From: Isurus oxyrinchus
Taxonomy: Eukaryota
NCBI GenBank assembly: GCA_026770705.1
Contig: JANJGN010000026.1
Location: forward strand, 35,960,001 to 36,024,000
Reading direction: 5' to 3'
Length of the DNA: 64,000 bases
In this document: positions 1 through 64,000 of the stretch, one piece after another
Position numbering within the stretch: the stretch's first letter is position 1
How the letters are laid out: the number at the start of each line of letters is the position of its first letter
Position numbers and translations under genes: made by a program
Notes under the pieces: model-generated
Told to the model about the DNA's origin: nothing
Databases searched by the model: none
What the model saw: only the letters and a program-made list of their open reading frames with translations

Positions 1-1027
1 GTGACTAGTGGTGTGCTGCACTACTGTTGTACCACAAGGATCAGTTCTTGGGCCCCAGCTATTCACAATATATCTAAATAACTTCGATGAGGTAATCAAA
101 TGCAATATTCTAAGTTTGCTGATGGCACAAAAATGGATGGGCATTTGAGTTGTGAGGAGGATGCAAGGAGGCTTCAGGGAGATTTAGAAAAGTTTAGTTT
201 GTGTGTGGGCAAACACATTGCAGATGCAGTATAACATGGATAAATGTGAAGTTATACACTTAAACAGAAAGGCAGAGTATTACTAAAATGGTGATATATC
301 GGGAAATGTGTATGTACAAAGAGATCTGGGTGCTCTTGTACACCAGTCAATGAAATTAAGCAGCAGGTGCAGCAAGCAATTAGGAAGGCAAATGGTATGT
401 TGGCCTTTATTGCAAGAGGATTTGAGTTCAGAAGTGAGGATGTCTTACTACAGTTATACAAGGCCTTGGTGAGACCACACCTGGAGTATTGCGTGCAGTT
501 TTGGTCTCCCTACCTAAGAAATGATATACTTCACATCGAAGGGGTGCAGGGAAAATTCACTAGGCTGATACTGGGGAAGGCAGGACTGTAGTATGAGGAG
601 AGATTGTTCAACCTGGCCTGCATTCAATGGAGGTTACAAGAATGAGAGCGGATCAGATTGAAACGTATAAAATTCTAACATGGCTAGACAGACTGTATGC
701 AGGGAGGATATTTCCCCTGGACCAGCCGCCTAGAACCAGGGGCCACTGTCTCAGGATGCAGGGCAGGCCATTTAGGACCGAGAGGAGGAAACATTTCTTC
801 ACCCAAATGGTGTTCAACCTGTCGAATTCTGTACCAAAGAAGGCTGTGGAGGCTGGGCCACTGAGTATGTTCAAGAAAGAATTTGATATTTTTTTGGATA
901 TTAGGTTTGGAGAGAAAGCAGGAATATGGCTTTGAGATAAAGGATCAGCCATGATCATATTGAATGGCGGAGGAGGCTCGAAGTGCCAAATGGCCTACTC
1001 CTGCTCCTAGTTTCTATGTTTCTATGT
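1..1027 (+). mobile_element. CR1-type LINE, 3' fragment (RT C-terminus and tail)
   Basis: Frameshifted RT motifs (GVPQGSVLGP-like, FAD-TK, LVRPHLEYCVQFWSP, TRGH-L). Ends in a TTTCTATG-type tandem tail at ~1011-1026. Confidence 0.9.
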
Positions 1028-1403
1028 GACGTCAGTCTGCTGTCTCTGTGTGTCCCTGAGCTTCAGGCAGCATTAGTCTCATTAGCCTTGTGCCGAGTGG
1101 CGTGCTTTGAGTGACGCTTGAGTGCCAGAGGCCTCGCTCTCCAAGCTGATTTGAAATATTAAGCGAATAAACAACTGATCAGAAGACTCATGCTGTGCTC
1201 GACATAACGGTATGATAGGATTCTGCAGTTTATTTTCACAACCGCTTCTCAAAACAATTGGGTGACATTTTGATCCGAGGTTAAATTGGCTTCCTCTAGA
1301 TGTATGTTGCGGCGCATGAAAGCGGGCTGCACATTGAGGCGATATCTGCCCGCGATTCTACACAATCCGAAAGAGACCGGAGCTCCCAGCGACAGCCAGA
1401 GTT

Positions 1404-1495
1404 AGTTTTTGTACGGGGGTGAGATTGCTCCACATCATTGAGAGTCTTAGAGAGAACAATAATACAACATACTGTCAGTATTCACGTCTGTGTAA
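1404..1495 (-). pseudogene. TCR V 3' relic with degenerate 23-RSS (family of the 18.7-kb V)
   Basis: Minus strand reads ...DSMLYYCS..., then CTCAATG (1442-1436), 23 nt, ACAAAAACT (1412-1404). The flank at 1200-1400 resembles the flank at 18420-18620. Confidence 0.65.
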
Positions 1496-1509
1496 AGAAT
1501 AGGTTAGGT

Positions 1510-1970
1510 ATGGAAAGAAGCTGCCGCTGCACTGCTGTAGCAAACATTATCAGGGAAGGCATAACATGGCTTGGATACAAAGTAAAGCTCCTCGTACAGC
1601 GCCCCGTCAAGCATTCACAGGACAGGTACAGGCACAGATTGGATGCAGAATAATATTCCCTCTCAAATGTCCCACTTAAAATTCTCAGGGCGGGTACAGT
1701 GCCAATTACATACAGAGTAAAGTTCAATCTCAAAAAACTGGCCTCGGACAGGTAAAGCAGAATAAAGTCCCATCAATCTGTCTGCATCAAACATTCCTCG
1801 GTAAGGCACAACACAGGTTAGAAACAGAACAAGGATCCCTTTACACTGTACCATTGAACATTCCCCAGGGCTTATGTAGCACACGTTAAATACAGAGTAA
1901 TGTTCCCTCCAAAACCTCAGGGCAGATGTAGCATAGGTTACTGTGTTATATACAGAGTGAAATATCATGT
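1510..1970 (+). repeat. Degenerate ~66-68-bp tandem repeat
   Basis: Recurring ATACAGAGTAAAGCTCCCTC...CAAACATTC..AGGACAGGTACAGCA-like units. Confidence 0.6.
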
Positions 1971-2959
1971 TGTCTATTTGAATTGCTGCAATAATATCCA
2001 CGATTAACAGGCGCTGCTTTCTGGGACTTTACAGGTACTTGCTGAAACTTTTTGTTCGGAAATTGAGCTCAGGTCAGGCAAATCTTATGAAGTAATTATC
2101 TGATATTCAAGATAAATCTCTTCATTTAAAAATGATGCAAGTATAAACTCAAAAACGTTTGGTTATTTCTTCCGAGAGATGAAACCATCTATATTATATT
2201 GCTGACTCGAGTTCTTCAAACTTATTACGTCGATGTACATTAACGTTGCTTGAACACTGCGATTGCCTCGAAGCACAAGACAGATGACAGGGTAACACCC
2301 CATTAACAATTGTCTCTCATATGCTGTAAGGTCAACTTTAGCAAATGTTGGCTGGAGATCGTTAAGCTCCCTCTAGTCTTTAATACTTTCCATTAAGCTG
2401 GCCCACCAAGGGACGACGGGTCAGGAACAACATTGGTTCTGAACAGATTAGGGATCCTTCTATGCCTTTTATGTAGTGCTTCTAAGTTGTTCCTTCTATA
2501 GATCAGACACTAGGTTACTAATCTTGCTTGTGAGGCGCCTTCTTAAGCTTTATGCCAAGCTTTCAACTTTCAATGAAATACAAGCTTCTTGAATCAATGT
2601 GTTGAATTGCACTTTCTGAAGTAGACGAGAATGAGCTAAAAGCTTTATAACCAGCCGGGTGGATTCCTGACCCGCACACAGAGCAGAAACACAGAAACAG
2701 ATACCAGCGGCGCAACAGTCGGGCTCTCAGCAGATAAGCCTCTATTGTTTGTCAAATTAAACAAGGCAATTTATCTTAATTGGGTAATGGTAAATTTCCG
2801 ACAATATTAAGTTTGAAGCATGGTACAGCTGAGCTAGTTGAAACCACTGTTAGCCAACAAGGGATGACATCTGAAGTGGAGACCATCACATGAAACTTCT
2901 GGGCCATATGGAAACTGCAGAACTGTTCGTTTGTCCTGATAAACCACAAATATAAGAAG

Positions 2960-4800
2960 AGGCTCCAACGACAGAGTTTCTGATACAGATGCAGTTGATG
3001 AATGGTTTAGTGTGATATAAACAGAGGCATTATCAGGTGAATTAATAACTGAAAAATAGATTCGAAATATAGAATCAAGTGCGCAGGCAATGCAGACACG
3101 GTTAATGTAAAGTAGAAAGTTGTATGTTCCAGTGCGATAATAACTGATATAGAGATGATTGGAAGGTGGACAGTGGCAGGTGTAATGTAATATAAAAAGA
3201 GACATGGTTTCGTTTTGGTAACAATTAAGAAAGAGCCTAATGCAATGTAAACTCACGCATGCCTGAATGGAACATTATACTTTCTACACACCACTCTGCT
3301 CTCAAGTCCACATGTCCGTCCTTGGCCTGCTGCAATCTTCCAGTGAAGCTCAACGCAAACTGAAGGAACAGCACCTCATCTTCCGACTAGGCACTCTACA
3401 GCCTTCTGCACTGAATATTGACTTCAACAACTTCAAATCATGAACTCTCTCCTTCATCCCCACTCCCTTTTCGATCCCCCTTTTTCCAATAATTTATAAT
3501 TTTTAAAATATATTTTTCTTTTCCCACCTATTTTTAAATGTATTTCGATCTATCGTTTTGTCTCCATCTTTTAGCCTATTTCGATCCCTTCCCCCCACCC
3601 CACCTCCACTAGGGACATCTGCCACTAGCTTGTCCTACTTTCTACCCTTAATGTCCCCATTAGCACATTCCTTAGTTAATATCACCACCGTCAACACTCC
3701 TTTGTCCTTTTGGCTATGACATCGTTGGCAATCTCGTCTTTGCCTCCACCTATCACTGGCCCTCTATCCAGCTGTGACTGACCCACCCTCTTCAACCAGC
3801 TTATATTTCACCACATTTCTATATTTCCTTCGTTCTGATGAAGAGTCATACTGACTCGAAACGTTAACTATATTCCTCTCTGCAGATGCTGTCAGACCTG
3901 CTGAGTTTTTTTTTTATTTTTGGAACATTACACTTGATGTCTTATAGGAGTATAGACAAGATATCTTGCAATGACAACCGAGAGGGGGTCTTGTATAATA
4001 GAATAAATGGCGTGGTCTCGTCAAATCATTATGGACAAGGCTTAGAAGAATGCAGCAGTAAATGAGACAGGGTCAATGTGATATATATGCGTCGCCCATT
4101 GCAGTAATAACTTAATAACTGGTAATAACTGCTGCAACCTAAATAAGGACATGGTCTAGCTTAATATTGACAGATGCAGAGTTGAGTGTAGTATAAACAG
4201 GAATGATATGTTGTAATATAAACTGTAACAAAGATGAACAATGACATTGTCTAGAATATTACTGACTTAAAAAGGGTCTAGCGTAATGGCAACAAACGCA
4301 TAGACATAGACATAAAAAGGGCCTCTTGTCATATAAACGGAGATAAGATCGAGTGCGGTAATAACTGAGACAGGGTCAATTGTTATTCAGCCAGAGATAG
4401 AATCTTCTGCAATGATTACTTGGATAGATACCCGTTTTATTAATCAAGAAGTCATGGACTAGAACAACCATAATCAGGGCCTGATGAAACAGTAAATGAG
4501 ACAGAGCCTACTGTAATATTCAAGAATCCAGAGACTAATGAAATAACAGTGGGAGTCTGTAGAAACGAAACCACAGGCAGAAGGTGATGTGCTAATCAAG
4601 GAGACAAGGACTACTGAAATAATAAACAGGGCGTGGCAAAATACTAACAGAGTCACACCGAAGTCTATCTATCAACGACAAAAGGCAGTAAAATAATAAT
4701 CAGGACCTGGCAAAACACTAAGAGAGGCAGAGCCTCGTGCCACAATCAAGGGCGGGAGTAGTACAATTAAATCCGGACCTGGTGAAACACGAACAGAGGC
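2960..4800 (+). repeat. Degenerate ~28-30-bp tandem repeat, interrupted by a Penelope fragment; same family at 47540-47720
   Basis: Recurring ATAACAGAGACAGGGTCTAGTGTAAT-like units. Confidence 0.55.
3285..3910 (+). mobile_element. Penelope-like element 3' fragment
   Basis: Matches 52610-53250 (AQRKLKEQHLIFRLGTLQP... and its downstream region). Confidence 0.75.
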
Positions 4801-6087
4801 TCAAATTTCATTGCAAGATTAATCTCACGATTTAGTTTCTGCGCAAATAGCGCCTAAAGCTGTGACTTCTCTGGTAAGTTCCATGCTGATCTGTAAATCG
4901 GTCGGCAGGAAAACGCGTATTTAAAATGTGAGATAAGGAGTTGTTTTGCCCAGAGATAAAACAATAGCCAATGTATAACGAACCTGGTGGATATTGGCAC
5001 AAAATGGTAAACAACGGGCACTATGATGAGAGTCGCGTATTTGGGTGAATAGTAGGACATTGCGGATACCCTGTTGTGCTGGAATGTCAATAAGAATATC
5101 GAATATGTTTTTCTGAAATGCAATCGACTAGTTCTAATATTGCACAGTCCCTTTCCCATCAACTCTGTCATGTCCTGGAGTTTTTATTCGCAGACTCTGT
5201 CACTGTTAATGATAATTCTGAATATTACTGAACTGGAAATCAATCCTCACTGAATTGAAACATCATTTTAAATGCAAAACACAGAAGGGAAGTTTAAATG
5301 AGAGAAGGGGTGGGGGGTGGGGGGGGGTTGTTTTTCGCTCATTTTGTATATATATGCCTGGATGTTGTCAATGGGCTGTATGATATTGCACCCTGATCCT
5401 CAGATGCTGGACTGAGGGAAGCAGCGGCACATCAGGCTCTCTCCTTCAGATCAGGCATTTAACCCAGATCCCGTCAACCCCTTCAGAATGTTAACGAATT
5501 CCTGGCAGTATTGTAATGAGTGGAAATAAGACCACACAATAAATACACATGGAACCACCTACCAGCTCCTTACTACAGGGGGAAGGAGGGCAGCAGCACC
5601 TACTGACAGAACCACGCCCATCTCACACCCTGGTCAATAGAGAAATGTGGAAGGGGATTTAACTTCCAACTCCAGTGAAGGGAGAGATAGCTGTAAGCTT
5701 CCCTCATTTAGCCTGAGGGTTATTCACACAACACACAACCAGAGACCACGGATCCTTGCGGCCTACCACTGATCTCGCGGACGCTGCCCTCTGCAAGTCA
5801 ACACTAGCCCACATTAAGCAGGGCATCCCAAACTGTGTGTCGCGCGACAGCCAGTGCGGTTACAGGGCCGGATTCGGGTATCGTGAGTTCCGAAGCAGCA
5901 ACAGACTGAGTGCAACAGATCCGCCCCCTTTGAACTCTCGATTTATTTGAACGGCAGGCGTGGCCTAATTTACCGATTTTCGTGCCTAAAATATTTCAGT
6001 CCAGTTCTGAATTCCGGCCTCCCAGTGCAGTCCAGGGCTGCAGTCTCCAACTCCCCGTCATATAAACCCTCAGATCCAGACAGCAGA

Positions 6088-6594
6088 ATGATGAGAATCC
6101 TCCTTGTTTTCAACCTGTGTGTCTGTTTACCCCGTGAGTACCGATCACACAAACCAACATTGTGTGGATTTCATATAAAGCTGCCCGAGTCCATCCCAAT
6201 TACAGAGACTATATGGGGGTTTCACCCAGTTCTGTGATTCGGCTCTGATGGTACATTAAAGTCTCTCTGTTTAATTACCAGGAGTTTTCAGTCAGTCAAT
6301 GATACAAACCCCGACAGCGGTGACCAGGAAGGACTGTCAGTCTCTCACCATCACCTATGTTTTCCATGCAGGTTATTGGGATATTTTCCAAACGGGGCTT
6401 TTCATCAGACAAACCCAGACCGAGGCAGAGTGGGAGCCAGTCTCCGACGGTGGGAGATTTGTTGTGTCAATGAATAAAACAGAAAATACATTTTCGTTGG
6501 AAATTCGGGATGTGAAAGTTGAAGATACTATTACTGTAAAGCTCAGTACTACGTTACACAGCGACTGGCCTCGGCTTTCCGCGATACAAAAACT
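6088..6594 (+). pseudogene. NAR-TCR V (IgNAR-like V) pseudogene with leader and 22-nt-spacer RSS
   Basis: Leader 6088-6133 MMRILLVFNLCVCLP|GTGAGT. Exon 6282-6556 RVFSQSMIQTPTAVTRKDCQSLTITYVF...FIRQTQTEAEWEPVSDGGRFVVSMNKTENTFSLEIRDVKVED-(frameshift)-YYCKAQYY. VNAR-like: no CDR2, GGRF/YV, FSLxIxD, YYCKA, extra FR1 Cys. Cys23 is Tyr. RSS CACAGCG (6557-63), 22 nt, ACAAAAACT (6586-94). TATAAA at 6061. Confidence 0.85.
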
Positions 6595-6794
6595 CTCACT
6601 GCAGATTATCACAGAAACAAGTGAAAAAGCGGAGTTACTCTGCCGTTAAACGCCGACAGTTCCCCCTCACACCGTCTGCCCCACAGTCTGATTTAGAATG
6701 AGATTGGTTTATACCCATTAACATCGAGTTTTAAAACTACCAAGTGTGTACGGATGGTGAAGGCTTCCCCGGGGTTGGTGTCGGTGAAATAGAG

Positions 6795-9290
6795 GAACAT
6801 AGAAATATAGCAATAGGAGCAAGAGTAGGCCGTTCGGCCCCTTCGATCTTGCTCCGCCATTCAATATTATCGTTGTTGATCCTCGATTTAAACACCGTAT
6901 TCCCGCTTTCTGTCCATACCTCTTGATGCCACTAATATCCAAAAATGTTTCCATTTTTTCATGAATATACTCAGTGGTCCGGCCTCCACAGCCTTCTTTG
7001 GTTGAGAATTCCATAGGTTGACCACCCTCTGAGTGAAGGAATTTTCCTCATTTCGGTCTTAAATGGTCTTCCCTGTATCCTGAGACTGTGGCCCCTGGTT
7101 CTAGACTCCCCAACGAGGGGAGACATCCTCCCTGCATTTAGTCTGTCTAGCGCTGTTAGAATTATATGTGTTTCAATCAGATCCCCTCTCATTCTTCTAA
7201 ACTCTAGTGAATACAGGCCCAGTCTAACCAATCTCTCCTCATACGACAGTCCTGCCATCAGCCTACTGAACATTCGCTGCACTCCCTCTATGCCAAATAT
7301 ATCCTTTCTTGTGCAGAGAGACCAAAACTGCAACGCTCCAGGTGTGTTCTCACCAAGGTCCTGTGCAACTGCAGTAAAACATCCCTACTTCTGAACTCAA
7401 ATCCTCTTGAAATGAAGGCCAACGTACCATTTGCCTTCCTAATTGCTGTACCTGCCTGTTTAGTTTCATTGGCTGTTGTACAACGACACCCAGATTCCTA
7501 CATCTATATTTCCCAATTTATCACCATTTAAATAATACTCTGCCTTCCTATTTTTCACACCGAAGCGTAAAACTTTATATTTATCCGCATTATACTACAT
7601 TTGCTATGTGTTTGCCCACACACAAACACAACTTGTCTATATTACTCTGAATCTCCCTTGCATACTCCTCACATCTCACAACCCCACTCAGTTTTGTGTC
7701 GTTAGCAAACTTGGAAATATTGCATTTGGTTTCCTCATCCAAATTATCTATATATGTTGTGAATAGCTGGGGCTCAAGCACTGATCCCTGCGGTACACCA
7801 CTAGTCACGTCCTGCCACCTGGGAAAAGACCCATTATTCCCACTGCCTGTTTCTGGTCTGTTAATCAATTCTCAATCCAAGCCAGTATATTACCTCCAAT
7901 CCCAGGTGTTTTACTTTTGCCCACTAGCTTCTTATGTGGGACCTTATCAAAGCCTTCTTGAAATCCAAATACACTACATCCACTGGTTCTCCCTTATCTC
8001 TTCTACTAGTCACATCTTCAGAAAAGCTCGAGTAGATTAGTTAAGCATGATTTCCCTTTCATAATCCGATGCTAACTTTGTCTAATCCCCTTGATGCTTT
8101 CCAAGTGTTCAGTTACCACGTCTTTTACAGCAGACTCTAATATTTTCCCCACTACTGATGTGAGGCTAACTGGTCTGTAATTATTTGTTTTTTCTCTCCC
8201 TCCTTTTTTAAAATGATGGGGTTATATTTGCCACTCTCCAATATGTAGGAACTGTTCCAGAGTCTATGGAATTTTGGAAGGTGACCACCAATGCATCCAA
8301 CATTTCCAGGGCCACTTCCTTCAGAACTCTGGGATGTGGATTATCAGGCCCTGGGGATTTTTCAGACTTTAACCCCATTAATTTCTCCAGCACAATTTTT
8401 TTCACTAATGCTGATTTCCTTCAATTCCTCGCTCTCACTGGGTCCTTGGTTCCCTAACATTTCTGGGAAATTATTTGTGTTGCCTTTTGTGAAGGCAGAA
8501 CCAAAATATCTCTGTAATTCTTCTGTCATTTCTTTGTTCCCAATTATAGTTTCCCCTGTTTCTAACTGTTTGTTTACTAATCTTTTTCTCTTCGCATATT
8601 TATGGATGTTTTTACAATCAGTTTTTATGTTTCCTGCAAATTTACTCTCATACTCCGTTTTCCTCTTCTTGATCAATCTTTTTTCCAGTTGAGCTGAATT
8701 CTAAATTGCTTCCAACCCTCAGGATTGCAGCTTTTTCTGGAAATGTTTTATGTCTACTCGTTGGATCTAATACTATCCATAATTTCTTTTGTCATCCATG
8801 GCTGAACCATCTTTCCTACATTATTTATGCACCAGACGGGAATGAATAATTGTTGTAATTCATGCATACGTTCCTTAAATATTAACCATTGCGGATCTAC
8901 TGTCAGCCCTTTTCGTAAGGTTCCCCAATCTATCATTGCCAACTCTCCCCTCATAACCGTGCAGTTCGCTTTATTTAGATTCAAGACACTAGTTTCGGAT
9001 TCAACTCCTTCACTCTCCATCTTAATGAACAATTCTATCATGTTATTGTAGCTCTTCCCCCAGGGACCCTGCACAACAAGGTTGTTAATTAATCCTTTCT
9101 CATTGCACAATACCCAGTCTCGGATAACCTGCTCTCCAGTTGGCTCCACAATGTATTGCCCTAAAAAACCATCACGTACAGACTCCAGGAAATCCTCCTC
9201 CACAGTATTATTGCTACCTTGGCTGTCCAATCAATACGTGGATTAAAGTCACTCATGATTACAGTTGTACTCTTATTGCATACGTCTCTA
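6795..9290 (-). mobile_element. CR1-type LINE (late endonuclease region to RT and 3' end) inserted between the NAR-TCR V and D
   Basis: Broken ORFs with KSPGPD-HPRVLKE, W-VANITP-F, VTSGVPQGSVL, KFANDTKL, TRGHSL. Confidence 0.92.
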
Positions 9291-9450
9291 ACTCAGTAAT
9301 TTATTTTCTAATTCCTGAATGAGGATTGGGAATGACTGATCCTAGTTACAAACCCCTAACACCACATGTGATCCTGTTCTAACAGCTGGAACCGGGAACC
9401 ACAGTCCCCGCTGTTTAACTAATGTTCCCACATCTCACCAAGTATCCATG

Positions 9451-9509
9451 GTACTTTATACTGACTTGTAACACGGGCAGTCACAGTGGGAGAGAACAGG
9501 GCAAATACC
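9451..9509 (+). pseudogene. Putative NAR-TCR D segment flanked by 12-RSS on both sides (5' RSS degenerate)
   Basis: 3' RSS: CACAGTG (9482-88), 12 nt, GCAAATACC (9501-09). 5' side: GTACTTTAT, 12 nt, CACGGGC (9451-78). Lies between the NAR-like V and J. Confidence 0.55.
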
Positions 9510-9816
9510 TTTGTAAATATTAATTCTCTGCGCCCGGATAGTGAATTGTCCGGTTGATGGTATTATCGTTGCAATATGGTGACATTTCATTGCAATTTCC
9601 ACCATTCAGTTATCTTTCTTTGATATTTTTCTCGGTTTATATGAAGCGAACATCTCATTCCCGGGACCATTTACTCAGAGCTCAGGGCCTCACAAAGAAC
9701 AGTTTGAATCGATAGAGTCTTTGAAACATTGAATATTAACTATTCATTTAAACCCGCTGTATAACTGTGAGGTATTTCTTGCTTGATGATGATTTCCCAG
9801 CAGGTTGAGTTGTCGA

Positions 9817-9900
9817 TGATTTTGTACCTGGAAGAGTGAGAGTGGCGTGCTAATTATGTAGATGGATCCGGGATGATGGTGACTGTCACAGCCGATAAGT
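9817..9900 (+). pseudogene. NAR-TCR J segment (IgNAR/IgH-like), pseudogenised
   Basis: 9850-9894 encodes NYVDGSGMMVTVTA (GxGT motif with T>M). The phase-1 donor has mutated to ATAAGT. Upstream TGATTTTGT...TGGCGTG is a degenerate RSS with a shortened (17-nt) spacer. Confidence 0.75.
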
Positions 9901-10439
9901 GACTCTGTAGCCCGCATGTTGCACACTGTGCTGGATAATGTTCACCGTCAGCCCTATTATTGTGATCAGCATCGTTTCAATCACATCGAAGCTAAAGAAA
10001 AACGATTTCTAAGGGACGTTTTCCGTTGCAGGCTTGGATTTGGGAACAGGATTCTGAATCGACATTCTGGTCATTTTATCCGCCATGTCTTTCAATTGTC
10101 TTCATATACCCAATCACTTTCCTCCTTTTCCGGCCTCAGACCGAAATGTGAAAGTTTGGAACTGCAGACACTTCTCTATGTTGAATGTCGATGTTTGAGA
10201 GATGGGATTGCTGTAGCTTCTCTGTATCCCTGATTACTGTGAATTGAAAGAGCACAGTGCAGTGAGAGAGTGAGGATGATGCATTAATCTTATAAAGGAG
10301 AACAGGGACATAAGGAAACAATCATAAACTGAGAGAATGTTCATTTATAACCAGCAAGAAATAATTAATCGAATGGGAGAGAAGGATTGGATAATCTCTG
10401 GACTGTTAAAAGTACAATCCGAGCCCAGGGTGGTGCGTG

Positions 10440-10770
10440 ATGTTTATGGAGAGAAGGACTCCAGTTTGGAATGCTGTGTAAATTCTGGTCTCTTTCTTAG
10501 TGAAGGTTCTACATGCTTTGCAACAAATGTTCACCAGACTAATTCCTGAGGGAAAGGGATTGTCCTATTAGAAGAGATTGAGTAGACTGGGCCTGTGTTC
10601 CCTAGAGTTTACAGGAATGAGGGGCGATCTCATGAGAACACATAATGTCCTTAAGGGGCTTGAGAGGGAAGATTCTAGGTGGGAGTTTCCTCAGGTTGGA
10701 AAGTCTACAATTGGGAGCCACAGCTTCAGCATAAGGGGTCGGCCATTAGAACTGAGAAGAGAGAAGTTTC
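10440..10770 (+). mobile_element. CR1-type LINE 3' fragment
   Basis: RLGLCSLEF-MRGDL...GSHSFSIRG. Confidence 0.75.
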
Positions 10771-11305
10771 AATCAATGCTGATTAATCACGATCACTTTC
10801 ATTTTGTTCATGCTGTGCGCATTGATGCTGATGCGGATTGTCCCGTACACTCATTTTTTGGAAACTGATTGCCTCACTGATAATAAATGTTCCCTCGGGG
10901 TGTCACTCACCAAGGAAAATAGAAGCAGACATGTAATATACATCATAGAACCATGCCGAGAGGTAGGATAATATTCGGTCCAAAGTACAATCTAATTTCT
11001 ACCAAAATGCACGTATTTCATCATGTGGCTGCACATTTTTCCTGTTGCAGTACAGTTACATCATCCATTTGAAAGTTCCCACAGACTCTGTTCGCACCAC
11101 TCATTCTGTCCGCGCAGTGCTGATTGGAAAAATTCTCGATGCAAAAGAAAATTGTCATCTCTGCACTTAGTCACATTTCAATGCCTGTGAATATGGTTGG
11201 AACAGGCTTCAAGTTAAGAAAAACGAACTTTTCATGTCATTGACAAATTCTCCCAGGTAAACAATGGCTAAGCAAACAAATAACGTTCATTTTTTTATTC
11301 TCCAG

Positions 11306-11392
11306 ATTCCAGTTCCCTGGTGTCTTGGTGCTCTGCAAACCTCTGCTGTCGGTGACACCGTTACTTGAAGCTGCGAATGTTCAGGGTTAGAT
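11306..11392 (+). pseudogene. 5' fragment of a leaderless supporting TCRdelta V of the NAR-TCR cassette
   Basis: Polypyrimidine tract plus CAG acceptor ending at 11305, then DSSSLV-(fs)-ALQTSAVGDTVT*SCECSG (FR1 to Cys23). No leader exon seen between J and this exon. Truncated at CDR1. Confidence 0.65.
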
Positions 11393-11395
11393 CAT

Positions 11396-11728
11396 GGAGA
11401 GAGCTGTACAGAAACCTGAACATGGTGGGATTACAGACATACAGTGATATAGAGCGCGGAGAGAGCTGTAGAAAAACCTGAACATGGTGGGATTACAGAC
11501 ACACTGTGATACAGAGCGCGGAGAGACCTGTACAAAAACCTGAACATGGTGGGAATACAGACACACAGTGATACAGAGCGCGGAGAGAGACCTGTACAAA
11601 AACCTGAACATGGTGGGATTACAGACACACAGTGATACAGAGTGCAGAGAGAGCTGTACAAAAACGTGAACATGGTGGAATTACAGACACACAGTGATAC
11701 AGAGCGCGGAGAGAGCCCTACAAAAAGC
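11396..11728 (+). repeat. 62-bp tandem array in which each unit is a full 23-RSS
   Basis: Unit = TGAACATGGTGGGATTACAGACA + CACAGTG + 23 nt + ACAAAAACC. Heptamers at 11440, 11502, 11564, 11628, 11690. Nonamers at 11408, 11470, 11532, 11596, 11658, 11720. Confidence 0.95.
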
Positions 11729-11776
11729 TGAACAAAGTGGGGATTCACGGAGCATGGAGAGAATGTCGATAGATAG

Positions 11777-12055
11777 NNNNNNNNNNNNNNNNNNNNNNNN
11801 NNNNNNNNNNNNNNNNNNNNNNNNNNNNNNNNNNNNNNNNNNNNNNNNNNNNNNNNNNNNNNNNNNNNNNNNNNNNNNNNNNNNNNNNNNNNNNNNNNNN
11901 NNNNNNNNNNNNNNNNNNNNNNNNNNNNNNNNNNNNNNNNNNNNNNNNNNNNNNNNNNNNNNNNNNNNNNNNNNNNNNNNNNNNNNNNNNNNNNNNNNNN
12001 NNNNNNNNNNNNNNNNNNNNNNNNNNNNNNNNNNNNNNNNNNNNNNNNNNNNNNN
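11777..12055. other. Assembly gap flanked by GATA repeats
   Basis: Run of N. Confidence 1.
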
Positions 12056-12611
12056 TGATAAAATAGATAGAACATGATTTTGCTATTTAAGGACTCTTTG
12101 CTCTGAAGACAAAGGAGCAGTAAAAACGAATTGATAGATTTTAGGTGATGATTGACATAGCTTCAGATATGAATGTACATGCTGACACTGACCGGGATAA
12201 AAATCTTGTCAGAGAAGCAATTTGAATTATGGATCGATGAATAGAAGAGAGTTGTATCAATGTTGGAAGGGGCAAACAGAGAGAAAATTAAAAATGAATA
12301 AAACATTCAAATAATGTTGGGCGACAGCCAAAAGTGAAAACTCCAGACGGTAAATTGACCACATTATTTCCGCTCTGGGACCCTGCGCTTTATTTGGAGC
12401 CTTTGTCAGTTGAGGCTTTCTTCGCCAGCACATCGACCCCCATCTCATCCAAAAGCCCGGTTTCGATGAGCTGCCTATGATCATTGCTGAGGTTTGTGAC
12501 AATCAGCACTGCTTGCGGTCCTGCAAGGAGTCTCCCTGAACTCTTCTGCTGTGCCCCTCATACCTGGACTCGAGAATGTGTGAGGGTTCTGTCTATTCTT
12601 GCCGATCACTG

Positions 12612-12621
12612 TCTATCTCTC

Positions 12622-12685
<64 letters not shown>

Positions 12686-12691
12686 GCACAC
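12612..12691 (+). repeat. (CT)n(CA)n microsatellite
   Basis: Seen directly. Confidence 0.95.
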
Positions 12692-12754
12692 AATCTCTTG
12701 AATATATCCCAAATGCGTTTGCTCACAAAAAATAAATATTTCGTATTTATAAAA

Positions 12755-13360
12755 CATAAAAACATAGAAACTATGAGCAGGGGTAGGCCATTAATTAATT
12801 AAATGTAGGCCATGATTGTGGCTGATCATCCAACTCAATAGCCTGATCCCGCTTTCTCCCCATATCCTTTGATTCCTTTCGCCCCAAGAGCTATATCTAA
12901 CTACTTCTTGAAAGCATGCAATGATTTGGCATCAAATACTTTCTGTGGTAGCGAATTCCACAGGCTCACCACTCTCTGGGAGAAGAAATTTCTTCTCATC
13001 TCAATCCTAAATGGTCTACCCCGTATTCTCAGACTGTGACCTCTGGTTCTGGACTCCCCCGCCATCGGGACCATCCTTCCTGCATCTACCCTGCCTGGTC
13101 CTGTTAGAATTTTATAATCTTCTATGAGATTTTTCTCTCATTCTTCAGAATTCCAGCGAATATAATCGTAACCGACTCAATCACTCCTCATATGTCTGTA
13201 CCGGCATCTCAGGAATCAGTCTGATAAACGTTCGCTGCACCCCCTCTATAGCAAGAATATCTTTCCTCAGATAAGGGGCCCAAACCTGCACATAATATTC
13301 CAGGTGTGGTCTCACCAAGGCTCTGCACAATTGCAGCAAGACATCACTGTTCCTGTTCCT
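12755..13360 (-). mobile_element. CR1-type LINE 3' fragment
   Basis: Reverse complement of the RT C-terminus/3' UTR seen at 470-1020. Confidence 0.85.
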
Positions 13361-13793
13361 GCAAGAATACAGATCAGCGACATACTACGCTGCTCCTCAA
13401 AACAAAACCAAAGAAGGCAGGCGTGCGGAAATTTTCGAAATAATTAATGGGAAGTGATACTGGCCCGAAGGAGAGATGCAACGGGGATACCGCGGGATGG
13501 GTGAGCATACGAATGCTCAATCTAAAGGAACAGAATTCAGAAATAATGCCTCATTTGAATATTGTATAAGTCTGTTTGTTTGGAAAGGTCATGTTACTTT
13601 CGTATTGACTGCCTGTCGGGGTAAGCAGGATAGCGACAGGAATTGAAGAATTATTATGTTATTCAATTGCATCAATGGGTTGTGTTGAAAACAAGGGTTG
13701 AAGTCAGCTTTGGGTCTAAGAAAACCCTGCACAGCTTACTTACACAGAGCTCACATGTGACATTATGCAAATTTGGGAAACTGTGATCTCTCA

Positions 13794-13809
13794 CTGCCAC
13801 CTGGTGGCC
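13794..13809 (-). promoter_or_regulatory. CTCF consensus site (octamer ATGCAAAT at 13765-72 nearby)
   Basis: Minus strand GGCCACCAGGTGGCAG matches the CTCF core. Confidence 0.7.
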
Positions 13810-15887
13810 GGCTTTAAAATACATTTTTTGACCTGATCTCTCAGAACACGGTTATCTCGGAGTAATTTTATGCGACACGCTCCGCGTATTATATGGTCTG
13901 TGAGTAGAACTTCTTTAATGGGGATCTCCGGCGTTGACAATGGAATAATATTAAATGTTTCGCTTCACTTCCCCCACCTCAAAGATTTCCCCTTTTCAAA
14001 GGTCAACATTGGCGTCACTACTGTTCCCAATCCCTGCTGTGAACAGAAGGATTTCGCTCGGTCCCCCGCTCCCTGCACGACTCCCAAGTACCGGAAGACA
14101 ACCGGGCTCGGCGTAGATTGGATGGATGGTGGAACAACGGAACGGTCAGTTGATCGGATGGCAACTGTTGTCTCGGCCAATTGGCATTTCACCCAACATC
14201 GCCCCACCTGTGGACGGAAAGGCATTTACATTGAATCCACACAGCGAAATGAATCATTGGAAACGTTGGAGTAAAAACAAAATGCTTTTTTTGGCCCTCA
14301 GGAGCCTGTAGACACCGATCATGTTATCCGGCACCAGTTATTTGAAGGAACATTTAAGCTACTTTTATAAATGCTGGGATTGTCGCTATAGGTTGTGCAG
14401 TTCGTTGAGGCTCAAATTGGCGAGCAGAAGTTCCGAATTTCCAATCGCCATTTCATCGGATTAATTTTATGCCCTGTGATTGTTGATATAAGGATCGAGA
14501 TTCATCATCAGCATCGTCGCAACGCGTCTCCCTATAAATGGGAAACTGAGAACCCCCATAGGTACACTGACTGTCTTCGCCAGGATCCGCACGGTGTGCA
14601 ATTTCTCATCATCTCCACCAAAGGACGCCATCGTCACATACTTCTCACTCCTCCGTCGGGAATCAAGCAAATTTATCCCTGGTTTGTGGAAAGCCAAAGA
14701 TTAAGAAATCTGTTTGGAATTCAACTGGTGTTTGTTGGATTAAAAAAAAGTGCTTTTGAGCTCAGTCTATTTTGGCTGAAATTAGTGGTGAAAATGTGCC
14801 CGACAACAGTGAATAATTACCTAACTACAGTGGAGATTCTAAAGCAATTAAAATTGAATGCCCTAATAGCATGTTAAAGACACAATTCGAACATAAATTC
14901 GTAAATATGGCGTCATGAATGAAGTCAGATTCATACGAGCGAGGAGCAGGAGGAGGGCACTCGCCCATCAAACTCCAATAAATTGGTCAAACTTGATTTC
15001 CATTTCACTAAACCATGGGTACTGTGCCTGATTGCCATGGATTTTCTAAGTGCCCAGCCATGACATCTTTGAGAAGGATGGTTGTAATCGGACGAACAGT
15101 TTCTCCCGTGTTAATAGCAGTGGTTTCTTTCCCAATGTAATTTTCCTCAGCAGATTCGAATGGCGCCTCCTGATAGTTTCTGGCGGGCATTACAGAATTC
15201 AGCAGATAAGAGGGAGAGGAGCTTAGATACCAGCCCGTGAAATTACCAACGGTGAGATGATGCCGGTAATATCTTATCTCAAGTAGGTTAAAAAAAACTT
15301 CAAATGTAGCTGAAGTTTTGCAGTTCATTTCACTCACTGTCACTATCAGAGTGAGGCGATTGACACGGGGTGGAAGTTAATTATCAAAATGTTGCGATTC
15401 ACAAGAGGAAAATATTACTCCAGCCTCTGCGGAAACTTTCTCTGAAATTCGTTCTGGCCCCACGAACTCACTATCTTGTAAGAATTAATTTCAAGAGGAA
15501 ATCCATAATGCAGTATTTAGATTTACGAGGAAACGTGAATTTCATGGGAGAACTAGGTTAAAATTCCCGATCACACAGCAGCATCAAATGCACACGCATT
15601 CAGTAAAATGTCCGATTCGACGCAGTTGATTATAATCCTACAATTAAGCAATGCTGAAGATGTTCTCACAACGAAGGCTGTACTCAGTGAGTGAGTGTTT
15701 CTCCTATCGGATATTTTGTGCTGTGACTGTCACAATCTCTGATCATAGCCGCTATCTGAAGGGTTTTATAAAGCCCGCGGCAGCCCCGCTCACAGTCTCC
15801 GTTTGCTGCTCTCGTTCTGAACCGTCTTGCCTGCTCTTTGTTATTGGAGATGTCGTTGCAGGTGCTCCTGGGCTGTAAACAGGAGGG

Positions 15888-16355
15888 AGATTTTGTACCG
15901 TGACTGCCGCCTTTCCTTTCAGTGTGGGGCACTATCGCACGGTAATTCACAGCGGTATCCGCCCTCTCCGTCTTCTCAATAACCAATTGGCCCCGTTTGT
16001 CCGCAGTGGAAAGTTCCAATTCGAATCGACCCTTTCTCTCTTTGCCAGCCGATATTCGCTTTATTATCCACCCCAGCCCCATTACCGGATTCCTGTTTGT
16101 GCCAGTACATTCCGTCAAAGCTGGACCTGTCATAGCTGCAGTTTATCTGCACCGAACCCCGGCTCTGGACTGTTCTCGCAGTGGGATCCTATGTTCCAAG
16201 CCACACCGACCTGTAAAAACATTCAGGCAATGGGACATTGGAGCAACATGAGTCTAAATAGACATTCTCTGCAGGTGACAGAATAAACGCTTATACTTGC
16301 ATGTTAGCAGGACTAGAGTGACAGGGAGTAGATTCATTTGCACCGCGTAATACAT
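15888..16355 (-). pseudogene. TCR alpha/delta V pseudogene (paralog of the 32.3-kb and 21.7-kb V)
   Basis: Leader 16355-16301 MYYAVQMNLLPVTLVLLT with donor GT>GC. Exon 16210-15927 is frameshifted and ends ADTAVNYRAIVP (second Cys lost). RSS CACACTG, 23 nt, ACAAAATCT. Confidence 0.85.
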
Positions 16356-18620
16356 CCTTGCAATTAATGTGTCAGTCAGAAAAGGAAGCAGAGCTCACAT
16401 CAGCAGAGCACTGAACGACGTCAATAGGCGGTTAATGCGACAGCCAGAGATAATGTTTCAGTCACGTGGTTTTGCTGCTCTTGGATTGGTGGCAAATAAG
16501 CTTTCCTTTCGTGACGTAAAGATGTTGTTTTTGAGCCCCTGCTCCTTTGGCAATCGGTTCCCATCCCATCATATCAATACGCCAGAAATTTCCCTTTACT
16601 CCTTGTGGCGGGAAGTGAGCGGAAAACAATAACTTGGCGGCTCTGACTTTCTTAAGGGACAACCTTGGCTCCCAGGTCTTTGCAGCTATTTGAAACTCTG
16701 TACAAAGATTGTCTTAAGGAATGAAGGCAGCCCGTCGTTAACACCAGATCTTATCAGTTCTCGTGCTGGAATTGTACATTCAAGCTCCCATAGCTGTAAG
16801 ATTTCTGAATCTGGATCGGGAAAGAATTGAAGGAGAAATGCATTGGCGCTTTTCGATAATTCATCATACATCTGTGTACAGCTGCTGAAAGCATTGCCCA
16901 TGGACCTGGTTCATACCCTCACACCTAGGGCGAGGGATAGGGCGGGTTCTAGATAACAGGATGGGAGCGAAAGCTGGGTGTGAAAGTCTGCCCTCGCGAC
17001 TTTTACATAAATTAGCCAAAAATGTGATGCAGGAAAAGAAACCAAATGCAGGGCGGTGCCAGTTTATCTTTTTCTCTTTTAACTTTGATCCCCAGCAAAG
17101 ACAGGGCTGATGTGACGTGTCAAAGAAACTATTTCACACAGCGAGCAGTTAAAGTTTAGGGTTCACAGCCTGGAAGTGTGGTGGAGGCAGGTTCTATTGG
17201 GGCAATGCAGACGGCATTGTGTGATTATTTAATTGGAAACAATGTGCAGGGTTACGGGGAAAAGACAGCAGATTATCACTAAGTTCAAATGCTCAGAGAT
17301 CCGTTGTAGACACGATGGGCCGAATGGCCTCCTTATACACGGTAACATTTCTGTTATTCTGTGATATCAGACATCAGCGTGTGTGTGCTGTTTAGATCTT
17401 ATACTGTTTTCTCTATCTTCCAGACCAGGAGTTCAGCTGCTCTGCCCATTGCCTGATATTGGACGGAGTGCCTTCGATATGACGAAGGCGGCTGAGTGAC
17501 GATTGTTGTCTGATGTATTTCAAGCATGAGTTCTCAATTCAGAGACAATTGGCGGATAAATATTTTTTTATTTATCGTCCAGGGCCTGATCCAAACAACA
17601 AACATTCACTTCAGCTGCTCTCTGCTGCTTGTTCCGAGGAATGATCAGGTGGCGCTGGACAGGGTGTGAGAAATTATCTCTGTGTTCAATCGCCTGTCTG
17701 TACTTTCTCTTTAAGTGAGCTCTGTTGTTACGGCACTTCGCTCATATATTGGTCAGAAATAAAGGGTTTGCATCGTCACATTATGGACTAGAATGAGGGA
17801 GTGTATAGGATTGTAGATAAAGTGAGAAGTCGGGGAAAAGATGAGACCTTAAAGCATGCAAAGGGCATCGATAGAGATTAGATGATCTAAGGCGCTACTG
17901 ATGAATTTGTGAAGTTGATTTATACTTGAAATGGAAGTTGAAAATGTCAGGTAATATATTTCTGCTGATGCACCTCGTGTGTTTCCCTTGAGTGCATTGT
18001 TCTTTGGCCCCGTTAACAAGGGCCCGTTTACTCTCATTCTGGACGTTGAATCACTTGTGCTGTTCCTCTTTACTGCTGTGAGAATTCTCAATGTGCGTCT
18101 CCGTCCCGGTAATTAGCAGCTTTAGTAAACCCAATCTGCGAGCTTTAATCACCACTGCCGGCACATCAACCTTCCGTATTTATATTGAGTATAAAAAGGA
18201 GGAATGATGATAAGTCCAAACATTTTAAAAGCTGCCCGTCTGTTAATTTGAACAAAGGCAACAATATTAACATTAGTGTGCGGTTTATAGACCTGCCAGT
18301 TTTGTCTGCTGTGATCTCGGGATCAAACCTGTCGCTCAACAAAGCTGGTGATATTGGAAAGACAGTGATGATTGGTCAGGTTGTCTTCAGATATGGTTCA
18401 TTTCCATGTCTGTCTGGCTGATCGGATTTTATGCAGTTTGTCTGATTTTCCCGGCCGCTCCTGGGAACAGTTGGGTGACTGTTTGATCCGAGGTTAATGT
18501 GGTTTCCTCTGGCTGTGTGTATCTGAGCAGCTGACAGTGGCGCTTCACATTATAGCTTCATCTACCCGCGATTCTACACAAACCCCAACAGACAGGAGCT
18601 CCCACTAAGAGTGCAAAGGC

Positions 18621-19125
18621 AGTTTTTGTACAGGGGTGAGACTGATTTGCATCACTGTGAGACTGAAAGCGCAGAAATAGACAGCAGTGTCAGTCAGCTG
18701 CAGACCCGAGATGGTTAAACTGGTGAATTTAGTGGATATCTGGAGCTCTACAGAGAACCGACTTTTTGCAAATTCTGCTTTGTCTTCATAGCGATTCGTA
18801 TCCTTGAGCAGTACAAACTGGGGCTGTGTGTCTGGGTGTTGTCGATACCAGTATAACGCATAGCCACTCCTTGCAGTATCATAGTTACAGTTTAAAGTCA
18901 CCTGTCCTTCTTCTGTCTTAACATCCGATAAGAGTGGCTGAGTGACAGAATCTCCACGAGTCACGTCTGGAAAAAATATATTAAAACAGAATATTTAAGA
19001 CCGACAGTTAATTGAAATCTCATTGAAACCATGCCTGGGAAATTAGATAAAAGATGAAATGTATTCCCTTCACGATTACCTGCCAGAATTGCTGCCCACA
19101 CAAACCAGATGTTGAGTAGCTGCAT
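18621..19125 (-). CDS. TCR alpha/delta V segment, apparently functional
   Basis: Leader 19125-19080 MQLLNIWFVWAAILA|GTAAT. Exon 18966-18660 DVTRGDSVTQP...VTLNCNYD...LYWYRQHP...RFSVEL...DTAVYFCAFSL. RSS CACAGTG (18659-53), 23 nt, ACAAAAACT (18629-21). Confidence 0.93.
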
Positions 19126-19690
19126 TGTCGCTGTCCGCCCTGTCTACGAGTTGCTCGATATTTGAAGACATCCTTTCTAATCCCCGCCCTCAATAACCCA
19201 TTTTCGTGTCTCAGGATGCTTACAGCTCACTTCCTGTGTCCCCTGTTGTGTAGTGAGACAGGCAGGTTTTGAGAGAGCGCAGAGTAACTGCAATTGCCCT
19301 GACCTGGGCTGCAGTCACTACCCTTACACAGGGAATAGATCCGGGTTAGAGCAGGATTAGGGAAGAAACCCTTCCTGAGCCATTGCTGTCCAAGTAGACA
19401 TTATCGAGACACTAATGGAACAGAAAAAAGTTTCCAGCTTTCCGATGATGCAGAGTTATGTTGGAGAGTAAGTGATAATGAGGCTGCAAAGGATATGGGG
19501 TGGTAAATTGTCTTTGCAAGAAAGTGGCAAAGAGGAACATATTTTGGAGAAAAAACGTTACTTTCCTTGCCAAGAAGAATGGCGAAAATGAATTACTGCT
19601 TATTTTTTTTTGAAATGATGGAATATATTACATGTTAATAGGTTTTAACTCAATTTTCTGGGGCTCCCTCTTTCTATTCTCCCTCAGAGT

Positions 19691-19691
19691 T

Positions 19692-19727
<36 letters not shown>

Positions 19728-19816
19728 TCACACACACATACATTCACACAAACACACACACACACACCTTTAGCAATCTACCCTCTGCTGGTCACTGTCA
19801 TAATCACACACACGCA

Positions 19817-19852
<36 letters not shown>
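19691..19852 (+). repeat. (CT)n/(CA)n microsatellites
   Basis: Seen directly. Confidence 0.9.
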
Positions 19853-19855
<3 letters not shown>

Positions 19856-20614
19856 TGAGTAATCTACTCTCTGCTGGACACTGCCAGAGTCACATACACG
19901 CCTTCACATTCTGATCCTGTGTCAGTGAAGCCTGAGGCGCTGGCATAGTGGTGTTGTAACTGCACAGGTGATTTAACGACCCAATGTATTGTCCAAGGTT
20001 CGAATCCCCCCAAGGCCAATAATGCAATTTGTACGCAATGGCTTGCTTGAATTATCTGCAGGAGGAAACCGTTCTCCACTGTTACCAAAACCCATCTGGT
20101 TCATAAATGGTCTATCCTGCAGGTGACACTAGACCCACGGCTACTTAGAAATGGGAATGGCTATTCACTTTCTCTTGATATCTCTCTGTCACCAGCAGCC
20201 AGTCTAACTATCAGCTTTTTTGCTCCCATCCAAAGAATTTGGAGGTACAATAACAGATAATTATGGCCATACGTGGCTGGTCAGGAAGTGTCATTGGAGA
20301 GCGAATCACAAATAACGTCTCATGTCCGTGACATTTCATCTGAGTTCAGTTTGAGGAGTTGCAGATTTGTGGTGTAAGGTCACAAACTAGAACCTTCACT
20401 CTATTCCTGGTTGTATTTCCAGCATTTTCTGTTTGGGCGTTGAATTTGGTTACCTTTCTGCTGCGTGCCACAAGAGAGGAGTGGGGAATGTCACCCTCAG
20501 GACAACCACAAGCTCATTCTTTCAGATAACTATTTGGTTACAATTTGAGACGAGAGTAAATTTGCACACTATGTTTAAGTTTAAGCACGGATTTTAATGT
20601 ATAATTTTACTAAT

Positions 20615-21325
20615 GAATGAGAGATCTTGGCGTACAAGCACACAGGTCCCTGAAGGCAGCAGTTCAAGTAGACAAGGTTGTAAAGAAGGCATATGGAATG
20701 CTTTCCTTCATTGGCAGAGTTATAGAATATAAATGTAAGGATATAATGTTGGAATTGTATGAAACACTGGTGAGGCCGCAACTGGAGTATTGTGTGCATT
20801 TCTGGTCACCACATTACAGGAAGGGCGTAATAGCTCTGGAGAGAGTGCAGAGGAGGTTTACAAGAATGTTGCCAGGGTTAGAAAAGAGTAGCTACGAGGA
20901 GAGATTGGATAGGTCGGGGTTATTTTCCTTAGAACCAAGAAGGCTGACAGGTGACTTGATTGAGGTGCACAAAATTTTGAGGGGAATAGATAGAGGGGAC
21001 AGGATAAAATTGTTTCCCTTGATGGAGAATTCTAGAACCAGGGGACATAGACTCAAGATAAGTGGCAGAAGGTGTAGGGGGGACATGAGGAAGAACTTTT
21101 GGACGAAGTGGGTAGTGGGTGTCTGCAATTCGCTGGTAGAGGCAGAAACTTTGAACCCTTTTATAAAGTAACTCGATCTGCATCTAATCTACTGTAAGCT
21201 GCAGGGCTACGGGCCGGATGCAGGAATGTGGGATTAGAACGGGCACCTGGGTGTCCCCGGGCTGGCATGGACAAGATAGGCTGAATGGCCTCTTTCTTTG
21301 CTGTATCTTTTCTATGCTTTTATGG
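20615..21325 (+). mobile_element. CR1-type LINE 3' fragment
   Basis: ORF RDLGV...LVRPQLEYCVHFWSP...LERVQRRFTRM...TRGHRL. Confidence 0.9.
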
Positions 21326-21643
21326 TCCTAATGTTCTTTAAAAATCGTCACTCAACAGTATAAAATAAAGACTCAGGATCTTTCTCGGTTCCTTGGGACA
21401 CAATCAGACAATGAATCTCCCCACGTAGCAAAGACCTCACTGACTAACAGCCCCCTCAGTCCGACACTCTCTGCTATGACCGGCAGTATCTCTGATCAAA
21501 CCTCTCTCTAATGGGATTCACTAGACAACGCGCGGCAGCCCTGCCCGTTTCTCCCGTTAGCCGATCATGCCCTGAGCCTCCTGGCCCGCCTTGTGCTATC
21601 AGAGAGATTGCTGCCGCTCTTCCGGAACTGTAGCCAGGAGCGA

Positions 21644-22119
21644 GGTTTTTGTACAGTGACTGCCGCGTTTTGTCTCAGTATGGGGCTCAGCCGCACAGTA
21701 ATAAACCGCGGCATCGGCCTCCTCAGTGCTAGAGATCAGCAATTGTCCGCGTTTCTCCGACTTGGAAAGATTCACTTCATATCGCCCGCTCTTCTCTTCG
21801 CCATTTGATTCTCGCCTTGTAATCCACTCCAGTTCCTGACCGGAATTCTGTCTGTACCAATGCATCGCGTAAAAGTCAGACACTTGGAAGCTGCAGTCCA
21901 TTTGCACCGAATACCCGCTCTGGACTGTTTCCGAAGCGGGAAATTGAAGCACACAGTCCGAGAGACATCGACCTGGAAAAATATTCAGGGTATGAAGCAT
22001 TGGATCACCGAGATTAATAATGAAAAACTCACTCTGGGTTATTCGGTGTCTGTCCGGTATTCACCTGTTCGCATCGCCAGGATGTCGGATAATAGCGTTA
22101 ACTGTGCAGTACAACACAT
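21644..22119 (-). CDS. TCR V segment with open frame but non-canonical heptamer (ORF class)
   Basis: Leader 22119-22065 MCCTAQLTLLSDILAMRT|GTGAAT. Exon 21972-21683 ...VQMDCSF...MHWYRQ...DAAVYYCAAEP. RSS CATACTG, 23 nt, ACAAAAACC. Confidence 0.85.
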
Positions 22120-22669
22120 GTTTGCTATGAGAATGTCAATACAAAAACGGGACACAGCTCACAAGAGAAGGAAAGGAATCGGGTGAGGAGATTAAAATGT
22201 TGGCTGATTAAAGTCAATGATGGATATTCAAAGTCTCGGTCACGTGTTTATTTTTCCCGCTCCTCATTGGCTGGAAGTGGATATTGTTCCCCGGATATAA
22301 GGAGGCGGTTTGTTCGTCCGCTGCACATTTTTCCCGTGGTTCGCGTCTGAACCTATCACTTTGTCTGAAGACCAGCTGCGTCTTTTGCTCCGGGTGGAGG
22401 CAATTGAGAGGAAACATATTTCTTTAAGAGAGTCACTCTCTTAAGCGACCAATCTGACACTGGATGTTCGAATCCAGTGGAAAATGTCCCGGACAGAATG
22501 AGTGAGTTCCAGAGGGACTGTACCTCAGTACACCGTCAGGGTAGCCCAAAGAGCCATTCCCTAGCAGATTGTGTGGAGCCTGTGGACTCGTGCGTCATAA
22601 CGCGTTTGACACACTCACCATGGTCTATGCACATCTTTCCCGGGAAGGTGGGTGGGCTCGAAGATACTC

Positions 22670-23132
22670 TACCTACCAAGAGAGTCAACACATTCAGGAG
22701 AATCTTGTTATCATTTTCTTTTAGGATGGGTGAAGCCTGTGGAGAGCAGCTCCCGTAATAGTATCTGTGTAGGGACTGGCTGATAGGAACCAGCAGAGGG
22801 TATTGTCTGGGCGCGCTCAGCCATTGCCACACCATGTCTCACTGCACACCAAACACTCCAATGGCTGATGCCGCGATCTTCTCAATACTGAGAATGTCAT
22901 AACTTTTCCTTCGCTGAAGATAGAGTCTGGACAGCTCCGTCATTGCTGCGCTCCCAGATATGATGAATCCCGGGCCAAGGTTTTGAACTTGTCTGTACAT
23001 TTTACAAGGTAAAAAAAGAGGTGACAAACGCCCAGGAGGAAATGTAATGCATGTAACACAAACTGTTTACTTCAACATAGGTTCACCGGTCAGCACAGTG
23101 ATTATGATCAGAATTAAACACAGGGAACTCAT
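22670..23132 (-). pseudogene. Eroded TCR V pseudogene (family of the 60-kb V) with intact leader
   Basis: Leader 23132-23087 MSSLCLILIIITVLT|GTGAAC. Promoter with TGACGTCA at ~23293 resembles 57470-57520. Downstream relics: SEGKVMTF, RQYP, ILKENDNKILLNV. Confidence 0.55.
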
Positions 23133-24208
23133 GATGACTGCTGTAGATTTCAGAGCAGAATAAGAGAACGATTTCAATATGCTGACCATGCCGGGCAGGT
23201 ATGGAATAGTAAACTCAGCCGAGGGTCAGGCGTCACATCTTGAGAGACAGAGAGGCGTTTTCCATCGGCTTGATTGGCTTGTTCCTGAGGCTGACGTCAG
23301 CTGAACAACAATCACTGTTACTTTTTTACTTCATTCACGGGATATGGGTTTCGCAGGCTGGGCCAGCATTTAGTGCCCGTCACTAATTGCCCTTGAGAAA
23401 GTGGTGGTGAGTTGCCTTCTTCAACCGCTGCTGTCCATGTGATGTGGGTACACTCACAATGCTGTTAGGAAGGAAGTTCCAGGATTTTGACACAGTGACA
23501 GTGTAAGAACTGGCACAGAAATTACTTCCGTCGCCCTGCGAACTCTTTCCTTTGCTGTTTTCCCTCTTTGCCGCTGTCCAGCTCTCTTGATCTAAATCGC
23601 TCTGCCTCCTTTCTTTTGCCTTTCCTGTCTTCCTGTCAAACTCAGTTTCTCTATTGGTGAACAGTTTGATCGACCCATGGTAAACCTGAAAACTGAAGCG
23701 ATTCCAATTAGGCTGACGCCTGGTATGACTGAATATTACTCCGTCTTTGAGCACCATTAATAGTTACAGTCATAGCACGACCAAGAATCTGATAAGTGAA
23801 CGCATCGATCTAATTGGAATGGAGATTCACTGAGGTTAAGTTTGAAACAGAACAGCGGGCTGATTCCGGGTGTCAATATATCTATCCATGCACCAGCAAC
23901 TATCTCACGGCCGATCAGTCTCGCAGCACCACTGGGGAGGAAAGGAGGTGAGGGGGGAGTGCCTGAGACACTGAGAGCAGATGATTGTGGGTGAGGATCT
24001 GACCAGGTGACTTTGAATATAAAACTCCCTTTCCAGAGGATGCAGTTACTCAGAATCTGGGTTGTGTGGTCAACATTTCTGACAGGTAATTTCTGATTCA
24101 GCACATTCTAATCAGAGGGACAGTAGGAACGTGGGTAATAGCACTGAGTCATAATGCTCATTGATGGGCCGAATGGCCACTGTCTACTACCGCGTCTTAA
24201 CAACTTCT

Positions 24209-24480
24209 ACAGCCTCTGGCCGATCACGTCTAGACAGGAGAAGAAGGGGTAACTTTAAACTGCACCAGGACTCTGCATGGACAGTCCGGGCATTATTTTG
24301 GCAGCGGAATGAGCCAGACACGCAGCCTGACTTCATCCCGTGGACGGTTTCTTAGGGTCATGATTGCAAAGCAGGTCCTGCTAAAATACGTTTCCCTACC
24401 GAGATTCAGGCAGCAGCTAAATCCACCATCCTAACCATCACGAGTCTGTCGCTGACTAACACTGCCGCCGATTACAGCAT
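24209..24480 (+). pseudogene. TCR V pseudogene (18.7-kb family), 3' end cut by a LINE
   Basis: QPL...VTLNC..LFW..PDTQPDFI...RFPTEIQAAAKSTILTITSLSLTNTAADY with stops and frameshift. Confidence 0.7.
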
Positions 24481-24990
24481 TCTTACTTTTAATCTGTGCC
24501 CTCTCGCCCTTGATCCTTTTACCAATTGGAACAGTTTCTCCTTATCTACTCTGTCCAGCCCCCTCACCATTTCAACACCTCTTTCAAATCTCCTCTTGGC
24601 CTTCTCCTCTCTAAAGAGAACAGTCCCAATCTCGGCAATCTATCTTCATGGTTAACTTTTCTCATCCCTGGAACCATTCTTCTAAACCTCTTCTGCACTG
24701 TCTCCAATACGTTCATATCCTTCCTGTAGTGTGACCTCCAGAACTATGCCCAATATTCCAGATGAGGTCTAATTAGAGCCTTATTAAAGCTCAGCATAAC
24801 CTCCTTGCTCTTGCACTCTATGCCCCTATTAATAAAGCCCAGGATACTGTTTGCTTTATTACCTGATCTCTCTGCCTGCCCTCCGACCTTCAGTAATCTA
24901 TGCACATATACGCCTAGACCCCTCTGTTCCTGAACACATTTTAGAATGGTATCTTTTATTTTGTATTGTCTCTCCATGTTTTTCCTATCA
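24481..24990 (-). mobile_element. CR1-type LINE fragment
   Basis: KALIRPHLEY motif. Confidence 0.8.
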
Positions 24991-25099
24991 AATTGCAGGG
25001 GTGACTGGCCTCATTCTGTGTTGTAACTGCGCTGGGATTCTGTGACTGTATCGGGATTACTTATCATTATTATCATGACAATCATTTCATCTTCTGAAG

Positions 25100-25408
25100 C
25101 AACATCATCATCGTGAGCGAAGGAGACAGTGTACAGTTGTATTGTAATTATACAACGACAAGCAACAGTCCTGAGATATTCTGGTACCGTCAGCATTCTA
25201 GCGGATCCATGGTGTATCTGCAGCGGAGGCATAGATACAGCGAGAACACAGAGCGGTTCCCGGGGGAACGTTTTTCAATGGATTATGATTATGTGAAGAG
25301 CACTGTCCCGTGGAATGTTTCTAACACAGAACTGAGAGACTCTGCGGTGTATCACTGCACACTGAGGCCCACAAAGACACCGAACTGGGCTGAACCTGTA
25401 CAAAAACT
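25100..25408 (+). pseudogene. 5'-truncated TCR V exon with 23-RSS
   Basis: VSEGDSVQLYCNYTTTSNSPEIFWYRQ...DSAVYHCTLRP. RSS CACAAAG (25370-76), 23 nt, ACAAAAACT (25400-08). No leader or acceptor found. Confidence 0.8.
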
Positions 25409-25729
25409 GCCGCTCATCATAGCAACGCCTTAGCAATCGTTGTGATCAGTGATGAGTCTGAATCATTCCTGAAAATGGTGATATCTCACAATTTCAATTT
25501 TAATATTATTTATTTCAACATCCTTTATGCTTAATAAATATATTACTAAACTATCCATAGGAGGAAAGTTTAGCGAATGAAAGTAGAATACTTCTATAAT
25601 GTCTTTCATGATGTCCACCGTGTTTCACCGTCACTGTTACAATGTAATGTAGGAAATGGAGCAGCCAATTGGGCCCCCGCATGATCTTCCAATCTGTAAT
25701 AATTAATGGACTGCCTGGTTATGTTTTAA

Positions 25730-26720
25730 TTCATTCATGGGTAATGGGCACCGCTTGCTCAGGAGTATTTATTGTCCATTCCTTATTGCCCTTGAGATGG
25801 TGATGCTGCTTCCCCTTCTTGAACCGCTGCAGTCCATGTGTTGTAGGTACACCCAGTGTTGTTAGGGCGGGCGTTCCAGGATTTTGACCCAGAGGCAGTG
25901 AAGTGACGGCAATATATTTCAAAGTCAGGATGGTGAGCGGCTTGAAGGGAATTTGTAGGTGGTGTTCCCTCATATTTGCTGCACTTGCTCTTCTTGGTTG
26001 CAGTGGCTGAGGGTTTGACGGAACTCCCTAAGGAGACTTGGTGAATTACTACAGTGCATCATGTAGATGGTTCACACTGTTGATACTGTGTGTCGGTGGT
26101 GGAGGGAGTGAATGTTTGTGGATGTGGTGCCATTCAAGCAGGCTGCTTTGTCTTGGATGGTGTCGAGCTTCTTGGGTGTTGTGGGAGCTGTACTCATCCA
26201 GGCCACTGGAGAATGTTCCATCCAACTCCTTACTTGTGCCTTGCAGATGGTGGACAGGTTGGGGGAGGAAGGAGATGACCCTTTCGCCAGAGGATTCCTA
26301 ACCTCTGCCCTGCTCTTGTAGCCACAGTATTTATTTGCCTAGACCAATTCAGTTTCTTGTCAATGGCCACCCCAAGATTGTTGATAGTGGAGGATTCAGT
26401 GGTGGTAATGACATTGAATATCAAGGGGCTATGTTGGAGATGGTCATTGCCTGGTAGTTGTGTTGTGTGAATGTTATTTGCCACTTGTCAACCCAAGCCT
26501 AGGCGTGGTCCGGATCTTGCTGCATATGGACGTGGACTGCCTCAGTACCTAAGGAGTCGTGAATGGTGCTGAACATTTTGCAATTATCCGCAAAATATCC
26601 CCACGTCTGACCTTATGATGGAAACAAGGTCATCGATGAAACAACTGAAGATGTTTTAGCCTAGGACATTACACTGAGGAGCTCCTGCAGTGATGCCCTC
26701 GAACTCAGATAGTTGACCTT
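25730..26720 (-). mobile_element. Second CR1-like LINE family, 3' part (3' end shared with 23330-23520 and 51670-51790)
   Basis: RT-like LGVAIDKKLNW...RAGQRLGIL and shared 3' sequence GCCCTTGAGA-GGTGGTG...TTGAACCGCTGCAGTCCATG. Confidence 0.75.
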
Positions 26721-27919
26721 AAACAACCACAGCCATTTCAGTGACAGTTATTGGTGGAGAAATATTGTCCAGGCCAATTCATCTTCTCTCCTTCAAAATA
26801 GTTCTCATGTGATCCATCATGTCCAAGTAGCTGGTGTTCTCGGTTTAACATCTCAACCGAAAGCCGGCCCCTCTGATGGTGCACCATTCTCTGAGGACTA
26901 AGCTGAAGTATCAGTATAGATCTTGTGGGTCAGTTCTCTAGATAAGGGCAGAATCATGAAACGTCTTCTTCAGAGGGGATCGGGCGAATAACTGACAAGT
27001 AGTATTTGCAGAATGGCCTTTGTGTTGTTATACATGTGCACCATTCTGCAAATGACTACACAGTAAAAATATACACCCTCAGGTAAATGAGTACAAATAT
27101 TTCATAGTGGTGATCAGGCTGATGACTGACATATGGCGCGGAGTGGCCTCTCAGAGCCTCGATCACTGGCCTTCCCTGAACAGGAAGCCAGGGGCTCCTC
27201 AGTAAATTCCCGGATTGGTGTTTCCGACAGATTACGGGTGACCCGTTGAGCGGACATTATCTGTGAACAGACTGGAGACAGAATCCAGGTAATCCCAGGG
27301 CGTCATCAACACAATCCAGGAAAAAGGATTGAAAAAAATTGAAGGAAAAAAATACCGCTCTCCCTGGAAACAGGGGGCCAGACTCAGGATATCAGTAAGC
27401 ACTTTCCAACCCAAGGGAGCATGTTTCCAGTGTAGTCGATGTTGTGATGTTAGTAATATTATTCACACAGGTGACAGTGCGAATGTTTAATTCTCTGTTA
27501 GGAAGGATTGTCACTCTGACCCTTGCCGTGGATTTTGGAGTCCATGAACTTTCCAGATACTTTGAAGTTGCGTCCACCAGTAACCAAAACATTTCCGCAC
27601 GAAAAGGTGGATTGGCCTCTTTCTGTCTCCCCCCTGTCTCTATCTCTCTTTCACTCTCTGAGTGTGTGTGTCTCTCTCTCTCTCACACATTGTGATAACC
27701 TATTACTTCGGACTACGCAGTGACATTGGACCATGGAATATAATGATTTATAGGGCTCAGTCTCTAAATCTGTTGTGTAATTCACGTACAGATTCTTGCC
27801 TTATATACACTATTGTTTACAGTAACGTGTCACGGTGCCGGAATATTTCCTGTAAACCCCAGCTGTCACCTGTCAGAGCGGTGAACTTGGTAAATTTGCT
27901 CCAAAGATAAGGTTATGGA

Positions 27920-27934
27920 GCGCCATCTAGTGGA
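27920..27934 (-). promoter_or_regulatory. CTCF consensus site
   Basis: Minus strand TCCACTAGATGGCGC. Confidence 0.7.
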
Positions 27935-28809
27935 ACCTTGTCTGTAAAACAACGCCTTTCAATGTATTCTCGAATATTGCTTCATGATATTGTTGCATCA
28001 TTATTCTGCCACCTTATTATGTTGTTTATAGCTTTGGTTTTATTATTGCTGCAACTTCTCTCTTTTCATTGTTTTGCTCCGTCTACCTTTACTAATTAAT
28101 ATTCCTTCCTAGATTATTTGCCTGCTTTCTGAAGTGACTACGTCATTAAGACAGGACGTGTTCATTTGCAGAAATAGATTACTTTCTTGCTCATAAATTC
28201 ATAAATCCGGAACCGATGAGTTTCTGCTTGTTCATTTCCGAAGAATGTAAGGCTTGGGTGCACCTTAATCATCAAATAACGATGTTAATCAAATTTCAGG
28301 ATGCCAAGTATATACGATCATGGGAAATAGGAGCTGCAGTCGGTCTGTCGGCCCTTGAGGCCTGCTCCGCCATTAAATAAGGTCATGGCTGATCTGACTG
28401 TAAACTCCCACCTACGCCCTGTTACGTTTTACTCCCTTGTTTATCAAAAACCGATCTACCTATGCCTTGAAAATATTCGAAGTCTCTGCTTCTGCTGCCC
28501 TTTGAGGAAGGGGGATCCAAAGACTCACTACTTTCTGAGAGAGAAAAAAGTCTTCTCATCTCTGTTTTAAATGGGAGACCCTTTATTTTTAAACAGTGAT
28601 CCCTAGTTCTAGATTCGCCGACAAGAGGGAAGATCTTTTCCATGTGTCATTTATTTTTTTTACAGAGTGCTCATCTATATGTTATATCATTATAAATAAA
28701 AATATTTTCATTCCATTTAATTACTCGTATGATCAACTTCTTTTTTTCAGAATCGCTGTCGCTTCTAAAGCCCATGTCCTAATTGTCTCCCCAGTCCCCA
28801 TGTCGAATT

Positions 28810-28930
28810 AGTTCCAGTACAGCTTCCTGACCTCGTTGCCTCCCAGTGTTTCAGCGCATTCTACTGCACCGCAGCATCCGAGAACTGAACCGAGTGAATG
28901 GTGAGAGTAGTACAGCCTTTTTCACGGTCC
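28810..28930 (-). pseudogene. TCR V 3' relic with degenerate 23-RSS
   Basis: TLTIHSVQFSDAAVQ*NALK, then CACTGGG, 23 nt, ACTGGAACT. Confidence 0.55.
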
Positions 28931-29199
28931 ATAGGTACTTTAACTCTTCCCTCAACTCTTTCATTACTGACTATGGGGACGAGATGCTCGGCAGCTAAAT
29001 TGGATCATTGCCGCTACAAGAATGTAAGCTCAATTACAGCAAAAGTAGAGTTATGTTGAAGCAAAATGGTTGTCATTGCGTTCCCGATAAACCAATATCT
29101 TATTTTTCCCCCCAGTGACAAGGAGTAGCTGTCAAAACAAGCATGTGACTAACATAATGATTTATACAAGGGAAATTAAATAAAGTGCTTGTGGCAATA

Positions 29200-29400
29200 G
29201 GTAGGATAAACAGATCAATCCACCCATCCGCCAATCCAGCCTGGACCCACCTGAGTTAATGGTTCTGTAAGAAAAACCCATAAATATTAGCTAGAGGGAC
29301 TCCACTTCTGAGAGCTTTCATTACCTCTGTAGGCAAATCGATGTTCCGGATAAGCTCGCAGCTATTTACCCTATAAATGGCGGCATGGAGCTAAGTATAA
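29200..29400 (+). pseudogene. TCR V 5' relic (paralog of 63187-63420)
   Basis: LDPPELMVL...SESFHYLC. DNA similar to 63220-63390. Confidence 0.55.
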
Positions 29401-29419
29401 CTGTTTGAAAGGGATGGCG

Positions 29420-29745
29420 ACGGTTGCTTTGCCGCTGGACTAGTGTTCTGGAGATCACCAGGTTAATTCTGTGCGGGCCCGAGTTAGAATCCCGCCACGG
29501 TACATGACGGAATTTAATTTCAATTTGCAGTCCAATGATGACCATGAAACCATTGTCGATTATCGTAAAAACCCATTTGGTTCACAAATTCCCTTTAGGG
29601 AAGGGAATCTGCTGTCTTTACCCGGCCTGGCCTATATGTAACTCCAGGTGGCCGCACTTAAATGCCCTCTGTACAAAGGCAATTTAGGGATGGGCAGCCA
29701 GCGCTGGCCTATCCGTTGGCCCCCACATCCCACGAATAAAAAAAA
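29420..29745 (+). mobile_element. SINE (shark HE1-like); related copies at ~19935-20160, 54250-54480 and 55070-55425
   Basis: tRNA-like head, shared core AAAACCCA..TGGTTCAC...CCTTTAGGGAAGG, LINE-like tail and A-rich end. Confidence 0.6.
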
Positions 29746-29905
29746 AAATCTCAATTCATTCTTTATGGATTTGGAGAAGGCTGAATAGAGCAATGAAACT
29801 GAGTCAAATAGACCTGCCTCTTTTGCTTCTCTGTCGGCAGGATCAAACTTTTCCCGGCGACAAAAGCACAAACCATAGCTTACTGGAGCTGTAAATGCTC
29901 GGTGA

Positions 29906-30235
29906 CGTTTTTGGACGGGGTTCTAGCTGTGATCTGAAGTTGTGTTTCATTGCACAGTAATACACCGCCCCGTCCTCCACACGCAGTTCGCTTATATTGA
30001 GACAACCGCTCTTTTCAGACTGGTCAGCATTCGCCAGATATCGTCCTGAAATGTCATCTTTCTTCAGTGCTAAGACATTGGGAATAATCAATCTTGGTGG
30101 GTGTGCCGTTTGCTGCCGATACCATTGCATGTACTACATATTCCACTCTGTATATTCACTGTCTAAATACACCGAAGCCCCTTCTGACACCGTTATTGCG
30201 ACCGGGGACTGAGTTATTGGATAAGCGCAGTCCAC
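29906..30235 (-). pseudogene. TCR V pseudogene (paralog of the 63.6-kb V)
   Basis: PITQSPVAITVSEGASVYLDS(Cys>Ser)EYTEWNM*YMQWYRQ...DGAVYYCAMK. RSS CACAACT, 23 nt, CCAAAAACG. Confidence 0.85.
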
Positions 30236-32328
30236 CTGTGAGGTAGAAGAAAGAAATATCAAGCGGTTAAACAGTGTTGATCTAAATTTGTTTGTACCTG
30301 TGTGAGATTGTGGAACCACCTATCTCCCCAGCTGCCCATCATATGCATATTTCTGATCGTGAATTGTTTCAAATATTATCACAACCTCTGTACATTATTC
30401 TACTGATCTGCCTTGATGAACTTAATCCAAAATTTACTGTTCAACAGTGCCGCCAGTATTATCAGAAACATGTCTGACTGTCTCACTCTGAGCGAATGCG
30501 AATGGAATGAGCCAGAGGTTGAAGAGGAGAGAAGGAACCCGGGCTCTGTTCAGCTCATCGTTCCATCCACACACTGCTGGGGGCCAGGCCCATTGTTATC
30601 TTACTCAGGAAACTATCCCTACTAGCGTTGGTGTTTCCACCACGTGACTTAATGACACCCATTCTTGAACTTGGCGTCCTCCGCTGGTGAATTCGGTTCA
30701 ATCCGTATTCGGATGCGGCCGTTGAGAGGATTCAGGGTTTATTGAAACGCAAATCAAAACACGAATGTTCCCCAGAAGCCTAAATTGGAGCTGTTTAGAC
30801 GCAGCCTTTGTTGCTGCTGATGTTTATGTCGGAGCGCAATGTTAAATCTGTAGAAATTGTCGCTGGATTTCTCTGTCCAAAGCCTGGGCACGACGAAGCA
30901 GAAGTAATGTGAAGACTTTGGAGAAAGTGCGGACGCTGTACACCAGAATGGCACCGGAGATGAGGATCGTTTACGCGAACGGCAAGGGAAACTTAGATTC
31001 TTGCCCTCGTAACAAAGGTGGTAGAAAAGACTGATGTGCTAAAAAGTATGTCCTTCTGAGAGGTTAGGTCGCAATTGCTTCCATTATGAGCTGATTCAAT
31101 CATCAAATCATTTCGATTCCATGAAAACAATAGAGAGGGGAAAATCTGTTTTATTTATTACATTGTATGTGTATCTGAAACACCATGTTTGAAATGATGG
31201 GGAAGAAGATTCAATCGTACATTTCAATACGGAATTGTTATAAGTTGAAAAAAGAAGACAAGGTGGAAAATGTGAGGTGTGAAAGGCCATTGGGATGGGT
31301 CTTTAAAATAGACACAGATACGGTAAGCGGAGTCCTCATTCCACTTCAGAAGTTTCTGTGAGTCTGCTCCCTTACTGCCGCTTCCGCATGATTTATTCTC
31401 AGTCACTTGATGTGTGAACAGGTGTAGGATGCTCACAGGCTTCTGGAGTTTCAACTGTCGCTATATCCGCTACATCATTTCCGGTTGCAGCTGATCACCG
31501 CCGCGCACTTTCATCAGGGTTCAATCTGCTGCACCTCCGACCACAGCTTCCGTTTATTCCTCTCCTCTGACCGGATCTTGTTCTTGGAGGTATTGCTTCC
31601 CCTTGGTCTGATCTTGCCATTGGCTAGATCAGCAGTACCGTGAACCAGGGACCTGATTTGAAACAGAGATGATGCGAGTTTTTTTTTCACTCAGATGATC
31701 ATGTGTCTTTGAACCTCTCTTGCTGAACAGGCGGTGGAGGCAGAGTCTTTGTATATTTTTATGGCAGCTGTGGATAGATTCTTAGTAAGGGAGGGGGTGA
31801 AAGGTTATCGGGGGTAGGTGGGATGCATATTTCAGATTATAATTGGATCAGCCAAGAATTTATTAAATGCCGGAGCAGGCTCGAGGGGCTGAATGGCCTA
31901 CTCCTGCCCCTTGTACGTATGCTTGTATGACCTGGCAGATAATTTCCCGCACTGAAGATCGACAGACTCAAGAATTATCACTGTTAAAATTTCCGATGAG
32001 CCGTCACACAGCAGAATCACTTGCACACATATTCAATAAAATGTCCGAATCGACTCAGCGGATTATAACCCTACAATTAATCAGTGCTTAAGATTCACTC
32101 ACAAAGAAGACCGCGCTCAATGAATGACTGTTTCTCCTGTCGCATACTTTATGCTGTGACTGTCACAACCTCTGATCAAAGTTGCTACCTGAAGGGTTTT
32201 ATAAAGCTAGCGGCACCCCGCTCACAGCCTCCGTATGCGGCTCTCGTTCTGACCCGCCTTACCATTCTATCCGTCTTGTGCTATTGGAGAGGTCGCTGCA
32301 GCAGTTCCTGGACTGTAAACAGGAGGGA

Positions 32329-32803
32329 GGTTTTTCTACAGTGACTGCCGCCTTTCCTTTCAGTGTGGGGCTTTATGGCACAGTAATACACAGCGGTATC
32401 CGCGCTCTCCGTCTTCTCAATAACAAATTGGCCCCGTTTATTCTCAGTGGAAAGTTCCAAATCGAATCGGTCCTTCATCCCTTTGCCAGCCGAGAATCTG
32501 CCTATTTTCCACTCCAGACCCTGACCGGATTTCTGTTTATACCAGTACATTCCGTTAAAGCTGGGCATGTCATAGGTGCAGTTCATCGGCACCGAATCCC
32601 CGCTCTGGACTGTTTTCGCAGTGGGAAACTGGGACACCTTTTCCGAGCGACATCGACCTGTAAAAACATGCAGACAGCGAAACATTGAAGCAACATGTGT
32701 ATAAATACACACTCTCTACAGGTTACTGAATATATGCCTTACACTTACAAGTTAGTAACACCAGAATGATGGGGAGTAGATTCAGTTGGACCGCGAAATG
32801 CAT
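32329..32803 (-). CDS. TCR alpha/delta V segment, open frame, probably functional
   Basis: Leader 32803-32749 MHFAVQLNLLPIILVLLT|GTAAGT. Exon 32657-32368 ...KVSQFP...MNCTYD...MYWYKQ...DTAVYYCAIKP. RSS CACACTG, 23 nt, AGAAAAACC. Confidence 0.88.
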
Positions 32804-35089
32804 CCTTGCAATTAAAGTTTCAGTAAGAAAAGGAAGCAGAGCTCACATCAGCAGAGCACGGAGCGTCTGAACGAAGTCAATAGTCGGTTAATGTAACCGT
32901 CAGAGATCATGTTTCTTTCAGGTGGTTTTGTTGTTCTTGGATTGGTTGCAAATACTCTGTTCTTGTGACGTAAGAATGTGGCTTTTGACCCCTGCTCCTT
33001 TCTCCATCGGTTCCCATCGGATCATGTCATTTGTCAAAACGCCAGGAATTTCCTTCACTCCTTGTGGTGAGAAGTGAGCAGAACGCAATAACTTTGCGGC
33101 ACTGATTCTCCAAAGAGACAAACTTGGGCTCCGGGCCTTTGTAAACATTTGAAATTCTGTACAAACATTGCCTTAAGGAATGAAGGCAGCCCGTTGTTAA
33201 AATCATATTTTATCAGTTCTCGAGCTGGTATTGTACATTCAAATTCCCATTGTTGGAAGATTTCTGAATGTGGATCGGGACAGCACTGAAGGAGAAACGC
33301 ATTGGCGCTTTTCGGCTATTCATCATACATCTATGCACAGCTCCTGGGAGCATTGCCCGTGAAGCTCGTTCAAACCCCCCTTGGCGAGGGATAGGGTGGG
33401 TTCTAGATAATAGGAAGGGAGCGAAACCTGGGCATGAAAGTCGGCCCTCGCAGCTTTCACATTAATTAGCAAAGGATTGTGATTCATGAAAAGAAACCAA
33501 ATGCAGGACGATGTCAGTTTATATTTTTTTCTTTTTTAACTTTGTCTTCCAGCAAAGACACAGCTGATGCGAGGTGAGAAAATCACTTTTTCACAGAGCT
33601 AGAAGTTGGGGTTTGGAATACACTACCTGGAAGTGCGGTGGAGGCAGGTTCAACTGAGGCATTCAAGAGGGCTTTGGATGCTTATTGAAATACAAGCAAT
33701 GTGCAGGGTTACGGGGAAAAGGCAGCAGATTGGCACTAAGTTAAAATGCTCAGAGAGCTGGTGCAGACACGATGGGACGAATGGCCTCCTTGTACACCGT
33801 AACATTTCTGTTATTCTGTGATATCAGGTATCAGTGTATGTCTGTTGTTTAGATCATTTATATTTTTCTCTATCTTCCAGACCCTGAGTTCAACTGCCCA
33901 TTGACTAATATTGGACGGAATGCCTTCGGTATGATGAAGGCATCCGAGTGATGACTGTAGTCTGATGAATTTGAGGTATGAGTCTTCAATTCAGAGGCAA
34001 TTGTCGGAGAAGTAACATTTTATTTATCGTCCAGGTTCTGATCTTTCGAACGAACATTCATTTCGGCTGCCCTCTGCTGTCTGTTCTGAGGAATGATTAG
34101 ATGAGGTGGGCAGGCTGTGAGAAATTATGTGAGTGTTCAGTCGCCTGTCTGCAGTTTCTCTTTAAGGATGCTTTACTGTAACGACACTTGACTGATATTC
34201 AGATCAGAAAGAAAGGGTTTGCATAGCCACATTAAGGACTAGAATAAGGAGGTGCCTAGGATTGTGGTTAAAGTTTGGGGTCGGGGGGGAGGAGGGAAGA
34301 TGAGACCATCAGGCATGCAAAGGGTATCCATGGAGAGTAGATGAGCTCAGGTGCCACAGATGAATTTGTGAAGTTGATTTGCACTAGACGCGGAAGTGGA
34401 AAATGTCAGGTAATATATTTGTGCTGATGCACCTTGTGTATTTACGTTGAGAGCTTTGTTTTGTTGTCTCGTTAACAAGGACCCAGTTACTCTGACTCTG
34501 GAGATTGAATCACTTGTACTGTTTGTCTTTACCCCTGTGAGCGCTAAGTGGAATTCTTAGTGCCTGTCTCTTTCCCGGTAATTTTTCAGCTATAGTAATT
34601 CCAATCCGTGAGCTTTAATCACCTCTGTCGGCACATCAATATTCCGGCTTTATTTTGAGCATAAAAAGGCGGAATGCAAATAAATCCAAACATTTGCAAA
34701 GCCGCCCACCTGTTAGTTTGGACAAAGACAGCGGCAGTAATGTAACTGTGCGATAAATAGACCTATAAGTTTTTGTCTGCTGTGATCTCGAGATCAAACC
34801 CGTCGCTGAACAAAGCTGATGATATTGAAAAACCAATGTGGATTGGATAGGGAGTCTTCACAAATGGTTCCCTTCCGTGTCTGTCTGGCCAATCGGATTC
34901 TGCAGTTTGTTTGATTTTCCCAGCAGCTCCTGAGAACAGTTGAGTGACAGTTTGATCCGAGGTTAATGTGGTTCCCTCTCGCTGTGTGTATCTGAGCGGC
35001 TGACAGAGCCGCTATGCATTGTAGCTGCACCTGCCCGCTACTCTGCACAAACCGCAACAAACAGGAGCTCCCACTAACAGTGCAAATCC

Positions 35090-35588
35090 AGTTTTTGTAC
35101 AGGGGTAAAACTGGTTTTCATGTGAGTCTCAAAGCGCAGTAATAGACGGCAGCGTCTGTCAGCTGCAGACCCGAGATGATTAAACTGGTGAATTTAGTGG
35201 AGATCTGGAGCTCTACAGAGAAACGACTTTTCGCAAATTCTGCCTTTTCTTCATTGTTATTAGTATCCTTGATCATTACAAACTGGGGCTGTGTATCTGG
35301 GGGTTGAGGGTACCAGCATAACCTATAGCCGCTCCTTGTAGATTCATAGTTACAGTTTAAAGTAATCTCTTCTCCTTCTATCCTAACATGTGATGAGAGT
35401 GGCTGAGCGACAGAATCTACATGAGTCCCGTCTGGAAAAAAAAATAAAACAGGAATGTTAAGACCGACAGCTGACTGAAATCTGATTGAAACCATGCCTG
35501 GGAAATGACAGAAAAGACGAAATGTATTCCCTCAAGGATTACTTGTCAGAATTACTGTCCACATAACCCAAATTGTGAATAGCCGCAT
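35090..35588 (-). pseudogene. TCR V (duplicate of the 18.7-kb V) with open frame but damaged RSS
   Basis: Leader 35588-35543 MRLFTIWVMWTVILT. Exon 35431-35125 is open (WYPQ). A 4-nt deletion relative to the paralog leaves CACATGA, 19 nt, ACAAAAACT. Confidence 0.85.
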
Positions 35589-35889
35589 TGTCGTTGTCCG
35601 CCCTGTCAAAAGGCTGCTCGATATTTGAAGACACCCTTTCTAATCCCCGCCCTTAGGAACCGGTTGTCCTGTCACAGGATGTTTACTCCTCACTTCCTGT
35701 GTCCCCTGTAGTGCGGCGAGACCGACAGGTTTTGAGAGAGCAGAGAGTCAATGAGCTGGATTGAACGTGGGCGGTCCGGTGTGAGCTCAGAGGCAGGGTG
35801 AGCCGTTGTCAGTGTGAAATATTGAATGTGGGCGGTCCGGCCTGAGCTCAGAAACAGGTTGATCTGGTGTCAGTGCCGTGTACTGATCA

Positions 35890-36091
35890 AGGCAGTTCCA
35901 GAATCAGCCACCCCCGCATCTGGTTATGGCCACAAGAGGATCTAACCAGCACGAGAGAATCACAGTTCAGTAGGTGGAGATAACAAACTCAGTACTCTGA
36001 CTGTGAGGGGCGCTTGGCTTCCTGACACTGCCACTTATCTCTGCGCCATGAGACACAGTATAACAAAAGACTTCGAGCCCAAACAAAAACC
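35890..36091 (+). pseudogene. TCR V 3' half (family of the 41.7-kb V)
   Basis: RQFQNQPPPHLVMATRG...LSTLTVRGAWLPDTATYLCAMR. RSS CACAGTA (36054-60), 22 nt, ACAAAAACC (36083-91). Preceded by ~2 units of the 59-bp promoter-like repeat. Confidence 0.8.
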
Positions 36092-36519
36092 TGCAACATG
36101 TCATCGTTCCTCTCCATTGCGTTTGGGGATCGGTATTGTGACGGGCACGATTATAAAAATCCGAGGGCCAGTCAATGAGCTCAATTAAAAATGTTTATAC
36201 AGGAGAAACATTTAAATGAACCCTCCAATAAAGAGATTCAAAAGTAGACAGAGTAAAATGAGGGTTAAACACGCAAGCCGGAATGTTTAAGAGAGATAGG
36301 AAAAGCTTTGTTAGAACACTGGACCAGGAAAAGTAGAGAAAGGCAAGGTGGAAAATTGAAAGATAAGCTACCCAGGAAGCAGGGAGCGATGTTTTCACTG
36401 TTTTGGTTTCAGTGTCGGGACGTGAATAACGTTCAGTAACTTTGTTGAACAAACGAATTAAGGAAAGATTTACAAAAAAGGCATTGCTTTGAAATTGGTG
36501 TCACTGTTTTTTATATTGT

Positions 36520-36930
36520 CAGCCCTGGTTCAGTTGGTGCTGTACTCTCATTGGAATGACAAGATTCCCCGGTTAAATTTCACTCCAGTGCTTAACACAA
36601 AGTTCAAGGCTGACACTCAGGTGCATTGCGGAAGGAGGTGACACTTTCAGGTGAGACACGAAAACGAGACGGCATCTATCTGCTCCGGAGATTGTTAAAT
36701 ATCTCATGGCACAATTTCCAAGAAGAATGTTGGAATTATCCATTGTTTACCTCCAGGTTATCTCGTCATTACCACATTTCTGTATGTGGGAGTTTGCCAA
36801 TTGGAAATTAGCTGTTGAAGTTCCGACATTACAATAGTGACCCCATTTTCAAAATGTTTCAGTGCTGTTAAGTGCTTTGAGGCGTCCAGAAATCATGAAA
36901 CGTTGTAAATAAATGAAAATCTTTCCTTAT
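36520..36930 (+). mobile_element. tRNA-derived SINE (related inverted fragment ~26760-26990)
   Basis: Pol III A/B-box-like head (TGGTTCAGTTGGT...GGTTAAATTTC) followed by a SINE-type core. Confidence 0.5.
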
Positions 36931-37379
36931 TTCTTGCTTTGATTAACGTTTATCCATGCGGTTATTATGGTTGACAGATTGAAAACATCGGCATGAAACA
37001 TCACACCCATCCGGGGTAGGTCAGGGGCTCAAAGTAGAAAAGAAAATATTAGGTTTGGAATAGTCAAATTCCAATTACACAAACAGAGGGTACGCAGTGT
37101 GGAATATGGTTTCAATTAGAAAGCGGGAGAAAAAAAACACTGAAATTGTTGGATGCCACAATGGAAGGTGGAGATTTGGATGTCTCGGGATCAGTGAACA
37201 ACAACAAGAGGGAATAGCTTTTCTTCATTGCAACAGTCATGGAAGCTGCAACCTGTGGACATTTGGCGTCAATAGAAGCACCGCACAATTGGCAGTAACA
37301 GCCACAAGGAGAGGATGTGCAACTGTAAGAAATACTAGTGATCATGAGCGAAGATAGTTGGCCTCTCTGACAAACACCG

Positions 37380-38105
37380 AGTGAGGCTGGTTCATTTTGA
37401 GCTCAGAGAGTGTGAGCTGGTCTCACTGAGAAACACAGAGTGTGGACGGCCCGGTGTGAGTTCAGCGAGTGTGAGCTGGTCTCAGTGTGAAACACTGAAT
37501 GTGGACGGCCCGGTGTGAGCTCAAAGAGTGTGAGCTGGTCTCAGTGATGAATGCTGACTGTGGGCGGCCCGATGTGAGCTCAGAGAGTGTGAGCTGGTCT
37601 CAGTGAGAAACACTGTGTGCAGACGGCCCGGTGTGAGCTCAGCGAGTGTAAACTGGTCTCAGTGTGAAACACTGAGTGTGGACGGCCCAGTGTGAGCTCA
37701 GAGAGTGTGGGCTGGTCTCAATGATGAACGCTGACTGTGGGCAGCCCGATGTGAGCTCAGAGAGTGTGAGCTGGTCTCAGTGAGAAATGCTAAGTGTGGG
37801 TGGCCCGGTGTGAGCTCAGAGAGTGTGAGCTGTTCTCAGTGAAAAATGCTGAGTGTGGGCGGCTAAGTGTGAGCTCAGAGAGTGTGAGCTGGACTCAGTG
37901 AGAAACACTGAGTATGGGCGGCCCGATGTGAGCTCAGAGAGTGTGAGCTGGCCTCAGTGAGAAACAATGAGTGTGGGTGGACTGGTATGAACTCAGAGAC
38001 CGTGAGCTGGTCGCAGTGAGAAACACTGAGCGTGGACGGCCGAATGTGAGCTCGGGGAGTGTGAGCTGGTGTCCTGCAGAAAGACTGAGTGTGGGGTACG
38101 GCGTG
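37380..38105 (+). repeat. ~59-bp minisatellite, ~12 units
   Basis: Unit GAGCTCAGAGAGTGTGAGCTGGTCTCAGTGAGAAACACTGAGTGTGGGCGGCCCGGTGT. Confidence 0.95.
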
Positions 38106-38209
38106 TGACATGAGAGGCAGTGTGCGAGGGAAGGGGAGGATGTGGCAGGAAAGTGGCCCGGGAACAGGTACACGCTGAGAACAGGTTCTTCGGTTTTTCT
38201 ACTCGAAAA

Positions 38210-38692
38210 TACCTCTGAATTGGACCTGAAGCAGATGATTGGCTTTTTGTTAATCCTCTTGAATTAATACCCCTGTTCTTGTTCTAACCCAGCCTCTGTG
38301 GAGAATTATTTCTATCAGCATTTCACCTGGTCAAATAATGTTGCAGATTTACTGAGTTTACACACTTCCCTGAATGGACAAGTGAAGATGATGTGGAGCA
38401 GCTCCCTGGGCGGCTGGTTCTCAGTGAAGCAGGAATCGTATCCATGAGTTGCTCAGCTACTGCTGCGTTCACCACCTTGCACTGGGACAGCCATCGCCGA
38501 ATCAGCCCCTCCAGCATCTGGTGATGGCTACAAGTGGGACCGATCAACAAGGAAGGATGACTGCTGCAATCTGGGGAGGAACTAAATTCAGTAACATGAC
38601 AGTGAGGGCCGCCTGAGTGACAGACAGCGCCACCTATCTCTGTGCTGTGATGCCAAAGTGTAACAAACAAGTGGAGAGTCCATACAGAAACC
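38210..38692 (+). pseudogene. TCR V pseudogene (family of the 41.7-kb V)
   Basis: EDDVEQLPGRLVLSEAGIVSMSC...LHW-(fs)-NQPLQHLVMATSG...AA*VTDSATYLCAVM. RSS CAAAGTG, 23 nt, ACAGAAACC (38654-92). Confidence 0.85.
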
Positions 38693-39010
38693 GACACCCA
38701 GTGGGGGAACTGGTCTGCTGCGTTTTGGAGTATCCGGTAATAATAATGGAAAGCTATAGCGAATGATCATCAAATGGAAAATAGTGAAGCTACAGAGTTC
38801 AAGAAGTGTGAAATAAAGAGAATTGGAAAAATAGACAGGGACAACTGAAGAGCAAACATAAAAGAAAAATGAGTGAGGGGAAGGATAGACAACTTTGCTA
38901 AAGGAGCACAATTTTCAAAACACGATTACAATGGAACACTTTTGGGAATAAGGTTTAACTAAGGATTTATTTCTGAAGACAAGCAATCTGAGATGTGCCC
39001 ATGACATTGT

Positions 39011-39014
<4 letters not shown>

Positions 39015-39064
<50 letters not shown>

Positions 39065-39093
39065 ACGCGCGTGTGCGTGAGTGTGTGTGTGTG
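39015..39093 (+). repeat. (TG)n microsatellite
   Basis: Seen directly. Confidence 0.95.
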
Positions 39094-40273
39094 CATGTGG
39101 CCGGTGAGGATAAGACAGGATCCTGAGACATTGTCTAGGTCTTTGGCTCAGGTATCAGGGACAAAGCAAAACTGCACAACAGACTGCTTCCTGGGCCTCA
39201 GGCAGTGATGATTCACGCTAACGGCGCCAATGGCCACAGGTGGCTGATTGAAATTGGAATCTTGTCTGATACAGGAACTAATGAGGACCCGCTATGCTGA
39301 GAGAGGCGGGGCGGGAGCGCAGGGGGAGGCGGGGAGGCGAGGCGGCGGGGAGGCGGGGCGGCGGCGCGAGGGGTGTGGGGGGGGGGGGGGGTCGGATGTC
39401 TCACTGAAGGAGAGATTCTTTCATTTGGCTGTGGAAGGTTTTTAATTGAAGAAAGTAACTCAGTTTTCGGCCAGGAGAATATTGGTCCTGTGAAATAGTT
39501 TGTTTGAATCTGCATTTGGAAAACCACAACAGCACGTGTTGCTTTTGGGAAGTTGTAGATTGTACTTCTGTTTGCACTAGAAGGCAATTTCTTAACTTGG
39601 GTAAAATGTCCTGAATATTTCAGTTAAGACTCTATAATGGTAGTTGCCAAAAAGATGGTTTCATCGTGGAGCTTTGGTGAAAATTAAATTGAAGCAAGAG
39701 CTAATTCATTCGGCCTGTCAAATTCTTTGTTCAGTAACAACATATATCATTGTTCTAATATGAAGAGCCCATAAATAACTCCGAAGAATTATGGAATCAT
39801 ACTTCGACAATTGGTTCACTGATCTGTCAGGAAACGATGACTAGAATCACAGTTAGCAGCAGCCTATTGGTGAAGCTACGACAATGTAAGAGGGAGAATT
39901 AACACTAGAATAAGTCAAAGTCATTCATAATCTGATGTTTCCAATCACAATAACCAATCAATGAATTCTGTCCCCTCCCACCACCCCGCACCCCCACCCC
40001 ACCCTGACGCACACGACCCCAAAGTTTCTAACAACGAAACCATTACGTCTAGGAGAACACTGGCTGTAGCCCAATTCGAGGTGTTTGCACTTACTGACAA
40101 CCAGGTCACCACGGTCCAGACTCACGGTACCACTGAAGATAGAGGAAAGTGAGGTGAGAGCATCCTGAGACACGGCAATACGTCATTGAGAGCGAGGATG
40201 GAAAAAGCGGCCTTCAAATATCTAACTCCTCTTTTACAGAGCGGACAGTGACAATGTGGTGACTCAGCATCTG

Positions 40274-40660
40274 GGCTGCGTCAGGCAGCTGCAGCCTTGA
40301 AATATTTCAGCTGATGAATTTAGTCGAGGTTCAGGAGATCTGGAGAAAAATGGACTTTGGCAAAATCTGCGCCATCCAAATTACCAAGAGAATATTTCCA
40401 CAGTAGAAACTCGGGCTGCGTGTCTGAGTATTGCTGGTAACGGTATAAATTATATCTGTTCGATGTAGTATCATATATACAGCAGCGGAGAGCGACTGAC
40501 TAATATAATCCCCATGGATTATATTTGAAAAACAGAGCCCAGCAGGAAAAGAATATCGACTCACGGCTGTTTAAAATTCAAATGAAATCCGTACTTGGGA
40601 AATTAGAGGTAAAATAAAACTTAGTTAGTCCAGATTTACCCTTCAGTAATGATGCCTGCG
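40274..40660 (-). pseudogene. TCR V pseudogene (18.7-kb family) lacking YYC and RSS, fused to an inverted promoter/leader (40140-40274, +)
   Basis: IHGDYISQSLS..YDTTSNRYNLYRYQQYSDTQPEFLLWK...DFAK..FS...RLQLPDAA, then a junction. Confidence 0.7.
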
Positions 40661-41647
40661 GTGCATGACCACGCTCCCTTCAACACAGAGTTGTGGAAAG
40701 CAGTTCCACACCTCCACAAAAAAAAACTGCTCTGAGCTGTGTGTCTGAGCTCCCACCTGTTGGCGGGTGTGCGCAATCGCACCAATGAAGCATCTCAAAC
40801 AAGATGCGAGAGGAAACCAAATAAAGCGAGGATAAAGCTGTTACAAAAGTTTCCAGGAGCGGCCGAGAGAACAAACTTCAGAATCCAATCGGATCGAGAC
40901 CATTGATCAATCTGCCAGTTAAACTCTCCTTCCTGTTTCTAATCAACTAGTTCTGTCAATAAAATCAGAGATCTATGTTTAGATAATCTCCAAGGAAGAG
41001 GCTGCTGAAACCCAACCTCCATTAAACCTGGGCGACAGCATCTTACAGAGCCTGAGAATGGGGTCACGACAATGTGATAATCTGCAGATCGCAAAGTGAA
41101 TCGCGGAGCTGGAGGGAAGCGAACAAAGGGAAACTAAACAGAAGGGATTAATTAGAAGTAAAAACAGAGAAACCAGAGATAATAAAACGGATAACTTTGT
41201 AAAATGTATTCAATAGAACAATGCAACTGATTGAATGAAAAGAAGATCTTGTCAATGCCCCTGAGTGAGGGTTGCCTCGGTAGATCAGCTCAGTGCCTAT
41301 GTGTCCTCCATGGCGAACTCCGTTTTCTTCTCCTCCTTTCTCTCTCTTTTCTTTCTATCTTTTTTACTGTCTGTTTCAATAATTTCCTAAATATCTGTCC
41401 TGTTCAAATATTATTACTGCAGCTTTTCTCAGGCTCTTTTTCGCTGCAAGTTCTGTCTTACGTCTTCACTCTTCCTTTTTCACCGTCTATGTTTCCAGCT
41501 CTCTTTATTTCCGATTCTCTTTAAATATTTATTCTATGTTTTATTTCTTTTGGCACTCGTATCTCCTACCTTCCGATCATTTTATAACCGCACCACTCAC
41601 AATGCTGATTGTCCAAAAACAGTAGAGCTGCTGTCCCACTCGGTGTA

Positions 41648-42019
41648 GGTTTCTGTACGAGCTCCCCATATGTTTGCTACACTGTGGCTCACGGCGCAGA
41701 GATAGGTGGCAGTGTCTGTAGCTTGGGTATCGCTCACAGTCAGGATACTGAGTTTGCTGCCTTCACTGATTGAAGCTGTGATCCTCCCAGGTTGACCGGT
41801 TCCTCTTGTGGCCATTACCTGATACTGGGGTGGCTGATTCGGGAGCTGTCTGTACCAAGACATGAGGTTAAATGCTGTGGTGTGGGTGCAGTTCATGGTT
41901 ACGTTTCCTGCTTCCCTAACGACCACCTGCCCAGGGAGCTGCACCACCTCATCCTTACCGGCCACCTCCGTGTATGTCAGAGTGAAAGACAGCAAACAGA
42001 TTCTGTAAATTCTTAGCAT
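41648..42019 (-). CDS. TCR V segment with open V exon and canonical RSS; leader possibly intronless
   Basis: ATG at 42019 in frame: MLRIYRICLLSFTLTYTEVAG-KDEVVQLP...TMNCTH...MSWYRQ...DTATYLCAVS. RSS CACAGTG (41686-80), 23 nt, ACAGAAACC (41656-48). Confidence 0.85.
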
Positions 42020-42803
42020 TATCAAATCACATGAAATACCGGCTGTAACAATTGTCTCGGGAGGTCAGGTTAGAAGAAGGAGATGGATATTATATTCACC
42101 ATAATTAACAAGAAGCTAAACACAGACTTCAGGTCCAACTCAGAGGTACTTTATTGTCGATTGAACATAAGAAGCTCAGTCTTGGGGTTTACACGCCCAT
42201 ACTCAGCGTGTCACATTGACACCAGCTCACCCTGTCGGTGAGCTCACACCCGTCCGCCCACATTCAATTTTCTCATTGGTTCACATTGCTCTCTCATGGT
42301 ATGTACCGGTAAGTGCGTGAGTTCCCGCCAAGCTATAGTATGCAAGATAGTTAGATAGACAAATTAGAACAGTTATTCCATCCTACCTACTCTAGGTCTC
42401 TTATCGGGGGAGACCCAACATCTCGCCTTCAACTGTAGCATCCAACGATTCCAGTGCATTCTCCTCACGCATTCTGGCTGAAGCTTTAGTCCACATTGCG
42501 ATAACTCTCAGTTTGACAACATGAATGTTTGCCCAAAAGTCTCCTTTCATATTGTGAACCCGTGTGCTTCCCCACTTGGATGCAGTGCGAGTTTTTCTTT
42601 CAAATATTAACAGCATGCCAACAGTAATAGCAACATTGACAGCTCAATATAATGAATTACGTTAAACAATATAAAACATACTATGAATATTGAAATACTT
42701 TTGTTTCCACATGTGTTCCTTTAATGACATTTTCTTCAATAAAGTGACCGTACATTGTTTTCAGCCTGGAATTCGCCCCAACACTGATCACAACAGTCTC
42801 CCA

Positions 42804-42818
42804 CTGCCCTCTGGTGGC
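42804..42818 (-). promoter_or_regulatory. CTCF consensus site
   Basis: Minus strand GCCACCAGAGGGCAG. Confidence 0.65.
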
Positions 42819-43007
42819 GGTGACTGGAACTATAAGGTGTAGCTTTCGAACAGTTGGTCGCCTTCGGCATTTAAGATTGCATTTAACAATTTTTCTACAG
42901 CACTTTTTTCTTCTTTCTATGTTTTCTCTTCGAATTTTGGAAGGAATCTGCTTTCCTTAAGTACACCTCCGCAAGAGCTACATTTCGTTTCTTTACTTGC
43001 CGCAATA

Positions 43008-46000
43008 CCATAAGACCATATGATCATAAGACAAAGGAGCAGACATGAGGCCTTTCGGCCAATCGAGTCTGCTCCGCCATTCAATCATGGCTGATAAGTT
43101 TCTCAACCCCATTCTCCCGCCTTCTCCCAGTAACCTTTGATCCCCTTACCAATCAAGAAAATATCTATCTCGGTCTTAAATACACTCAATGACCTGACCT
43201 CCATAGCCTCCTGTGGCAATGAATTCCACAGATTCACCACTCTCTGGCTAAAGAAGATTATCCTCAACTCTGTTCCAAAAGGTCATCCCTTTACTCTGAG
43301 GCTGTGCCCTCGGGTCCTAGTCTCTCCTACTAATGGAAATATCTTCCCGACGTCCACTTGATCCAGGCATTTCAGTGTTCTGTAAGTTTCAATCAGATCC
43401 CCCCTCATCGTTCTAAACTCCATTGAGAATAGACCCAGAGTCCACAAACGTTCTTCATTTGTTTTTATTCCTGGGATCGGTCTCGTGAACCTCCTCTCCA
43501 CCCTCTCCCGGGCCAGCACATCCTTCCTGAGATATGGGGACCAAAATTGCTCACGATATTCTAAATGTGGTCTGACCAGAGCCTTATAAAGCCTCAGCAG
43601 CAAATCCCTGCTTTTATATTCTAGCCCTCTCGAAATAAATGCCAACATTGTATTTGCCTTCCTAACTACCGACTCAACCTGCAAGTTAACTTTAAGAGAA
43701 TCCTGGACGAGATCGCCCAAGTCCCTTTGCACTCCCGATTTCTGAATTCTCTCCCCATTTAGAAAATGGCCCGTGGCTCTATTCTTCCTACGAAAGTTCA
43801 TGACCCCACACTTCCTCACGTTGTATTCCATCTGCTACTTCTTTGCCAATTCTCCTAACCTGTCCAAACCCTTCTGCAGACTGCCCGCCTCCTCAATACT
43901 ACCTGTCCCTCCACCTAGCTTTGTGTCATCTACAAACTTAGCCAGAATGCCCTCAGTTCCTTCATCTAGATCATTAATGTATAAAGTGAAAAGAGGTCCC
44001 AACACTGACCTCTGCAGAACTCCACTAGTCACCGGACGACATCCTGAGAAGGATCCCCTTATCACTACTCTCTGTCTCCTGCCAGACAGTCAATCTTCTA
44101 CCCATGCTAGTACCTTGCCTCTAACACCATGGGCGCTAATCTTACTGAGCAGCCTCCTGTGTGGCACCTTGTTAAAGGCCTTCTGGAAGTCCAAGTAGAT
44201 AACATCCATTGGCTCTCCTTTGTCTAATCGACTCGTTACTTCGTCAAAGATTTCTAACAGATTTGTCAGACATGACTTCCCCTTGATGAAACCATACTGA
44301 CTTTGCTCTATTTTACCATGCACTTCCAAGTATTCTGAAATTCCATCCTTAATAATGGACTCTAAAATATTATCAAGGACCGAGGCCAGGCTAATCGGCC
44401 TGTAATTTCCCATCTTTTGCCTCACTCCCTTCTTAAACAGGGGGGTTACATTAGCAATTTCCCAGTGCTCTGGGACTCTCCCTGACTCGAGTGATTCCTG
44501 AAAGATCAGCACTATCGCCTCCACTATCTGTTCAGCTATCTCATTCAGAACTCTGGGGCGTAATCCATCTGATGCAGTTGATTTATCCACCTTCAGACCT
44601 TGCAGTTTTCCTAGCACCTTCTCCTTTGTAATGGCCACCATACTCACCTCTGCCCCCCGACTCTCTAGAACTTTGGGGATGTTACTCATGTCTTACATCG
44701 TGAAGAATGACGCAAAGTACCTATTCAGTTCCTCCGCTATTTCTTTGTTCCCCACTATTACTTCTCCAGCGTCATTTTCCAGCGGCCCAGTCTCCACTTT
44801 TGCATTTCTCCTACCTCTCATAAATCTAAAAAAAAACCTCTTGCAATCTTCTTTTATATTACTGGCTAGTTTACCCTCACATTTAATCTTCTCCCTCCTT
44901 ATTTCTCTTTTAGTTGTCCTCTGTTGGTCTTTGTAGACTTCCAATCCCCTGGTTTCCCACTGCTCTTCGCCCTGTTGTGTGCTTTCTCTTTAGCTCTTAT
45001 GCTGTCCCTGACTTCCCTTGTCAGCCATAGTTGCCTCGTCCTCACTTTAGTATGCTTCTCCTTCCTAGGGATGAATTTGTGCTGTGTCTCCAAAATTACT
45101 CCCAGAAACTCCTGCCATTGCTGTTCCACTGTCTTTCCTGCTAGTCTCATCTCCCAGTCAATTCTGGCCAGCTCCTCCCTCATGCCCCTGTAGTTGCCTT
45201 TATTCAACTGTAATACTGTTTCCAGCTTTTTCCTCTCAAATTGCAGGATAAATTCTATCATATTATGGTGACCTCCTCCTAAGGGTTCCTTCACTTTAAG
45301 CTCCCTTATCAAATCTGCCTCATTACACATCACTAAATCTAGAATTGCCTGTTCCCTAGTGGGCTCCGCCACAAGCTGCTCCAAACAGCCATCTCATAGA
45401 CAGTCCACAAGTTCCTTTTCTTGGTATCCACTACCATCCTGATTTTCCCAGTCTACTTGCATATTGAAATCCCCCATGATCTCTGTAACCTTGCCTTTCT
45501 TACACGCCTTTTCTATCTCCTGGTGTACCTTGTGCCCCACATCCTGACTACTGTTCGGAGGCCTGTACATAACTCCCATTATGTTTTTTTTACCATTCCG
45601 ATTCCTCAATTCTACCCACACATATTCTACATCATCTGACCCCACGTTGTTTCTTGTTATCGATTTAATTTCATTTCTTACTAACAAAACAACCCCACCA
45701 CCTCTGCTAACCTGCCTATCTTTTCGATAGGATGTATATCCTTGGATATTTAGCTCCCAGTCCTGATTACCTTGCAGCCAAGTCTCCGTGATGCCCACCA
45801 CATCATACCTGCCAATTTCAATCTGTTCCACAAGCTCATGTACCTCAGTTTGTATGGTGCGTGCATTCAGATACAACACCTTCAGTCGGGTATTTCCCGT
45901 CCCCTTTCTCATTGTCGTCCCTTTATCTGATGTGCTTGAAGTTAGATTCCTAGCCCTTTCCAAACACTCTCCTATTTTGTGATCGACAGAATTTAATAAC

Positions 46001-46785
46001 CTCTCCTTGCCTCTCCTTTCTTTTCAGTTTTCTCATAATTTTCCATGAAGTTGAATCCACCGCCACACGCTAACCTGCTGCTTTTTTTTCCCATTAATCA
46101 TACTTCTTGGCGTTTGAGCCTTTCCTTCCCCTCCACTTTCTAGTTTAAACCCCTGTTGACTACCCAATTTACCCTTCTCGCTGGAACATTGGTCCCAGAT
46201 CGGTTCAGGTGGAGACCATCCCAACAGTACAGATCCCTCCTGTTCCAATACTGATGCCAGTGCCCCACGAAATAGAATTCCTCTTTCCCGCAGCATTCCT
46301 TTAGCCATGTGTTTACTTCCCTTATTCTCGCATCCCTATGCCAATTTGGACGTGGTCGTGTAGTTATCTGGAGATCATAACCCTTGCGGACCTGTTCTTT
46401 AATTTAGTTCCTAGTTCCTGATAATCCCCAAACAAGTCCTCTTTCTTAGTCTTACCTATGTTATTTGTCCCGACGTGGACCACAACAAATGGATCCTCCC
46501 CCTCCCCCTCCAATATCCTTTCAAGCTGGTCAGAGATGTCCCTCACCCTGGCACTGGGCCGGCAACATACCATGCAAGACTCTCGATCCTGCTTACAAAA
46601 GATGGTATCAATTCCCCTAAGTATAGAATCCCTTACAAGTACCACTTGTCTTGTTGCTCCCCCCTCTTGAATTGACCCCTGTGCCACAGTGCCGTGGTCA
46701 GCTGGCTCATCCTCCCTACAACCCTGTTCCTCAACCACATAGGGAGCAATTACCTCGTACCTGTTGGGAAAGGTCAAGAGCTAAA
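43008..46785 (-). mobile_element. Near-full-length CR1-clade LINE: ORF1 SGNH/esterase domain, ORF2 APE endonuclease and RT; frameshifted
   Basis: ORF1 VLVRDSILRG...VVVHVGTNNIG. APE YLNART...GITETWL...YRPP...MGDFN. RT NYRPISL, YLDFQKAF, KFVDDTKL. TCTTATGG-type tail at ~43008-43032. Confidence 0.93.
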
Positions 46786-47039
46786 GCACATAACAGAATG
46801 GTTATCAACAAATCATTACAGTATTGAACAATCTACAATTAAAATACATGAACTATTTGTGTTTTAACACATTCAGTGAAGGCGGGATGGGCTGAACGTT
46901 ATCATTGAAAGACATGAAGTATAATTGTTAAAAAATACTTTCCCTAAAGAGAGTTATTAGAAAATAAGAGATTTAAAATAAAAAAAGGGAATGTCTCAGA
47001 GAGAGAGAGAGAGAGAAAGGGCAAGAGGGATAGAGCATT

Positions 47040-47076
<37 letters not shown>

Positions 47077-48298
47077 CAAAGTGGTTCAGTGAATTATCCA
47101 CTTTCTCAGACAGAAAGAAGAGGGAGATTAAACGATTTTTCTGACAGACATGACCGCCTCAGCAATGGAATGGCCATTATGACGCGAATTTCTAAACAAG
47201 AATGCATAACAGAAAATGATATCAATAACACATTTCGATATTAAAAGATCTGCAGTTGAAGTTTCAAGAAGAGAAAATAAAATGCTGAAACATTCTGGTG
47301 AAGATAAATCTTATATCTCTGTGGAATGACAGTGGAAGCATGAAAAATGATTTGTTTTTATACAAACACACAGATCAGGCGATATCTGAAATGTAATTCC
47401 ATTGATGCACTTAAACTGAATATCAGGCACTGCGCAGAACAGACGGCCACTTCGGTACCGCCCATTTTAGGCCAAAGCCACAGGCAAATTACGACCACAA
47501 CATCTTTACTTATAATATTATCTTTCCATCTCACAGGCGCATAGACTAATACAGTAATAACAGAGACTAGGTGTGGTATAATATAAGCAGAGATATGGGC
47601 TAGTGCAGTCATAACAGAAACAGGGACTAGTGTTATATTAACAGATACAGGGCGCATTGCAACTTTAACTGATTTAGGAAACTGTGTGATATAAACAGAG
47701 ACATAAACTAATATGAGAGAAAGATCTATCTATCTAAAGATAGAGACATTGAATTATAAAGAAAGCTAGTTAAAGCGAGAAAGAGACAGAATGATTGATT
47801 ATGTGAGACAGAGCAAGGGAGCGAGAAAGACAGGTAGACACAGCCAGGGGTGGAAGGTGATTGGTCAGTGTCAGCTGTACATTACCCTGAACCAACAGTG
47901 ATTGGTGCAGAACTGACTTCATATCAGAGGGACCAGCCAATCGTAGGGCTGAGAAACGCCCATCAGTTCCCCAAGAAGAGAAAACTGCCTTTGGCATAAG
48001 ACTCCAAGTGTCAACATATTTTAAACAGCGTGCTGTTTACTATCGAATCAGGAACCACGTGTTCCTTGTGTGCTTTACTAATAATAATGGTCGTGCTGCC
48101 CGGAGAGTCTGAGCTAAAATCCTCAGTGTGTGTTTCATGGGTTATGTTTACTCACAGATTTTGGCACATTCTGTACGCAGTCACCTGTTAACTCTTTCAG
48201 GGATGAGCCAATCGGCTGCGAGGTCCAGCTGATACTCAGCAACAAAAACAATTCTGGTGAAATTCATTGTGTTCAAATCCACCATCAGCTCCGCGAAC

Positions 48299-48725
48299 AT
48301 GCTGGGTGTTACATTTAAATCACTCCTCGCAGCTGCAGCTCTCTTAACTGGTAAGGTTGACAAGTTAGGCAATTTTCATCTTGATGGTGACACTGAGATA
48401 GTAATCTTCCCTTTAACTGCCTTTTACCTGTATTTGCATATATCCCTTTAACTCAGTAACAATTGGTTAAAATAAAAGTCGCATAAAAAGTTTAAGTTCT
48501 GTATTTCTAAATTTCTGCAGGTGTTCATGCTGCGGACTCTGTCTCGCAGGAGCCGGAGAGAGTGAAACAGTTTGATGGAGACTCGGTGAACATTAATTTC
48601 AGTTATGCGACCACTGCCGGTTTCTATTTCTTACAACTGTACCGTCAGCACCGGGACCAGGCTCCCCCACTCTTTATCTGCACCCCTTCTGCTGGGGATG
48701 TTTTCAGGGCAGAGAGCGTGTACCT
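48299..48725 (+). pseudogene. 3'-truncated TCR V lacking Cys23 and Trp41
   Basis: Leader 48299-48350 MLGVTFKSLLAAAALLT|GTAAGG. Exon from 48521 GVHAADSVSQEPERVKQFDGDSVNINFSYATTAGFYFLQLYRQHRDQAP... No YYC or RSS. Confidence 0.8.
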
Positions 48726-50589
48726 GAAATGGTTTTCGTGAAGAGTTCGGTTAATATTGCGCAACATCCGGCGTCTCTGCCTATTGGTTCATTCCTCACA
48801 GAATCAGCACGTGGCTTCCAATCAGGTTCTTTATTCTGTTTTTCGTCCAATCAGCTGAGAGTTCCTTTACTCTCCAATTCGTGACATCAGATCGGGCAAC
48901 ACTGAATGGAACAGAGAGTAGGACAGCAATTAAACACAATGTTATCCCTTAAGCTGTTTGAGGCTGCGAGGTGTGTGTAATGAATGGAAAGAGATCATAT
49001 TGTGCTGTTATCAGTGTAGGAAGCTCACGTTAAAAGAACTGTTGTCTGATGATTAGGGCAATCCACAGCGGTTATAGAGGACCAGGCTGCTCTGAAAGCT
49101 TTGAATAAAGCAACACGGTCAAATGGACCAATTCCACCTATTACGTGAATGAAAAGTGGATTGACTGACAGGGTTGAACAGAATGGGAGAGGTAAGCAGC
49201 AGATGAGATTAGACAAAATCTACTCATTGAACTATATTTGCAGCAACTTTACATTCTTAATATCTTAAACGTTCATCATAAGTTTTAAAATGAAATAGAC
49301 TTTTCATTTGAAATGATAATCTCTATTCCCGAATATTTTTCATTACTTCTTTTTTAAAATGAATTAATTGAATCATGTTACAAACATGTTATTGAAGAAT
49401 TGTCTTGGGTTTGGGGAAAGAGTGGAGATGTGGGATTAATTGTATTTGTCATGCGAAGAGCTGGCACGAGCACAATGGGCCGAATGGACTCCTCCTCTGC
49501 TGTATGGTGTATTGATCTGCGCCTGACTGAACTACACACTGTTTCCGCCACAGACCTGCCCAACAGTCAAGAGCTGAAGGTTAGTAATATGAGAAAATGA
49601 TAGCAGCAAAACGGTAACAGGCTTCAGCCGACCCTGTTAAACCTTTCCCTGCTAAACGTAGGGTGTCTGTGGACCTGTAGTTCACAAATGAGTCAACCGT
49701 ATTGAGGAGAACAGCGTTGGGTGTGGAGGTTGTCATTCCTCGCTAAAGATCAAAAGGATGAAGCTGCAATTCCGTTCATTGTGTTTCCTGGTTTCTGCAC
49801 TCAGTGGATCAGGAATATTATTGGAGATTTGATTTAATTGGGAATTATTGGGATTTACAATCAAGAATATTAAATTCGTGGTAAATATCTTTCATATCAT
49901 CATGGAGGGCAAGGGTTCAATCCAACGCTGATGCGCTGCTCTCGCTGATATGCCCTCTGAAGCCAGGTTTTTCATTCATCCTTTTCAATAAAAGCCACAA
50001 ATATATCCTTTAGCTCAGGAAGTACTGGTGGGCCAGCCCAGAATTCGGAAGGAGAGTAATATTGAATCCAAAACGTTCAATCTGCTTCTCACTTCACAGG
50101 TGTTGCCAGACCTGCTGTACCTTTTGCAGCATTTTCTGCTTTCATTTCAAATCTCCAGCACCCGTATTTTTTTGCTTTCATACAAGGTACATATCTATTG
50201 TGTCTGATGCAGACTGAGTGCATCAGTTGATTTAATGCTGCAATTTCTCCAACATTTAATTAGAGCTCAAAAATGATGAATGACTGCATTTGGTTTTGGA
50301 AACGAATACCTTTAATGTACGCACATTTGAGGCCTGTTGCTGTGCCCAGGCCCGGACATGAATTGTATTACCTCCCGTGGCTGCACATTATTGACTAACC
50401 TCGCCTTCTACAACAGGAAGCGGCATCTAACGCTGATGAATCTCCAGGGAATAGAATGTACAAGGAACACTTGGATATTTTCAATGAATTGAGAACTGAA
50501 GGTGGACTAGAACACGACGATTCATCTAAATACTTGTTTTTTTAAAAAAACTGTCTATGAGGGAGATTCTGGGGGGAGAATCATTTCGA

Positions 50590-51260
50590 CTGGCAGACAG
50601 AAAAAAAAACAGGCAGTGACAAAGGTAGAAACACTGATTGAGAAATATAGAGAAAGTCTGAGTGACAGGCAGTGAGCAAAACAGAGATGGAGATACAGGG
50701 CAATAAGCAGGAGGGAAGGCAATGCCAGAAAATGAAGGAGAAACATAGAGATAAACAGAGAGAGAAGCAACGAGAGAAATGAGAGAGGGGTAAAGGGTAG
50801 AAATGAGAGAGAAAGAGAGGGAGAGAGAGAGAGAGAGAGAGACAGAGAGAGATAGAGAGATAGGGTAGGATTTAGATGCAAATACAGAAGGAGAAACAAA
50901 TGTAGCAGTACGGGCACATTAAACCACGAAACAAAGAGAAACAAATGAAAAGAGAGTAAATGAATCAGAGAGAGAGACTGTGATAAATATCCAGGCAGAG
51001 ACAGAGAGAGGGAGAGAAACAGATGGAGATACAGGGAGATAACTAGAAGGGATGGGAATGATAGAAATGAAGGAGACACTGGGAGCTAAACAGTGGGAGA
51101 GAGTGAGAGAATGAGGGAGAGACGGAGATAGGAAGGGAAATGGATGAAGATACAGGGAAGGAAAAAGTTGTAGCAATAAGAGGATATTATAGACGAAGAG
51201 AGACAAATGAACAGACAGCAAGGTAAACAGAGGTATACGTAGTGAGAGAAACCGTAATAT
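50590..51260 (+). repeat. GA-rich low-complexity tract
   Basis: Seen directly. Confidence 0.8.
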
Positions 51261-51456
51261 TGTGAGGAAAGATGTGCCCTAATTAGAAGCAGGAATTCCA
51301 GGAGGGAAAGAAAAATAACATTATGAAACACATGATATGGAAAGGCTGACTTCCGAGAACTATATGGCCTCCTGGATTACTAGATCAAGATCATAACCAC
51401 CATATTATTGTGCCCGTACCTCCGGCAGTAAACAAACAAACAAACACAACATAGGA

Positions 51457-51471
51457 GCTCCATCTGGTGGC
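51457..51471 (-). promoter_or_regulatory. CTCF-like site
   Basis: Minus strand GCCACCAGATGGAGC. Confidence 0.6.
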
Positions 51472-51869
51472 GACCTGGGTTAAATGGACACTACCTGGAA
51501 AAATCACCGGATTCTCAAATTATTGAACGATGTTGTAGCATGATTGTGTTGTATTATTCCTGTTCATATTATTACTATTGTAATATATTGTAATGCAAGC
51601 GAATAGATACATGGGAGCTAATTCCAACTTCATTTTAAATCCAGCGATTCCCTGTGTTTATTTACATGCACCACATGCATTGAAGCAGTTCAAGAAGGCA
51701 GCTCACCACCACCTTCTCAACGGCAATTAGCGATGGGCAATAAATGCTGGCCTGGCAGGTGAAGCCCACATCCCATAAATGAATAAAACGTTGCACTGGT
51801 AATGATGTTGCTGATGATGAGATGGTGACTATTCCCAACATTTATGTCAGAATTGAGCCATCAACACAC

Positions 51870-53298
51870 ACACACATCAAACCCACCGACTCCCACAGCT
51901 ACCTCGACTACAGCTCCTCACACCCCGCTTCCTGTAAGGACTCCATCCCATTCTCCCAGTTCCTTCGCCTTCGTCGCATCTGTTCCGATGATGCTACCTT
52001 CAAAAACGGTTCCTCTGACATGTCCTCCTTCTTCCTTAACCGAGGTTTTCCACCGACGGTCGCTGACAGGGCCCTCAACCGTGTCCGGCCCATCTCATGC
52101 GCATCCGCCCTCACGCCTTCTCCTCCCTCCCAGAAACATGATAGGGTCCCCCTTGTCCTCACTTATCACCCCACCAGCCTCCGCATTCAAAGGATCATCC
52201 TCCGCCATTTCCGCCAACTCCAGCATGATGACACCACCAAACACATCTTCCCTTCACCCCCCTTATCGGCATTCCGTAGGGATCGCTCCCTCCGGGACAC
52301 CCTGGTCCACTCCTCCATCACCCCCTACTCCTCAGCCCCCTCCTATGGCACCACCCCATGCCCACGCAAAAGATGTAACACCTGCCCCTTCACTTCCTCT
52401 CTCCTCACCGTCCAAGGGCCCAAACACTCCTTTCAAGTGAAGCAGCATTTCACTTGCATTTCCCCCAACTTAGTCTACTGCATTCGTTGCTCCCAATGTG
52501 GTCTCCTCTACATTGGAGAGACCAAACGTAAACTGGGCGACCACTTTGCAGAACACCTGCGGTCTGTCCGCAAGAATGACCCAAACCTCCCTGTCGCTTG
52601 CCATTTTAACACTCCACCCTGCTCTCTTGCCCACATGTCTGTCCTTGGCTTACTGCATTGTTCCAGTGAAGCCCAACGCAAACTGGAGGAACAACACCTC
52701 ATCTTCCGACTAGGCACCTTACAGCCTTCCGGTCTGAATATTGAATTCAATAACTTTAGGTCGTGAGCTCCCTCCCCCATCCCCACCCCCTTTCTGTTTC
52801 CCCCTTTTTTTCCCCCTTTTTTTCCCTATAAATTTTATAGATTTTTCTTTTCCCACCTATTTCCATTATTTTTAAATATTTTAAAATCTTTTATGCTCCC
52901 CCCACCCCCACTAGAGCTGTACCTTGAGTGCCCTACCATCCATTCTTAATTAGCACATTCGTTTAGATAATATCACCAACTTTAACTTTAACACCTATGT
53001 GTTCTTTTGTCCCATTGTCACTGACATCTTTTGATGATCTGCTTCTATCACTGCTTGTTTGTCTACACAAGCACCTCTGTCTCTCTCTCTCCGCCCCCCC
53101 CCCCCCCCCCCCAACACACCTTAAACCAGCTTATATTTCAACTCTTTCCTGGACTCGAAATCAAGTTCTGTCGAAGGGTCATGAAGACTCGAAACGTCAA
53201 CTCTTTTCTTCTCCACCGATGCTGCCAGACCTGCTGAGTTTTTCCAGGTAATTCTGTTTTTGTTTTGGATTTCCAGCATCCGCAGTTTTCTTTGTTTT
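51870..53298 (+). mobile_element. Penelope-like retroelement, 5'-truncated: RT thumb and GIY-YIG endonuclease
   Basis: Open ORF to 52766: KPTDSHSYLDYSSSHP...IPFSQFLRLRRICSD...NLVYCIRCSQCGLLYIGET.R.L..HFAEH...LGTLQP.GLN. Confidence 0.92.
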
Positions 53299-53299
53299 T

Positions 53300-53592
53300 A
53301 CACAGTAGAATAGTTGGCTGCTGAAATGGCGACAGATGAGGGAAGTAATATTACCCTGAACATCACCTTCAAACCAAGCTATTTTAAGCCCTATGTGTGC
53401 TGTGGAGTAGTCAACACTCCTGGCACCCTCCGTTGTCCACCCTATCCATGGATGGATAGAAAACTGGAAATTCTACTTTGCGGCTCGATTTTCGCCTAGG
53501 TTTGGTAAAACTACTAAGATCACCGAGTTAATGATTAGTACAGCCCTGATCTCCGATCCGGGTGTGTTGCTGTGCCATGACTCCCTACACTG
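53300..53592 (+). pseudogene. Eroded TCR V between the Penelope and CR1 insertions
   Basis: EMATDEGSNITLNITF...FAARFSPRFGKTTKITELMIST...CAMTP, then TACACTG. Confidence 0.5.
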
Positions 53593-53596
53593 CTGT

Positions 53597-54140
53597 AAGG
53601 AGATTCACCAGGATGCTGCCTGGGATGGAGGGTCTGATCTATGAGGAAGGATTTAATAGGCTGGGGTTGTTTTCCTTGGAGTAGCGAAGGTTGAGTCGGG
53701 ACCTGGTAGAGATGCATAAGGTTGAGAGGCATAGATTTAGTGGGTAATAAAGCACTTTTCCCGTTAGTAGAGGGATCAATAACCGGGGGTGGGTGTTGGG
53801 GTGGGTGGCGCGAGGCGGGGTGGTGGGGGTGGGGGGGGGGGGTGCTGAGGGCATAGATTTAAGGTAGATAGTAGAAGGCTAAGAGAGGTGTTGAGGAGGT
53901 TTTTCTTTCAATCAGAGGGTAGTGAGAGTCTGAAACTTGCTGCCTGAATGAGTAGTGAGTCAGAAACTCTTGTAACATTTCAGAAGTATTTAGATATTCA
54001 CGTCCATTGGCATAGCATCCAAGGCTTTGGGACAAGCACTGGAAAATATGATTAGTGTGGTCAGATCTTTTGTTGACCGGCGCGGACAAGGTGGGCCCAG
54101 TGGCCTCCTTCTGTGCTGTAAATGCCTGTAAGTCTATGCG
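53597..54140 (+). mobile_element. CR1-type LINE 3' fragment
   Basis: RRFTRMLPG...YEE.F.RLGLFSLE and 3' UTR. Confidence 0.8.
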
Positions 54141-54990
54141 ATTAAGGAGGAGTTTGCAGGGCCGACAGGGTTAAGTTTGCGGTTGTTGTTTCTGATGTCT
54201 TGGTCGATTCTGTGTGCTCCGCCCATTCCTCTTTGAGATTTCATAGCATTTTGCTGCAACCAAGTGGCCTTATAGGCCATGTCAGAGAGACCAGACCAGG
54301 TAAGGGCAGCAGGTTTACTTCCTTAATGGACATTAATGAACCAGATGGATTTTTACAACAATCGATGGTAAGACTTTTAATTGCAGATTTTTATTTAATT
54401 CAAATTCCACCATCTGCCGTGGCAAGCCATGGTCCCCAGGGCACTTCTCTGGGTCGCTGTGTTACTACTCCACCGACAATACCAGTGGGCCATTGCCTAA
54501 GTCTGTTCATTTGTTTGTGCAGTAACAACAGAAATCGTTGCTCTAATATGATAAGTCCATAAATCAGTCTGACAAGATATAAAATCATAGTCAGATTACT
54601 CGTTAAATGGGTTACGAGGGAAATCTCATTGTTGCTCGTGTCCTGACAGTGAGGCGAAAATAATTATAGAGAACAAATTCACCCGGAATAAACCAAACCC
54701 ATGAACAATCCTGTGTTTGACAGATTCAATATCCAGACATGGATTTAATTACCACCATCTTTTGTGCAAAACTGAAACATTTGCCCGATGAAGACACTGA
54801 CTGAATCCCAACTCATGGTGTTTCTGATCACTGGCAACCAGCTCAACATCTACCCTTGTCACAGCAGCACCGGTGAGACAAGGAAGTGAGGTGAGGACAT
54901 TCTAAGACACGACAGCACGTTATCAAGGATGGGGCTTAGAATGGGTGTCTTCGAATATCCAACTCCCGTTTTACAGAGCAGACAGTGACA

Positions 54991-55954
54991 TTGAGGCTAC
55001 TCAGCATCAGGATTGTGCGGACGGCATTTCCGACAAGTAATTGTTGACCACACAGATCTTTTCACAGTTTTAAATCATGAGGGGACGCCATGTAATCCAG
55101 AAACTCAGGTTAATGCTCTAGGGTTCCAGGTTCGGCTCCCGCCATGGCAAATTGTGAACTTTGATTTAATTAGGAACCTGGGATTATAATTGCAATGAAT
55201 CGATTGTTATAAAAACCCATCACGTTCACTGATGTCCTTTGGGGAAGAAAATCTGCCGCCCTTACCTGGTCTTCTCTCCGCGTGACTCCAGGCCCACAGC
55301 AACGTTGTTGCCTCTTTCAAAAAATGTCCTCTGAAATGACCCGGCAAGCCTTCAGTTGTCACCATGAAGGGCAACTGGGATGGGCAATAAATGCTGGCCC
55401 AGTATACATCCTGTATCTCCTGAATATTTAACAAAAACGTAAATTTTGAACAGTTCTGATGAAGAGTTATTCGGACTTGAAATGTCAACTGTATCCCTCT
55501 CCACAGATGCTGTCAGACCTGCTGTGTTTTTCCCGGTATTTTTGTTTTTGTTCTAACTTTGAACAGCCGTTGGTCTGATCTTTTTCTGTTTGAACATGTT
55601 TTTTTCAGATGCAGGTCATGGAGACTCCAGCACTCATCCACTGTCCTCACATGTTAAGACAGAAGGGGAAGCGGTGACTTTAAGCTGTACCCATGAAACT
55701 ACAGATAGAAGCTGTCATTTATACTGGCACTGGCAACACCCAGGTACACAGCCTGCCTTTATATTATGGAAACATTGGATTGGTAGTGAAGTTAAAGCAG
55801 GTTTTGCTAAAAGCCGTTTCTCAGTCGAGCTCCAGACCTCGAATGAATTCACCAATTTAACCTTCACGGATCTGCGGTTGACTGACGCTACCGTGTATTA
55901 CTGCGCTCTAAGACTCACAATGATGGGAAACGGTCTGGCCCCTGTACAAAAACG
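54991..55954 (+). pseudogene. TCR V (18.7-kb family): open V exon, start codon ATG>TTG, SINEs in the intron
   Basis: Leader 54991-55036 begins TTG. Exon 55609-55915 ...VTLSCTHE...LYWHWQHP...DATVYYCALRL. RSS CACAATG, 23 nt, ACAAAAACG. Confidence 0.85.
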
Positions 55955-56908
55955 GCCTTTGGACTGTGGATAGGAGCTCCTGTGTGATTGAGTTTGTATC
56001 GAATCTCGGGAAGATGCAGCGCCAATCTACAGAGGCACTATCAGCCCCTCAAACACACATCGAGAAGAAAACACATTCACCTGGGATCAAACTGTCACCA
56101 AATATTTCCAGGAGCGGCTAAGAAAACAAACTGCAGGATCCGATCCAACCAAAAGGCCATCACAGAGTCAGATTTGAAGGTATCAGTTCTAATCCCCACG
56201 CTCAATAATTTGCTGTCATGCCTAGGAATGTTCTCACCTGACTTCCTTGTGTCTCTGGTTCTATGGGATCCGTCGGTGATGAGCTGTCTGACATTGAATG
56301 GAAGCACCCCGAACTGTACTACAGTCAATGGCCTGATGGAGGAATGGCTGCACTTTTAGAGAAGGGAGTGGAGGAGTGAAACCCTGGTCTGTTAATTATC
56401 ACCAGTAAACTCGGGATTAATAATAGTGACAGAAAACATCCCAGCATTAAGGAAACATTCTCAAACTCGATGGGGACTCTGTACCTGAGGTTTGTGTTAA
56501 ATATCTGGTGAACTCCGCTCATTGTGTACAAACTGTCTCTGGCCCAGCAACACACTCTGTTCAAATAAATCCTGTGAACAGGCCGCGGCCAAAGGCTCCA
56601 GGAATATGAAAGGGGAAATGGGGAAAGGGGAACTCACTATTACAGACAGGCACTGAAACTGCATTAAAAGGCAAAAAGTAAATTAAGGTGATCAAATAGC
56701 TTTATGACGGTCGGTTATCATACGAATTCGACTTGAAATTAACTAATACAACTTCACAAGTTTTTCTCACCTCTTAATGTTGAGTTTTCTTATTTGTTAT
56801 GATTTTTTGGAAGGCTCCTGTGACTTTTGCTATGGAGGCGGGATTTGTTGTTTCTGTTAAACGGTGTGAGAGCACCCTCTGTTGGGAAGTAACAGGAGCG
56901 CCCACTTG

Positions 56909-57350
56909 GGTTTTTGTCTGGCATCCGCTGTCTCTCTGCAGCAGTGTGGGCTTCATGGCACAGAAATACACGGTGATGTTTGAGAGAAGATCCCAGGTGA
57001 TATTTGAATGGAGAGTTTTGTTTCCTCAGCAGAGGATCTACCTGGTAAACCTGAAGACTTTTCTTCATTTCCCAAGCTATACACCTTCAATAAATTACTC
57101 GGAACTTCCCCAGGATACTGGAAGAGAGTTGGTGGCAGGGCAGGGTGCCGAGTAATGCTCTGCCTTTCCCGAACCGCTAATTCAGACGGACCCTGAGACA
57201 CTGAAACCTCGTCATTTATTACTGCAACACAAATACATACATTTTCAAAAGTCAGGAACTTAATACAACTCCTGGAGGCACAGTGACTATTTGAACATTG
57301 ACTCACCAGGCAGCAAGACCATTATTATCAATTAGGAACATGGGGAACAT
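56909..57350 (-). pseudogene. TCR V pseudogene, inverted paralog of the 60-kb V
   Basis: Leader 57350-57307 is frameshifted. Exon 57221-56949 has deletions and ends VYFCAMKP. RSS CACACTG, 24 nt, ACAAAAACC. Confidence 0.85.
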
Positions 57351-58086
57351 ATAGTGTTCGGTTGAGAATTTGACAGAAAGTAACATAATGCTCTAAATAT
57401 ATTGATACTATTAGTCTGATATTAAAATGTAACCCAGATCAGAGTCAGATTTCACTTATTGAGACACCAGGGAGCGTTTCCCAGGGACAAGGTTGGCTGT
57501 CAGAACTGATTACAGTTGCGCTCCAGTCACTGAGAGCTGCACACCAGAGTTTTCTCTGATTGGTTCTTTATCTCTCTCCGATGTTCTCAGAGTCTTGGTT
57601 TGTTTGCCGCGACCTCTGTCTCCCTGGTGAGGCAATCTGTCCTCGAAGTGAATTTCCTCGCTTCTGTAAAAATGCATAGAGGTGGGAACAAATAATTTAG
57701 GGAATGAATGCAGCGTCTAACAAACTCGGCAAACACGCAGTTACACTAAAACACCACCAGGAGGCATGAACGTTAATGTGGATATCAGATATAATTGCGA
57801 TATCAGACTTAAAGTCAATCAAACAATGTCGTTTCTGTTTGTCTCTTTCAATGAAACCGTAGTGACCAGAGACCATAAGGGTGGCATGGTAAATATAAAA
57901 TAGAGGAGTAAGGAAAGGAAACATGAAGCAAATATGCATTTCAAGATAAAGGAGCAAAACGACTTAGGACTCCCGAGACAGTGAATAAGGAACAAGCAAG
58001 CAAAGCTGTTAAGTTCTATGATTCTAAGCAGCAATGACCATTGGAGTTCGAAATACGACACAGCAAACCTTCCTGAAGCATTTAAT

Positions 58087-58275
58087 AGAGAGAGAGAGAG
58101 AGTGAGAGAGAGAGAGAGAGTGGGGTGGGGGAGAGAGATAGGTACGTAGCCACCTGGCTAGCTAGCTAGATAGATAGATGAGTAGGTAGATGGATAGATA
58201 GGTAGATAGATGGATGGATGGGTGGGTGGATGGGTGGCTGGATGGGTGGGTGGATGGATGAATGGATGGATGAAG
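58087..58275 (+). repeat. (GA)n, (GATA)n and (GGAT)n microsatellites
   Basis: Seen directly. Confidence 0.9.
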
Positions 58276-60027
58276 AGATAGGTAATATTAATGGGGTGGG
58301 GCTCTGTAGCCAAAATCACAGTGTGCACTCCAATCTGATCTATTATGGGTGTGGCCTGAGTAGCAGCGTGTGTACTAATATACAGGGGCCTTGGTGGTCT
58401 GAGGATGGAGAATTCGCTGCACACTGACACACAACATATCTAATCGTTTCATCGAATTAAACAACCAAGTTATCCATTGCAGAGAGAACATTTCACCTCA
58501 CGTTCTGAGATTGCTCCAGAGCTGGGAGCAAAACGTCCATGTCTGTCGCGCTGCCAGAATGAGTCCCCGAGAAGCGAGTGGAGACATCCATCCCGACTGA
58601 CTGGGGCTGTAGTTAATCCTGGATCCCGAGAGTTGCAATGTCGTTGCCTGATCTGATGCCCAAATCCGTTCCTGAGGAGAGATCGATCAACATCTCCTCT
58701 GTCTGGGCCTTCAGTTAACTCCAATCCCAGAAATTAGTGGAGAATATACCACGATTCTCACCAATCATGGCATTACAACGAGTCACGCATGAGGAGTCCA
58801 GTCCAATAAGCAAAGGTGGGAGGAGTCTGAGTTTCCTTTAACATAGGCGAGTGGAGTTATTAGATCAACTGTTGCCTGGGAACTATAAAAAGCGGCCAAT
58901 CCTCCCAGCTGCTTGCGGCTGTTGAAAGTTGGATGAAGGGTTGTCTGAAAACCTATCACTTCTATCTTGCTCTGCTCCTAAAATCAACTCTCAAAAATAA
59001 TAACACATGATGTTGTGAGTCCACGTCGACATTCACTGATACTGGATCAGTTTACAATTACTTCAGTCCAAAACATAGAAATTGGGAGAGAGTAGAAAGT
59101 GAGCGGCACTTTTAGCAATTGTATGAACAGGGCTGGACTGAGGGGAGAAAATGCAGCGATTAAGGATAAAGAACGGGGATGGGTCGGTAGAGATCTGAAA
59201 TGGTGGGAAAAAGAATGGGATTTGGAACGTAACGAGTGGGAATCAAAAATTCGTCAGTGATGATATGGGCTGAGAAATGGAAATAGGACATTAGAGAGAA
59301 AGAATGGGGGATTAGACAGCAGTGTTGGGAGAATAGGGAATGGGCATCAGAGAATAAAATGTGTGGACCGGGGGTTGAAGAGCGAGGGATGTTTGAGTAG
59401 ATATCGGGAATGTGTATGTAGATTACTGGGGGAGGAAGACTGAAGGACGTCAGTCATTCTAAATAAATATCCACCAGAAGAGATTGATCAATACGAATGT
59501 GCATGTATATCTCTCAGGGATGCTATCTGAGAGACACTGCAGAATGCCCAGCAATGTGGTAAATTGCCCAGGTATGTCCTGTACACAAGAAACAGGACAA
59601 ATCCAACCACCCGATCAGACTACTCTCGATAATCAGTAAAGTGATGGAAGGGGTCAACAACAGTGCTAGCAAGCAGCACTTGCTTAGCAATAAGCTGCTC
59701 ACTGAGGTCCAGCTTGGGTTCCGCCAGGACCATTCAGCCCCTGACTAATTAAATCAACAACAGTGCGAGAAACACGGATCCTCAGATGAAGAGATACCGA
59801 GAAAGACAGGGAGAAAGATAAAGTCAGGGGAATAATCGGTCCAGAACTAATGGGTTTCGAACTCACATCAGTTCTGAGAGACCAGCCAATCATATCGCTA
59901 GGAAACGCCTCTCAATTTCTCAATAAGTGAAGCCTGCCCCTGATCCGAATTTCCTCTTTATATCAGAACAGACTGTCAACCTATTTCAAATATTACCTTA
60001 TTTCTTCCGACCTCTAATCTTGACACC

Positions 60028-60499
60028 ATGTGCTGTCTTTGTTCCTTCATGATAATAATACTCTTGCTGCCTGGTGAGTCAATGTGTAAATGGTCAATAT
60101 CTGTTTCACCTGCTTTCTTCAATTCCAGATATTTGCTACATTATGTGTTTTGTTATAGGAACAAATGGCCAAGATTCAGTGTCCCAGAATCCCCCTGAAT
60201 TAACGGTTCTGGAAGGACAGAGCATAGAATTGGACTGTAATTACTCGACAGCTGCTCCAGCTGTGTTCTGGTACACCCAATATTCCGGGGAAGCTCCGAT
60301 ATATTTAATGAAGATATATAGCTCAGGGAATGCAGACAGGTCTCCAGATTTCCCAGACAAGTTCACTGGTGTTTTGCACAAAGGAAACAAAACGGTTCAT
60401 TTGAATGTCGCCGAGTCTGTTCTCTCCGACAGCGCCGTGTATTTCTGTGCCATGAACACCACACTGCTGCAGAGATATCGCGGATCCCGTACAAAAACC
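60028..60499 (+). CDS. TCR alpha/delta V segment, apparently functional
   Basis: Leader 60028-60073 MCCLCSFMIIILLLP|GTGAGT. Exon 60159-60459 GTNGQDSVSQNP...IELDCNYST...FWYTQY...DSAVYFCAMNT. RSS CACACTG (60460-66), 24 nt, ACAAAAACC (60491-99). Confidence 0.92.
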
Positions 60500-61246
60500 C
60501 CACTGGGAGTTCCAGTCAGCGCTCAGCAGAGGGCGGTCTCACACCGATAAAAAGAAACAATTCAGCCTGTGGGTGTCACAGAGTCATTAATAAAATATCA
60601 AACCCAAACATAACACTGAACAAGAACAGGTGAGTAGCAACTGAGCAATTCCATACTAAAAATGAATTTCACAAATTAATTTGTGGTGCGTTGAGTCACA
60701 TTTTGCATTTTGATGATTTTTCCTTGCCTGTCTGAATTATTTTTCAGCCCTTTCTTCATCCCCATCGTCCTTTTCGAGGTCTCTTTGGTCAAAGCCTCAC
60801 ATGTTGTCTATTTGATCAGAGTACTTTTCTGGTTCAGGGAAGGTATATGGAAAATGAATACATTTCACAAGGTAATGATTGCGCTCTATTAAACAAGCCC
60901 CAAGCACAGAGTTCCCTCAATTTTCATTGTCTTTTCGAGTATCTGTTTAATGTTTTCTGACATAATTCACAATCTAGTGATTCTGTTTTTCAATAACCAG
61001 ACAAGGGGAACCATCCCCACTCCTGTCCCTAACAATGTAACCATCTCCGTTATACGGACTATAACCCCGCTCGGACTGTTTCCAGTCGCTGACAGCCACT
61101 CCACCACTTACAGTTCTTAAAGCGTCAACTGAGGCAAAAGAAAGTGAGATGAGAGGATCATGAGAATGACAACCGATTATTGATGGTGCAGATTAGAGTG
61201 AGTTTCTTCCAATCTCAATTTCCCTTTTACAGAGCGGGGAGCGACA

Positions 61247-61722
61247 ATGCCGTCAGGCAGCAATTGGGTTGTATGGGTATTTCTGACAGGGAACTGTGAA
61301 ATAGACACATTTCATCTCACTTTCGAAACATGGTTTCAATCTGAATTTTAAACACTCTCCGTTACGAATATTTCCTGTTTGACCATGTGTTTCAGATCTG
61401 CATCATGAAGGCCCTGTCACTCAGGTACTGTCCTCAACTGTTAAGACAGAAGGAGAGGTAGCTGCTTTAAATTTCACCTATGATATTACATGGAGTGACT
61501 GTATTTTATTCTGGTACCGGCTGATTCCAATCCGAATGTATTCACAGAGGCAGTCTTACTCATGCCTACAAGCAATCGTTGAGATAGAAAACAGCAAATG
61601 CACCGTTCAGGGAATCAAACCTCGCTCTCTGAGTGGAGAAAGTGACTCTGAAGAGTTGATTAGAAGCAGAACTCTCAGCCGGAGTTAATGATGGGAAGCA
61701 GTCTCACTCCCCGTACTTTGAG
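61247..61722 (+). pseudogene. TCR V pseudogene (18.7-kb family) with 3' half replaced
   Basis: Leader with dead donor. Exon ...PVTQVLSSTVKTEGE...LFWYR, then ~160 bp unrelated sequence, a degenerate RSS and the family-typical 3' flank. Confidence 0.7.
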
Positions 61723-62301
61723 CTATGTTTGGGAGCTCCTGCCTGTTGAGTTTGTATCGAATCTCGGGCAGGTGCAGCCACAATGTTCGCCGGCCCTGTC
61801 TGCCGCTCAGACACAAACAGAGAGGAAACCACATTCACCTCGGATCAAACTGTCACCCATCTGTTTCCAGCGGCGGCCGAGAGAGAAAAACTGCAGAATC
61901 TGATTCTACAGAACACACCCATCGTCAAATCAATCTACAGGTTAAACCGTTCTTCCTGTTTCTGATCAGCTGTTAATTCCCTTAAACCCCGGGCTCGATA
62001 TTCAGATCAACTCCGGGAATGATGTTTCTGATCCTCCAACCTGACTGGCTGACGTCACACAGACTGTAGGGTGGCGTCACAAATATTACATATTACAAAT
62101 GCCCTGACGTATGCGCATTCCAACCCCCCCCCCCCCCCCCCAAACCACGACATCCCATCAAGTGCTAGAGACCCGGGTCTGGCGGACACAGTGTAACTGG
62201 TGTTGGGCTCAGTTTGATTTGCCACAGGGCTGCCTCCTCCGACAGCCTTCCTTGGCCTGAATCTGATTAGATTTACTCTACACAAGTCGATAGAATCCAA
62301 C

Positions 62302-62858
62302 ATGAAGCTAAGCTTCCAATCTGTCTGGATGTCTTACTCTTCCCCCCGTATGAGTACGATTGCTATTTCAGACAGGAATAATTTACACATAGTTTTACAC
62401 ATTTGTTATGCTGTGTTACTTTGTACTTTGCTTTATTGCATATCATGTAGTATGTTATGTTGTGCTCTATTTTGCTCTGCTATATTTTATTGTACTAGAT
62501 AATATTGCTTTCATGAAATTACTCTATATCTACATATTATTTTCAGATGCAACTGGCAGTGAAGAAGTATCACAGTCTCCTGAGTCACTGGGTGTTACCG
62601 AGGAAGACACTGCATCGTTGAGCTGTTCCACCACAGCAGCAGGATGAATCCTACAGTGGTACAGACAATAGCCGGACCGCACCGTGCAGCACCTGGCAAC
62701 TGGTACCAGCGATCGGGACAGGATCACGGCTCGGTTCATTTCAGCAGAGAGGAGCAGTGCTCTGAATGTTAGTGACGCTCGAGTGATAGACACCGCCACC
62801 TATTTCTGCGCTGTTGAGGCACAGTGCAGCAAAGATCAGGAGGGACCATACAAAAACC
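62302..62858 (+). pseudogene. TCR V pseudogene with two stops but a perfect RSS
   Basis: Exon 62547-62819 DATGSEEVSQSP...LSCSTTAAG*ILQWYRQ*P...DTATYFCAVE. RSS CACAGTG, 23 nt, ACAAAAACC (62820-58). CRE TGACGTCA at 62050. Confidence 0.9.
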
Positions 62859-63186
62859 TGCCAGGGTGACCGTCACGGTTTGTCGTCGGTGCAGGAATCA
62901 GAAAGCTGGGAGGTTCATAGGTGTTTAGTAAGGAAACGTCCGTCAGTCGCCCAATAAAAAAAGATTTCCCTGATCGGAGTTTCCTCTTTAATTTTAGACA
63001 AGCATGTTCAACATCTGTTTAAAATTCTGTTATTTTCTGTCGAAGCCTGAACCAGACACCATGTTTTCCCGAATGTCCTGTCTGATAATGGCCGTGCTGT
63101 GCGGTGAGCCGATGTTTAAAGGGTCATTGTCTATTTCATGTGTTAAATTCAATCCCAGACTTTGACACATTCTGTGTTTGTTACAG

Positions 63187-63420
63187 CAACGAGTGGTGCA
63201 GTGGCGCAGACTCACTGCCTCTGGATCCCTCTGAGTTTACTGTCTGGAAGAACAGACCGTGATGATCAGCCATAGTTACTCAATTTCTGTGAGCTTTCTC
63301 TACCTCTGTTGGTACATCAAAATTCCCGGTAAGCTCCGAGATATTTACTGAGACACTGTTACTCGGGGCATGGGGATAAGCCTCAACATTTCCCAGACCA
63401 GATCTCTGATGATTTGGCCA
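63187..63420 (+). pseudogene. TCR V 5' relic
   Basis: DSLPLDPSEFTV..LYLCWYIKIPG..PRYLLR..HFPDQIS with frameshifts. Confidence 0.65.
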
Positions 63421-63542
63421 TAGGTGTTTACAGCAATTCTAATGTTTCACACGTAAAGCTGTCAGTTTTTGTTCTCTACGAACCCAGAAACAAACTAACT
63501 TCTCAGTTTGAGCCACCAAGAACACTTAGCCTAACTCGCTGA

Positions 63543-63874
63543 GATTTTTGTACGGGCTCCTGGCTTTTATGTGAGGCTGTGCCTCACTGCACAGTAATAG
63601 ACCGCCCAATCCTTCACACTCAGTCTGCTTATATTGAGATAACCGTACTGTTTAGACTTGTCAGCAGCCGCCAGATATCGTCCTGAGATTTCATCTTTTC
63701 TCAGCCCTACTACTTTGGTAATTATCCAGCTTGGAGGCTGTGCCGAATAATGCCGATACCATTGCATACTGTATATAGCCTTGTCTGTATATTCGCAATC
63801 TAACTGCACCGAACCCCCTTCTGACACGCTTAACATCACTGGGGTCTGAGTTACTGGATCGGCACACAGCCCGC
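63543..63874 (-). CDS. TCR V exon with open frame (leader outside the window)
   Basis: GGLCADPVTQTP...VQLDCEY...MQWYRH...DWAVYYCAVR. RSS CACAGCC, 23 nt, ACAAAAATC. Confidence 0.85.
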
Positions 63875-64000
63875 CTGTGAAAGTAGAAAAACAGAAGAGT
63901 ATACGGTTAAAGAGGATCCATCTAAACATCTGTCTATCTAAATGACTGTGCGCAAATTCCCATGAACTAAGCTGTTCACAATATGTATACATCTGATCGT

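Follow-up and report, generated by a model that had tools for sequence, protein, structure and literature searches.

A dead NAR-TCR cassette in the TCR alpha/delta region of the shark Isurus oxyrinchus, its tandem recombination signals and its germline-joined neighbours

Introduction

NAR-TCR was reportedly described by Criscitiello in 2006 as a doubly rearranging form of TCR-delta in cartilaginous fish. The available portions of the published accounts (PMC1845163, PMC3457774, PMC12227049, PMC3149040) define this system by a leader-bearing, IgNAR-like V that contains a Cys in the a-b loop and lacks the FR2 Trp, by D and J segments of its own, by a leaderless supporting V and by location in the TCR alpha/delta region; the known chains have two V domains, both of which are rearranged. 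These portions contain no mention of arrays of recombination signal sequences (RSSs), germline-joined NAR exons or stacks of multiple NAR Vs. Several other systems that are relevant here, likewise as far as the accessible text of the sources goes, are marsupial TCR-mu, where a germline-joined V (V-mu-j) lies beneath a rearranged V (PMC3457774, PMC7615758), newt TRD, with a leaderless pre-joined V (PMC12698447), and shark Ig light chain genes, with RAG-like joining in germ cells (PMC2193156).

In the present work we analyzed a stretch of 64,000 nucleotides of Isurus oxyrinchus (contig JANJGN010000026.1, positions 35,960,001 to 36,024,000), hereafter the window, and compared it with related loci. 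The window contains a cassette that has the NAR-TCR organization and that, in contrast to the described NAR-TCR genes, is dead.

The cassette and its lesions

The cassette occupies positions 6088-11741 of the window, is surrounded by conventional Vs and consists of a leader, a NAR-type V, a CR1-like LINE, a D, a J and the remnant of a leaderless supporting V-delta (Table 1). The first-pass annotation had placed the same immune segments in this order on the plus strand, and all of them are found where it put them. The final 350 bases that it covered belong to a tandem RSS array (11396-11741), which it did not recognize; it also overlooked the deletion of the J heptamer and, in the supporting V, a 5-nt frameshift.

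Table 1. Features of the NAR-TCR cassette in the window
Feature	Position	Strand	Details
Leader exon of NAR-TCR V	6088..6133	+	intact, GT donor at 6134
NAR-type V exon	6282..6556	+	pseudogene
NAR V RSS	6557-6594	+	CACAGCG/22/ACAAAAACT
CR1-like LINE	6789..9315	-	5'-truncated; decayed ORF2 on minus strand
D remnant	9451..9509	+	7 nt of D coding left
J remnant	9817..9896	+	coding 9850-9894
Leaderless supporting V-delta remnant	11306..11394	+	FR1 only; acceptor AG 11304-11305
Tandem repeat	11396..11741	+	62 bp, 5.5 copies; unit = 23-RSS + 23 nt

The NAR V exon retains the a-b-loop Cys (TGT 6335-6337), which had been noticed previously as an extra Cys in FR1. The canonical Cys23 is replaced by Tyr (TAT at 6356-6358), a 7-nt deletion just 5' of the YYC motif, near 6527, shifts the frame, and GLFIRQ is found where the WYRK motif is expected, so that the FR2 Trp is absent. 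The 22-nt spacer of the RSS behind this exon is normal for the NAR-TCR V family. The 3' 12-RSS of the D is intact (CACAGTG/12/GCAAATACC, 9482-9509). The 5' 12-RSS, which had been called degenerate, is indeed broken, the cause being a deletion of 14-15 nt that takes out four heptamer bases along with half of the D. The J has lost its heptamer and 5' coding end, and its donor is changed from GT to AT; all four intact cassettes compared have Js that match its coding remnant at 86-89% identity. The positions of both D and J are confirmed by alignment to intact cassettes of the same genome.

The supporting V remnant carries a 5-nt frameshifting deletion, a TGA at 11366-11368 and a 229-nt deletion that runs into the first RSS, so that the first heptamer is gone along with the Cys of CDR1. 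It shows 75-83% identity to four intact supporting Vs, with alignment scores of 97-114, the scores against 11 conventional V segments from the window being 28-39, and a leader search between the J and this remnant yielded no match. The J and the supporting V both resemble their intact-cassette counterparts, and the lesions listed originally (Cys23 to Tyr, frameshift, GT to AT donor, stop and truncation) hold in comparison with intact paralogues.

The 2.5-kb insertion that had been called CR1 is real, being flanked by a 4-nt target duplication (TGAA) at a site across which the paralogues are contiguous. The name is less secure: the match to the reverse transcriptase family RVT_1 is weak (E=0.0015, under the gathering score, in one of six fragments), and the placement in the CR1 clade, which otherwise draws on sequence motifs, is tentative.

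Identity of the cassette

In a tree built from 87 columns, in which it forms a long branch, the window V falls within the NAR-TCR V group (support 96/92); two IgNAR Vs of this genome form its sister group, and conventional and supporting Vs are placed elsewhere. Members of the reference set are called "NAR-TCR" on the basis of their anatomy, the database names being automatic and unrelated, and no nurse shark sequence is among them. The predicted organization is further reflected in the paralogues, where the a-b-loop Cys is present in 45 of 45 open NAR Vs, the CDR1 Cys in 29 of 30 open supporting Vs, the intact RSS arrangement is 22-12/12-23, and the same order with homologous introns recurs in 24 intact-order cassettes. 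In the copy studied here, the CDR1 Cys of the supporting V is deleted, so that membership of this segment in NAR-TCR is judged from its context and from the similarity of its FR1. At 29.90-29.93 Mb of the contig, 6 Mb from the cassette, lies a D(12/23)-J(12)-C cluster that is probably TCR-delta, an identity deduced from the D.

Conventional TRAV/TRDV, which have a CDR2 and the FR2 Trp, can be dismissed as the source of the window V given its separate position in the tree. IgNAR Vs are closer in that they also lack CDR2 and form the sister group, and the best 29 PDB matches of the window V are VNARs. These matches would suit a reading of the cassette as an IgNAR fragment gone astray, or as unrelated V relics that lie together by chance. 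However, the window V is only about 40% identical to the IgNAR Vs of this genome vs. 60-70% to NAR-TCR Vs, has the a-b-loop Cys and lacks the FR2 Trp that IgNAR Vs possess, and is followed by a single D, whereas the IgNAR loci, which are on separate contigs, show several D signals. Together with the tree and the 24 cassettes of the same order and homologous introns, these observations refute such an origin, which we consider extremely improbable. An IgNAR cluster, with several Ds and no supporting V, is similarly ruled out by the tree and the D signals. At the level of sequence, the fit of the cassette to NAR-TCR is confirmed by the leader-bearing IgNAR-like V, the a-b-loop Cys, the lack of the FR2 Trp, the relics of a dedicated D and J, the leaderless supporting V and the position in the probable TCR-delta locus.

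Inactivation and duplication

The window cassette is one of five dead copies on the contig and hence is ordinary on its own. These copies share lesions at 87-98% identity and have an identical LINE junction. The proposal that each component carries its own lesion stands with respect to the lesions, which are largely common to the duplicated dead subfamily and not private to this copy. In all probability, this is a dead copy of a NAR-TCR cassette; a single inactivation followed by several rounds of duplication within the TCR alpha/delta V region is its likely history. Judging from the frameshift, the loss of Cys23, the lost heptamers, the dead donor and the stop, the window copy is incapable of producing a protein or a normal V-D-J join. 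Non-productive joins would still be possible at two or three RSSs of its array that appear usable.

For an intact cassette, the 12/23 rule and the literature predict local joining of V(22)-(12)D(12)-(23)J, use of the 23-RSS of the supporting V for a join to the D-J-C cluster far away, and splicing of the rearranged cassette to leader-NARV-Vdelta-C. The segment anatomy of this model is seen directly in the sequence.

The same signals might have killed the cassette in the germline, through a coupled RAG cut at the 5' 12-RSS of the D and the 23-RSS of the J, open-and-shut resealing with loss, and a deletion through the first RSS of the supporting V. This scenario is unlikely in our view. The two signals form a valid 12/23 pair, and three of the eight deletions of at least 5 nt common to four dead copies span one of five cleavage sites (P=0.002 under random placement; P=0.006 for two of the seven short ones), but this test is post hoc and concerns one ancestral lineage. 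The comparison with 24 cassettes that show no spanning deletions provides no control because these were chosen for intact signals. Moreover, the D and J breaks carry no added P or N bases, and the signal ends have lost 4-8 nt although such ends are usually kept. That RAG-type events reached the locus is nevertheless indicated by the VD- or VDJ-joined state of 30 of the 66 NAR Vs and by a precise germline signal joint at 29.96 Mb on the contig (position 29964820), which used one RSS behind a supporting V. The accessible text of PMC2193156 reports germline joining of shark Ig genes, and differs from the present case, which is in a TCR locus and retains the signal joint; the term "signal joint" is absent from that text.

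The tandem 23-RSS array

The array in the window contains heptamers at 11440 (TAC, dead), 11502, 11564 (with a 25-nt spacer), 11628 and 11690. Arrays are found behind 26 of 32 supporting Vs and behind none of 19 NAR Vs (seven of these rows, five supporting V and two NAR V, were classed by motif). None was detected behind five conventional Vs in sampled stretches or behind any of the 11 conventional window Vs in which an RSS could be recognized. An assembly artefact, suggested by the N run at 11777-12055, was rejected because such arrays are also present on other contigs and at many loci.

The favoured role of the array, at about even odds, is to make the capture of a supporting V by RAG more probable. 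The first heptamer carries an in-frame TGA, and a join at a distal copy would thus be non-productive until re-joined at the first. Quite possibly, the array is instead a neutral minisatellite that originated once by slippage behind a supporting V and was carried along by cassette duplication. Copy numbers ranging from 1 to 9-10, the degeneracy of many distal copies and the persistence of arrays behind dead Vs are compatible with such an origin, which would also account for the class specificity. Less easily reconciled with neutrality are the 23-nt spacer and near-canonical heptamer and nonamer retained in many distal copies, and the similar units behind supporting Vs of orectolobiform sharks, where protein models of Hemiscyllium and Stegostoma (P0039, P0040, P0043, P0021) continue into array-like units.

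Germline-joined NAR exons in neighbouring cassettes

Among the 66 NAR Vs on the contig are 14 germline-joined VDJ exons. Several database models with seemingly joined CDR3s (e.g., P0005 and P0006) extend across the J heptamer and were not taken as germline joins. The leader is lost in 13 of the 14, while it is intact in 31 of 36 unrearranged Vs and in all 16 VD-joined ones. A CDR3 Cys is present in every joined exon, and 13 are located between another NAR V-J and a supporting V, in stacks of as many as three. In a relative, contigs that probably represent RNA contain the splice from joined exon to supporting V (two studies) and the J-to-NAR V splice (one contig), none of them with a complete upstream NAR V and a joined exon in one sequence. 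It is likely that the stacked cassettes would make chains with three or more V domains.

It is also possible, if somewhat less likely than not, that the joined exons are decaying relics skipped in splicing, or serve as a lone alternative first V, so that chains never exceed two V domains. Three of the 14 contain a stop and one retains an intact leader, joined exons of other sharks are modelled with a leader of their own (P0003, P0007 and P0018), and the J-to-NAR V splice comes from that one contig, with nothing on the joined exon in two of four runs (X11, X14). Decay is hard to square with the 11 frames that remain open despite 13 broken leaders, with the universal CDR3 Cys, or with the dN/dS of the larger joined-exon family, seven members of which share a leader stop: it is 0.16-0.65 in every one of the 27 pairs that differ (cross-family pairs were left out since their CDR3s differ by one codon and are unaligned).

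Taken together, a model that we consider evenly balanced is that shark TCR-delta chains may comprise three to five V domains, with a rearranging NAR V over one to three leaderless, invariant joined spacers whose CDR3 Cys grips the a-b-loop Cys above, on a supporting V-delta with a joining-boosting RSS array, in a locus built and still remodelled by germline RAG, as reflected in the joined exons, the signal joint and perhaps the scars of the dead cassette. The stacked cassettes resemble TCR-mu and newt TRD, as described in the accessible sources, in that an invariant exon joined in the germline lies below a rearranging V that forms a single domain. The shark exon is of independent origin and NAR-type, and is added, up to three stacked, to a supporting V that still rearranges. 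True TCR-mu (mammalian TRM, with a VH-like V) is ruled out by the NAR type of the joined exons, and the resemblance is one of analogy only.

Implications

A literature search found no report of RSS arrays, stacks or joined NAR-TCR exons, nor of the germline signal joint, some of which the core NAR-TCR papers may already cover. The dead cassette alone is one more pseudogene of a known family; the array and the neighbouring cassettes matter more. If confirmed to be inherited, the signal joint, which is precise and lies within an assembled TCR locus, would be direct evidence of germline RAG action. A V class with tandem RSSs offers a natural test of whether the number of signals steers the choice made by RAG. 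Stackable invariant NAR domains, if true, would make the length of a T-cell receptor adjustable and provide a multi-VNAR scaffold of natural origin.

Anatomy and identity of the cassette

The window corresponds to G000:C26:35960001-36024000. The first-pass annotation had described the parts of 6088-11728 as a pseudogenised NAR-TCR cassette. Each element was found again on rereading and translating 6088-11776, and the V tree, the PDB matches and alignment to cassettes of the same genome show that the cassette is real and was correctly read. The defining NAR-TCR features were taken from PMC1845163. In a PDB search, the best 29 matches of the window V are VNARs. In a search of the shark's own genome, 148 of the 150 matches (150 scored of 219 candidates) are of the NAR-TCR type (47-100%) and two are IgNAR Vs at about 40%. 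A tree was built from 70 V domains (87 columns), with the IgNAR V-D-J clusters at G000:C42:6123566 and C100:787923 (L101, L103) as outgroup. There the window V, on a long end branch, is placed in the 48-row NAR group (support 96/92), sister to IgNAR and separate from both supporting and conventional Vs.

The comparison stretches, about 1 Mb around most matches on contig C26 plus part of C242, contain 24 cassettes with the full order leader-V-RSS-D-J-supporting V-repeat. Against four of these, the window copy is 82-84% identical in V, 86-89% in J and 75-83% in the supporting remnant, which bears out the assignment of the J and supporting V. Taken alone, this is an ordinary NAR-TCR pseudogene. 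Its array is directly followed by GATA microsatellite sequence and a run of 279 Ns (11767-12075); the microsatellite is complete in the sister copies.

Features of the dead cassette (window coordinates) and of related loci in the Isurus oxyrinchus assembly (G000)
Feature	Location	Strand	Description
Leader exon	6088-6133	+	intact
NAR V exon	6282-6556	+	a-b-loop Cys present; Tyr at Cys23; no FR2 Trp; 7-nt deletion ahead of YYC
RSS of NAR V		+	22-nt spacer
Insertion in cassette			2527 nt; 4-nt target duplication
D remnant		+	3' 12-RSS intact
J		+	donor AT
Supporting V remnant		+	FR1 fragment led by acceptor, with stop
Tandem repeat closing cassette	11396-11741	+	62-bp unit, 5.5 copies
Stacked cassettes	G000:C26 35.936-35.947 Mb (L021, L022, L093)		18-24 kb ahead of window
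Stacked cassettes, further sites	C26 30.05, 31.15, 37.89-37.92, 38.75-38.77 Mb
D-J-C cluster	G000:C26:29.899-29.929 Mb	-	a single 12/23 D with about 11 Js and a TCR constant gene
C242 block	G000:C242 217-617 kb		holds a further constant gene, the C242 signal joint and NAR cassettes in tandem
Signal joint	G000:C26:29964803-29964826 (L111); G000:C242:380218-380241		junction 29964820 (C26)

History of decay

The same type of dead cassette occurs in 12 further stretches (four on C26, eight on other contigs), at identities of 98.4% (C140), 92.8% (C242) and 87-88%. Common to all eight aligned dead copies are the LINE junction, loss of the J heptamer, and the stop and large deletion in the supporting V; the AT donor is present in seven of the eight, and the D deletion in all five that retain that region. 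The V frameshift is found in 3/8 and a 5-nt deletion in 2/8, and three sister copies retain Cys23. Since some lesions are common and others confined to some copies, the cassette appears to have been inactivated once and duplicated afterwards, with decay continuing. The 12% divergence among the dead copies supports the earlier claim that the cassette is long dead. Scarring by RAG is less likely than not to be the source of the deletions. Three of the eight shared ones span RAG cleavage sites, two of these at a 12/23 pair (simulated P 0.002 for 3/8 and 0.006 for two of seven short ones under random placement); the test is post hoc and covers a single lineage.

RSS array behind the supporting V

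Each 62-bp unit consists of a 23-RSS and a linker; in the window, the RSSs at 11628 and 11690 are near-canonical. Across the fetched C26 stretches, at least two RSSs lie within 260 nt after 26 of 32 supporting Vs, 0/19 NAR Vs and 0/5 conventional Vs. The largest array has 9 RSS matches in 10 units, and orectolobiform shark protein models continue into array-like units. The first heptamer contains an in-frame TGA, so CDR3 would not be extendable by distal joins. By a narrow margin we favour a role of the array in aiding RAG capture of the supporting V, to which we give about an even chance; that it is a neutral minisatellite is a serious prospect, at slightly under even.

Germline-joined exons and possible stacked chains

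On C26, 66 NAR V exons were annotated, a lower bound given that one more was found: 36 unrearranged, 16 VD-joined and 14 VDJ-joined. The VD-joined Vs, at 16 places (e.g. 33.25, 36.47 and 38.70 Mb), retain the D 3' 12-RSS together with an intact leader. The VDJ-joined exons form two families of 11 and 3 copies, so their counts are not independent. The leader is broken in 13 of the 14, the frame is open in 11 (one with a four-codon deletion) and all carry a CDR3 Cys. Thirteen have another NAR V-J on one side and a supporting V on the other, with runs of up to three; the stacked cassettes contain one to three joined, mostly leaderless, open NAR VDJ exons, with a rearranging NAR V-D-J before and a supporting V after. 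Among eight open members of the larger family, seven of which share a leader stop, dN/dS is 0.16-0.65 in all 27 differing pairs (dS up to 0.30). Matching CDR3s are present in Carcharodon and Cetorhinus protein models (P0001, P0003, P0007, P0018).

Contigs from probable-RNA runs of a relative were aligned to one joined exon, and their loose ends coincide with its splice sites. Splicing of the joined exon to the supporting V is represented in runs X9 (one contig) and X12 (two), and leader-to-V splicing in X12; X11 and X14 yielded nothing on this exon. One X12 contig (125 nt, depth 4.7) links a J end to a NAR V start. Its J has a Glu codon found in 8/13 joined and 0/21 split Js, so the contig documents splicing of a joined exon to a NAR V, not yet of a rearranged V to a joined exon; this contig and P0001 encode one junction and are possibly not independent. 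In P0001 and P0002 (Carcharodon and Heterodontus models, named DSCAM-like or uncharacterised), two NAR VJ exons are spliced onto a supporting V.

The a-b Cys is present in 45/45 open NAR Vs and the CDR1 Cys in 29/30 open supporting Vs; a legend in PMC1845163 proposes an interdomain bond between them. By extension, the CDR3 Cys of a joined exon could bond the domain above, one level up in the stack. Whether joined NAR exons form stacked chains is, in our judgement, evenly balanced.

Locus setting and signal joint

The D-J-C cluster, whose Js have 12-RSSs, lies 6 Mb from the window and, given its D, is probably TCR-delta. V cassettes flank it on both sides and both strands across about 17 Mb. 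In the window itself, conventional TCR V genes or pseudogenes number at least 14 across 15900-63950, in both orientations, each with at most one RSS. Two tandem repeats of related sequence lie at 35760-35875 (61-bp) and 37398-38095 (59-bp), the former breaking up a V pseudogene that ends at 36054.

At the signal joint in the assembly, the heptamers of a NAR-D 5' 12-RSS and a supporting-V 23-RSS are fused precisely, head to head, with D, J and supporting V missing; on its sequence, it is a candidate germline event. It has two matches genome-wide, and the reversed control none. The constant gene is 237 kb away on C242 versus 62 kb on C26, and the C242 block may be a divergent haplotype or a duplicated block.

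Significance

The arrays, stacks and joined NAR-TCR exons are absent from the available parts of PMC1845163, PMC12227049, PMC5931798, PMC3964593, PMC3457774, PMC6795676, PMC7615758, PMC12698447, PMC3149040, PMC13433984 and PMC2193156, and may be described elsewhere in print. Two things appear to go beyond the known NAR-TCR: the array within the dead cassette and the stacks of pre-joined exons in neighbouring cassettes. These, rather than the pseudogene, set the locus apart.
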